Of a stretch of DNA of 64,000 nt, positions 1-64,000 are shown one piece after another. Origin of the DNA: Mobula hypostoma. Lineage: Eukaryota. A model generated the notes under the pieces. The model made no database searches, had not been told where the DNA came from, and saw nothing but the letters and a program-made list of their open reading frames with translations. The stretch covers positions 54,996,001-55,060,000 of the forward strand of contig NC_086108.1 in assembly GCF_963921235.1 (NCBI RefSeq), given 5' to 3'. The translations under genes were made by a program, and so were the position numbers. Within the stretch, counting starts at the first letter, position 1. The number at the start of each line of letters is the position of its first letter.

Positions 1-126
1 GTTATCTCATCATCTGATAGTTGTTCCAGAATATAAAATATTGAATATAGTTCCAAATACTGTATTTGACATAAAGCACAATAAGCAGTATTGCTACAAT
101 TTAGTAAAATTCACTAAAAACTCATT

Positions 127-585
127 CGAAGTTCAAAGTAAAATTTATCATCAGAGTACATACATGTCACCATATACAACCCTGATATTCTTTTTCCTGT
201 GGCATACTCAGCAAATCTATAGAATAGTAACTGTAAACTGGATCTATGAAATAGCAAGAGCATAGACAACAACAAACTGTTGAAGTGCAACTACTAATAA
301 AATAACAATAAATAACCAGAATATGAAATAACAAGGTAAAGAATCCTTAAAGTGAGATCATTGGTTGTGGGAACACGGCAACAGATGAGTGTAATTATCC
401 TCTTTTGTTCAAGAGCCTGATGGGTGAGGGGTAGTAACTGTTCTTGAACCTGGTGGTGCAAGTCCTGAGGACCTTCTACCTGATGGCAGCAGCAGGAAAT
501 GAGTATGGCCTGAGTGGAGATGCTGCTTTCCTACGACAGTGTTTCATGTAGATGTGCTCAGTGTTTGGGAGGGATTTACCCATTT
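127..585 (-). mobile_element. Rex1/Babar-type LINE 3' fragment
   Basis: Same 3'UTR and RT C-terminal sequence as copies at 9657-10145 and 47810-48140. Confidence 0.65.
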
Positions 586-2477
586 CACCAACAACCATGA
601 AAACACCTGAATGTATGACTGACTGGTTCCATCAGCACTGTTTTATCACTTTTATGTTGTGAACATGTTCCAGGGTTGTAATTATTTTAATACCAAATGA
701 AATGGTTTATTAGCTTCATTGTAGTAATTATGAACACTGTTTCCTCTAAACTCGGCAGTTGTGTAGCCGTGCAGTAACTGAAATAGCCTTTGTTGCCGTA
801 TAGCTGGAATTGTCTCTTATATAATGTTAATATAATTTTGAAATCTGTTATTTATTTGTGAACTACCTTATAATTAATTATGTGTTAGTGAATCCATAAA
901 TTTTCTAAATAATAAATGTACCACAACTTTTACTTTGAAATATTTTAGAGCTTCAACGTATTTCAAATTATCGCACTGTTACAAATTGTAACAATAAACA
1001 CAGAATGGAAGTCAGTAGCTCATTGTTAATTAACTCCCAACCAGCTGAATGCCATTGCTATAATATGCCCATTACAAAAAAAGCATTTAAGGTGCTGCAC
1101 ACTTTTCAGGCTGTGTAAAAAATTTCCTGTTCAGAGTAATGGTTGGTCTGTGTAGCCGCGAAAAAAAATTAGAAGGAATGTTGATTATGAATTACAATTC
1201 CCTATAAAAATCAGAAAGTTTGTTGGAAATTACAACTTATCCCAAACTAGTTGATCAGTTGATAGCTATAGATGGCACTATTGCAACGTTGTAATTGTTT
1301 CTTAGCTACTCAGTGTAACTTGATAATTTAATGCTGGCAATTTTTTAATTCATCTAGAATGATCTTAGGCAGCAAGAATGTAATTTACTAACATTGAATT
1401 TTGGAACATTTGCTGAAATTTGCTTAAATTCTTATTAATTGAAACAAATGAATGATAAAGTCATACAATAAAAGTAATTGAAAAATACTTGTTTAAAATT
1501 AAAGAAGATGTAAAATTGGGTAAATGTTACAAGATTTAATTATCAAAAAGTAATTTAAATATTTGGAGCTGTAATTTTAAGATTGGAATATGATGTAGTT
1601 GCACTTTTAAATGCATTCATTGTCCTTCTCTCTGAACCTTTGGTTGTGTCACAACAGCTGTTACATTTTAACCTGGTTTAACAACCACCACCCCATCCAT
1701 TCCATTACTTACACTATGTTTAAAGAAATATTTCTTAACATGAGCCATTAATTTCAGTATTGCTGGTATGTTCTATATGATTTTTTTCTTGTAGTATAAT
1801 ATTTTAATACATTTCTAAATTTAAGTTTCTGATGAGTCTCCTAAGGTTATTTTTATTTGTCTGTTGTTAAATTTGAAGTGCTGGTTAACACTGACATTTG
1901 CTTCAGGACTGAAGTTGATGTGTTGTGGTATGATGGTAATGGTGGTAATTATGGAACACAAAGTAATACAGTTTAATCCATAGTATCTGCTTCGCTACAG
2001 AATGCCCTCTGGGCAAGGGCTTATTATACAGTGAAATATCTCACAATCCTATTTAAATTCCAGAATTTTATTCAGAATCTCCCTCCAGATTTGAATAACA
2101 GTACATTATTTCTAGTCTGTAAAACTGTTCATATAAATACTGGTTGTTTCAATGCCAATAAAAATCAATACTAGAAATGCACATGCATATCATACAAAAA
2201 AAAAGTTCTTCCCACCAGTCTGCATTTTAACATTTTCAGACACACAGCATTTTGTTTTCGGAAGTGACACTTATAGATGTGAATGAAATGCTCAGGTTGA
2301 CATTTATTATTACTGCTTAATTGTCCCAAGAGGCTCCTTGCAGAACATCTTCAATTGCTGTAGTCCATGAGAAATTCTATCAGGTGAGATAGGAGTTTTA
2401 ATTACTGTAGAGGGGCTGCATTGCCTGAAGGTCATATGCAAAATTAGTAATATGAAAAATAGTGGTTGTCAAGGTGT

Positions 2478-4055
2478 TGGCAGATGAACTAAGTGAGTAT
2501 TTTGCATTAGTCTTCACTGTGGAAGACACTAGCAGTGTTTCAGAAGAGCGGGAAGAGAAGTGGATGCAGTTACTATTACAAGGGAGAAGGTGCTCAAAAA
2601 GCTGAAAGACCTAAGGGTACATTAGTCACCTGGACCAGATGAACTGCTCCCTAGGGTTCTGAAAGAGCTAGTGTTAGAGATTATGAAGGTATTAATAAAG
2701 ATCTTGCGAAAATCACTGGACTCTGGCATGGCGCCAGAGGACTGGGAAATTACAACTGTCAATTGTTAAGGATGAGGTTATAGAGTACTTGGTGACACAG
2801 GACAAGATAGGACAAAGTCAGCATGGTTTCCTTCAGGGAAAGTCTTGCCAGATGAATCTGTTGGAATTCTTTGAGGAGATTACACATAGGATAGATAAAG
2901 GGGATGCAGTGGATTTTGTATATTTGGACTTTTAGAAGGCCTTTGACAAGGTGCCATGCTTGAAGCTGCTTTCCAAGTTAAGAGCCCATGGCATTACAGG
3001 AAAGTTACTAGCATGGTTAGAGCATTGGCTGATTGGTAGGAGGCAGTGAGTGGAAATTAAAAGATCCTTTTCTGGTTGGCTGCCAGTGGCTAGTGGTGTT
3101 CCGCAGGGGTCGGTGTTGGGAGCACTTTTTTAATGCTGTATATCAATGATTTAGATGATGGAATAGATAGCTTTGTTGCCAAGTTTGCAGATGATACAAA
3201 GATTGGTGGAGGGGCAGGTAGTGTTGAGGAAACAGGTAGGCTACAAAAGGACTTAGACAGATTAGGAGAATGGGCAAAAATGTGGCAAATAAAATACGAT
3301 ATTGGAAAATGCATGGTTATGCACTTTGGTCATAGAAATAAATGTGCAGACTATTTTCTAAATGGGGAGAAAATCCAAAAATCTGAGATGCAAGGGAATT
3401 GAGAGCCCTTGTGCCGAGCACCCTAAAGGTTAACTAGCAGGTAGACTTGATGGTGAGAAAGGCAAATGTAATGTTAGCATTCATATCTAGAGTTCTAGAA
3501 TACAAGAGTAAGGATGTGATGCTGAGGCTTTATAAAGCACTAGTGAGGTGTCACCTTGAGTATTGTGAACAGTTTTGGGCTCCTCATCTAAGAAAAGATA
3601 TACTGGCATTGGAGAGGGTCCAGAGGAGGTTCACAAGGATGATGCTGGGAATTAAAACGTTATATGAAGAATGTTTGTTCGCTCTGGGTCTGTAATCGCT
3701 GGTATTTAGAAGAATGAGGGGGGGATTTCATTTAAACCTTTTGAATGTTGAAAGGCATAGACAATGTAAATGTGGAAAGGATGTTTCCCATGGTGGGGGA
3801 GTCTAGGACAAGAGGGCACAGCCTCAGGATAGAGGGGTGTCCATTTAAAACAGAAATGCAGAGAAATTTCTTTAGCCAGAGGTTGGTGAAATTGTGGAAT
3901 TTGTTACCACAGGCAGCTGTGGAGGCAGGTTGTTGGGTGTATTTAAGGCAGAGCTTGATAGGTTTTCAATTGGACATGACATCAAAGGTTATGGGAAGGA
4001 GGCCAGGGAGTGAAGCTGATGAGGGGAAAGAAAAGATCAGCCATGATTGAATGGT
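2478..4055 (+). mobile_element. CR1-clade LINE, decayed RT region and 3' end
   Basis: SGVPQGSVLG, YINDLD, KFADDTK and HLEYC.QFWAP motifs in broken ORFs. Confidence 0.9.
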
Positions 4056-4280
4056 GCATCAATCATTGAAAGCCACATGGCGAACTGCAACCTCAGTTCA
4101 GAGGCAACAAAAAGGAAGCAAGGTGTTGGCATTGTCAATGACGTTTATCATGAATGAATGATGTCAATAGAAATTGATCTTTCATAATATATAATTGGTC
4201 TAACTTCTGTCTCAGACTAGTATTTAACAAGATAACAGGCAGTGGTGGGATGCAAGGCAGCAAAACCCATCCATCCCTGA

Positions 4281-6160
4281 CAACACACATCAAAGTTGCT
4301 GGTGAACGCAGCAGGCCAGGCAGCATCTCTAGGAAGAGGTACAGTCGACATTTCAGGCCGAGACCCTTCGTCAGGACTAACTGAAGGAAGAGTTAGTAAG
4401 AGATTTGAAAGGGGGAGGGGGAGATCCAAAATGATAGGAGAAGACAGGAGGGGGAGGGATGGAGTCAAGAGCTGGACAGGTGATTGGCAAAGGGGATATG
4501 AGAGGATCATGGGACAGGAGGCCTGGGGAGAAAGACAAGGAGGGGGAAACCCAGAGGATGGGCAAGGGGTATAGTCAGAGGGACAGAGGGAGAAAAAGGA
4601 GAGTGAGAGAAAGAATGTGTGTATAAAAATAAATAACGGATGGGGTACGAGGGGGAGGTGGGGCATTAGCAGAAGTTAGAGAAGTCGATGTTCATGCCAT
4701 CAGGTTGGAGGCTACCCAGACGGAATATAAGGTGTTGTTCCTCCAACCTGAGTGTGGCTTCATCTTTACAGTAGAGGAGGCCATGGATAGACATGTCAGA
4801 ATGGGAATGGGATGTGGAATTAAAATGTGTGGCCACTGGGAGATCCTGCTTTCTGGCAGACAGAGCGTAGGTGTTCAGCAAAGCGGTCTCCCAGTCTGCG
4901 CCGGGTCTCGCCAATATATAGAAGGCCACATCGGGAGCACCAGACGCAGTATATCACCCCAGCCGACTCACAGGTGAAGTGTCACCTCACCTGGAAGGAC
5001 TGTCTGGGCCCTGAATGGTGGTAAGGGAGGAAGTGTAAGGGCATGTGTAGCACTTGTTCCGCTTACAAGGATAAGTGCCAGGAAGGAGATCAGTGGGGAG
5101 GTATGAGGGGGAGCGAATGGACAAGGGAGTCGCATAGGGAGCGATACCTGCGGAAAGCGGGGGGGGGCGGGGGGATGGAAAGATGTGCTTAGTGGTTGGA
5201 TCCCGTTGGAGGTGGCGGAAGTTACGGAGAATAATATATTGGACCCGGAGGCTGGTGGGGTGGTAGGTGAGGACCAGAGGAACCCTGTTCCTAGTGGGGT
5301 GGCAGGAGGATGGAGTGAGAGCAGATGTGCGTGAAATAGGGGAAATGCGTTTAAGAGCAGAGTTGATGGTGGAGGAAGGGATGCCCCTTTCTTTAAAAAA
5401 GGAGGACATCTCTCTCGTCCTGGAATGAAAAGCCTCATCCTGAGAGCAGATGCGGCGGAGACGGAGGAATTGCGAGAAGGGGATGGCATTTTTGCAAGAG
5501 ACAGGGTGAGAAGAGGAATAGTCCAGATAGCTGTGAGAGTCAGTAGGCTTATAGTAGACATCAGTGGATAAGCTGTCTCCAGAGATAGAGACAGAAAGAT
5601 CTAGAAAGGGGAGGGAGGTGTCGGAAATGGACCAGGTAAATTTGAGGGCAGGGTGAAAGTTGGAGGCAAAGTTAATAAAGTCAACGAGCTCAGCATGCGT
5701 GCAGGAAGCAGCACCAATGCAGTCGTCGATGTAGCAAAGGAAAAGTGGGGGACAGATACCAGAATAGGTACGGAGCATAGATTGTTCCACAAAGCCAACA
5801 AAAAGGCAGGCATAGCTGGGACCCATATGGGTGCCCCTAGCTACACCTTTAGTTTGGAGGAAGTGGGAGGAGCCAAAGGAGAAATTATTAAGAGTAAGGA
5901 CTAATTCCGCTAGACGGAGCAGAGTGGTGGTAGAGGGGAACTGATTAGGTCTGGAATCCAAAAAGAAGCGGAGAGCTTTGAGACCTTCCTGATGGGGGAT
6001 GGAAGTATATAGGGACTGGACATCCATGGTGAAAATAAAGCGGTGGGGGACAAGGAACTTAAAATCATCGAAAAGTTTAAGAGCGTGAGAAGTGTCATGA
6101 ACATAGGTAGGAAGAGATTGAACAAGGGGGGATAAAACCGTGTCGAGGTATGCAGAAACG
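4281..6160 (-). mobile_element. Penelope-like element (RT plus GIY-YIG endonuclease, pseudo-LTR end)
   Basis: ORF 4987-6222 has MDVQSLYTSI, G..MGPSYACLFVG and YIDD. Downstream frame-shifted YIGETRRRLGDRFAEH (GIY-YIG) and LEEQHLIFRLGSLQPDGMN. Confidence 0.92.
4343..4378 (-). ncRNA. Minimal type-I hammerhead ribozyme motif in the Penelope pseudo-LTR
   Basis: Minus strand reads AGTC-CTGACGA-AGGGTCTCGGCCT-GAAA-T-GTC-GACT: stem I AGTC/GACT, CUGANGA core, stem II, GAAA, GUC cleavage triplet. Confidence 0.65.
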
Positions 6161-7264
6161 TGATTTCCACCCAGAACAGAAATTCCATCGACATTTCCTC
6201 CCAGCTTCCTTGTTTCATGCAACTTTATCTTCAGTGAGTCCTCTGAAGTTTTGCAAGAAGTTTAGGAATAGAGCTTTGGGAATGCCTGAAACTTATTTTT
6301 TTGCTCGAGAGAATAAAGAGGCCGCAGGCAACATCCCTACATGTATACATGCCTGCAGGTTTACTTGGTGCAATGTAGTGTGGCCAGTTTACTTACTAGC
6401 CAATTCGTCTCTGGGGAATTGGAGGAAATTCGAGTATCCTGGGGAATGGGGAAAAGGGGTAAATTCCTAACAACAGCACCAGAAGTCAGTATTGAACTGT
6501 ATGGCCCCAGCGTTTAACATTCAGTTATGGTTTGTATTATTTTAAATATGATGTGTTGGTCGTGGAACATCCAAATCTGCATTAATGGAATGGTAGCACC
6601 ATGCAGCAGCTTTTAAAAATAGTTCCTATTGTCCCATGATACCTGTGAGTTTTAGGTTCTTTCATGTTCAATGACCTGATTATAAGGAGGTCATCCTCGT
6701 CCCCTTGATCTGTTTATTTGCTTTCTCTGTCAAGGGTACCGTATTGGCGTCAGGTGTTAACATTACTGCACACAAACAGATTCCTAGTGAAATGTGTTTG
6801 AGATTGTACTTAAAAGAAGGAAGATTATATTAAGCCACTGTATAAGAGAACCTTTTCCAGTCAAACAAAATCTTCATAGCATTTACACATGCAAGGCTCT
6901 GCCACAATGATGGGTCTTGCTCTTTAGCCCCAGGAAGCAATTTGACTACGGTGGATCCGCAAAACATAAATTCACACTTGCTGTGTACATCAGAGTTAAT
7001 CGCTCAGCACTGACGGCAGGTTCTGGCATATTGGGCCTATACTTGCTTTGTCTGTTGTCTCCCCTTTGAATATAAGCAGTATGTAATCTGTTTACAAGCT
7101 TATGATTCTTCCTCACTGTTCTATTTCTATCTCACTTTAGTTGTCTTACAACTTGATAGCCCATTCTTTGCTTTAGTGAGCTCTCCACTGTTAACTATGT
7201 AAACTGATTTGATGATAGATGAATTGTAAATGGCACTAAGTGAAAACTATGTCTAACATTAAGC

Positions 7265-7672
7265 AGGAACTACAGGCTGGTAAGCCTAACTTCAGTGGTG
7301 GGAAAGTTATTGGAGGTGATTCTGAGGGACAGGATCTACCAGGATCTGGAAAGGCAAGGGCTGACTGGAAATGGTCAGCATGGCTTTGTGTGTGAGAAAT
7401 TGAATCTTACCAATGTTACAGTTTTTTAAAAGTTGATCAAGAGGATTGAAGAGAGCAGGGTAGTAGACTTGTATACATGAACTTCAGTAAGGCCTTTGAT
7501 AAGATCTTGGGCGGGCTGGTTTGGAAGGTTAGATCACATAGAATCCAGGATAAGCTGGAAAATTGGCTTGGTAGTAGGTGTCAGAGGATAGTAATGGAGT
7601 TGTTTTTCCAGACTGGAGACCTTTGACTAGTGGTGTACCACAGAGGTCAGTGCTGAATTCACTGTTGTTTGT
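7265..7672 (+). mobile_element. CR1-clade LINE RT fragment
   Basis: Decayed SLTSVVGK..QHGF..DFSKAFDK..TSGVPQ motifs. Confidence 0.75.
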
Positions 7673-8159
7673 CATGCCTCTCCTCCTCTGTCTCTTCTTC
7701 TCTCATCTTCTTTTGTCCTGACTCTTTGATCCCGGAGTCATGCGGCCCTGGCCTCATCCGCTTCTTGTTCCCTCCCTACTCTTGCCGCTTCCTGATGACT
7801 TTTAGCGTCATCTGTTGACCATAATGTCCCCCTTCCTTTCCACACAGCATAATTAGGCTAACCATTTTTTTACCCTAATGCTGGATAGAAGATACGAAAC
7901 AGTAACACCAAAGGATGCTGCTTATTCTTGATGATGTGGTTGGTGCTCTCCTAAATGGATGTGATATAGTCACTGCTGTCTTTTGACTGCAGCAGAGGGT
8001 TTTATGGGTGTCTGGAAGTATGTCATTACAATAAGATTTAATTATCTCTTATTGATGGGTGGCAGTTAGATCTGTCCCAATCCTGCACATGCTGATGATG
8101 GTGTTAGCAGAATGTGACCCCTCGAAATAGAGCTGCCCTGCCCTTTTGCTCCAGTAGGT

Positions 8160-8320
8160 GTCGCTGCTGAGGCTGGCCGTGCGCATGCGTCGGGCTGTCG
8201 TGCCCCGACTTCCATGTTAGCCGATCGGGTCTCGGGTTAAAAGGGAGCCTGTTTATTTTGGCGAATGAGCAATTTTATACAAATATATAACCCTGAACTT
8301 TGCCTGCATTCTGTAAGTTA
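8160..8320 (+). promoter_or_regulatory. CpG-rich promoter-like patch with NRF1-like motif and a downstream splice donor
   Basis: TGCGCATGCGT at 8180-8190, ACTTCCATGTT near 8208, local CpG cluster, CT|GTAAGT at 8313. Confidence 0.35.
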
Positions 8321-9095
8321 GCGCATTTTAATTCGATTTAGCCAAAAAAAGTACCACTGTAATGCACCGTTTGTGCTAATTGGAGGCCACAAACAGACAG
8401 ACAGAGCATGAGAGTTTTGGTAGTATATAGATACACTTTAATTTCAGCTTGTTGATAAACTATTTAAGTGAAATCCATGTTGAAACAATGTTCCTGTTTC
8501 TTGGAAGTTTATCTTTGAAAACTAGAATTAAATGATTGAGATTTATGTTTTTATCCAGAGGTTGGGGAAAATATTACAGAACTAGTGAGGAGAGTAAAAA
8601 TTTTACCATTGGTGAATTGTGTATTGTCATTGCAGTATGTGAATTGGGCTTTACTTGTTCATCAGCAAACATGAGGAGTTAAAACAAACCCAGAAATCCT
8701 AAAACACTCAGTGTCTGAGCTATTAACTGCAGTTCAGGTTACTGACTAGCACGTGCTCATTTTCAAATTAGATTGGTTAAAATGATTATATTGCTCAGAT
8801 GATTTTGATTGCTACAGCATGACCCATTAATGCATTAATGAGGAGCAGGAAAACAAAGTATTTTTTCCATTACTCTTTTAGTCAAAAGGGTCCAGGATCA
8901 ATTGGATGTCCAGAGCTACCTTTATTCAGCCCGTCATAGGTGCAATATTCCTGCACGATGTTTGATTTCACATCACAGGATACATTTCTACACTGAACCA
9001 TTAGAGCAGGAACTATTTAACTTTATTTTTTCATGAACTTTTTCTATTTCTTGGGTTTCATTGGATTTTTTTTGTTAATCATTTATCCTTGTCAG

Positions 9096-9219
9096 GTATA
9101 AGAATCGACATCAAGTGTTGGGCAACCGAAGACCTAACATTGTTCGTCTGTACATTGGACCCAGAAGGTTGGAAAATGAGCAAGTTTGCAAAGTACAGAA
9201 TGAAGCATCAAAATCAGCT
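9096..9219 (+). CDS. LEPR: Leptin receptor exon (human exon 5 equivalent), CRH1: (G)IRIDIKCWATEDLTLFVCTLDPEGWKMSKFAKYRMKHQNQ(L)
   Basis: Acceptor ttgtcAG, donor GTAAGT, 124 nt. Resembles human NIQCWLKGDLKLFICYV; phase fits the next exon. Confidence 0.85.
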
Positions 9220-9656
9220 GTAAGTTAACAAACTAAATAATCTTTTTTGGTAACATAATCTAGCCAAAGGAAATTCCCTGAAGTCCAGAAAATAGACCAA
9301 GGTTGATTTTGTTTCCGGCAGTGCTGTGGGATACTTGGAGGCCATTCTCAAAGTAATGCGATATGGATCAATGCCTGAAATTCCATTCATGGTGACCTCA
9401 GTTACATTTGTGTAAAAGTAGAAGTTGCTGCCTTCCAATGACATTATGTTCTGTTATTGGAGAACAACATTGACTGCTAACTTTGGCATGATTCCACAGC
9501 AAACTGGTCCATGAATAAAAAGGATGAATCAAATCTACTAAGAATCAGATGAAACTGAAATGGGGCCTTTCTCAATTGGCTGCTTGTAAGGATTAGAGAA
9601 TATTTATTTTGGCAACTTCTTAGTTGTCTGGCAAATAACTTTGGCTGCTTCATCAA

Positions 9657-10145
9657 AGTTCGAAGAGTTCAAAGTAAATTTTATTGTCAGAGTACATGTA
9701 TGTCACCACATCAAACTCTGAGATTCGTTTTTCTATGGCCATACTCAGCAAATCTATAGAATAGTAACTATGACAGGATCAATGAAAGATCAAGTAGCGT
9801 GCAGAAGACAATAAATTATGCAAGAAAATAAATACCCATAAATAACGAGAACATGAAATAACAAGATAAAGAGTCCTTAAAGTGAAATCATTGGTTGTGG
9901 TAACATTTCAGTGCATGGGCGAGTGAGTGTAATTATTCCATTTTGTTAAAGAGCCTAATGGTTGAGGGGTAGTAACTGTTCTTGAACTTGGTATTGCAAG
10001 TCCTGCGGCTCGTGTACCTTCTACCTGATGGCATCAGCGAGAAAAGAGCATGGCTTGGGTGGTGAGGACCTCTGACGATAGATGCTGCTTTCCTACGACA
10101 TTGTTTCATGTATATGTGCTCAATGGTTGGGAGGGCTTTATCCAA
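9657..10145 (-). mobile_element. Rex1/Babar-type LINE 3' fragment
   Basis: ORF 9933-10145: CRRKAASI...HPSHALFSL.PSGRRY...FKNSYYPSTIRL. Confidence 0.8.
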
Positions 10146-11408
10146 GATGGCTTTCCATCCAGCATAGTATCAGAGGTGGGGATGTATGGGGATGACTATA
10201 CCATGCTCAATTGCACATAAAATTCCTCAGTGAATGAGGCAGCCATGCCAACATGCAGCAATACAACATTCAGGCCTGGTAACAACACTTGTGGCATGAA
10301 AGTACCAGGCAGACACTCTCCAACAAGAAAGGATCTAACCACCTACACGTGAAATCCAATGGCATTACCATTGTTGAGTTCTTCATCAGCAGTGCTGTAT
10401 TTCTGTGGTCATCATTAACCAGAACCAGAAAACTAGCTGAACCAGCCGGATTCATACCGTGCTACAATAAGTCAGAGGAAGAGATCATGAGGCAAATGAC
10501 TTGCCTCCTAACAACTCAAAGACATTCCACCACATACAAGGCACAGTTCATGAATATGATGGAATATTCTCTGCTTTCCTGGGTGAATATAAGTCCAACA
10601 ACTCTCAACTAGCTTGACACCATCCAGGACCCATTCAGCACCCCAAATATTCATTCCTCTACCAACATTGCACAGTGGTTAAAGTGTGAACTAACTACAA
10701 CATCCACAACAGTTAACTGCCGAGCTATAACGGCAACCTTTCAAGTAGGACAAGTGTAGTTAGCTTAGGAGTCCCCTGCGGCTTGCATGTTAACTTGATT
10801 TGAAAATTGATTTGGTTTAAATTGTGGAACTCCAGATCCTGAAAATGAATTAACAAATATAAACCTGCTGTCCCCTTTGTAATATTTTGACATGATGAAG
10901 ATGATGCATGGGGTTAATGTCAGCCAGGTTTCCTGCTGCTTGGAAATGTGACTGATGATCCAGTGGCCTAGATGCTTCTGCCCCTGACCACAATCTGTAT
11001 TGGAGCTGGTTCTTGGTGGTGAGTGGTCCTCAAGGAGGTGCACTTCCAGTCTGTAGAAGAAATACTGAAAACTCCTCAAGTAGACTTAAATGCTAAGAAA
11101 TAAAGTTCAATCAAAAACATTAAATTACAAAGAGTAATTAAAAATAAACTGCATTCCCTATTGTAAAACTGTGAAGTGGATGCCAAGTGCATCTGTTCTG
11201 TCTGTTCAGTTAGTCTAGTTTCACTATTTCTCTTCCAGAGCACACTGAGCAATTGATCTTTATGATCTACGTTCCACTGCCAGTGGTGGAGTTTAAACTC
11301 TATTGCACTAGCATCTGACTTGCAACTTTCAAAGTGTTTGCAAACAAGTCTGATAGTATCAAAAATTGGATGGTTGCTCATCAGTTGTTCACCAGAGAAC
11401 CTTCAGCT

Positions 11409-11715
11409 GTGTTGGCGTGTGGCTAAGTGGTTAAGGCATCGGTCTAGTGATCTAAAGGTCGCTAGTTCGAGCTTCAGCTGAGGCAGCATGTTGTGTCCTT
11501 GAGCAAGGCACTTAACCACAGATTACTCTGCGACGACACTGGTGCCAAGCTGTATTGGCCCTAGTGCCCTTCCCTTGGACAACATCGGTGGTGTGGAGAG
11601 GAGAGACTTGCAGCATGGGCAACTGCCGGTCTTCCATACAACCTTGCCCAGGCCTGCGCCCTGGAAACCTTCCAAGGCGCAAATCCATGGTCTCACGAGA
11701 CTAACGGATGCCTAT
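11409..11715 (+). mobile_element. tRNA-derived SINE
   Basis: A box TGGCTAAGTGG, B box GTTCGAG, body GTGTCCTTGAGCAAGGCACTTAACC shared with the copy at 45090. Confidence 0.8.
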
Positions 11716-12269
11716 AGGTTAAAAACAATTCAATCCACTTTTTAAAAATCACCAAGGATTATGTTGTTTGTTTGTTAAGGAGAGGATAGATTAGAATCAG
11801 TTGTCTGTTTTATTTTAAGGAAGAAGTTGCCATCTTTCCAGTTACAATCTAACAAGACATTTCAGGAAAAGAATGTTGATAAATTTAAATGACTTTAAAA
11901 GTCTTATTGTGATTTTGGATTGTGCTTCTTTGAAAAATTTAGAATGGATTAAACTGAATTAGAAGGCATATGCTATAATGAGATGTTGAACAAATTAAGA
12001 TTTTCTTTGGAGTGATGAAAGCTGAGGGAAGACTTGAAGTTTACAAAATGATGTGAAGTATAAGTAGACAGCTGGTATTTGTTTCCCAGATTTGATCTCT
12101 CTAATACAAGAGGGCATGCATTTATCATCAGATGGAAAAGTTGAAAAGAGATCTTTGGTGCAAGTATTTCTTTTGCAGAGTGGTGGAAGCAGATACGATG
12201 TGGGCTCTTGAGACATTTAAATAGGCATTTGAGTATGCAGAGAATGGAGGGAAATCGACCATGTCTGGT

Positions 12270-13170
12270 CAACACACACAAAATGCAGGAGAAACTCAGC
12301 AAGTCAGGCAGTGTGAATAGAGGGGAATAAACAGTTCATGTTTCAGGCCAAGATACTTCATCAGGACTGGAAATGAAATGGGCAAAAACCAGAATAAGAA
12401 GGTCGGGGAGGGCAAGGGGGACAAGCTGGCAGATGATAGGTGAGAGAGAAGGTGGGTGGGTTGGTGAGGTAGGAGGAATGAAGTGAGAACCTGGCAGATG
12501 ATAGGTGGAAGAGGTAAAGGGCTGAAGAAGGAATCTAATAGGAATAGACAGTGGACCATGGAAGAAAGGGAAGGAGGAGAGGAATCAGAGGAGGTGAGAA
12601 GAGAAGGGAAGCAGTGAGAGGGTAGTCAGAATGAAGAAAGGAAAATGACAGAAGGACAGAGGAAGAGAAATTACTGGGCTAAAGAAATCAACGTTGATGC
12701 CATCAGGTTGGATGTTACCTCAAAGGAGTATGAGGTGTTACTCCTCCAACCTGAGTTTGCCTCATCATGGCAGAAGAGGAGACCATGCCTAGGCATATCA
12801 GAATGGAAGTCAAATTCAAAGGGTGGCCACCGGGAGATCCTGCCTTTTATGGCAGAGAGTTCAAAGTTGCTCGGCAAAGAAGACCCCCAATCCACACTGG
12901 GCCTCACCAATGCAGAAGAGTCTGCACGGGGCGCATGGGATATGGTAGATGACCCAAACAGACCTGCATGTGAAGTGTCACCTCATCTGGAAAGACTATT
13001 TGGGGTCCTGAATCGTAATGAGGGAGTAGGTGTGAGGACACTTGTCACACTTGCAGGGATAAGTGCCAGGAGGGAAATCAATAGGGAGGGATGAGTAGGC
13101 AAAGGAGTCTTGTGGAGAGAAATCCCTATGAAAGCTGAAGGGGTTGGGAGGGAGGAAAATATGTACTTAG
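12270..13170 (-). mobile_element. Decayed Penelope-like element nested in a CR1 3' end (CR1 parts about 11965-12265 and 13200-13262)
   Basis: Homologous to 4281-5200; degenerate CTGATGA...GAAA at 12331-12369. Confidence 0.75.
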
Positions 13171-13689
13171 TAGGCTAATGTCTGGGTAGGAGGGATTTAA
13201 TTAGGCAGCATTTAGCTTAATTAGTTCAGTGCATGGTGGGCCAAAGGCCTGTTCCTGTGCATGTCCCACATTTTAAGATTAGCTCCCTGTTTAATCACAT
13301 TGCGGGGCGATCACGTATTGTGGACATCTTGTCCTATTTATCCCTGTTTACATTTCTGAGAGTACTGCTTCAGGGAGGAGTATAGTTCAATAGCAGCTGA
13401 CAACCTGGTGTACTTCACATATTAACTCATTGATTATTATTGGCCTGTGCTATACTTCGGAATTGTCAAAGGAATACAATCAGCTAACAGAACTAAACCT
13501 TTAGACTTGAAAGAGTGCCTGGTAGGAACGTTAACTGCGGTTACTACCACATGTATTGAGTGCTTACAGCTACATAGGTTTTGTTTACAATATTGAGATT
13601 ACTGATCTTGAAGAGTAAAGGCCTTCTCTGACATCCCCGTTCCACTGCGAATTGGTACTTGAGTTGTCTTTTGCATCTGCTGTTTGCAG

Positions 13690-13871
13690 GTTATTTGACC
13701 AGAAGGAAAGCAACACCTCAACTTACAGTAGTAGTTGTGTGGAGCAGCAAGTAATTCAATGCACCATCCCTTCCCCCGATCTCAATCACAAGTATTTCAT
13801 CTGGATAGAGCTGATTACCAATTCTGGAACTTTGCAGTCACCTTTGATGTTTGTCATGCCAATAAATGTAG
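13690..13871 (+). CDS. LEPR: LEPR exon (exon 6 equivalent): LFDQKESNTSTYSSSCVEQQVIQCTIPSPDLNHKYFIWIELITNSGTLQSPLMFVMPINV
   Basis: tttgcAG / GTAAGT; C-terminal part matches human FQSPLMSVQPINMV. Confidence 0.9.
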
Positions 13872-13950
13872 GTAAGTCTGGAAGAATTATGCTCTTGCAG
13901 TGTTTAATGCAATAAACAATTTTGAGTGTATTACCATGAAGGATGAAATG

Positions 13951-14059
13951 AGAAGCAGAGCAAACACTTCAGCTTACATTAATAATTGTGTGTGTGGAGC
14001 AGCATGTAATGAATTGCACCATCCCCTCCCCTGATCTGAATCACAAGTATTTCATCTGG
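13951..14059 (+). pseudogene. Decayed partial duplicate of LEPR exon 13690-13871
   Basis: Reads CVEQHVMNCTIPSPDLNHKYFIW versus exon CVEQQVIQCTIPSPDLNHKYFIW; frame-shifted upstream. Confidence 0.85.
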
Positions 14060-17000
14060 TCAGGCTGAGAAAAAGTATTATTTCTAATGGTGGTTGAATG
14101 ACCCTTGACTAAACCTTTAAAGTCTGTTGACTGTGGAAGAAAGAGTTAGTTAAAAGTTTATGGAAAATAACTCGTATGCTTGATTTTACATTTTAAGAGT
14201 TTTCAGGCAGCTAAGATATTGGATGGAGCACATTTAGAGCAAACAGCGTTTCACTTCAAGTGAGCAGAGTAACATCATCATTAGTTTCTGTAAAACATAG
14301 AATACCTTTGAAGATATTTCAGATCAGTCGTCCATACTGTAGCCCAATTATGTGGCACTTTTGGTTAGCCAATATGATGTTTTATTACACTTCACTGGAA
14401 TGTAAGTGGATCTCCTGCAAATTAGATGGAAATTGGAAGAGATACACTCTTAGTAAAGGTGGATATAAAATCAATTTTATGTGAAATTTTCCATAATGTT
14501 TTCAGCTGCCTTTCACCACAGTAAATTCCAGATCCACTCTGAAACCTGGTATAGTTTGTTTGGTATAAGGTTTGGGACCCAAAATCTTTTTTTTTGTGAA
14601 TTCAATTTTTCAGTTTTCAGACTCGTTTATCTGAAGAATTTGTTAACCGGAGGTACATGTGGAATGAATATTTTCAATTTTACTTTAGGGTGTTGCAGTA
14701 CTTTTACAAATAACAACTCGATGTTCTTTCTCTTCCCATACTTTGCACTCATCAATATGGTGCACTGCAAATCAATCCCTTCATCGGCTTGGGATTTAGT
14801 CAAAAGACTTGAAGTTGGCATTGGCAGCAAGGAAAGTTTCTCCATCAAAGGCAGGGATTTTGTTTTTCTCCTGACATAGCTCAACCATGCCCATGTTAGA
14901 CCTGTTTATTTGTCCTTTTGGGCTAGCTTCCTATTGTCTCTTTTCTTTATAACAACCCATTCTGAATGTTGGCATTTTCCTATCCTCAGTCCAAGTTACT
15001 TGAACCCCTTTCTTTTCTTACCTTTGTTGTATGCTAGTTTCTGCTCTACATCAATAATGTGTCTTAGCTACAGCAATATAGTTCCATTTCTCACCCCAGG
15101 CACTTTAAAAGTCTGAACAAAATGCAAATTATGACTACCCTTTGGTGCTCACGATACTGGTTTATTAAGAATCAAGTCAAATATCCCCTATTTTAATAGA
15201 TTACAATTCTACTTAATAGAATAAAATCAGTTAGTTTGTCTTTTGGCAGTGCTTAACTTAGTAGAAAATAAATATTTGGAACATGTGACCCAAATCGTGC
15301 CGTGTGAATAAATAACTTTACATTTATTTGAAAAGGGCAGAGCCAATGAGTCACAAATGTTCTGCCTCTATGGCCAACAGCTCAGCAGATTCATTTTTCA
15401 CTTCTTGTGGGTAAACTTGATTTTTCCTTCAAATGTTGCATGTCTAACGCAGCCAACACATTTGGGTAGCCTTTCCTGAGCAATTTGCTAACGACAGTCA
15501 ATATCATGTTGCTGGGAGTTTCAAACATTTAAAGCTTAATTTCCCCACTTCTTTACAATCTCTGTGTCATCTGGCTGCTGCTTTCAGATGCACAATGCAG
15601 AATTAATAAACAAAGGAAATTTACACCACAGAAGCGGGGCATTCATTCTATCAAGTAGAATTAGAATTAGAATTTGTTTAAATCTTCCACCCATCACACA
15701 ATGTGAGGGAGTAAAAATCTTTGTGTTATGACTCTGTTGCAATGTATAGAAATGCACAGTATCCGCCAGTTAAAAAAGAGCTGTCCAACCTCAATTCAGC
15801 TTCCTGCACTTTGATCTATAGCCTGGTTCTTAAATCCATATCCAATATTTTTAGTATGTTGATGTTTCTTCCTTTAGCATCCTTACAGGAAGTGACTTAC
15901 AGGTACCAAAACCCGCCTGGGTGAGAAAATGTTTCTTCACTGGTGGGGTAATTAAATTAACATTCTATACATTATTCAAAATAAAGAACTTACTAAAGTG
16001 TGAAGGTGTACAGTTGCTGTGGTACAATAGTCTCTTTGAAAGAATAAGCTCATATGAATGCACATATTTCCCACTAAGAATCAGATAACAAAATTTTACA
16101 TTGGAACTTTCAGCAAAGTGCTTTCAGGAAGGAGAGACCTTAATCAATGAAAGATGACAAGAATCTTGATTATGCATCAGTCACAAAGAATTGATTATTA
16201 TAATATATGCAAAGCACTTGCTGTGCTGCCTAATGCAGAACTTTGCATGCCTTAGACAATTATGTTTTTTTCTGTTCTAGGTTACAAATATATTTCTGGT
16301 CAGTAAAATAGTCAGCGCTGCATTATTTTCTTCATTGTCTCTAAGTATTCTCATTGATTATGTAAAATAATGGGAGTTGTAAGTCTGAACAGAAAACCAT
16401 ATTGAATGGAATATTCAGTTTCAAAAAGGACACAATGTTGAGGCATGTGAGAAAAACTTTTACCAACTCCTCTTTGATAATTTGATTATTATTTTTGTCA
16501 GTTTTGCCTTGGATCCAAGCATTTTTCAGGAATCACTTCTCAAGGTTAATTTAATTCTTGCTTTATTGAATATTTCTTTAATAAAGAGTTTGATATTATT
16601 ATTGTCAAGTCAGTGAAGACCTGAGTCAATTCAACATTTTATGAGAAACATTAACCTGCCATGCCATCACAAGCTTGACAAACTCAACCATGTTCAAAAC
16701 AAGGTATAACTTTCTTTTATCTGCCACATCATACTGAGTAAATACTGAAAAGGAAATCTTGACAGAAAATTGATGTAGGTGAAAGAATAAGATCAAAAGA
16801 AGCTACTTGGAAGGAACAAAGAAAAGCTCATATATTGAAAAACCGTAGCAGGTAATAATTATAAATTGTGGAGGAACTGATCAAATGATTATCTTCCAAA
16901 GAAAAAGGTATTTTTAAAAAAGTGCACTCTGTCAAACTGTGAGGACCATTATATGTGCCAAAATGGGCATTCAGCTGTTCTGAGTGGTGGATCTTTGAAT

Positions 17001-17450
17001 AGATGGCTCCAATCTGATGGCATGAAATTGCATGTCATCTTGATCCATGTGGTTAGCCCAGACTTGTTAAGAATTTGAAAAGATGAGAGCTCCTCTGTAG
17101 GTCCACTTGCTAAAGTGCGCTGCAAATTGATGAACTGAACAGGAAGTCACAAAAGCAGCCTGCATTCTGAAAGGAGTTAACAATAGTAGCCAGGTGTCTT
17201 TCAAACTTTCTTTGTCCTGTGCTAGATTTAAGATTCTTCAGATATAATAGGAAAGGAAGCATTAGCAAATTTGAAAGAGAAAAAATAACTGTAGTCTCTG
17301 AAATTCCAGATAGTAATGGAAAATGCCGTAAATTGAATCTGAATGTTTTCTTATTGGAAATAAAATAATAGTTTTGGATTTTGCAGGGATTATCTGTAAT
17401 GTCAGTCAGCTTAATTGTATCAATGATTTTTTTCTCTTTGTAATTTGCAG

Positions 17451-17596
17451 TGAAGGTAAATCCTCCCCAGAATCTTCAGACTGAAATGACAGTTGAAGGA
17501 ATTTTCAACCTTAGTTGGTCAAGCCCAAACCCTGAACCATACCTCCTCCAGTTTGAGGTAAAATACTCCACAGGCAACCCAGAGAGGGTCTGGAAG
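17451..17596 (+). CDS. LEPR: LEPR exon (exon 7 equivalent): VKVNPPQNLQTEMTVEGIFNLSWSSPNPEPYLLQFEVKYSTGNPERVWK
   Basis: tttgcAG / GTATGC, 146 nt; matches human [26 protein letters not shown]...LQYQVKYS. Confidence 0.93.
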
Positions 17597-17983
17597 GTAT
17601 GCTAATTTTATTTAGAAAATATATTTGTCCATTTATTATCATTTTCAAACAAAAAATTAAACAATTATTTCCAAAACCCTTGTGCAAACAGCTTTGACAA
17701 TATTTTCTTCGCATCTTCGATAAATGTGTGGCATATTTTTGATCATTAATAGTACTGTTTAAGGACATCTTGGTATATAACCCTGATTCAAATTATCTTG
17801 CCAGCTATTTTTCCTCTTTGTTTCCAAAGGAAGTCCTGTACTTTTCCCAATGTGTGAGACCGTCTGTCACACTGTAGTAGCAAACAATTGCATCAACTCA
17901 GCCATGTAAAAAGAGAAGAACAAGGTATTCAGCTTATCGCATGTGTTCATAGGCCATTGAGAATTATGTGTTGTGATATTATA

Positions 17984-18260
17984 TCACCTTCTTCTTCTTG
18001 AGCTCATCACCCTTAATGGGGCATTGACCGCCAACAGCAGCTTGCCCGAGTCCTCAGTCCTGGGCCAGCCCAGGTGTACAAGTTGTCCACAGGTGTAGCC
18101 CATCTTCTTGACTTCTAGATGAAGATCCTTCCTCTCCCAGGGACAAAGCCTTTGGAGCTTCTGTTGGCATTTCTGTAGTTCTGGGATTTTATGGGATGGG
18201 GTTTGTAGCCCCATATCCAACCATCCTCTTTTCACAGCTGGACTTGGGACCATCCACGAC
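17984..18260 (-). mobile_element. RTE-type retroposon 3' fragment
   Basis: (GAA)n-type tail and RTE-like terminal sequence; recognised by pattern only. Confidence 0.45.
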
Positions 18261-18893
18261 TGATTTATATCACCTGGCACAATGTTTTTGTGCATGGCAC
18301 CTTCAGTTTATCAACATTCAGTTATGATTAATGCACCTTTGGACTTCTAGTCCAGATTTTCTCTTCATATGATCCACATACAAAGGGGGGCCACCAGGCA
18401 CAACCAGTGGAATCAAATGACACACTTCTAAGCTACTGATATCAACTATTGGACAATCAAAGATTCCCCCACCATCTAAGCCATACTGACTTTTTGCAAC
18501 TACCACTGAGCGGAATTACAGAAAGCTGAAATCCTTCACCACCAGGCTCAAGAACACTACTTCTCTTTAACCAATTGGTTCCTGAACCAACTGGCAAAGC
18601 CTAGCAACACCATGACCGCTTTAATCACTTTGCACTAAAATTGCCTTTTTTGTTCTAATTGTGTTCTTTCTTGTAAAAAATATGCATAATTTATGTTTAA
18701 TTTATGTTTTCTTGGGAATGCTGCTTAGTTGATGCCATGTGCTTCTGGTGCTGCTGCAAGTAAGTTTTTGATTACACCTGCGCAGACATGTATATATGAT
18801 AATAACTTGTTTAATAAAAGAGTGGCCAGCTCCAATATGATATCTCCCATCAGTCACATCAGCCCCTCTTGTCCCACTTCTGCATATCACAGG

Positions 18894-21704
18894 TGTTATG
18901 TTTTGTAACTTCAGAACGTTAAACTATTACAAAGGAAGATATGGGAGCCCGTAATGTGTGTCTAACCAGGTATTACTTTAAGTGAGGTGCACACAGATCA
19001 CATGGTAGTGTCATGACGTATGCAATTCACGTATTTATACATATAACTTGCAATGAATTACTTAAATGAACAAGAATGCTTAATCAACAACATATTTACA
19101 GTACAAGATTACTCAAATATTACTGAAATATTAAATGCTCAACTCTCCCTTCTTAGCTATAAACTCAATATAGAATGCATCTCAACTATACTGTATACAC
19201 AGTATACTATATAATATAACTACTATATACAGACATCCACAGCATAGTAAATTTTGATTGTCCCATTCAGGCATCAAGATTTAGTCGCCGTGGAGGCTTT
19301 GTTACTTTTGTGGTATAACATCTTTCCTGAAAAGGGAGGTTACTCTGCGTGGCAGGTGAGACTTGTGGCTGTGAAAAAAAATCTCAGTTTCTTGGGCCTC
19401 CTCCATGATGGTTGTAGGAGTTGGCTCTAAGACTGCAGGAAATGGTTTTGACAGCTCAGGATACCTTTCTTCTCCTTCCTCCTTCTTCCAGTTTGTGCAT
19501 CTGATCTTGAGAAGGGCCATTTAGTTCACTGAAATATTCTCTTACTAATCCTTCTATTGCTCCTTTTACAATCTGATCTAACCTCTTGGTTTCCTCATCC
19601 ACAACATTCCCCAATGAATCCTCTGTTTTTGTATCTGCATTGACTGCTTTCTTTTTGGCCTTCCATTCATCCCGCTGGGCTTTGATCTTTGCATCTATTT
19701 GGACAAGCAGCTATTTGTCCCCCTCTTGAAGTTCATGCAATTACCTTAAGCACGCAGAGTAAATTTTGGTTCCTTATACTCACAAAAGCGGAATGTTTGC
19801 ATTTTTCTGAAGCTGTTTAACTCTCTTCCAGCTGAAAACCAAGCCACATCTCGCAAGTAACTGCCGGCTTAATACATCAGAAGCTTTCTCAGATATGTTG
19901 GCTACAAAAACTGTTGTAGTCAGACCACTGCTTTTATTACTTTCACAATACCACTGGCCAGCAAGGCCCTTCCTTGGTCCAATATGCTTTCCAACCAGAG
20001 GCACAAAGGTTGGCACCAATACCTGTTTGCCCACTTTTGGGCCACGATTCATGCTGCACAGCATGGAGATAGTTTTGGCATCATCCAGTACCTTTCTTAA
20101 TTCACTTTTAGTTGGCTTTATTGCAGGGGATATGGCATGCAAATGATGAATGGATCTCCAATCATGTTGTAGCTGTCTCAGCCAATCACGTCCCCACAAT
20201 GCTGGCCCTCCTGTTTTTACCACATACAAACTCAATGTGGCTTGCTGGTTTTTGCATTTCACTGTCATGAATGTCATTCTCACAGGAGTTAACTTTTCTC
20301 CTATATAATTTCTTAATTGGATATCTGCAGGTTTCAGTTCAGTGCTTTTGAAATGCCTTTCAAAATCATTTTGTGCAATGACTGAAAGAGCCAAACCTGT
20401 GTCCAATTTCATTTTAATTAATTTGCTGTTCACTTCTGGTGTATATCACGTTGCTTGTCTATTGTTAGTTTTTAAATTGTATACCTCAAAAGATCCCAGT
20501 CCTGTGTCATTCTTGCCATTATCAGACTTTTAATCAACAGCATGTAGATTAGTTCTCATTTTGAAACTCTAGCTTTTTCTCTTTCCTGCACAGTCCACTT
20601 ATTTTGGTCTGCCTGACATGGTCTTTGTATGTGTCCTACTTTGTTGCATTTTCTGCAGATTTCACCTTTAAATCTACATTGGTCTGGTGTATTGTTTGGC
20701 CAGACCAGTTTCTGTTTAGATGTTGCAATTTTGTTCATACTTACTTTAATTCCTGACAATTGTGACAATTTCAACTGCTTTTTTCAATGTAAGCTGTCCT
20801 TCAGCTAGCAGCCATTTTGAATGCTCTCTTGTAAGATTCCACAAACTAATTGATCTTTCAGTATCATTAGCCTCAACATTGAACTGGTAATGTTGAGACA
20901 TTCTTTTCAATTCAGCCATGTATGCTGAAATGGAATCCCCTTCCTTTTGATTCTACTTACGAAGCCTAAAACAGTTTGCAATGATTTTGGTTATAAGTGT
21001 TCCTGCATTATTTTCACAATGGCAGCAAAGCTAATTTCCACTGGTTTCGTTGGAGCAGCTAAACTTTGAAGTGAATTTCCAACATCTGCAGATTTCCTCG
21101 TGTCAGCAAAATTGGTTCTCATTTCTCACTGGCTATTTCATTTGCTTCAAAATACTGTTCAGTCAGCTCAGTATACATAAGCCAGTTATCTGTTGAGCAA
21201 TGAAACACATCAATTTTTCTGATGTAGACAGCCATTTCTGCTATTTTTTATGATTATTATCAACCTCTACTCAATCTTAATGAACCCGTGAATACTTGTG
21301 TTTACTACCTTATCTTTAACTTGAAGGTTTCTGTAAGTGCTGGGCTGTATTTTTTATTCACTGATTCACTGTTCCTCACTATATTTTTTTTTAACTTGGA
21401 AGTTTCACTTCTCTTTAACAGGTTGGTAGCCTTTTCGAGTTTGTTTTAAAAATACCTTGTTGCTACTGTTACATTTTGTAACTTCAAAATATTAAATGAA
21501 TCCAGAGGAAGACACTGGAGTCTGAAATGTGCGATTCTATCTTTAAGCGAGGCGCGCTCGTATCACATGGTAGTGTCGTGACATATGCAATTCGCGTATT
21601 TTTACATATAACCTGTAATGAATTATTTAAACAAACAAGAATGCTTAATCAACAACATTTTTACAAGATTACTTAAGTATTACTGAAATATTAAATACAC
21701 ACCA
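18894..21704 (-). mobile_element. Internally substituted Gypsy/Ty3 LTR retrotransposon (gag, protease, captured RBM25 fragment, integrase tail)
   Basis: LTRs 18894-19144 and 21467-21704 (TGTT start), ACAGG at 18889-18893 and 21705-21709, PPT beside 19145, degenerate PBS beside 21466, CCHC knuckle CRKCNKVGHIQRPC, protease LDTG. Inserted in a Penelope fragment. Confidence 0.9.
19466..20022 (-). pseudogene. RBM25: Processed RBM25 fragment (RRM and following helix) inside the LTR element
   Basis: VLVPT...VGKHIG.RK...TTTVFVANISEKASDVLSRQLLARCGLVFSWKRV / FCEYKEP..TLR / LHELQ.GDK*LLVQIDAKIKAQRDEWKAKKKA...DEETKRLDQIVKGAIEGLVREYFSELNGPSQ, colinear with vertebrate RBM25; intronless, with frameshifts and stops. 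Confidence 0.92.
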
Positions 21705-22505
21705 ACAGGATCCACTTATTTCATGACTCCTTAGCTCACTCTTACACTTCCACCAAACACTCGTCTCCCACAGCACCTTCCAATGCAACAGGAGAAAATA
21801 CACCCATCTGTTCACCTCTTTCCTTCCCACCATCCACTGATTCAAACAATCATTTCGGGTAAAACAATGATTCACTTGCATTTCTTACAATCTAGTCTTC
21901 TTCATTTGGTATTTGCAATGTGGTCTCCTCTGCACTGGGGTAACCAGATTCAGACTGGGTGATCACTTTACCGAACACTTGCATTCAGTCTGCAACAGTG
22001 CTCCTAAGGTTCTCATTGCCTGTCCTGATTCACCACCCTATTCCCACTTTGACCCTTTTCCTACTCTGCTATAGTGAGGCCCAAAGCACATTCGAGGAAC
22101 AACACCTCCATTTTTTTGTGCATTGCAAGACTCAGTATTGAATTCCCCAGTTTCAGATAACTTGCTCTTTCTGTTTTAAGACTGGCCATTTGCACTTACT
22201 ATTCAATTCCTCCTTTCTTTCATTTGTACATTTGTATATTGGGGCTTGCTCAGTACATTCCAATATGCCAGACCATACAATATTACCTGTGCCTCTCAAA
22301 ATTAGCAATATATTCCATAGGCAAAGGAGCCTCACTATCTATTCAATGGAAGTTTTATAGACATTCCTTTAGTTCTATCCATTGTCCTCTTTACTTTCTT
22401 TGTTGCTTAAATAAACTTGCTTTTTCTCTTTTACAGTTCTGATGAGCAGGTTTCTCTATCCACAGATGCTGCCTGAATGGCTCTGTTCTTCCTGCATTTC
22501 TGTGT
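21705..22505 (+). mobile_element. Old Penelope-like fragment, continuing from about 18830-18893 across the Gypsy insertion
   Basis: Decayed LGDHF.EHL and EEQHL motifs plus the pseudo-LTR end gatgctgcctga. Confidence 0.65.
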
Positions 22506-23589
22506 TTCCCTCTTACGTAGGAGCTGAACTAAAGGGTTGAGATCTGGTTAGTTGCTATTTGTAGGTGGGATGACCTCACCAGGGTTACTGCTCAGAACCC
22601 AAACTAGGGTCTTGGTAATTATTCTTGGTGTTCATTCCCACTGCAGCCATTTCACTGCGGATATCCTCATAGTCCATGATTAGCTGTCCAACTGATTGGC
22701 CCTGATCTTGACTGAATTGCCACATCAATTGACAGCACCACCTTACACCAGACCCAACACCTCCACTCCCTGTCCAGGGTCTGAGCCAAGTCTCCTCTGT
22801 GACCATTCCCTGACACTGCACCCTCCACTCACCATTGATTCAATCTACTTCTCTTTGACTCCTTCCCCCCAAGCTTGAGAACATGTACCTGCCAGGCTGA
22901 AGGACAACTTCTATCCCCCAATCCACTCTTAAATGGACTTGCTGAACACTCGATTTCTCAGTCTACCTCATCATGCCCTTGCATTTCATTTGTGTACCTG
23001 CATATCATTTTCTTTATAAATGTAAAACTATGTTTTGCATATTTTTCTTTTTTCATGAAATATGTATGGAATAGTTTGTCTGGATGGGATACAAACAATT
23101 TTTTTCTGTATCCTGGACATGTGACAACAATAAACCAACTGCCATTACCTCAAACCCCTATTTTGAGAACCGCCCATTTGTATTTCTGGATCTCTTCTCT
23201 GTCCAATTCTTTGACAAAACGTTCCTTTTTCACGAAGCCAGTGGTATATAGTTTTTTAAGAAGGTGAATAAGGGAAAGATATTCCAAGGTTCATTATCAG
23301 AGTATACTTGGCATCCAATTACAACAGCTTTCTAAATGGGGCTTCAGAGTAGTTTTGACAAAAGGATATTACAACTGTATGGTGTCAGCTTCTAGCAGAA
23401 GCACACACATAATCTTTGTGCATTGGTCTAGACTTAATATAAATGTATGTATTTGTTTTAAGTGTAATTTTAGCTCCGATTGGCAAGTTCTGCTGATGAC
23501 AATTCTATTTTTTGGATAAACATAGATTTTCCATAATGTATAATGCTTAATTATTATCATTGTTGTAAAACACACATGAGTATATTTAA

Positions 23590-23756
23590 GCAACACACAT
23601 CAAAGTTGCTGGTGAATGCAGCAGGCCAGGCAGCATCTATAGGACTGAAACGTCGACTGCGCCTCTTCCTATAGATGCTGCCTGGCCTGCTGCGTTCACC
23701 AGCAACTTTGATGTGTGTTGCTTGAATTTCCAGCATCTGCAGAATTCTTGTTGTTT
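23590..23756. mobile_element. Mini Penelope pseudo-LTR insertion forming a hairpin, with 14-bp target-site duplication
   Basis: Inverted repeat 23588-23644 / 23667-23723; ATGAGTATATTTAA at 23576-23589 and 23757-23770. Confidence 0.85.
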
Positions 23757-23864
23757 ATGAGTATATTTAAAGTTTATAAACTTTATCTTTTATTCAAATA
23801 ACTTAATAGTGTTTATAAGCACTTGTAAGGAATCTAACGATTAATATGGCTGGAAAAAATGTGT

Positions 23865-25270
23865 TAGAGAGGCTAATGGGCTTAGGGCTGATAGATTCCC
23901 CTAGACCTGATAGATAGATTTTAGGATTCTACATAGATGGCTACAAAGATAATGGACAAATTGGTTGACAATTTTGCTAGATTCCCAAAAGCCTCAGCAG
24001 ATCAGAAAACAGCACAGATAGCAATGGAAAAAAGTGACAGACAAGACAGGACATGACAGTGGGGTAAATCCTAGAATCCAATATTAAGGAGGTGATAACT
24101 GCTTGGCAAAAATATATATTGCATTGCATTTGGAGGTACTGTGATTTTATCAACAGAAAACATTGTATATTAATGTTTTTGAGTTCTTTTGAGTATGTTG
24201 TCAGCCAGATGGGTAAAGCAGAGCTAGGAGATGTAAAATTTCCAAAAGTTATTGGAGAAGGTGCTGCAAAAAATATTGCACAAATTAAAGGCATGTAGAG
24301 TTGAAGGTAATGTGTCAGAATAATGTGGTTACGGGCAATAAGAGGAAGGTAAGGATAATAGGTCCAATTTCAAGCTGGTGTTAGTGGGTTGCTTTGGGGA
24401 TCATTGCTGGGTCACAGTTAATTACGATCTATACTAATGGTTTCAATGAAGTAACTGTGCGTAATCTAAGTATGCAAATGAATTGAAGATGGGAAAGTAA
24501 AGTTGTGAGGAGCACACGTGCCTGCAGAAGGATATGTAAGCTTGAGGAATGGGCAGATGATGGCAGGTAGGGTATATTGTGGGAAAGTGTTATGTCTGTT
24601 TTGGTAAGAAGAGAAGGAAGCAGATTATTTTTTAAGTATAAGGATATTAAATGTTAGTGTATACAGAGACTTATTTGTCTATATACAATAACACACATTT
24701 AGCATGCAAACACGCCAAGTAATTAGGAAGTTGTTTGGAATGTTGACCTTGATTGCATTTGACATGGTTACAAGTAAGGAAGTCTTAGTGCAGTTACATG
24801 AGATCACAGCTGGAGTACTGCAGTCCATGTTAGACTCTTTATTTATGGAAAAGTATATTCACATCTATGCGCTGATGATCCACAATGGATCCCTGGAGCA
24901 ACCTGGATTGCCAGATGAAGGATGATGAACAGAATGAATACATGCTGTTTGGAGCTTAAAAGATCAAGGAGATGCTGAAACGTATGATTCTGAAAGGAAC
25001 TGGCAAGGGTAGGAGGATGATATGAGTGTGTTTTCCCAGTGGAGGAATCTTGAACTGGTGTGTTTGTCTCAGAATAGGGGATAGCCATTTAAAATTGAGA
25101 GAAGGACCAATTTCTTATGAGGGTCGCGAATCTCAGAAATGCTTGACCCTAGAGTACTGTGGAATCATTAAATATGTTTAATTCTATTATTAGAGATCAG
25201 GCAGGGAAGTGGGGATGAGATCTAAAATCAAGTTAATCACACCTTATTAAAAAGCAGAGCAGGCTATCCC
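23865..25270 (+). mobile_element. Highly decayed CR1-clade LINE
   Basis: Colinear remnants of the RT and 3' region seen in other CR1 copies. Confidence 0.6.
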
Positions 25271-25336
25271 TGTCCCTATATAATCTCTCCATGTTCCTGA
25301 TTCTAATGTTTGTATATTGATAATCCTACCTAATAG

Positions 25337-25478
25337 GTTAAGGATATCTGGCAAAACTCTTTGATTCTTCATAATTTGGAGAGTGGCCAAACTTATCGTA
25401 TTGTCATTCGCTGTAAACGTCGTAGTGGCCCAGGGTTTTGGAGTGATTGGAGTGATCCCCTACAAGTGAACGTACAGG
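25337..25478 (+). CDS. LEPR: LEPR exon (exon 8 equivalent) with WSDWS: VKDIWQNSLILHNLESGQTYRIVIRCKRRSGPGFWSDWSDPLQVNVQ
   Basis: taatAG / GTAAGT; class I cytokine receptor WSXWS motif (human GPGIWSDWS). Confidence 0.93.
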
Positions 25479-25902
25479 GTAAGTATTGCATTGCTGTAGT
25501 CAATAAGTAGAAGGCAGGACAGCAAATAGAATGTCTGTTTTTTAAGCATTTACTTTATCATTAAAAATTATAGAAAATGTGGTTGAGCTCAAACAACTTA
25601 ACCAAAGGGATGACTGTTTAGATTTCCTAAGTAATTGTTTTTGATGTGTTTTTACATGCTAGTTATTTTTTTCCCATGGACATAAACTTATCTCTTTGAG
25701 GGATGTCCTTTTCATTTCTGGTTCATGCCATGATAATTACATATTTTCCCTGGTTAAAGCTTTATTGTATCATGAGGAACCTCGCCCAGAGGAAAATTTA
25801 CCTACTGTAGATATTGTCACTTGTATTGGTTAAGGGAATAGAAGTAATTGTGCTTACTGGATACTAATTGGCGCCAGATAATACAAGGGGCCAGAAGGAT
25901 GG

Positions 25903-26655
25903 TACATGGTAAATGGTAGGGCATTGAAGAATGCAGTGGAACAGAGGGATCTAGGAATAATGGTGCATGGATCCCTGAAGGTGGAATCTCATGTGGATAG
26001 GGTGGTGAAGAAAGCTTTTGGTATGCTGGCCTTTATAAATCAGAGCATTGAGTATAGGAGTTGGGATGTAATGTTGAAATTGTACAAGGCATTGGTGAGG
26101 CCAAATTTGGAGTATTGTGTACAGTTTTGGTCACCAAATTATAGGAAATATGTCAACAAAATAGAGACAGTACAGAGAAGATTTACTAGAATGTTACCTG
26201 GGTTTCATCACCTAAGTTACAGAGAAAGGTTGAACAAGTTGGGTCTTTATTCTTTGGAATGTAGAATGTTGAGGGGGGACTTGACAGAGGTATTTATAAT
26301 TATGAGGGGATAGATAGAGTTGACATGGATAGGCTTTTTCCATTGAGAGTGGGGAAGATTCAAACAAGAGGACATGAGTTGAGAGTTAAAGGGCAAAAGT
26401 CTAGGGGTAACATGAGGGGGAACTTCTTTACTCAGAGAGTGGTAGCTGTGTGGAACGAGCTTCCAGCAGAAGTGGTTGAGGCAGGTTCGATGTTGTCATT
26501 TAAAGTTAAATTGGACAGCTATATGGACAGGAAAGGAATGGAGGGTTATGGGCTGAGTGCAGGTCGGTGGGACTAGGTGAGGGTAAGAGTTCGGCACGGA
26601 CTAGAAGGGCCGAGATGGCCTGTTTCCGTGCTGTAATTGTTATATGGTCCTATGG
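25903..26655 (+). mobile_element. Young CR1-clade LINE 3' end
   Basis: EQRDLG...LYKALVRPNLEYCVQFWSP...NFFTQRVV, followed by 3'UTR and (TATGG)-like tail. Confidence 0.9.
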
Positions 26656-29089
26656 TTATATAAGGAAGACTCCTACATGAATATATTAATTTATAAATCA
26701 TTTTGCATATTTTTTGGCAAAGGTATGGGCATTACACAGCTTTATCTGGGCTTGGCAGGAAGGAAAGTTAGGACTTTAAATAAAGCCTTACTAGTTGCCT
26801 CTGCTATTGTTCCAGCAGTACATTCAACACCCAAATCACTCTCACGTAAAAAAAATCCTCATGTCACTTTAGGTTCTTTTACCAAACATGTTCATTATTT
26901 GGGCCCCAAGCTCTTGATCTGTCTGGCACTAGGAAAAGTTTATCTGTCAGCCAAAAGTCTACATGATTTTAAGTACCTCCATTATGTTTTTTTTTGCAAT
27001 GTCCTCTGTTCCAAAGGGACCAGCCACATTTTCTCCCATCCGTCCTCTAGACTGAAGTCCCTCATTGCTGAAATAATTTTAGGATTTTTAAAATAATTAT
27101 AAAACTGCAAAAGCCATTAAGTGCCACAAAACTTCAGCTAAAAAAAAGACAGATCATAAACTGGGTGTATAGAAGTGGAAGGTTTCACTGTTCCAGCTTA
27201 AATCAAAGGTTGTGAAACTGAGCAGGAAAACCAAGGCACTTCTGCAAACATGGATTTATGTCCTTGAGCCAGGATTTCATTTTACACCCTGTTGTTGCTT
27301 GGGTGACTTGCTGCATTCCATGTTAAAAGCTGACCACTGTGAATAACAAGGTTTGTCAGTGCTTTTACTGCTGTGTGTCTTCCTGAGAAAATGGACACAT
27401 GTGACCTTTATAGTCTCTGATCAGCTGAAAGCTGTTGAGCGTTTCTCATTTAAAATTCCTGTCACGTGTCTCAGCTGGTACAGCTTGGAAAGAGGCTGCA
27501 CTGAGAGCTAAACACTGCTCTGTTAGCTATTTCTGAGGGGTTGTTTGATCAATGTCAATAGATAGACTTATGCTGTTACGAGATGACTGTGAATCAATTG
27601 CATAAAATGGTAAGTGGAGCAGCATCTTTAAAGAAAGGAGAGTCCACTGTTCAGCTTGTTGAAGAGCAAGTTGAGTTTGTCCTCTTGCCTCAACCTTGGT
27701 CCCAATTGGCTTGTTTTTTACCTTTTGAATAATTCCCCATTTTAGGTGCCACTGGGGTCCTGCTGCGACACCTACCTTCAGGAATTCCCATTTCATTTAT
27801 CTGTAGCTTTCTCTGTGGATGACCCTGGTGGATCTCCACACCACTTGCTTTCATTTAGGAGATCGGCAGATGCTCTCCTTGAGGTCTGTACTCTTTTCTT
27901 TAGATCAACCTGCAATATATCCATGAAAATAGGCATGTTGGATTGGAGAGCATATCTGTAAAATGATCTAAACTAGTTCTGAATAAAAATGGAGATGTAG
28001 ATCATTGGAAAATGCCACTGAAGCAATCTTAAAATGATTTCAGATAAAACCATCTGCAGGCAGACACAAATGATATTACTTAACCTCCTCTACTAATACA
28101 CTTTCTGGATTTTCCCAGTCCTAGACTTGAAGATCCCAAAATCCATCAATTCTGAACTTCCTGAAAACTCACGGTACTCACAACAGCCTGTGTAAATTTG
28201 GTTATCTCGAAATGATTATCCAAGTTTGGGTTTGGAAATTTGCCATATTTTTCAGGTGTTAGTTATGGAGAAGCTTGCTGGTTTCACTACTCTGGGAGAA
28301 TTCAGCTCCACATATAGATTGTAAAACCTTCACATTATTGTTCATCAGTTAATGAATAATCCTTTCAGAATAGAAAAAGTAAACACGTTATTGTAATTGA
28401 AAATAAAATGAATACAACTTCTAGTTGGTTGAGTGGTGGAGTTCATGTCTCTCAGTTTGAAATGTGTTGACTCACTCCCCATTATGGAACCTTGAACAAT
28501 TTGGGAGTTATCATCAGACACTGAATACTGTTCTGTCAGAGCTGAGTCTTTCAATTGAAGCCTTGTCTATCTGTTCTGAAATAATGCATCGGAACCAAAA
28601 GAAGGGGAGTTCCACCAGTTCGGACAAAATTTATTCTTATACCAACAAATCAGAATCAGATTTATTATTACTGACTAATATGACATAAAATTTGTTGACT
28701 TGCAGCTGAATTAACTGATCAGTTAATTCTTTGTTCTTGCCCGTGTACAAATTTACTGCCAGAGCAATTTGCATGTTTTTATTTGCACACTGAAAGGATT
28801 ATTCATTCACTGATGTACAATGGTGTGAAGACTTTGCTAATAAATGTGGAACTGAATTTACACTGAGATTGTACAAGATGCTCTAGGAGTTATGACACGT
28901 GGAACTTTCTGCCTTAATCTATAGCCCCCAACTCTCACCCCTACTTTCAACCCATGTGTCGGAATTGACCACCATCAGATCAGGTATGGGAGTGGACAAC
29001 GTCCCTCCCTGGCCTCCAATTTCATAAGCCCTAACCTGGCATAAACAGATGCATTCCTTGAAAAGGACTTCCATGAGTAATCTATCATT

Positions 29090-30202
29090 GAGAGGTCTCT
29101 GGGCCTCTGGACCTCCCTCTGCAATTGGATCCTCAACTTCCTGACTGGAAAACTACAGTCTGTGAGGATCGGTGATAACATATCCTCCTCACTGACAATC
29201 AACACTGGCGCACCTCAGGGGTGTGTGCTTAGCCCACTGCTCTACTCTCTATATACACATGATTGTGTGGCTAGGCATAGCTAGAATACCATCTATAGAT
29301 TTGCTGACAATACAACCATTGTTGGTAAAATCTCAGGTGGTGATGAGAGGGCGTACAGGTGTGAGATGCCAACAAGTGGAATGGTGTTGTAGCAACAACC
29401 TGGCACTTTCATATCAGTAAGATGAAAGAGCTGGTTGTGGACTTCAGGAAGGGTAAAACAAAGGAACACATACCAATCCTCATAGAGGGATCAGAAGTGG
29501 AGAGAGGGAGCAGCTTCAAGTTCCTGGGTGTCAAGATCTCTGAGGATCTAACCTGGTCCCAACATATCGATGTAGTTATAAAGAAGGCAAGACAGCAGCT
29601 ATACTTTATTAGGAGTTTGAAGAGATTTGGCATGTCAACAAATACACTCTAAAACTTCTATAGTTGTACTATGGAGAGCATCCTGACAGGCTGCATCACT
29701 GTCTGGTATGGAGGGGCTACTGCACAGGACTGAAAGAAGCTGCAGAAGGTTGTAAATCTAGTCAGCTCCATCTTGGGCACTAGCCTACAAAGTACCCAGG
29801 ACCTCTTTAGGGAGCAGTGTCTCAGAAAGGCAGCGTCCAGTATTAAGGACCTCCAGCACCCAGGGCATGCCCTTTTCTCACTGTTACCATCAGGCAGGAA
29901 GTACAGAAGCCTGAAGGCACACACTCAGCAATTCAGGAACAGCTTCTTTGATTTCCAAATGGACATTGAAGCTTTGGACACTACCTCACTCTTTTTTTTA
30001 ATATACAGTATTTCTGTTTTTGCACATTTTTAAAATCTAAAATTGACTTAGTTGTTTATTTATTATTATTATGTTTTATTTTATTTATTATTTATTTTTC
30101 TCTCTGCTAGATTATGTATGGTATTGAACTGCTGCTGCTGTTAACAAATTTCACGTCACATGCCGGTGATAATAAACCTGATTCTGATTCTGATTCCGAT
30201 TC
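29090..30202 (+). mobile_element. Rex1/Babar-type LINE 3' half
   Basis: [37 protein letters not shown], (ATTCTG)n tail. Confidence 0.88.
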
Positions 30203-30919
30203 ATTTTCATCATGCCCTTACCGTAATGTATCTAATTCATCTTCTCCTGACCCTGCTTCTTCTCTCCTTGTGCAGTCTTTTCCCTTGCCCTCTATGCTGC
30301 AGCTTAATTTGATGCTCTGCCACTCTTTCTTGTTTCCTTGCACTAACAGTTTCATTTTGACGTCAGATGCCTAAACTCTCTGCAACCTCCATTCTTCATG
30401 GGGGTGGTGCAGAAAGTCTGAGCATCTGTGGAGAAAATACAGAGACTCTGGGCACCCGACTGCATTCCGATAACTGCCATCCTCCTTTACCGATTAACAT
30501 TATTCTCATATTGATGTGCTCAGCATGACTCCATTCAATTCCTCTGTACAAGTAATGTTGCTGTAGGGACCCATATAGATCTTAGCTGTGACCATTTAAA
30601 ACAAAGCCATTTGATACTATCAAAATCTTACTGGTACTAAATTATTGAAGGAATAGAATAGATCTAGGGAACCAGTCCCTAGGCTTAACTCTACATTTAT
30701 TCTAATGGCAAATGAATAATATATTTGTTGTCTATTCTTGCTCTTAACTCAAATTTCCTCAGTGTTTTTCTTCCCCCCCCCCCCCATCACTGTTTTAATT
30801 GGGTTGTCCTTCACCTAATTCTGGTGTGGATGAACCCTGGGTTTATCTACTCACGATCACCAACTGTGCTTAAGATATTTTAGTTTAAACAAAGTAAGGG
30901 CTGAGAACCTGGGCAGTAC

Positions 30920-31175
30920 TAACACAATTGTAGAGATGCTGCCTCATAGTTGAGGTGACTTGGGTTCAACCCTGATTTTTTGTGCCGTCTATCTGGAGTT
31001 TGCACATTCTCCTTACATCTGTGCGACTTTCTCCTGGGTGCTCTGGTTTTCCTTCCTACGATGTGTGAGTTAGTCAATTACCCCCGGTGATAGAATCTAG
31101 CATGTTGATTGCAATGTGGGGTAAATAAAATGCATGAATGTAGAATTAATGTCAATGGGCATTTCGTGGCTGTTG
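30920..31175 (+). mobile_element. V-SINE (HE1-like)
   Basis: gctgcctca...gggttc...tggagtttgcacattctcc...gggtgctctggttt central domain. Confidence 0.7.
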
Positions 31176-31189
31176 AGTAATGCAGTTGC

Positions 31190-31578
31190 TACTTTCCGCA
31201 AGGTTCGCTTACAGTAATTTTGGAAGTTTTTGCATTTATTATGCTACTGTTTTACCCTTGCCTCCCCATGCGATGAGAACAATTTAAGAAGAGAATAGAT
31301 AGATTAAGATTCGATCAGCAATTTCGTAGATTAAGCTTTAGTGCGCCGTACGGTAACATCCTAGGCAGAAAAAGGTGAGGCTATATTTCACGGGTAGGCA
31401 ACCTCAAGCACAAATGATTTTCCAGCATGCGTTATCATTAATTTGAGGCAAAACATAACTAGATTTATTTAAATGGATAATTCCCATATTTCAAGTTTTT
31501 TATGGCATTTATCTGGTCCACCGTCCGCTCATTAATACGCGATCTGGCCCACAGAGGCAAAAGGGTTGCCAACCCCTG
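31190..31578. mobile_element. hAT/Charlie-like DNA transposon end
   Basis: Terminal ...ggttgccaacccctg, the reverse complement of a CAGGGGTTGGCAACC TIR. Confidence 0.5.
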
Positions 31579-31668
31579 CTATATTTCCTTTTATAAGATG
31601 TTTGTCATTTGCTACAGAACTAATGAATAAACATGCAAATATTAAGAAAAATATTTTTCTTTTGACAG

Positions 31669-31956
31669 AAATTACTTATTACCCATCCCAAGTGCTGACA
31701 ACTGTTGGCTCGGATGTCACTGTACGGTGCATTTTCTATAATCGGACTCTGACCAATTATAGTGTAGCCTGGTGGTTAAATATGCATGAGAAAATTCCAG
31801 AAGATAATTATGCTTTAATCAGTGATCATGAAACTAGTGTCACTCTCCTCAATGTAACATCAAATGGACAGTCTGGATTCAACATATTGCAGTGTTGCCT
31901 GCAAGATGAACAAAGAAGTATATGTAACTTTCGCTATGCTGAAATAATTATAATTG
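31669..31956 (+). CDS. LEPR: LEPR exon (exon 9 equivalent), Ig-like domain: ITYYPSQVLTTVGSDVTVRC...WWLNMHEKIP...CNFRYAEIIII
   Basis: ttgacAG / GTAAGG; matches human [20 protein letters not shown]...WWMNLAEKIP...RYAELYVI. Confidence 0.95.
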
Positions 31957-32178
31957 GTAAGGTTTGCTTTAAGTATTAAGTAGCTTGCTTTCTGACACTT
32001 TAAAATACTTTGAATCTCTTATATTATTTTAATCAATTAGTACAGGTGTATAATTATTTCCCACTTTTATACCATTTAAAATAAATTTATCTTCCTCCCT
32101 TGACAGTGCTGGGTTACACTTAAAAATAGCCTGATAATTATTTAGTATGGAAAACAAGTACTTGTACAAGAAAAGCAT

Positions 32179-32402
32179 CACACACAAAACACTGGAGGAA
32201 TGCAGAGGGTCAGGCAGCATCTGTGGATGGAAATGAACAGTTGACATTTTGGGTCAAGACTGTTCATCAGCCTGTTTCAGGGTCTCAACTCTAAATGTCG
32301 ACTCTTCATTTCTATCCATAGGTGTTGCCTGACCTGCTGAGTTCCTCCAGCAGTTTGTGTGTGTTGTTCCAGATTTATAGCATGTGCAGTCTGTCTTGTG
32401 TT
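32179..32402. mobile_element. Penelope pseudo-LTR inverted pair (older); a similar one lies at about 32790-32970
   Basis: Head-to-head copies of the pseudo-LTR with degenerate hammerhead cores. Confidence 0.7.
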
Positions 32403-33200
32403 TTCAGAAGAACAGCAGTGTTTAGATTAGATTATAGTGTTTACTATAAAAAAAGAATGATTGGTCACATCATCTTCCCTGATCCTGAGAGGAGAGCATG
32501 AGATGAGCCAACAGGTAGGTATCCTAATCTTTAAGATTATGAAAGATCCAAATGAAGAATGCAAGTGGAAAAATGAAATACTTTTCTACCTGCTTAGAAT
32601 AGCATAACTAAAGTTCACTAATATGCAGCAATCACATTAGTAAAAAGGAAATTCAAAAGAAAAATCCTGATCTAGTAAGAATATGACAACCTTTATCAAG
32701 GAATTTATTGCACGTGTATTGAAGGAGAGGTTAGAGGGACTGAGAAGGAATAAATGGTTATTTGGATAGTTATATAAGAAATAAGAATGGAAAATGCTGG
32801 AAACACTCAACAGGTCAGGCAGCTTCTGTGGAAAGAGGTATAGACATGATGTTAGTCAAAGCCCCTTCATGAGTTTAGGGTCTATTGAAACTTCTTTGAT
32901 CTGAAACATTATCTCTGTTTCTTTATCTACAGCTGCTGAGTGATTCTGGTAATTTCCAGCAATTTCAGCTTTTTGGTTTTCAGTTAAATAAGCAAAGTCA
33001 AGAGAAGGACAGTAGGAGAAGTAGTTGTTGGTTGAGTGGGTGGGTTGTCTTTATGTTGTATATCGTGTACAATTCTTTTAACATTACTCTCATAATAACT
33101 TATTTTGTGGATTTAATCATGCATAGGATATAAAATATCTTTTTCCCATATCTTCATTAAAACTACTTGTAACATTTCTTTATATTGATATTTTAATTAG

Positions 33201-33318
33201 ACTCAAAAATTAATATTTCATGCCAGACTGATGGTGCATTGGAAACAATGATCTGCAGATGGCACACAAATATATGGAAACCAGAAGCTGTCGGTGACTA
33301 CAAGTTAAAATATTACAT
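33201..33318 (+). CDS. LEPR: LEPR exon (exon 10 equivalent): (D)SKINISCQTDGALETMICRWHTNIWKPEAVGDYKLKYY(M)
   Basis: aattAG acceptor; matches human NINISCETDGYLTKMTCRW. Donor most likely GCAAGT at 33319 (118 nt); alternative GT at 33323. Confidence 0.88.
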
Positions 33319-33661
33319 GCAAGTATAATGTCTTTATTTTTATATTGGGGTGAGGTTTAACTCCTGGTTGCTCATTGAAGGATTTTCACTGCCTTAAACT
33401 GATTCGGGCAGGTTTTCAGACTTGTTCAACGTCTTCCATGTATGTCCCCTGTCACCTCTACACCAGATTCACTTCGATAACTGTCAGCTTCACATATTAA
33501 AGTCCCCTTTACATAAAAGTTTATATTGTGAAATCTTCATGAAGGTGCAAATTGGAGCTCTGTCTATTTTATTTGAATAAAATAAACTTCCTGATCCGAT
33601 AAGAATATGACAATCCTTATCAAGGAATTTATCGCAAATGTATTGAAGGAGAGGTTAGAGG

Positions 33662-34120
33662 CTGCATACTGAGTCCCCTCCTTTACTCCCTGTATACCCA
33701 TGACTGTATCACCGCCCACAGCTCCAATCTGCTAATTAAATTTGCCAATGCCACTACATTGATTGGCCTTATCTCAAATAATAATGAAGTGGTCTACAAG
33801 GAAGAAGTCATCTCTCTGACACAGTGGTGTCAAGAAAACAACCTCTCCCTCAATGTCACAAAAACAAAGGAGCAGGTTGTGGATTACAGGAGGAATGGAC
33901 ATGGGCTAACCCCAATTGACATCAATGGATCTGGGGTTGAGACTGATGAACTCACGCTGATTTGAGTATACTCTATATTACATTGACTGCTCTATTTATT
34001 ATAAATTATTGCAAATTACTATGATTGTACATTGCACATTTCGATGGAGACGTAACATAGACTTTTACTCCTCATGTATGTAAAGGATGTAAGAAATAAA
34101 GTCAATTCAATTCAATTAAA
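33662..34120 (+). mobile_element. Rex1/Babar-type LINE, 5'-truncated and internally deleted
   Basis: WCQENNLSLNVTKTKE..VD and (AATTC)n tail. Confidence 0.8.
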
Positions 34121-34434
34121 TTAAATAATATGCCTTAGCTCCAAAGTAAAAACAATATTTCCTTTTAACAGTTTTATCCCATTTTCATTTAAGTGCTCTC
34201 CAGATTGATTGACTATTTGTCATGGTATCAGAACTTTAGGACAAATTGGGTTGAATTTGTCTTGACTCATTTTTTGTACACCATTACTTAAAAACCAGCA
34301 GGGATCCAGTGAATCCAGATACTGGAGGTGAAAGCATAAAGTGCTAATTTCCTGTGCCGTCTAATTTACAAACATATATTATCTGATTTGATCATAACTA
34401 AGTACATTTTTTTTTAATTTTTCTTCTGGAAAAG

Positions 34435-34634
34435 GAAAGAGTCTTGGTGTGATAACTCGCAAGTTGAAAGCAATAGCATTGATGTTGAGGAATGCACAGT
34501 GCAAAAAAATGAATTTGGCCATTGTCTTATCAAGCCAATTAATGTCACTTTTGGCCATGTGATGTGGGTGGAATTCAGCCTTCAAGAGGTGGCGTTCAAA
34601 TCTGAACCAACCTGCGTGATTCCCATGGACATGG
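34435..34634 (+). CDS. LEPR: LEPR exon (exon 11 equivalent), CRH2: KESWCDNSQVESNSIDVEECTVQKNEFGHCLIKPINVTFGHVMWVEFSLQEVAFKSEPTCVIPMDM
   Basis: First AG after the pyrimidine tract, donor GTAAGT, 200 nt; Cys spacing, MW and PTCV.P as in human. Confidence 0.9.
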
Positions 34635-35019
34635 GTAAGTTCAGCTTTAATGGTTCTACTAAGGTGTTAAGGTCCAGCCAAGGTTCAATTTCCTCTTAAC
34701 GTTTACAATTTGAAATCTCCAACTTGTTTGGTGGTCTACTGGGTATCATTTGTATTTGCTACCATAGAGGTTTAATAAGGAAATACATTCTTCTGATTCA
34801 ATCTATGCATTAATAAGTGAGAAACTCCTACCTAGTTAAGAGTGCCTTTTATTGAAAGGGATCAATTTTTTTTTAGGCCTGTATATGGTATAAATGGAGA
34901 ACTTTTTTGTCTTGAAATTGTTAGCTCCACAAACCTTGAATACCTACTAATGGTGAAAGGTTTACCCATATGTTGCCTGGGTGGGGGACTATAAGGAACA
35001 GTTTAATAAATGGATTGTT

Positions 35020-35410
35020 TTGGTCAGAACATTGGAGGTGAAGGGTTAACCTGATAGAAGCGTATAAAATGATGAGAAGCTGACGTGGACTGGATAGGCT
35101 GTAGACTCCAATGGTGGAGCAGTGGAGAGATCAAATACTAGAGACTGTAGATTCAAGATGAGAGGGAGAAAGCTTAAAATAAAATATTTGTGAGGCAGGT
35201 TTTTTCACACATTGTGTTTGGAATGCATTGCTAGGAGAGGTGGGTGAAGCAGATACAATAATAACATTTAAGAGACACTTAGGCAGGCACAGGGGATAGA
35301 GCGATGTAGACAAAATGCAGGTTGGTGGGATTAATTTAGATTGGCGTCATCTTTGGCAGAAGTAGCGTGTGATGAAGGGACTTTTCAAGTGCTGTCCGAT
35401 TCTATGCTCT
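35020..35410 (+). mobile_element. Decayed CR1 3' fragment
   Basis: LIE.YK, FFT and WNAL remnants plus 3'UTR. Confidence 0.6.
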
Positions 35411-36929
35411 ATCAGGCCAGCTGGTCTGCAGAGAATTGGCAGGGATGTTTCCTTGCAGTTCAACTTGCCTCTAACTTCTCATTTTGCTCAATGGAGTGTG
35501 ATAGTGACAGAGATGAGCTGGGTCACATGTGCTGAGTTCAGCGATGGATCAGAGACACTGAGAGCAGGGTGCACTTTTCACCTAGCCTCTTAGACTTGTG
35601 TCAGGGAGGGCTGGCATAAGAAACACAGCCCAGTCATTAAATAGAATGCCTAACCTTAATTTTAAAAAGTAAGTGCGAGCAAACATTTTATTTATTTATA
35701 ATTCTAATGCTTTAATTGATTTCTAGTATATTAATATAGTTTTCGTTCAGTTTGTCATGTTTTGCTTATTTTATTAAATCATTTATATTATGTATTTAAA
35801 TTTCATCTTGTCAGGGAATGGCCTTTGAAAGTAGGGAATCCTCGAAAGGCTGTCAGTTTGTCCAGGGGCATGGCCTGGGTTTATTTAAAGTAGAGGTTCT
35901 TGATTAGTAAGGGTGTCGAAGGCTACGGGAAAAAAGGCAGGAGAATGGGGGTTGAGAAGGATAATAAGTCAGCCATGATGGATTGACAGAGTAGGCTCAA
36001 TGGATTGAATGGCCTAATTCTGCTCCTATGGATTTATAGTTTTATATCCATGAGCTGCCAGTCCTGCCTCTCTCTCAGCTATATTTCTATTGAGGCTAGC
36101 CACTCCACACTCTGAGTTCATCAGCCTTACTTTTTAAACCTGGAGCAACAAAATAAATACAGTTTAACTGAGTATTCCTTTCTGTGCCCCTAGCTGTTCT
36201 GACTACTAAATTCTCTTGTTCAGAGTTTCATTCTTTATCCCATGACTTGCTCCTGTTCAGTGTCTATCTCTGCACCCCACCCTCCCATGGCCCCATCTGG
36301 CCGAACTATTTTAAACCCTCCTGTTTAGCACTATTCTGCAAGGATATTCGTCCATTGGTCCAAGTGCAACCTATACCTCTTGTATGGGTTGCACCCCAGA
36401 AGAGATACTAATGATCCAAGAACCTGAATCCCTGCCCCTTGCACCAACTTTTCAGCCACAAATTTGTCTGGCCTGATTTCTATTTCAGACTTTATTAGCA
36501 CATGGCACCAAGACTAATCTGGAGGTCACTACCCACAAGGTCCTGCTTCTAACTCCTTACCTAACTAGTGGTAAGCAAGATGTGGGATGATCGTAGGGAT
36601 TGGTGTAAGGATGTTGTGGTCGTATGAGTTTACAGCTGGATGTGATCGGTTTAAACACAATCTGCTGCAATGAATTAGGAGTATATGCAACTTGTTACAC
36701 CATTTATCATGGGACCAAGGTGAAACCCAGGTGATTTCTTCCAATTTGAAACAGCATGAAATCAAATATATTTTGTCCTTTTTTCCCTGAAACCTTTAAG
36801 TCTCCTTATTGCTTTATTAAAATGCTAATTTGTTTTAACCTATGTGAACTTATTTATGTAACATAAATTCCTTATTTTGTAAGTCCTTCAATACCCATCA
36901 GAATTTCTTTCTCCTTTTCATATTTTTAG

Positions 36930-37078
36930 TGAAACCTTGGGCACCCTCTAATGTTGATGCAGAAATGACCTTAAATGGAAGTTATCTAAATATAAGCTGG
37001 GAAAAGCCTCTTCTGCCACCTTACACACTTCTGTTTGAAATTCAGTACTCTGAGGATGGAATAGAGAGTAATTGGAAG
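36930..37078 (+). CDS. LEPR: LEPR exon (exon 12 equivalent): VKPWAPSNVDAEMTLNGSYLNISWEKPLLPPYTLLFEIQYSEDGIESNWK
   Basis: tttttAG / GTAGGG, 149 nt; matches human VKPLPPSSVKAEIT...ISWEKP...QWK. Confidence 0.95.
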
Positions 37079-38431
37079 GTAGGGTGATTGGTTAAAATTT
37101 TTAAAACTTAAATAGTATAGCCATGATTGTGAGATGTACATACAATCAACCTACCTTGTCACCTACCTTGTTGTCGAGGTGTGTCAGATGTAGGTAATTT
37201 CAATGTAAGGGCAATGTACCTTGCCTGTTTTCTACCACCCTCTTCCAGAACAACATTATGAGCATGCCTAAGGATGTAAAGTACTCGTCATGGAAATTGA
37301 CTTGTGATAAATGAATCTTTCAACTAAATTTCTGTACATCTTTGTAAAGTCACAAGGAAAGAATAGCTTGTGGATTCACACTTTGTCTCTCTGTGGAAAA
37401 AAATAGCTTGGTTCTAATTCAATGTTGAGAGATAATTAGGTGTCCAATTCTGTATATATCTTATCTACATTTCTTTACATTGACATATCTTCATGTATCC
37501 AGGCTTGCTTTGATCTCTTATTTTAAACATGATTAACTTAAAGATACTACATGTGTAACTTCAGATTTAGATTTTATAGTATTGGGAAAAGAAGACTGCA
37601 GAAACAAAGCTCACTAAAGCATTTGGCAATTTGGCAACTAGCGAAATGTATAACTTGATGCAGACTGTGCAGCACAGGTTGCATGGTTGGAAGGTCTGCT
37701 ATCTTGGGACTGCTCCAGAGGAAGCTTCAACAATGTTAACATTCTTCAAGTCAAAACTAGAAAAAAAGCAATTGCTAGAAAATAAAAGGAGTATTGTAGA
37801 TAGAAGGTCCTTTAGCAACAACACTGAACATCTCATTTACTCAGCACAATCTTCAGCTACAATATTCTGCAATTGCCAGACTTGACCTGGTCGGTGAGTG
37901 TTTAATATATTCCTGCAAGGGTGCTCAGCCTTTAATCTCATTATTAGCAAAGCTGTTGATCATGGAACTAGCAGGCCGCCTCACAATGCTTTTAATTTCA
38001 GCGTGAAATGATAACATATCACTCAGCTTGTTCACAAGTACAAGCAATTATTTTCTGGAGGGTTGCATAACATATTGCAGGAAGTAGTTTCAAGTTTACT
38101 TAATGTAATCAAAAATGTTTTTGCGTGTCCAACAGATTAATTTTTCCTTCCCTATTTCTCGTGTGCTCTTTCATTCTAGAGTACAGATTTCAATGTATCA
38201 GCTTCCTACAGGGACTGCCTCTGCAGCCCTTGTAAGTAATTTCAATGTGACCCAGCAGACAGACAATTTATTACATCAGATGCCAGTTTCTTTTTCTTTA
38301 AACTTGGACGATGTGTAAAACAGCATTGTCTGCAAGATTTGTTTCCAGCCAGGCAAATTAGATTTCTTTCTTTAGTCTTCACTATAACCCGACAAGAAAG
38401 CAGCATTCACCATCCAGGGCATGCTCTCCTT

Positions 38432-41400
38432 TTAGAACATAGAACATAGAATAGTACAGCACAGTACAAGCCCTTCGGCCCACAATGTTGTGCCGACCCT
38501 CAAACCCTGCCTCCCATATAAGCCCCCATCTTAAATTCCTCCATATACCTGTCTAGTAGTCTCTTAAAGTTCACTAGTGTATCTGCCACCACCACTGACT
38601 CAGGCAGGGTATTCCACACACCAACCACTCTCTGAGTAAAAAACCTTCCTCTAATATCCCCCTTGAACTTCCCACCCCTTACCTTAAAGCCATGTCCTCT
38701 TGTATTGAGCAGTGGTGCCCTGGGGAAGAAGTGCTGGCTATCCACTCTATCTATTCCTCATATTATCTTGTACACCTCTATCATGTCTCCTCTTGTCCTC
38801 CTTCTCTCCAAAGAGTAAAGCCCTAGCTCCCTTAATCTCTGATCATAATGCATACTCTCTAAACCAGGCAGCATCCTGGTAAATCTCCTCTGTACCCTTT
38901 CCAATGCTTCCACATCCTTCCTATAGTGAGGTGACCAGAACTGGACACAGTACTCCAAGTGTGGCCTAACCAGAGTTTTATAGAGCTGTATCATTACATC
39001 GCGACTCAAACTCTATCCCTCGACTTATGAAAGCTAACACCCCATAAGCTTTCTTAACTACCTTATCCACCTGTGAGGCAACTTTCAGGGATCTGTACCC
39101 CCAGATCCCTCTGCTCCTCCACACTATCAAGTATCCTGCCATTTACTTTGTACTCTGGCTTGGAGTTTGTCCTTCCGAAGTGTACCACCTCACACTTTTC
39201 CGGGTTGAACTCCATCTGCCACTTCTCAGCCCACTTCTGCATCCTATCAATGTCTCTCTGCAATCTTTGACAATCCTCTACACTATTTACAACACCACCA
39301 ACCTTTGTGTCGTCTGCAAACTTGCCAACCCACCCTTCTACCCCCACATCCAGGTCATTAATAAAAATCATGAAAAGTAGAGGTCCCAGAACAGATCCTT
39401 GTGGGACACCACTAGTCACAATCCTCCAATCTGAATGTACTCCCTCCACCACGACCCTCTGCCTTCTGCAGGCAAGCCAATTCTGAATCCTCCTGACCAA
39501 ACTTCCTTGGATCCCATGCCTTCTGACTTTCTGAATAAGCCTACCATGTGGAACCTTGTCAAATAGATGGATATAGATCACATCCACTGCACTATCCTCA
39601 TCTATATGCCTGGTCACCTCCTCAAAGAACTCTGTCAGGATTGTTAGACACGATCTGCCCTTCACAAAGCTATGCTGACTGTCCCTGATCAGACTATGAT
39701 TCTCTAAATGCCCATAGATCCTATCTCTAAGAATCTTTTCCAGCAGTTTTCCCACCACAGATGTAAGGCTCACTGGTCTACAATTACCCGGACTATCCCT
39801 ACTACCTTTTTTGAACAAGGGGACAATATTCGCCTCCCTCCAATCCTCCGGTACCATTCCCGTGGACAGCGAGGACATAAAGATTCTAGCCAGAGGCTCA
39901 GCAATCTCTTCCCTCACCTCGTGGAGCAGCCTGGGGAATATTCCGTCAGGCCCCGGGGACTTATCCGTCCTAATGTATTTTAACAACTCCAACACCTCCT
40001 CTCCCTTAATATCAACATGCTCCAGAACATCAACCTCACTCATATTGTCCTCACCATCATCAAGTTCCCTCTCATTGGTGAATACCGAAGAGAAGTATTC
40101 ATTGAGGACCTCGCTCACTTCCACAGACTCCAGGCACATCTTCCCACCTTTATCTCTAATCGGTCCTGTCATCCGTCACTCCTGTCATCCTTTTTTCTTC
40201 ACATAATTGAAGAATGCCTTGGGATTTTCCTTTACCCTACTCGCCAAGGCCTTCTCATGCCCCCTCCTTGCTCTTCTCAGCCCCTTCTTAAGCTCCTTTC
40301 TTGCTTTCCTATATTCCTCAATAGACCCATCTGATCCCTGCTTCCTAAACCTCATGTATGCTGCCTTCTTCCACCTGACTAGATTTTCCACCTCAATTGT
40401 CACCCATGGTTCCTTCACCCTACCATTCTTTACCTTCCTCACCGGGACAAATTTATCCCTAACATCCTGCAAGAGATCTCTAAACATCAACCACATGTCC
40501 ATAGTACATTTCCCTGCAAAAACATCATCCCAATTCACACCTGCAAGTTCTAGCCTTATAGCCTCATAGTTTGCCCTTCCCCAATTAAAAATTTTCCTGT
40601 CCTCTCTGATTCTATCCTTTTCCATGATAATGCTAAAGGCCAGGGAGCGGTGGTCACTGTCCCCCAGATGCTCACCCACTGAGAGATCTGTGACCTGACC
40701 CGGTTCATTACATAGTACTAGATCTAGTATGGCATTTCCCCTAGTCGGCCTGTCCACATACTGTGACAGGAATCCGTACTGGACACACTTAACAAACTCT
40801 GCCCCATCTAAACCCTTGGAACTAATCAGGTGCCAAATCAACATTAGGGAAGTTAAAGTCACTCATGATAACAACCCTGTTATTTTTGCACCTTTCCGAA
40901 ATCTGCCTCCCAATCTGCTCCTCCGTATCTCTGCTGCTACCAGGGGGCCTGTAGAATACTCCCAATAGAGTAACTGCTCCCCTCCTGTTCCTGACTTCCA
41001 CCCATACTGACTCAAAAGAGGATCCTGCTACATTACCCACCCTTTCTGTAGCTGTAATACTATTCCTGGCCAGTAATGCCACCCCTCCTCCTCTTTTTCC
41101 GCCCTCTCTATCCCTTTTAACGCACTGAAATCCAGGAATATTGAGAATCCATTCCTGCCCTGGTGCCAGCCAAGTCTCTGTAATGACCACTGCATCATAA
41201 TTCCGTGTATGTATCCAAGCTCTCAGTTCATCACCTTTGTTCTTGATGCTTCTTACACTGAGGTACACACATATCAGCCCTTCTACCTTACTGTCTTTAC
41301 ACCGTTTATTCTGCTTCTCTTTCCTCAAAGACTCTCTATATGTTAGATCTGGCTTTAATCCATGCACTTCTTTCACTGCTTTATTGCTCTGGGTCCCATC

Positions 41401-42440
41401 CCCCTTGCAAATTAGTTTAAACCCTCCCGAACCATGCTAGCAAACCTACCTGCAAGGATATTGCTCCCCCTCGAGTTCAGGTGCAACCCATCCAATCTGT
41501 ACAGGTCCCAGAAAAATCCAAAACCCTGCTCCCTGCACCAACTCCTCAGCCACGCATTCAACTGCCATCTCCTCCAATTCTTACCATCACTGTCACGTAG
41601 CACTGACAGCAATCCTGAGAATGCCACCCTTGAGATCCTGTTCTTCAGCCTTCTGCCTAGTTCCCGAAACTCACACTTCAGGACCTCATCCCTCTGCCTG
41701 CCTATGTTGTTGGTCCCAAAATGTATCACGACTTCTGGTTGCTTTCCCTCTTGTACCAGGATGTCGTGCACCCGGTCAGAGACATCCCGGACCCTGGCAC
41801 CCGGGAGGGAACAAACCATGCGGGTGTCCTTCTCACGTCCAGAAAATCTCCTGTCTGCTCCCCTGACTATAGAGTCTCCAATGATGACAGCTCTCCTCTT
41901 CTCTGTCCTACGCTTCTGCACCACCGGGTCAGACTCAGTGCCGGAGGCCCTGCCACCATGGCTCACACCTGGTCGGTTGTCCCCGCCAACAGTATCCAGG
42001 ATGGTAAACTTATTATTCAGGGGAATGGCTACAGGGGTGCTCTGCACTACCTGTCTGCTCACTTTCACTTTCCCCCCTCTGACTGTCACCCAACGACCTG
42101 CTTCTGACAGCCTAGGTGTGACTACCTCCCTTAGCTCTCATCTATGATTGCCTCATTCTCCCTTACGAGTCGAAGGTCATCCAGGTGCTGCTCCAGATTC
42201 CTTACACGGTCTTCCAGATCGCCCAGCCGTATGCTGTTCTGGCAGATGTGACTCTGTGGTAGAGGGGCATTCCTCCAAGACTGCCACATCTCACAAGAGA
42301 GGCACATCACCATCTCAGGAGGCATTGTAAAGACTAACTGCGAGCAAGCTCGTCCTCCGCCTCTTCTCGTCGAAGCCTCTTGAGTCAAAGCCTCAAAGCT
42401 CCACTCCTTCACTGGCCCACTCACTCACTGGCCGCTTTCC
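38432..42440 (-). mobile_element. Near full-length CR1 LINE (ORF1 Cys-rich plus SGNH esterase; ORF2 APE endonuclease plus RT), frame-shifted
   Basis: ORF1 GDSIVRG..PGARV..GTNN..DGLHL; endonuclease ITETWL..YRPP..DFN..LDLV..SDH; RT SGVPQGSVLGPLLF..FADDTK; (TTCTATG)n tail. Sits inside a Rex1 remnant. Confidence 0.95.
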
Positions 42441-42832
42441 ATATTATTTTGCTGCTGTCATTAGGAGCCTCAGGTTCCACACCTCCCGATTTAGGAACAG
42501 TTATTACCAGTCAACTTTCAGGCTCCTGAATCAGAGGGGGTAACTTCACACACCTCAATTCTGAATGGATTCCACAACCTATGGACTCACTTTCAATGAG
42601 TCTACAACTCTGTTCTCAGTATTATTTATCTGCCAGAGCTTTTAAAAAAAATTCGCACAGTTAGTCTTTTGCACATTGGTTATTTGTCAGTCTTTGTATG
42701 CAGTTTTCCATTGATTCTATTGTATTTCTCTGCTCTGTATGAATGCCTGCAAGAAAATGAATCTCAAGATAGTATATAGTGACATATATGTACTTTGATA
42801 ATAAATTTACTTTGTACTTTTGTACTTTGTAT
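42441..42832 (+). mobile_element. Rex1/Babar 3' end, continuing from about 38390-38431
   Basis: FRNSYY remnant, 3'UTR and (TTTGTAC)n tail. Confidence 0.7.
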
Positions 42833-44035
42833 AAGGACAGATTCTGTTGTGTCTGGTCATGCTATGAAGTCAAATGGCAGCAAGTATTACTGGATAACCA
42901 TGAAGAAGCATAGATCATTATCAGAATGCTGGACAAGAACTGTGATGCGGCTGTGGTAGTGGCATCTGTATGACTATGGTGCTGGCTACAGAAAGTTAAA
43001 CATTTGCTGTATAATTAGCTTCCTGTCTGTAGTGTGACAGTAGGAACTGTCATTAATGCTCCCCAATAACATGTTTATTTTGGGTTGGACTGTTCATTCA
43101 GATCCTTAATGTCTTGCTTCAGCAATATGAGGTACCCTCCTGCTTCAAACAGGCTTCAATTATACCAGTGCCTAAGAAGAACATGGTGATCTGCTTCAAT
43201 GACTATCATCCAGTAGCACTTACATCCGCAGTGATGAATTGCTCTGAGAGGTTGGTCATGAAACATATCAATTGCTGCCTGAGAAGTGACTTAGATTCTC
43301 TCCAATTTGCCTACTGGAGCAACAGGTCCATAGTAGTTACAATCTCATTGGCTTGTCACTCAACCCTGGAACATCTCATAGCAAAGATATACACATCAGG
43401 ATGCTCTTTTTTGACTATAGCTCAGCATTTAATTCTATCGTCCCCTCATAACTAATCAATAAACTCCTAGACCTTGGCCGCAGTACTTCCTTATACAATT
43501 GGACCCTCGATTTCCACACTTGCAGTTCAGATTGGCAACAACATTTCCTCCAGGATCTCCATCAGCACAGGCTGTGTGCTTATCCCCCTGCTCTACTCAC
43601 TTTACACCTATGACCGTGTGGCAAAGCACAGCTCCAATGCCATATTCACGTTTGCTAATGACACCACTGTCATAGGCCAAATCAAAGATGGTGATGAATC
43701 AGTATATTCGAGGGAGATTGAAAATCTGGCTGAGTGGTTCTACAACAACAACCTCCTAGTCAATGTCAGCAAGACCAAGGAGCTGATTATTGAGTTCAGA
43801 CGAAGGAAACAAGAAGTCCACAAGCCAGTCCTCATCAGAGGACCAGAGGTGGAGAATGTCAGCAACTTTAAGTTCTTTGGTGTTCTTATTTCGGAGGACC
43901 CGTGCTGGGCTCAGGACATAAGTGCAATTATAAAGAAAGCATGCAGAGCCTCTACTTCCTCAGGAGTTTGCGAAGATTCGGCATGACATCTAAAACATTG
44001 ACAAACTTCTATAGCTGTATGGTGAAAAGTATATT

Positions 44036-44610
44036 GAATTGAATTGAATTAATTTTATTACTTATATCCTTCATATACATGAGGAGTAAAAATCTTTACG
44101 TTACGTCTCCATCTAAATGTGCAATGTGCAATTTATAGTAATTTATAATAAATAGTATGTATAACAAGACAGTCAATATAACATAGAAATACAGTGTCAG
44201 CATGAGTTAATCAGTCTGATGGCCTGGTGGAAGAAGCTGTCCCAGAGCCTGCTGGTCCTGGCTTTGATGTTGTGGTACTCTTTCCCGGATGGTAGCACCT
44301 GGAACAATTTATGGTTGGGTGACTCGGGATCCTTCGGGCCCTTTTTACACACCTCTCTTTGTAAACATCCCGAATAGTGGAAGTTCACATCTACAGATGC
44401 GCTGAGCTGTCCACACCCCTCTCTGCAGAGTCCTGCAATTGAAGGAAGTACAGTTCTCATACCAGGCAGTGATGCAGCCAGTCAGGATGCTCTCAATTGT
44501 GCCCCTGTGGAAGGTTCTTAAGATTTGGGGGCCCATACCAAATTTCTTCAACCATCTGAGATGAAAGAGGTGCTGTTGTGCCTTTTATGCCACACAGCCG
44601 GTATGTACAC
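44036..44610 (-). mobile_element. Rex1/Babar-type LINE 3' fragment, nested
   Basis: KKFGMGPQILRTF.RGTIESILTGCITAWY; (AATTC)n tail on the minus strand. Confidence 0.85.
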
Positions 44611-45089
44611 ATCACTGGAAACGCCAGTGACATGGACTGACTGGAAACACCAATGCCCTTGAAAGGAAAATCCTACAGAAAGTAGTGGATACAGCCCAGT
44701 CCATCACAGGTAAATCCCTCACCACCAATGAGCACATCTACATGCAACACTGTTGCAGGAAAGCAGCATTCATCATCAGGGACCCCCATCAACCAGAACA
44801 TGCTCTCTTCTTGCTACTGCCATCACGAAGAAGGTACAGGAGCAATAGGACTCACACCACCAGGTTCTCGAAACAAAGGGGTAACTTCACTCAACTTCGC
44901 TTGCTCCATCGTTGAAATGTTCCCACAACCAATGGACTAACATTCAAGAACTCTTCATCTCATGTTCTTGATATTTATTGCTTATTTATTATAATTATTT
45001 CTTTATTTTTGTATTTGCACAGTTTGTTACTTTTTGCATACTGGTTGAATGCCCAAGTTAGTGTGGTCTTTCATTGATTCTGTTATGGT

Positions 45090-45326
45090 GTTGGGCACGT
45101 GGCCAAGTGGTTAAGGCATTTGTCTAGTGATCTGAAGGTTGCTAGTTGAAGCCTTAGCTGTGCAGCATGTTTGTGTCCTTGAGCAAGGCACTTAACCACA
45201 CATTGCTCTTGTGTCTGTGCGAGGAGTGGCGCCCCACACAGACTTCCAATCTGCACCTTGTAAGGCATGAAAATATCCAACACAGGCCTCTCAAGGTCTG
45301 AGTTGACGTTTCCCCCCCCCACCCCC
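45090..45326 (+). mobile_element. tRNA-derived SINE with target-site duplication
   Basis: Head shared with the 11409 copy; GTTATGGT at 45082-45089 and 45327-45334. Confidence 0.8.
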
Positions 45327-46134
45327 GTTATGGTTATTATTCTGTGGATTTATTGAGTATGCCCACAATAAAGTGAATCTCAGGGTTATATATGGTGATA
45401 TACTGTATATGCATTTTGATAATAAATTTACTTTGAACTTTTTTGAGCTTTCATAAAGAGCAAAGTCATCAGGTGCTATTCATAGGCACATGAAGGGTTC
45501 AGAAATCTGATGTTGGAGGGGATGATGTTTCAAAAACATTGAGTGTTCTTATTTGGGCTCCTGTACCTCCTCCATGATGGTAGTAATGAGAAGAGAAGAT
45601 GGTGAGAGGACGCCACCTTTTTGAGACACTGCACTTTGAAGATGTTTGGTATAGTGAATGAAGGGATATGGATCATGTGCAAGCAGAAGTGGTTTTCGAA
45701 TTTTGCTTCATGTTTGACTCAGACATTGTGAGCCCAAAGATCTGTTCCAGTGCAGTTCAGTTCTATGCTCTATGTTCTAAGGTACCAAAGGAGAATTACA
45801 GTTAATCGGGATCCGGAAGAATGCTATTCAGTAGATAAAGAGATATATGTGTAATGCAAAGGAAGGTGGTATAACTGATGGGGGCAGACACAAGTATTGT
45901 TAAGAATGATTGATAGGAACAGATAGAATGGATAAGAATAGGAACAGCATCCACTCCATCAGCGTCGTCCTCTCACCAGCTTAAGAACAACTCCAAGGCA
46001 ATGTAAACAATTTCATTCATAAATTTCCTTATGGTATAGCATTTCATGGCAGTATAGAGTAGGAACTGAATGTCATCCGGACTTAGGCTGCATGACAGGT
46101 TGCTGAGTCAGGGAACCACGGGCGTGAGTAGTGA

Positions 46135-47030
46135 CATCAGTGGTGGGTAGCTCCTGGAGGTAATTTTGAGGGACAGGTCCATCAACAAGCTAATTTGGAA
46201 TAGTCATCAATGCTTTGAGTGCGGGGAAATCATGTTCGAGAAATGGAAGAATTTTTTTGAGGATAGATGATGCTCGGGCAATGGAAGGTGTTTCTTAGTC
46301 TGGAGACCTGTGAAGGTGTTTCTTGGTCTGGAGATCTGTGATCAGTTGTGTGCCAAAGAGGTTGTGGCTCGGACCTTTGTTGTGCATAATTAATATAAAT
46401 AATTTGGATGTGAGCATACAAGGCTTGATTAGTAAGTTTGCGGATCATACTAAAGTAGGTGGTATTATAGATACTGAAGAGAGTTACCAAGAACTACAGA
46501 GGGGTCTTATTCATCCAGGAAAATGGGATGAAGATTGCCATAGGCACAAGAGATCTGAAGATTGCCAAATGGCTTTCAATTTGGATAAGTGTGAAATGTT
46601 GCACTTTGGAAAGTCAAACCAAGAAGGACTTGTAGACTGGTTGCACCCTGAGAGGTGCTGGGGAAAAGAGGATCCTAAAAGTACGAATACACGGTTAGCT
46701 GAAAGTGAGATCACAGAGAGACAGGGTGGTGAAGAAGGTGTCTGGCATGCAAGCTATCATCATTCAGACATTGAGTATAGTGTCGCAGTTGTACAAAATG
46801 TTGGTGAGACTGCACTAGGAGTATTGTGTGCACTATTGGTCGTCCTGTTATAGGAAGAACTTCATTAAGTTAGGATGTGCAGAAACGGTTCCTGAAAATG
46901 TTGCCAGGACTTGAGGACCTGATTTATAGGGAAATGTTGGGCAGGTTAAGACTTTATTCCTTAGAATATAGGAGGTTGAGTGGTGACCTGATGGAAGTGT
47001 ATAAGATCATGAGGGGTAAGGATAGGGAGC
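46135..47030 (+). mobile_element. Decayed CR1-clade LINE
   Basis: LGPLL..ININNLD..ISKFADHTKVGG. Confidence 0.8.
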
Positions 47031-47809
47031 ATGCATAACAGCAGCATTCCAAACCAAATTGAGTCCTTAGATCTAAATCCCTGGAGCAGCCTGGAGCAGG
47101 CCCAAAGCCTTGGTATTCAGTTCTTCATATTAGCCGGGCAGGTCATCACAAAGTTTGGCAGACACAAAGCACAGCAGCTAGGGACAACCTCACAGCCTCA
47201 ATGTCATGGAGAGAAGAGCCCTTAGTCTCTATGGGCCGGCATTTAAATTGACTGAACAGTAGATCGTACCTTCCATTAGGACCTGGGCTCCATCGTGGCG
47301 AATCACTCTGGGCCTAGAACACACGACCCAGTTGCTGTCTCTTCATCCTTCTGGGTAGAAGTTCAGGATTTCCTTTGGTTCCACCAGGTTTGCGTGCAGT
47401 CAAATTTTACATTTCAATTTACCATCTAGAAATACATTGAAATGTTGCAGTTGTGGAGAAGTCTCAAGTTGTCAACATTTTAAAAAATGTTGCAATTTCC
47501 TTGCGAGCTGATTTCTGGAGGGAATTGGATAGCTTGCCATCAGTGATGTGAAAGTAAATGGTTGAGTGGGAGTGAGTACAACAAAATAATCTCATTGAAG
47601 AGCTCATATAATGATGTGAACTGAAATAGCAAAGCTTAAGTGGTTTATTTTTATCTGAATTTTTGTCATACAATTACTTCCACTACAGTTACTGCTACCC
47701 ACACATATGATTAGAAATGAAACTATTATTTTAAAACTAACCCCTGTCTCGAGTGCAAAACATATTGGCATGGAAATTCATTTATGTCCATTTTTGACAG
47801 CAGGATAGT

Positions 47810-48140
47810 TCAAAAAGTTCAAAAGTAAATTGATTATTAAAGTACATGTATGTCACTGTTCACAACCCTGAGATTTATTTTGTTAGAGGCACACACAGTA
47901 AATCCAAGAAACATTATAGAATCAATGAAAACCTGCACCCAACAGGATGGACAAACTACCGCTGTGCCGATGTGCAAAAACGAAAGAGAAAATAAGAAAA
48001 AATAATATATAAGCAATTAATAATGAGAACATGAGATGAAGAGTCCTTGAAAGTGAGTCAATAGGTTGTGGGAATAGTTCAGTGATGGGACAAATGAAGT
48101 TGAATGAAGTGATACCCTCTGGTTCAATAACCTGATGGAT
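47810..48140 (-). mobile_element. Rex1/Babar 3'UTR fragment
   Basis: Similar to 127-430 and 9657-9960. Confidence 0.65.
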
Positions 48141-48399
48141 GAGGGTTCAGAACTTGAAAGGACGGCAGAAAATGGCATTGCACTATATGCATGTTAGTTC
48201 AGGAGCAGGGGCTTATTTAAATGCTTATTGCTTACAGTTAGTTGCTCTTAGGAAGGGCTGCGCTTAAATCATTGCAGTGTTCCTAGCAGCAAATGGCCAC
48301 AGTGAGGTCCAATTTTGCAAAAGTGCATTCAGCCCCGTGTCTGTATGTGCAGCAGTAGCAGAGGTAGTGTGATCTCCTGAGTATGATGTTCTCTTCAGG

Positions 48400-48870
48400 G
48401 GCTGTACAGGCCGATCTGGAATTCATGCATTCTGGTGCAGGTCTGGCAAGTGTAAGTGGTTAGTGGTCAGGTCATTTGGTTGTTCAGTCTCTCCCTTTGC
48501 AGATGCTGCTCGTTCCCAGTGGCACAGTGGAGGTCAGTCTTATGTAGCACCACTTCCTCTTGAACAGATTTCCTCCAGGTGTACCTATGAGTGCAATGTC
48601 TTCCCAGTGTTTCGATGTAATGTTGAATTTCTTTGGGCTGATTTTGATGTTATATTTCCTTTGTCCACCAGGAGTTCACTGACATTTGTTTAACTGGGAG
48701 TAAAGGATCTGTTTGGGGAGATGTGAGTTGGGCATCCAGATAACATGATCTATCCATTGGAGTAGGTATTGCTTTATCATAGTGGAGATGCTATTCATGT
48801 TGGCCTCCTTCAATATGATGATTATGTGAACCGTCCTTCCAGCTGAGCCTCAAAGTCTTTTCTACCTCTC
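48400..48870 (-). mobile_element. Old RTE-clade LINE RT C-terminal remnant
   Basis: Minus strand remnant resembling W.D...ANM.SI..M...LQW..HV..M. Confidence 0.45.
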
Positions 48871-49779
48871 TGTAAGTCCAAAGGAACTAATGACATGGGC
48901 TCAGCATTAATTTTTAATTCTTCTCCGAATCTCTTACTTCCTTTTTAAATGAGGCATTGTGTCAAGATGATGGGGATGGGAGCAAGTTGAGATGGCTGCA
49001 GAGTGGAGAACACATCCAGCCAAGAATGGAGAAAGTAAGAATGAGTGGGAGGGGCAAGAAAATGGTGTTTGGGTTGAAGGCAATAGAAGGAAATCCGGAG
49101 TTGGGTGGATCTAGTTAGGATCTCGGTTTAAAGCCTGAAGCCAGTTGATCATTGGTGTGGGTGGTCGCTGGTAGATATAGCTGAGATGAGATCAAGGCCA
49201 CCTGGTGCAATCTGCAGTGACAATTTCAAAATCTGCGGAAAGGATTTGGTCAGCAAAGATCAGTAATATAAGGAGATACCTGAGTAGGCTGTTTTCTGAA
49301 GAAGTGTTCTTGACTATGGAAGGACAAAGTCTTTGTTGTTCAGAATATAAAGTTAACTTATGATCTGCTTCTGTCATGACCTTCCTTTCATTACATAATC
49401 AGATGTGAGGTTTTGTGGTCCAACAGCCTTGCCTGCACCCTGTGCTCATATCTGTTTCTTGATATCACGAGGAGTGCATTGAACTGGTTGGAGGCTGGCT
49501 TCTATGCTGGTGAAGATCAGGGGACAAAGGCGAATGAGTCATTAGCTGACATTTTTGACTGAACACGGTTGTGAATGCCTCACCTTTGTCATTAACTGTG
49601 CATGTTGGACCCTGTCATCACTGACAATGGGATATATCTGGAGCCTTCTGATACCTGTCAATGTCTGCTAAGACCCTTATGCATCTCTGTTCTTCCCATT
49701 GTTTACTAGAGTAAATGATGAAATACATTTCTTTTCTGATTGCTTGTGCAATTCTTATTATTGCTGTCTCTCTTTGCAG

Positions 49780-49933
49780 ACTTTATTTGCTGTCAATGAG
49801 ACATTTATCATCACTGAAGTAGCTGATCCTTGTGCGATATATGTTGTCCGTGTACGCTGTATGAGGTTTGAAGGACCTGGATACCAAAGTGAATGGAGCA
49901 GTTTAGTGAATACAAATCTTGCAGACATCCAGG
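49780..49933 (+). CDS. LEPR: LEPR exon (exon 13 equivalent): TLFAVNETFIITEVADPCAIYVVRVRCMRFEGPGYQSEWSSLVNTNLADIQ
   Basis: tttgcAG / GTAATT; matches human [25 protein letters not shown]...DIK. Confidence 0.93.
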
Positions 49934-51283
49934 GTAATTTTTTTGTCTAGCTTTAGACTAATAAATAACCAATAAAGTTCCTCAAATAATTCTGTGAAAA
50001 ATAGATTAAGGTCATAAGGTTATATTTGGTGTATCAATGTCATTTAACTTCAACAAGATGTTTTTACAAACGATGTTCTTCAGATTACTTATGCATTTTC
50101 TTACTTCCATTTTTGCTTCCTCCTACATTTATGCTGTCCCATCTCTGGTTCACACTTGTGCCTCATCTTTGGGCACAACTACAGGTCTCTTAACTGTACC
50201 GAACAGTGGCAGAAGATTATGGTTTTACTTGGTTTCATTGCTGGTCACAATCCCAAACACTTCAATAGGTGGAGCTTTTCCCAATTTCCCAATTAGTGCC
50301 AAAAAGTTCTAATAAAGAACAGCGGGCAATTTCCTTTGAAGGGTAACATGCTGATATTCACACCTGAGAAAGGTTAGAACATGGTTATGAAACATGAACT
50401 GTATAAAATACATGTTTTATTTTTGAGCATTCAGTACAAATTTGTTTTGCGTAACTACAGTTATTTGGGGGGGATGACAACTGTAAAAGTCATTCTATTA
50501 GAAATTATTCAATGTGCAAAACAAAAGTAATGATAAATTACTTCAAATTTTTTCAAATTGTTTATCAAAGTGACACTTTACAAAGTAATGACTTTTGCAG
50601 AAGTTTGTAACTAGATTAAAATATTCTTGATTGTTAATTTGGAAGACTCTTGGGCAGGGATTTGGGAGTTTTCCCTCATGTACACCCATTGCCAACATCG
50701 AAGTTTTCTGCATTTATAGCAGACTAGAGCAACTGTTGTTAGCACCTAATCTCAAATGAACTGAGGAATTTTTTCCTACTTAATTTTAGTAGCAAGTTAT
50801 TGCTAAAACATTTAGTGCTCTAGCTGGAATTCTGAGTGTGCACCCAATATGTAATGAATTTAATGTAATAATAGTAACGAGTGCTGTGATTTTTCCAGGT
50901 TGAGGCACTGGCGTAAAGCCCTTAAACCCAAAGAGAATTTTTGTCAAATTGTCTATGATTCATATTGTGCTATAGCAGTCTTGTGGAATGAGTAGTAAAA
51001 CAGCCTACTGTCTGTGATTACTAGTGTACATATAGCTATATGTTTGGCATTTGGCATAATTACAAAATTGTTCTGTGTTACTGCAGCAATGCACCTGAGG
51101 TATTAATCTCTCTCTCTTTTGGGCTGATAGTGCTGACTAATTAATGTTTCCTGTGCTTGTTAGATTTGCTGCTTTTCTTTATTAAATGTCTATAGTTCAA
51201 GCAGTTGGATAATATCATATTTTTAGGATTACTTGTATTCTATATTAAAAATGTGAATACTTTTTTGACATTTTCTTCTGCAG

Positions 51284-51366
51284 AACCAACCACAGGGCCT
51301 GACTTTTGGCGATTTATTGATAGTGATCCCTTGACCAAGCAGTCAAATATCACACTGATGTGGAAG
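51284..51366 (+). CDS. LEPR: LEPR exon (exon 14 equivalent): (E)PTTGPDFWRFIDSDPLTKQSNITLMWK
   Basis: ctgcAG / GTAAAG, 83 nt; matches human PMRGPEFWRII...NVTLLWK. Confidence 0.95.
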
Positions 51367-51784
51367 GTAAAGAAATTTATTTTCAAAATAGTTTTTTAAT
51401 GAGCTAAATACTTGCTGATGGTGCAGTGTGTAGCAGCAGATAGTGCCTTGGTTAGCTAATTCACTGTATCCCATCTCACTAAACTGCTTCTCTCAATCCA
51501 GTTTTTAAGAAGTCCTTTAGTGTGCTTCAGGCAATTTAGATAAAGAAGTGGATAATCTGGCCTAGGTCATGTTATGAGGCATCTGCCACTTCTCAAATTC
51601 TTTTCTTCGTGTGCTCTGGATCTTGTTTAAATATGCACTTTTGGCTTAACAAGATAGAAAAAGAACAGGCAAAAAAGTGGAAACATATGTTGTAAACATG
51701 CATAAAAACCAACACTATGCATACGTTTATCCTGAATTTAATATTAAAATAAGATTTCTGTACCAAGATTTCGATATCGTAGAG

Positions 51785-52365
51785 TAAAAGAAAAGTACAG
51801 CACAGAAGCAGGCCCTTCAGCCCATCTAGTCTATGCAATCCATCTAAACTGCCTACTCCAATCAACCTGCACCAGGACCATAGTCCTCCATATCCTTCCC
51901 ATTGATGTACCTGTCCAAACTTCTCTTAAACATTGAAATTATGCTTGCATGCACCGTTTGTGCTAGCAGCTTATTCCACATTCTCATGACCGTTGGAGTG
52001 AAGAAGTTTCCCCTCAAGTTCCCCTTAAACTTTTCACCTTTCACCCTTAACCCATCCAAATAGTTGTAGTCCCATCCAACCTCAGTGGAAATATCCTGCT
52101 TGCATTTGCCCTATCTATATCCCTCAGAATTTTGTACACCTCTATCAAATCTCCTCTCAGTCTTCTAAGTTCCAGTGAATAAAGTGCTAATCTATTTAAT
52201 CTTTCCTTACAGCTTAGGTCCTCAAGACCCGGCAACATCTTGTAAACTTTCTCTGTTCTCTTTCAACTTTATTTGCATATATCCTGTATGTAGGTGACCA
52301 AAATGGAACACAATACTCCAAATTAGGCCTCATCAATGTCTTAAACAACTTCAACATAACATTCC
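51785..52365 (-). mobile_element. CR1 3' fragment
   Basis: LRGDLIEVYKI, GNFFT and WN.L motifs. Confidence 0.85.
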
Positions 52366-53084
52366 ATGTAATGAATTTTATGATGCTATACTGATGTAAA
52401 ACAACACACTAAGCATTGGAGGAACTCTGAAGGTTTGCGAAGAAAGTGGTTGAGACCCTTCATCTGGATTGTAAGCAAGAGAGGAAAAGTATAAAAAGGT
52501 GGAAGGAAGGGATGGAGCCAGAATTGGCAGGGTATGGGTGCATCCAGGTTCTTTGTGTGCTGCTCCAGATTTCAGCACCTGCAGTCTCCTGTGCTTCCAA
52601 TGTACTGATACGATTTCACAGTGGACTTTCTGTCACCAGCTGGAGGAGGAATTCCCAGGCACATGAGTTTGTATTTTTCTTTGCTTATACACGACAGAAA
52701 ATGGTCAGATGTCTGTATCTTACTTGCTCACACTTGAATAGCTGAGCATTTGGAGTTTCCCAACTGTTGTAATTTTTGAAGACTTTTGGGAAAACTCACT
52801 TTGGGAAATAACTAGTATTTAAAGCCAACTTCTTCCAATAGTTCAGAATTTTCAGGAAGTGCCTGTTGCCTACCTGTGAAATCCAGAAATCTCACTTGTG
52901 ATTAGAATGAGAAAAATAGAAAATGTAAATGTACAATCTTTGCTTAGTTAGAAAGAACTTGGCATTTATTGTGAGAAGTTTTTAAAATGAGTTGCTGATC
53001 AAGTGGTCTTTGGTTGAGAAAGTGGACTCAGTGATCCTGGCAAAAATGGAGCTACGATAGATGACATGGAGTCTTTTAGGACAG

Positions 53085-53390
53085 TGGGGCACTATGCAGC
53101 AGGCACAGTTAGTGGAGCAGCTGCTTCACACACTTGAGACCTGTGTTCAATGCTGTGCTTTGCTGTAATTCTGGATTTCCCACAGGCCTCCAATTTCCTT
53201 GCACGTGACAAAAGATACACAGATAGGGTAATTGGCCCTGGTAATTACCCACAGTGTAGGTGGCAGGAGAATTAGTGGGATGCTGATGGGAGTGTGAGAG
53301 AAAATAAATTATAGGGAATTTCATTGGGAGATGGCACAGATGGGAATGCCCTGAAAGTGGCATAGTTTCGATGGGCTGAATGGTGGAAGG
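53085..53390 (+). mobile_element. Decayed V-SINE
   Basis: tRNA-like head, V-domain remnant, CR1-derived tail gatgggctgaatgg. Confidence 0.55.
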
Positions 53391-53549
53391 CACTAGGGAA
53401 GGGATGCATTATTTTGATCCATTGTTTCTCAGGTTAGTTCATGTTGGCTTTTGGATAGTACTCTGCATGGTTTCAAGGAGTAAAATTCACAGTTCAATCT
53501 GTTCAAATTAACATGACATGAACAGATGCAGATGAGAAGAGGTGGTTTA

Positions 53550-54670
53550 GAGTCAGAATTAGGTTTAATATCACCGGCATATGTCGTGAAATTTGTTAAC
53601 TCAGTGGCAGAAGTACAATGCAGTGCATGATAATATAGAAAAATAAATAATAAATAAACAAATTACATTAAGAATATATATGTATATTGAATAGTTAAAT
53701 TAAAAATAGTGCAAAAACAAAAAAAAGTGAGGTAGTGTTCATGGGTTCAATGTCCATTCAGAAATTGGATGACGGAGGGGAAGAAGCTGTTCCTGAATTG
53801 CTGAGTGTGTGCCTTCATGCTTCTGTACCTCCCTCCTGATGGTATCAATGAGAAGAGGGCATGTCCTGGGTGATGCGGGTCCTTAATACTGTAGTAGATG
53901 TCGACTTTCTGAGGCACGGCTCATTGAAGATATCTTGGAAGCTATGGAGACTAGTACCTCTGATGGAGCTGACTAATTCTGTACTTATGCCCCTGTGCAG
54001 TGCCCCCGCCCCCATTCCAGACGGTGAGATGGTGATGCAGCCTGTCAGAATGCTTTTCACGGTACTTCTGTAGAAGTTTTCGACAGTTGTAGTTGTAGGT
54101 GACAAACCAAATCTGCTCAAACTCCTTATGAATTACAGATGCTGTCTTGTCTTCTTTATAGCTGCATCAATGTGTTGGGGCCAGGTCATATCCTCAGAGA
54201 TCTTGACACCTAGGAACTTGAAATGGCCCACTTTCTTTACTTCCGATCCCTCTATGACAATTGGTTCATATTCCCTCTTACCCTTTCTGAGATCCACCAT
54301 CAGCTCTCTGGTCTTACTGACATTGAGTGCAAGGTTGTTACTACGCCACCACACCTAGCTGGTATATCTCGCTCCTGCACCCCCTCTCATCTCCATCTGA
54401 GGTTCTGCCAACAATGGTTGTATCATCAGCAAATTTATAGATGGCATATGAGCTATGCCTAGCCACACAGTCATGGGAACAGAGATAGTAGAACAATAGA
54501 CTAAGCTGACACCCCTGAGGTGCGTCCGTATTGATCATCAGTGAGGAAGAGATGTTATTACCAATCAAAACACAGATTGTGGTCTTCCAGTTAAGAAGCT
54601 GAGGGTCCTATTGCAGAGGGAGGTACAGAGACCCAGGTTCGGTAGCTTTTTGATCAGGACTGTAGGAATG
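53550..54670 (-). mobile_element. Rex1/Babar-type LINE
   Basis: APQGC.LS, KFADDTTIVG and FKFLGVKISEDMTW motifs. Confidence 0.88.
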
Positions 54671-56059
54671 ATTATTTACCTATCTAACAGGCATTAGGTA
54701 ATTTGTTTTTGCTAGTAATACATCTTTAAATTGATCACACCATTTCAATTTAAATAGCTTCACATAGTTCAAAGTAAGTTTATTATCAAAGTACGCTTAT
54801 GTTACCATGTACAACCATGAGATTCATTTTCTTGCAGGCATTTACAGGAAAAAGAAATACTGTACAGTAGAATTATTTGAAAAACTACATAAATAGTCAA
54901 AGACTGACAAAGAAGACCATTCTGTGCTAATAAAAATAATACTGACCGCGTGAGTTGTTGGAGTTTGACATTTTGAAATGAATTGCTGCAGTTCAAATTG
55001 ATTTTAACTAAAATGAATGAACACACACACACACACACTTTTATGAACTGATGCATGCTTGAGCAATACGAATGTGAATTAAAATTAAGAAATATAGATT
55101 AATGATACAGGAAGAGCTCAAATAGAAAGATAAAAATTACAAGTAAAACCATCTACATATTTCTGTTTATGTAGTGCATTTACCATAGCAAAGAAATTCT
55201 ACGTATTTCACAGGATTATTACCAAATATAATCTGATAGTGAACCATGTAAGGAACATTAGTGCAGTTGATCAAAATGTTGGTCAAAGAAATTAGTCTTG
55301 AGCTGTTTAAAGAAAAAGAGGGCTGGAGAAGTCGGTACCTTGCTTCGTAAACATAAGGCTGCTAATGGTGGAGTGAATATATTCCGGGATGGCCAGGAAT
55401 TGGAGGAATGACAGTTACAAAGTTTAGGGAAAGTGACAACATGATTTTAAAAACAAGGATAAAAATTTTAAAATTAGAGGCTGGTTTAATTAGGTACCAG
55501 TATAAACCAGTGGTATGTGGAAGGAACTTTTCGTAAGGTAGCATGTGAGCAGCTTTTGAATATTCTCAAATTTATGAGGAAATAGAAAAGAGAGGGCCAG
55601 ATAAAAGATGGATTAAATGAGGCAGTGAGTGTTTTGATACCAGGCAGCCCAAGGCAGAAGTGGTTTACAATAAGTTGACAATTGCTTCTATTGATACTTA
55701 CGCAATAATTTAATAAACAATTATTAAACAATCTACAAACCGATGAAAACCAGCCAATGAGCGTGGGCATCCTGATTCTGTACCATTATAACAAGGCAGT
55801 GGAAGACAGCAAATACTAATATTAATTGATGTTCATTAACACCACCCTTTACAACACTGGGAATGTTTGGTTATTACATTGAGAGATTGTGTATTTTTCA
55901 ATTTATATACATTATCGACTTGATGGTGATAAGAATGGAGACTCGTATTTCTGCGCAGGGTCAGATATGATGAAGGCTGTGATCCAGATTCAGACATTTG
56001 GCATGGGGGATAATTTGTTAAGGAAACAAATTTTTGATGGTGACCAAATGACTTCCTTC

Positions 56060-56850
56060 ATTGCAAGAAAGTGCAATTCCTTTGACAGGATTATACTATA
56101 GATCCACTCTCCGCTCCCCAATAGCTGCCAATAGATGGCGGATCAGATATGCAGGCAGATTAGGGAAAAGTACAAAAACAACAGGTTTTTCATATTGGGT
56201 GACTTCAGCTTCCCCAAAACAGGGTTCGATCTCTTTAGTGCGAAAGGGTTAGATGCAGTAGAATTTATTGAGGGTAACCAGGAGAGCTTCCTCAAACAGT
56301 ACAGTATGTGGATTATAGAACTAGAGCAGGAGCTGTACTGGATCTAGTGTTGAGAAATGCGTCTGGCCAGGTGAAATGGCGTACAGAGATGAATCACGGC
56401 AAGTGTGAGATGTTGTACTTTGGCAGATCGACTATATGGGGAAAGATGTGGTTAATGGCAGCAACCTTAATAGCATCAGAGGGTTACAGAGAGATTTTGG
56501 AAGTCTCTACCCATAGCTCCCTGAAAATGGCTGCACAAGTCAATGTTGTGGTAAAGAAAGCACATACCATGTTTGCCTTTTCATTGGCTGAGGCAATGAG
56601 TTCAAGAATCAGGATGTTATGTTGCAGCTTTATAAAATTCTGGTTAGGCTGCACCTGGAATGTTGCATTCACTGTATTACTGCACGGATGTGGAGCCTGA
56701 GGAGAGGATATAGTAGAAGTTTAGCAGAGTTCTGCCCTGGTTAGTGGGCATGCGTTATAAGCAAAGGATGGGCATGCTTGGGATGTTTTCTCTGGAGTGG
56801 TAAAGGCTGAGGGAAGACTGATACCAGTTTATAAAATTGAGAGGCATAGA
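56060..56850 (+). mobile_element. Decayed, internally deleted CR1
   Basis: GDFSFP..LDLVL remnants joined to the RT C-terminus. Confidence 0.7.
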
Positions 56851-57099
56851 ATGGGAATTGCATTTATTACCACTGGATTTATATGTCATAAAACTTGTTG
56901 TACAAAGATATACCAATACTATAGGTTACAAAAATAAATATATAGCACAAAAGGAGGAATATTGAAGTAGTGCTCATAGGTTTCGTGGCCACGTTCAGAA
57001 ATCTGATGGCAGAGGGGGAGAATTTGTTTGTGAGTCAGAGTCTTCAGGCTCCTGTACCTTCTTCCCCTTCCTAGTAATGGGAAGAGAGCAGAGAGATAA

Positions 57100-58025
57100 A
57101 GTAACATAAAATGCTGGAGGAGCTCAGCAGGTCAGGCAGCATCGATGAAGAGGAGTACACAGTTGACATTTCAGGCAAGACTCTTCACTGGGACTGGAAA
57201 GGAAGGGGGAAGAAGCCAATATAAGAAGATGGGAGAGTGGAACGAGTGCAATCTGATAGGTGGTAGGTGGAGCCTGTGAGGGGGAAGGTAGGTGGCTGAG
57301 GCATGAAGTGAGCAGCTGGGAGATGATAGATGGAAAAGACTAAAGGAGAAATCTGATGGGAGAGGACAGTGCCTCATGGGAGAAAGGAAAGGAGGAGGGG
57401 CACCAGAGGCACGTGAAGGGCAGATGAGGAGTAGAGAAAGTGTAAGAGGGGATCCAGAATGGGGAATGGAAAAAGAGAAAAGGGAGGGAAGAAATTATTG
57501 GAAGTTAGAGGAATCAATATTCATGCCATCAGGTTGGAGGCTGCCTGGATGGAATTTGTTCCTCCAACCTAAGCGTGGGCTAATCCTGGCAGTAGTCGAG
57601 GCCATGGACTGACATGTCAGAATGGGAATGAGGAGGGGAATTAAAATGCTTGGCTACTGGGAAATCCAGCCTGTTGCAGATGGAGTGAAGGTGTTGGACA
57701 TAGTGGTTCCCCAATGTACGCCAGGTCTCACCATTGCAGAGAAGGCTACGTTGGAAATACTGGAAACAGTAGATGACCGTCACAGACTCAATTTGCAGTG
57801 TTCCTTCACCTGGAAGGACTGCTTGGACCCCTAAATGGATGTGAGGGAGGATGAGAATGGGCAGATGTGGAACAACTTCTGCTTGCAGGGAGATGAGTGG
57901 AGAGGGATGTATGGACAAGGCAATCACCCTGCAGAAATGCAGAGTGATTTTGGGGTGGGGAAGAGGAAAAGATGTACTTGGTGGTAGAATCCCATTGAAG
58001 ACAGTGGAAGTTGTGGAGAATAATT
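57100..58025 (-). mobile_element. Decayed Penelope-like element
   Basis: GET.RTLG..HL and VAKHFNS..HSHSDMSVHGL motifs; pseudo-LTR at 57105-57200. Confidence 0.8.
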
Positions 58026-58059
58026 CCAGTCCTTTCTAGTTTCAAAATCATTTATCACT

Positions 58060-58680
58060 CAAATTAGCCCACTGATAATGCCACAGCCTCTGCTTTCCAC
58101 TCCAGCCTGTCCCACCTGGAAAACGGTGCCGCATACACCAGAGTGCTGTTTATCGATTTCAGCTCAGTGTTTGATACGATCATTCTTCAGAGGCTGGTGG
58201 ATAAACTGTACCGATCGGGTCTCATTACCTTTCTCTGTAACTGGATCTTGGACTACTTGACAGAAACACCACAGCCAGCCCGCGTTGACAGCAATGTCTG
58301 TGGCTCCATCATGCTGAGCACTGGCACCCCTCGTGGCTGTAGGCTCAGCCTGCTACTGATGCATGGCTGCACTGATGGATCCAGTTCAAACTGAGTAAGC
58401 AGGTTTGCTGAAGGCACAACAATGGTTGGCCTCATTAACAATGACAACAAGACAGTGTACAGGGAGGATGTAGAGTCATTCGAGCACAGTGTGGACAAGA
58501 CTAAAGAGGTGATTGTGGACTTCAGGAAGGTGCAGGCTGACCTGTTCTTACTGCACATAAATGGCTCATCCATGTGGACAGTTAGGAGCACGAAGTTTCT
58601 GGGAGTGTACATGGTGGACGATCTCACCTGGTCTCTCAATGCCATCTCTTTGGTCAAGAGAGCACATCGTTGGCTGAAGT
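58060..58680 (+). mobile_element. Rex1/Babar-type LINE fragment
   Basis: LFIDFSSVFDTI, CNWILDYL and KTKEVIVDFRK. Confidence 0.8.
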
Positions 58681-58912
58681 GCTTGTTCACATGCTGTACC
58701 CTATGTCCTAATTTATCACCGTTGGGTAAATGATGATGCTTTGTAAAATGTAGGTTTGATTAATTTCCATGAATGAACCATCTTGTTAGATTTAAGTGAT
58801 ATTCTGCCCAACTTATTTGGTATTGCAATTGTATTTACAAAGAAAATCAATAGAATATGAACCTGAAGTCATTATAGTAACAAAATGAGATTTTTTTTTC
58901 TCTTCAATACAG

Positions 58913-59129
58913 CCTCTGACGAAAAGTGAAGCCATGTGCACTGTGAAGGATTATACATTGAAATATCAATCAAAAGAAAATATTACATGGTTGAAACGTG
59001 TTGGAGATGTTACAAGTTACAGCTTTCCTCTGACAAATGAAATTAAAAGTGTCTCTGTGATTGCTATCAATTCTATTGGTTCTTCCAGAAGGAATTTTAA
59101 ATTAATCTTGTCAAAGGACAACAGCAAAG
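58913..59129 (+). CDS. LEPR: LEPR exon (exon 15 equivalent), FNIII: PLTKSEAMCTVKDY...VSVIAINSIGSSRRNFKLILSKDNSK
   Basis: atacAG / GTTGGT, 217 nt; matches human PLMKNDSLCSVQRY...VTVLAINSIGAS..NFNL. Confidence 0.95.
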
Positions 59130-59323
59130 GTTGGTTCAATATACTGCAGTTCACTCTGTGCTTCTTGGTTTTGTTTGCCGAACATAACAGGAATTCTGTG
59201 CAAAATTAGATTACAAGGAAGTTATGAATAGATTTGTTAATTGGAATGCTCAAATGGGTTATGAAAGCTTTGTATTCATTGATATTCTCATATTTTATTT
59301 AAAACACTTACTTTGAATCACAG

Positions 59324-59515
59324 CAGAGACTGTTCTTCATTCACTTCATGCCTCCGTAATAAACAACAGTTGTGTAGCTGTTTCTTGGAGAGTGCTTCCT
59401 CTTAATTGCCAGCCAACGTCTTTTGTGATAGAATGGAAAAGCCTGGCAAATAACCGTGTGAAGAACTTAAAGTGGATAAGGGCTTCTGAGAACCTTACAA
59501 GCGTCTACATTCATG
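59324..59515 (+). CDS. LEPR: LEPR exon (exon 16 equivalent), FNIII: (A)ETVLHSLHASVINNSCVAVSWRV...FVIEWKSL...KWIRASENLTSVYIH
   Basis: CAGCAG acceptor / GTAGGT donor; matches human VQSLSAYPLNSSCVIVSW...FIIEWKNL...KWLR...YYIH. Confidence 0.93.
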
Positions 59516-59799
59516 GTAGGTTCAGTTATGTAATTTAAAACAAAACTGGGAATTATTATGTTGCAAGACTTCCAAATATGTGCCTTATCAGAAGGTATGG
59601 AGCCTTTTCCACAGGGTATAAATAACTAAGCCGTTTTCACTGTACACACACTGGTATTTTGATTACAATAAAGGTACAGTATGAATGTCTGGGAATTATG
59701 CTTTTGTACAGTTCTGTCGGGTTAGTGGTAATGGAATGGTCACAAGTTTAGCTTGATATTCTACTTGAAGGACAATTAGGTCTAATATTGAATATAAAT

Positions 59800-60492
59800 T
59801 TAGATTAGATTAGATTATGAGGAACACAGTCCTCCTTTATTGTCATTTAGTAATGCATGCATTAAGAAATGATGCAATTTGTTCCTCCAGAATGATATCA
59901 CAGAAACACAAGACAAACCAAGACTAAAAACACTGACAAAAACCACATAATTATAACATATAGTTACAACAGTGCAAAGCAATATCGTAACTTGATGAAG
60001 AACAGACCATGGGCACGTAAAAAAAAAGTCTAAAGTCTCTTGAAAGTCCCATCATCTCATGCAGACAGTTGAAGAAGCTCCCTTCCATGAGCTTCCAGCG
60101 CCCCAAACTTGCCGATGCAACATCCTGGAAGCATCCCAACCACAGTCCGACTCTGAGTCCATCCGAAAACTTTGAGCCTCCGACCAGCCCTCCGACACCA
60201 AGCACCGAGTACCATCTCTGCCGAGCGCTTTGACCCCAGCCCCAGCAACAGGCAATAGGCAAAAATAGGCAAAGCTGAGGATTTCGGGCCTTCCCCCCCG
60301 CCCCCCGGAGATTCACGATTGCACAGTAGCAGCAGCAGCGAAGCAGGCATTTCAGAAGTTTCTCCAGATGTTCCTCCGTGCTTCTTCACATCTGTCTCCA
60401 TCAAATCAGGATTGTGCATGGCATCCTACTTCACAAATATGATATCATATGGAGCGGCAGCGCGCGGTGCATCGCTTCGCCATCTTCTCCCC
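59800..60492 (-). mobile_element. Non-autonomous LINE-derived retroposon
   Basis: 5' end GGAGAAGATGGCG (YY1-like) and GC-rich; 3' AATAAA plus (ATCTA)n tail; no RT. Confidence 0.55.
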
Positions 60493-61169
60493 TTATAAGG
60501 ATACAGGCTGTCACTCGGTTACAAGTGGGTTCAATTATCACAGATATACATAAGTTGAAAAATACACAAACTCTCTCAATGCAGTAACCATATCTTCACT
60601 GTGTTGCAAAGAGCAGTGTTAATGAGGGTCAATAACATGAGCATAAATTGTCTTGTGCTGCTTAGTTATAATGAATAGTACAGAATCGGGATGTCCCATG
60701 CTCAGTGATTAGTTTTCACGGGCTTCAGCTTGTGTTCTCAAAAGGCAATGGTGTATGATTACCGTGGAGAGGTTCCATATCAACAGCATTTTTTCCCCAA
60801 GACTGGGTCTCAGTTGAATTTAGTAATATCTATGAAAGCTCATTTGTATGTAAATGTGTCCATAAGTCAGTCATTCAAAACTTGTGAAGGGCCTAAAATG
60901 CAAATTTGCTTCATGCTGTTGTGGTCTGGGGATCATCCGTAGTTCATAGAATCATTGAAGTTTATAACACAGAGGCAGGGTAGTTGGACTATGAGTTTCA
61001 AAACAACTGAAAAAGGAACTGTTTGGAGTAAATTCCTTTCTCAGTTCTTGATCTTCAGCCCCACAGAGTTCAGCATTTTGAGTTCACATCCAAATACATT
61101 TTTCATAGAGTATACTGATGGCTTGCAGCCTCTCCCTTTACAGCAGGAACTTCCAGAACTTCATTGTTT

Positions 61170-62363
61170 TCTGGTCTATAAGATATGGGAGCAGAATTAG
61201 GCCAATTAGCCCATCAAGTCTGCTACACCATTTCATCATGGCAGATCCACTTTCCCTCTCAGCCCCAATCTCCTACCTTCTCACTGTAACCCTTCATGAC
61301 CTGACTAATCAAGAATCTATCAACCTGTGCCTCTGGCTTAGCCCCCACACACGTCCATGGCAACGAATTCCACAGATTCACCACTCTCTGGCTAAAGAAA
61401 TTCCTCCCCTCTATTCTGAAGCTGTGTCCTCTGGTCTTGATCTCTCCCACCATCGGAAACATCTTCTCCACATCCACGTTATTGAAGCCATTCAACATTC
61501 AATAGATTTCAATGAGGTCACCCTTCATTCTTCTGAATTCCGGTGAGTAGAGGTCCAGAGCCATCAAACACTCCTTATATGATAAGCCTTTCAATCCTGG
61601 AATCATTTTCGTGAACCTCCTTTGAATCCTCTCCGATGTCATCACGTCCTTTCTTAGATAAAGGGCCCAAAACTCTTCAAAGTACTCCAAGTGAGGCCTC
61701 ACCAGTGCTTTATAAAGCCTCAACATTACGACCTTGCTTTATATTCTAGTCCCCTCAAAATAAACGCTAGCACCAATTTGCCTTCCTCATCACCGACTGA
61801 GCCTGTAAATTAATCTTTAGAGAATCCTGCATGAGGACTCCCAAGTAACGTTGTACCTCAGAGTTTTGAATTTTCTCTCCATGTAGAAAATAGTCTGTGC
61901 TTCTATTTCTTCTAACAAAATGCATGACCATGCACTTCCTGAAACAGTATTCCATCTGCCACTTCTTTGCACATTCTCCTAAACTGTCGAAGTCCTTCTG
62001 AAAAATACTTATTCAGTTCGTCCACCATTTCCTTGTCCCCAATTACTATTTCGCCAGCATCATTGTCCAGCAGTCTGATATCTACTCTCACCTCTCTTTT
62101 ATATTTTACGCATCTGAAAAACTTCTTGTATCCTCTTTAATATTACTGGCTATTTCACCGTATTCCATCATTTCATTCTTTATGATTTATGATTTTTTTC
62201 ATTGCCTTCTGTTGGTTTTTAAAAGTTTCCCAATCCTCTAACTTCCCGCTAATGTTTGCTCTATTATGAGCCCTCTCTTTGGCTCTTATGTTTGCTTTAC
62301 TTCTCATGTCAGCCACGGTTGCATCATCCTGTCTTTAGAATACTCTTTATTCTTTGGGATGTA
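61170..62363 (-). mobile_element. CR1-clade LINE, interrupted at its 5' side by Tc1
   Basis: LYKALVRPHLEY and NFFSQRVVNLWNSLP; similar to 2478-4055. Confidence 0.88.
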
Positions 62364-62511
62364 TACACTGCCTATAAAAAGTGTTCATCCTCCGGTCCCT
62401 GGAAATTTTCATGTTTTATTATTTTACAACATTGAATCACAGTGGATTTAATTTGGCTTTTCTGACACTGGTCAACAGAAAAAGACTTTTGTGTCAGTGA
62501 AAACAGATCTC

Positions 62512-62841
62512 TCTAAATCTCTCTCTCTGCTCTCTCTCTCTTTCTCTCTCTCTCTCTCACTCACTCTCTCTCTCTCTCACTCACTCTCTCACACTCTCTC
62601 TCTCACACTCTCTCACTCTCTCACTCACTCACTCTCTCTCACTCGCTCACTCTCTCTCTCTCACTCTCTCACTCTCTCTCTCACTCACTGACTCTCACTT
62701 TCTCTCACTCTCTCACTTTCTCTCACACTCTCACTGTCTCACTCACTCACTCTCTCTCTCTCACTCTCACTCACTTTCTCTCTCTCACACTCACACTCAC
62801 TCTCTCACTCACTCTCTCTCTCTCACACTCTCACTCTCTCA

Positions 62842-62874
<33 letters not shown>

Positions 62875-62880
62875 CTCCCC
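62512..62880. repeat. Compound (TC)n/(TCAC)n microsatellite
   Basis: Directly visible. Confidence 0.95.
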
Positions 62881-62884
62881 CCCA

Positions 62885-63332
62885 TAGGATGATGATGGTT
62901 TCTTTCAGTCAGTTAGTGGGGTAATTACCCCACTCCTCAGAAAGGAACAGCGTGTGCGAGTGGATTTTAGGTGAGTAGGGGGTTGCACAGGTCCAGACCC
63001 ACCCTCTCGACATCCCCTCCCGGACCCAGCGGCATGGTGGGGTCCAAGACGGCTGGGGGCAGTTCTGTTGCAGTGAAAGGCCAGACCAAGCTTTGCTGCA
63101 AGGGATGCCCTTACTGCGCTTCACAGCACGTGTTTGCTAGATGGCCGTCGACCCTATGAGAGGGTTCATCCACCCTTTGACAGGTCTTGTTTCTCGTCCT
63201 GCAGGGTGTCTAGCCACCCTCCTCACCAGGCAAGCCTGGTGGGGGAGCCGGTTTAGTCACCGACACCTGACCACGTGACAGGTAGTACTGGGTTACATGG
63301 TACCAGTAGCACTCCGACCAGTGACCTGACCC
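62885..63332 (-). mobile_element. GC-rich non-coding retroposon (probably RTE-derived) inserted in the Tc1 left end; the microsatellite is its likely tail
   Basis: Interrupts the Tc1 subterminal sequence, which resumes at about 63333; contains several hairpins. Confidence 0.45.
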
Positions 63333-64000
63333 TTAAATACAAGTATAAAGCATGAAATAATTGCCTAAGTATTCACTCCCTTTAATATGACACACCAAAT
63401 CATCACTGGTGCAACCAATTGGCTTTAGAAGTCACATAATTAGTTAAATGGAGCTCTGATTTTGGAGACCTGTGTACAGTCAAGGCATTTGAATTGATTG
63501 TAGTAAAAATACACCTGTATCTGGAAGGTCCAACTGCTGGTGAGTCAGTATCCTGACAAAAGCTACACCATGAAGACAACAGCACACTCCAAACAACTCC
63601 ATGAAAATGTTATTGAAAAGCACAATAAATGGATACAAGGAAATATCCAAGTCACTGAATATCCCTTGGAGTACAATTAAGTCAATCATCAAGAAATGGA
63701 AAGAATATGGCACAGCTGTAAATCTGCTTAGAGCAGGCTGTCCTCAAACACTGAGTGACCATGCAAGAAGGGGACCAGTCAGGGAGGCCACCAGGAGACC
63801 TATAACAGCTCTGGCTTCAGTGGCTGAGATAGGAGAGACTGCACATACAACATCTGTAGCCCGAGTGTTTCACCAGTCACAGCTTTATGGGAGAGTGGCA
63901 AAGAGACAACCACTGCTGAGAAAAACTGACGTGAAATCTCAGCTAGAGTTTGCCAGAAGGCATGCGGGAGACTCTGAATTCATATGGAAGAAGGTTCTAT

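Follow-up and report, generated by a model that had tools for sequence, protein, structure and literature searches.

How does a fragment of a host splicing-regulator gene come to lie, free of introns, inside an LTR retrotransposon? The question is raised by positions 18894-21704 (minus strand) of the window, i.e., the whole stretch of 64,000 nucleotides analysed here, where a sequence-only reading had described a 2.8-kb element bounded by an LTR pair, PBS and PPT positions and an ACAGG duplication. All of these were found, the PBS in decayed form and with coordinates slightly corrected (Table 1), and they delimit a Ty3/Gypsy-type element with gag, a CCHC knuckle and a protease, followed by 606 nt of intron-free host RBM25, the last ~65 pol codons, the polypurine tract and the 3' LTR. 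The LTRs are in direct orientation with a 5-bp duplication, within the 4-6 bp range of LTR retrotransposons. The family form of the LTR is TG...CA, which the 5' LTR retains, while the 3' LTR begins with AG where its relatives have TG, and most other copies carry TGGCGAYGAGG at the PBS-like site, one base past the LTR. The LTR-LTR divergence, which the sequence-only reading had asked for, amounts to 44 of 238 aligned sites (18.5%; K2P 0.217). The window copy is an old, dead member of a non-autonomous Ty3/Gypsy family.

Table 1. Features of the RBM25-carrying element and its immediate flanks, in window coordinates.
Feature	Position	Strand	Basis
Target-site duplication ACAGG, 3' side	18889..18893	.	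identical to 21705-21709
3' LTR, 251 nt	18894..19144	-	LTR-pair alignment
Polypurine tract AAGAAGGGAG, abutting the 3' LTR	19145..19154	-	sequence reading
Parental tail: last ~65 pol codons (integrase C-terminal end) and 3' untranslated stretch	19155..19464	-	profile match; tblastn
Captured, spliced RBM25 fragment, 606 nt	19465..20070	-	protein matches; 84-88% DNA identity to host exons
Cargo exon I, remnant	about 19465-19482	-	longer copies
Cargo exon E, part	about 19483-19634	-	host-gene alignment
Cargo exon D	about 19635-19795	-	host-gene alignment
Cargo exon C	about 19796-19851	-	host-gene alignment
Cargo exon B	19852-20022	-	host-gene alignment
Cargo exon A (48-nt internal exon)	20023-20070	-	host-gene alignment
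ACT, three bases between parental sequence and exon A	20071..20073	-	comparison with parental copies
Gag and protease of the parental Gypsy family, split here into at least 5 frame pieces	20074..21235	-	72-75% identity with 40 scored loci
Aspartic protease, DTG motif, Pfam RVP	20167..20436	-	E 2.4e-5; 25 bits (cut-off 20.7)
Gag CCHC zinc knuckle (PF00098)	20616..20660	-	18.7 bits, slightly short of its cut-off (20.8); CX2CX4HX4C readable
32-nt patch peculiar to this copy, derived from an unrelated high-copy repeat, in place of an equal length of gag	21072..21103	-	repeat matches; depth spike
PBS-like stretch, decayed, TAGCAACAAGG, one base past the 5' LTR	21455..21465	-	comparison with other copies
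5' LTR, 238 nt	21467..21704	-	LTR-pair alignment
Target-site duplication ACAGG, 5' side	21705..21709	.	pairs with 18889-18893

The earlier assignment of the cargo to RBM25 is borne out by protein matches and by its DNA identity to the host exons. Among 62 candidates, two proteins and no others match a 106-aa piece (19780-20100): an 'RNA-binding protein 25-like' from Heptranchias perlo at 67% identity (E 2.7e-24), and the Gouania RBM25 (E 2.8e-11). The protein match P0001 carries PF00076 (RRM); on the broken cargo of the window copy itself Pfam gave no RRM match, and PDB sequence searches with two cargo pieces returned unrelated proteins as their best matches (E 0.13 and 0.26), with the RRM of TIAR at E 0.89. 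The RRM-region identity proposed for about 560 nt stands, with the length corrected to 606 nt (19465-20070). RRM-region exons are included and the PWI exons (host C1:99791418-99802552) are absent, and the cargo is therefore a fragment of RBM25 rather than a copy of the gene.

The host gene lies at about 99.8 Mb of G000:C1 and has GT-AG introns of 3.4, 1.7, 2.8 and 4.8 kb at the four exon-exon joints spanned by the cargo, all of them absent from the element. The insert is thus intronless, as the sequence-only reading had it, and retained introns were rejected. As also proposed there, it lies in the sense orientation of the element, and at its 5' end it is in the pol frame: the protease frame remains open into the cargo over a 221-aa stop-free stretch (19780-20445). 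A comparison of this protease-plus-cargo frame with proteins of near length retrieved 5 proteins among 118 candidates, none of them an annotated chimera, each matching in the region of RBM25 exon B only (coverage 26-38%). As a side observation, the N-terminus of P0011 is intron-derived and yielded no upstream RBM25 exons.

The remainder of the coding region consists of what is left of a Gypsy polyprotein. Gag and protease lie on the minus strand as originally read, RVP being the only profile to pass a cut-off in a Pfam scan of 7 ORF pieces and the CCHC motif being readable at a score just under its own. No RT, RNase H or integrase core was detected in the window copy. Downstream of the cargo, a profile built from the C-terminal 45 residues of six Gypsy pol proteins was compared with 18,166 six-frame pieces and matched only the tails of 8 chimeric copies, each at E <= 0.003; these are the window copy (19270-19383, minus strand, E 2.1e-5) and 7 further copies. 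The tblastn alignments of the tail end at the last pol residue, and the pol stop TGA occupies 19267-19269 (minus strand). These matches support the earlier recognition of this segment as an integrase tail.

What the cargo displaced can be inferred from related loci, since 5 of 11 other gag-pro loci continue exactly at the junction point with RT/RNase H; as the sequence-only reading had suggested, the cargo thus replaces RT, RNase H and integrase. RNase H (PF17917) was found in 2 of 6 parental ORFs scanned (E 4e-10 and 6e-11), and RT motifs were recognized in parental loci by eye, with no Pfam match to RT on 4 short parental ORFs. Among named proteins, K02A2.6-like pol proteins with RVT_1, RNase H and rve are the nearest relatives, rve following RNase H in them. 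The parent is accordingly a K02A2.6-like Gypsy element, from which the chimera lost everything between the first codons after the protease and about 65 codons before the pol stop, while retaining both LTRs, PBS, gag, protease and PPT.

This architecture is not confined to the window. A 24-mer spanning the 5' junction has 1009 matches in the genome at up to 3 mismatches, on many contigs, and the corresponding word of the RT-bearing parent has 2069, against none for the controls (the reversed word in the case of the chimera); both figures are counts of junction words rather than of curated copies. The same architecture with both junctions is present in 15 other fetched loci, and dispersed full-length chimeric copies carry LTR pairs of their own. 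Junctions shared by these 15 loci, together with 1009 matches as opposed to 0, therefore cannot be a chance match. The junctions find support in about a thousand loci and in contigs of other organisms, so that the unsupported junctions named earlier as a refutation are not seen, and an assembly artefact was rejected. The non-autonomous, multi-copy RBM25-carrying family that had been proposed thus exists, and it arose once. All 16 examined copies are broken. With a cargo query that begins 30 nt inside the element sequence upstream of the cargo, all 40 scored genome matches start at or near the first base of the query; 20 cover both junctions, and the other 20 stop 23-46 nt before the 3' junction. 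The coordinates of three genome searches overlap at one locus only (L008).

At its 5' end, the cargo starts with exactly nucleotide 1 of exon A, which in the host gene follows the acceptor ttttcag, and this nucleotide (G) is kept in 11 of 16 copies. In register with the three bases ACT that precede it, the parent reads GCA (ACA in some copies) and then GT, and from this GT onwards 6 of 10 bases (GT.T.CA.G) are common to the parent and exon A. The 3' junction, common to 15 of 16 copies, is situated inside exon I, off any exon boundary. Longer copies show that nine exons were involved in the original capture, which stopped 28-30 nt into the last of them (exon I); in one such copy, locus L004, the cargo extends through exons F-I, likewise spliced. 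The purines immediately preceding 19465 are left over from this ninth exon and are not the end of the fifth. From comparison with the longer copies, the window copy appears to be an internal-deletion derivative that has lost exons F-H, its 3' switch apparently being the original exon I junction brought beside exon E by a later internal deletion. A switch is therefore present near the purine-rich stretch 19465-19475, where it had been placed earlier, but it does not represent a simple breakpoint between mRNA and element.

The family very probably originated in a single exchange of this part of pol for spliced RBM25 sequence, followed by copying in trans by the parent, and the capture itself may have proceeded by read-through, splicing and one template switch. 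A parental copy would have been located upstream of exon A in the sense orientation, and in its read-through transcript a weak GT just past the protease region would have been joined by splicing to the exon A acceptor, with normal splicing downstream. This RNA would then have been packaged together with parental RNA, and during reverse transcription a single template switch in the purine-rich start of exon I would have joined the cargo to the 3' end of pol. Since LTR and gag-pro are shared with the parent and RT and integrase are missing, the chimera would have been copied in trans by the parental RT and integrase to at least about 1000 loci, and deletions between purine-rich runs of the cargo would have given rise to shorter subfamilies, of which the window copy may represent the commonest short form. 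The parental GT found in register is a possible splice donor; the putative site GCA/GTGTTC appears to be a poor match to the donor consensus. The presence of ACT in the family, as opposed to GCA before the GT in five parental copies, requires one or two substitutions, or untemplated bases. In 200 kb around host RBM25 no sense-oriented parental remnant was found, the two related LTRs there being antisense.

Following the model of Tan et al. 2016, the same chimera could also have been made by two template switches involving a mature mRNA of RBM25 that was co-packaged, with RT jumping from the parental RNA to the mRNA in exon I and back again just after the protease at a microsimilarity, and the later history being the same. 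This account, which comes close to the template switching at microhomology of the sequence-only reading, is a real if lesser possibility: the bases shared by parent and exon A lie at the presumed switch point, the 3' junction falls within a purine run, and Tan et al. (PMC5131818) described microsimilarity (median 6 bp) for 25 of 29 junctions and, for 3 junctions, 2-26 bp that had been added de novo, which would fit the odd ACT. It must, however, regard the exon-start 5' end as a coincidence, although the first nucleotide of the cargo is the first of an internal exon with a normal acceptor; in an mRNA of a few kb with some dozens of boundaries, chance would place a breakpoint no more than one base from an exon boundary in roughly 1-2% of cases. 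A mature mRNA would moreover bring upstream exons, and none are present. The 5' junction at an exon start thus fits a spliced read-through transcript better than a random microhomology switch. The LTR-mediated transduction proposed earlier is upheld, with a probably different mechanism for its 5' joint.

Routes that do not pass through the reverse transcription of a chimeric template fare far worse. LINE sequences with RT and endonuclease do occur in the window (e.g., 39066-41436, minus strand) and might have supplied a processed RBM25 pseudogene that inserted into a Gypsy copy, or into which a Gypsy copy inserted, yet we consider this hardly credible: the cargo ends have neither poly(A) nor an L1-type duplication of 7-20 bp, the cargo replaces RT, RNase H and integrase instead of interrupting them, and both junctions are identical in 15 other loci, the 5' junction recurring 1009 times. 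At the window locus a LINE-made retrocopy was accordingly rejected on the sharing of junctions across loci, and the findings named in advance as contrary to the sequence-only reading, i.e., a best match other than RBM25, poly(A) or a duplication belonging to the cargo, and introns, were all absent. A deletion or illegitimate recombination at the DNA level that joined a Gypsy copy to an already existing RBM25 copy without introns, the product being transcribed and mobilised only later, is highly improbable. Nothing specific speaks for it, although a single founding event about 0.1 substitutions per site back leaves it some room; it requires an additional, unobserved intronless intermediate, for which the 40 scored matches offer no candidate (no RBM25 retrocopy outside the element context), and it leaves the exon-start junction unexplained.

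Bearing on the timing of the burst, K2P distances are 0.197 from copy to copy and 0.146 from copy to host. The family as a whole differs from the host gene at 23 sites; 20 of these are third codon positions, and 20 of the changes are synonymous. Rare differences, by contrast, are about equally frequent at the three codon positions (193, 202 and 177). Together with the exact start at exon A and the nine-exon extent of the original capture, these synonymous differences are what is new with respect to the sequence-only reading. The family is present in sequencing runs of three other organisms; among the contig pieces listed for them, a small part of about 86,000, none bridges the 5' junction.

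The family is of a known kind, LTR-mediated retroposition, with an unusual copy number. Tan et al. 2016 (Genome Res, PMC5131818) described such retrocopies in animals, including two in Drosophila that were present at two or more insertion sites. They resemble the present case in that a piece of spliced host mRNA without poly(A) replaces an internal part of the ORFs between both LTRs, with brief stretches of similarity, or a few additional bases, where the two sequences join, and in that the chimera acts as a pseudo-LTR element that can be retroposed again. In contrast with those young retrocopies of single or few copies, the RBM25 junction word occurs 1009 times in copies about 20% apart, gag and protease are kept with the cargo in the pol frame, and the 5' junction is exactly on an exon start. 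Retroviral oncogene capture is described in PMC4276931 as involving read-through, splicing and helper dependence, a proposed route for which PMC5131818 cites Swain and Coffin 1992. Acute transforming retroviruses share with the RBM25 family the exchange of coding sequence for spliced host exons in a defective, helper-requiring product, with a 5' joint at a host splice acceptor and a 3' joint inside an exon (PMC4276931).

Unlike these viruses, the RBM25 element is a Ty3/Gypsy retrotransposon with no env seen, in a cartilaginous-fish-like germ line; the piece of a splicing regulator that it carries shows no sign of conferring a growth advantage, and its spread seems to have taken place within the genome and not between cells. 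In the manner proposed for the RBM25 family, non-autonomous LTR derivatives such as the ETn/MusD and LARD/TRIM elements depend on an autonomous partner with which they share LTR, PBS and PPT, and can reach copy numbers comparable to those of the partner, but they lost coding capacity without gaining host exons. Maize Bs1 and the gene-carrying LTR retrotransposons of rice differ in being plant elements with several genes per element, Bs1 being present in low copy. Where PMC5131818 cites them (Elrouby and Bureau; Wang et al. 2006), they appear, as here, as LTR elements with fragments of host genes that are transcribed and transposed again. Among the papers listed by literature searches, none names RBM25 in connection with LTR retrotransposon retrocopies, and none is relevant to host-gene capture by LTR retrotransposons in elasmobranchs.

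The family provides a vertebrate case in which an LTR element that swapped its enzymes for host exons became a successful parasite of its parent, with a junction count about half that of the latter, and its exact exon-start junction offers a concrete, testable link between LTR-mediated retroposition and the read-through/splicing route of retroviral oncogene capture. It also preserves an old form of the RBM25 mRNA (exons A to I, spliced), and gene annotation can be led astray by its roughly one thousand look-alike fragments of RBM25. They raise, in addition, the question of small-RNA cross-talk between silenced copies and RBM25 as an essential splicing regulator, a type of conflict discussed for gene-capturing plant transposons in a preprint (bioRxiv 10.1101/777037). 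A broader scenario, unlikely when taken as a whole, is that a leaky donor after the protease of this Gypsy lineage repeatedly splices onto host exons and generates several high-copy cargo families, that the in-frame Gag-Pro-RRM fusion aids packaging competition or escape from silencing, and that the ~1000 copies of RBM25 exons, many antisense in introns, feed small RNAs against the host RBM25 message; the fusion, if it had this effect, would account for a copy number roughly one half of the helper's.

Among the runs listed as holding the window stretch there was no RNA run. One run presumed to be RNA (X20) contributed 210 pieces, deepest at 19535-19668, where the letters are host-like and the piece looks like true RBM25 mRNA rather than element RNA; another piece, at 18764-19021, does not differ from the locus and could derive from either intron RNA or DNA. 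The element itself lies antisense between leptin-receptor-type exons on the plus strand (ObR_Ig at 13619-13912 and Lep_receptor_Ig at 31536-31976), in agreement with its earlier placement in a LEPR intron.

The element in the window descends from a single founding chimera, in which spliced RBM25 cargo (19465-20070) is joined to the upstream gag-protease at an exon start and to the downstream sequence within an exon; the RT, RNase H and integrase core was lost, and ~1000 descendants exist beside a parent that bears RT and shares their LTR and gag-protease. A protein search with the piece 19780-20100 gave two matches among 62 candidates, a teleost RBM25 and the 'RNA-binding protein 25-like' protein of the shark Heptranchias perlo (P0001; E 2.7e-24, 67% identity). 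The host gene, found on the minus strand of contig G000:C1 via the PWI-bearing end of the teleost sequence and taken with 200 kb around it, contains five exons with canonical GT-AG borders that are 84-88% identical to the cargo, confirming the RBM25 origin claimed in the sequence-only reading. The insert is intronless, as also claimed there: host introns of 3.4, 1.7, 2.8 and 4.8 kb between exons A-E are missing from the element, and the cargo ends, checked for signs of a LINE retrocopy, show neither a poly(A) tail nor a duplication of their own. In the P0001 protein model, exon A is joined to exon B via an acceptor 12 nt upstream, adding residues CFTQ; the corresponding 12 nt in the host, within G000:C1 99829175-99828990, include a stop codon, and cargo exon B, unlike the model, uses the downstream acceptor.

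Coordinates of features in the window and around the host RBM25 gene (G000:C1, contig with the host gene; L033 and L036, fetched loci)
Feature	Position	Strand	Remarks
LTR element	18894-21704	minus	2811 bp
5' LTR	21467-21704	minus	238 nt
3' LTR	18894-19144	minus	251 nt
Duplication ACAGG	18889-18893 and 21705-21709		immediately outside each element end
pol stop codon	19267-19269	minus	
ObR_Ig ORF	13619-13912	plus	E 2.8e-12
Lep_receptor_Ig ORF	31536-31976	plus	E 1.7e-10
ObR_Ig ORF	34418-34696	plus	E 1.7e-11
LINE	39066-42137	minus	RVT_1 E 1.2e-29, Exo_endo_phos E 1.8e-9
Further RT fragments	4990-6261, 33603-33962, 58068-58391		
Tc1/mariner-type transposase DNA-binding domains (HTH_SB, HTH_Tnp_Tc3_2)	63574-63999	plus	continue past window end
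Host exon A	G000:C1 99832633-99832586	minus	48 nt
Host exon B	G000:C1 99829160-99828990	minus	171 nt
Host exon C	G000:C1 99827251-99827194	minus	58 nt
Host exon D	G000:C1 99824415-99824255	minus	161 nt
Host exon E	G000:C1 99819430-about 99819253	minus	about 178 nt
LTR near RBM25	L033 6650-6890 = G000:C1 99876650-99876890		antisense to gene
LTR near RBM25	L036 6436-6635 = G000:C1 99906436-99906635		antisense to gene

Parental copies have ...GATGATGCCACA GCA GTGTTCAAGG... across the 5' junction, chimeric copies ...GATGATGCCACA ACT GTCTCCATGCTG... and host RBM25, at the start of exon A, ...ccttttcag|GTCTCCATGCTG...; the cargo therefore starts at nucleotide 1 of exon A. This first nucleotide (G) is kept in 11 of 16 chimeric copies (ACT followed by G in 8/16), and the 5' end of the cargo is in frame with pol and keeps the native frame of RBM25. 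The 3' junction, ...AAAG|GTGTCCAGAGCTGTCAGAACC..., is common to 15/16 copies; host exon I begins near 99809257 (G000:C1) and extends well past the breakpoint, so that the original junction lies inside an exon. In one copy (L004), this junction is preceded by exons E to H and by 28-30 nt from the start of exon I, with every intron removed, and copies of intermediate length also occur (L008, L017, L022 and L024, the last reaching exon G). In 10/16 copies, the window's included, the sequence passes from the purine run of exon E straight to the final 15-20 nt of the exon I segment, a share inflated because 9/16 loci were selected as those matching the short form in the window best. A change to integrase-tail-like sequence had been noted at the purine-rich stretch near 19465-19475; a junction does lie there, but the site is the exon I remnant, which adjoins exon E via a deletion. 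The simplest history would be a single capture of exons A-I, with nested deletions between purine-rich repeats arising later.

At the 3' junction, the cargo and pol frames are not continuous, and the tail (19155-19464) has no match in the fetched RBM25 region, which takes in the introns that follow exons E and I. A profile built from the C-terminal 45 residues of six Gypsy pol proteins, compared with 18,166 six-frame pieces of all sequences gathered, matched the tails of eight chimeric copies, all on the sense strand (E 2.9e-7 to 0.003; window tail 19270-19383, E 2.1e-5), the next-best match (E 0.2) likewise lying within a tail. The proposed integrase tail thus holds, being the final ~65 codons of pol plus a 3' untranslated part.

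In the window's own 3.48-Gb assembly, a 661-nt query (cargo and both junctions) gave 2862 first-look candidates, of which the 40 scored were all 80-84% identical to it, most with near end-to-end coverage and about half stopping 23-46 nt before the 3' junction. First-look numbers are not copy numbers, and therefore junction words were counted: the 5' chimeric 24-mer gave 1009 matches at up to three mismatches (49 exact among the matches listed; reversed-pattern control, 0), bearing out the multi-copy RBM25-carrying family suspected from one copy, and the parental 24-mer at the corresponding site 2069 (control, 0). Among 11 other loci found by gag-protease alone, six carry the cargo and five lack it; in the latter, RT motifs and RNase H begin at exactly the point where the cargo begins elsewhere. 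PF17917 is matched by two of six parental ORFs scanned, and the parental RNase H piece gave eight protein matches among 94 candidates, its closest named relatives being 'K02A2.6-like' pol proteins of Gypsy type that carry RVT_1, RNase H and integrase domains. Decay is evident in all 15 of the other chimeric copies fetched, whose longest open sense stretches measure 99-201 codons, versus 221 in the window copy (19780-20445: aspartic protease at the start, Pfam RVP, E 2.4e-5, over cut-off, then RBM25-like sequence). In one chimeric copy (L015, about 3030-3840), RBM25 exon D is interrupted by an unrelated ~800-nt repeat that occurs many times within the 200-kb RBM25 region.

We favour a capture route in which a parental copy, lying in sense orientation upstream of exon A, would have given rise to a read-through transcript, spliced from a weak GT after the protease to the exon A acceptor, with a single template switch within exon I during reverse transcription, i.e., the route outlined for oncogene capture (PMC4276931). 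A double template switch at microsimilarities, as modelled by Tan et al. (PMC5131818), would account for the similarity between parent and exon A (a parental GT in exact register with the initial GT of exon A, and 6/10 bases shared from that point) and for the odd three bases before exon A (one position matching parental GCA, two matching parental variants with ACA), but leaves the coincidence with an exon start without explanation. After capture, the chimera would have been mobilised in trans by its parent. LTR-mediated retroposition, including re-transposition of chimeras, is already described in animals in the same source (PMC5131818), and the RBM25 family is of this kind; what stands out is its copy number, the retention of a gag-protease that shares the cargo's frame, and a junction placed at an exon start.

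Cargo K2P averages 0.197 between copies (105 pairs) and 0.146 between copy and host (15 copies), from which ~0.10 per copy since insertion and ~0.05 for stem plus host branch are derived; the window LTR pair (44/238 aligned sites differing, 18.5%, K2P 0.217) agrees with the per-copy estimate. At 23 sites, at least 70% of copies carry a non-host base, 20/23 being third codon positions and 20/23 synonymous, while differences present in at most two copies are even over the three codon positions (193, 202 and 177). On a plain reading of these patterns, the host gene would have changed only synonymously after capture and the copies decayed neutrally, with a short stem and so a burst soon after capture; alternatively, the cargo was possibly under selection during the stem. 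With the rate assumed to be 1e-9 substitutions per site and year, the window insertion dates back on the order of 100 million years.

In the window copy, the polypurine tract AAGAAGGGAG lies directly 5' of the 3' LTR, and TAGCAACAAGG just after the 5' LTR, where the majority of relatives have TGGCGAYGAGG, a TGG-starting primer-binding-like site. Its gag, broken into several reading-frame pieces, still shows a recognisable CCHC knuckle (zf-CCHC, 18.7 bits vs cut-off 20.8). At 21072-21103 (minus), ~32 nt of gag are swapped, at equal length, for an unrelated, very abundant repeat in this copy only, 17/17 other aligned family copies having normal gag sequence there; the patch, which shows a depth spike in 4/4 sequencing runs and is 30-32/32 identical to sites in two RBM25-region loci (L041 and L045), may reflect a brief template switch or conversion over a short tract. 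The 5' LTR has eight CpG dinucleotides versus four in the 3' LTR, and several LTR-LTR differences are CpG to TpG/CpA on the 3' side, which hints at unequal methylation or decay between the two. Upstream of RBM25 exon A there are two same-family LTRs, at distances of 44 and 74 kb, probably chance neighbours because family copies number thousands.

A domain scan outside the element (80/259 ORFs of at least 62 codons) found leptin-receptor-type exons on the plus strand on either side of it, in agreement with the claimed antisense position in a LEPR intron; judged from these domains, the window is inside a LEPR-like gene. Sampled words were found at 48-62% in source-organism runs, 23-28% in a second organism and about 10% in six more, and contigs of three other organisms at a likeness of at least 88% covered 30/30 bins (27,488, 28,100 and 25,936 pieces). 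Two contigs span the 3' junction, one each from organism B (19408-19562, with a single difference) and organism F (19355-19550, with 18). In organism F, the outer flank and the initial 27 nt of the 5' LTR also occur together on a contig of 1527 nt (92% identity), an overlap suggestive of an orthologous insertion but shorter than the 31-letter minimum. Upstream in the minus-strand LINE lies a GDSL-lipase-like ORF (E 2.2e-9).
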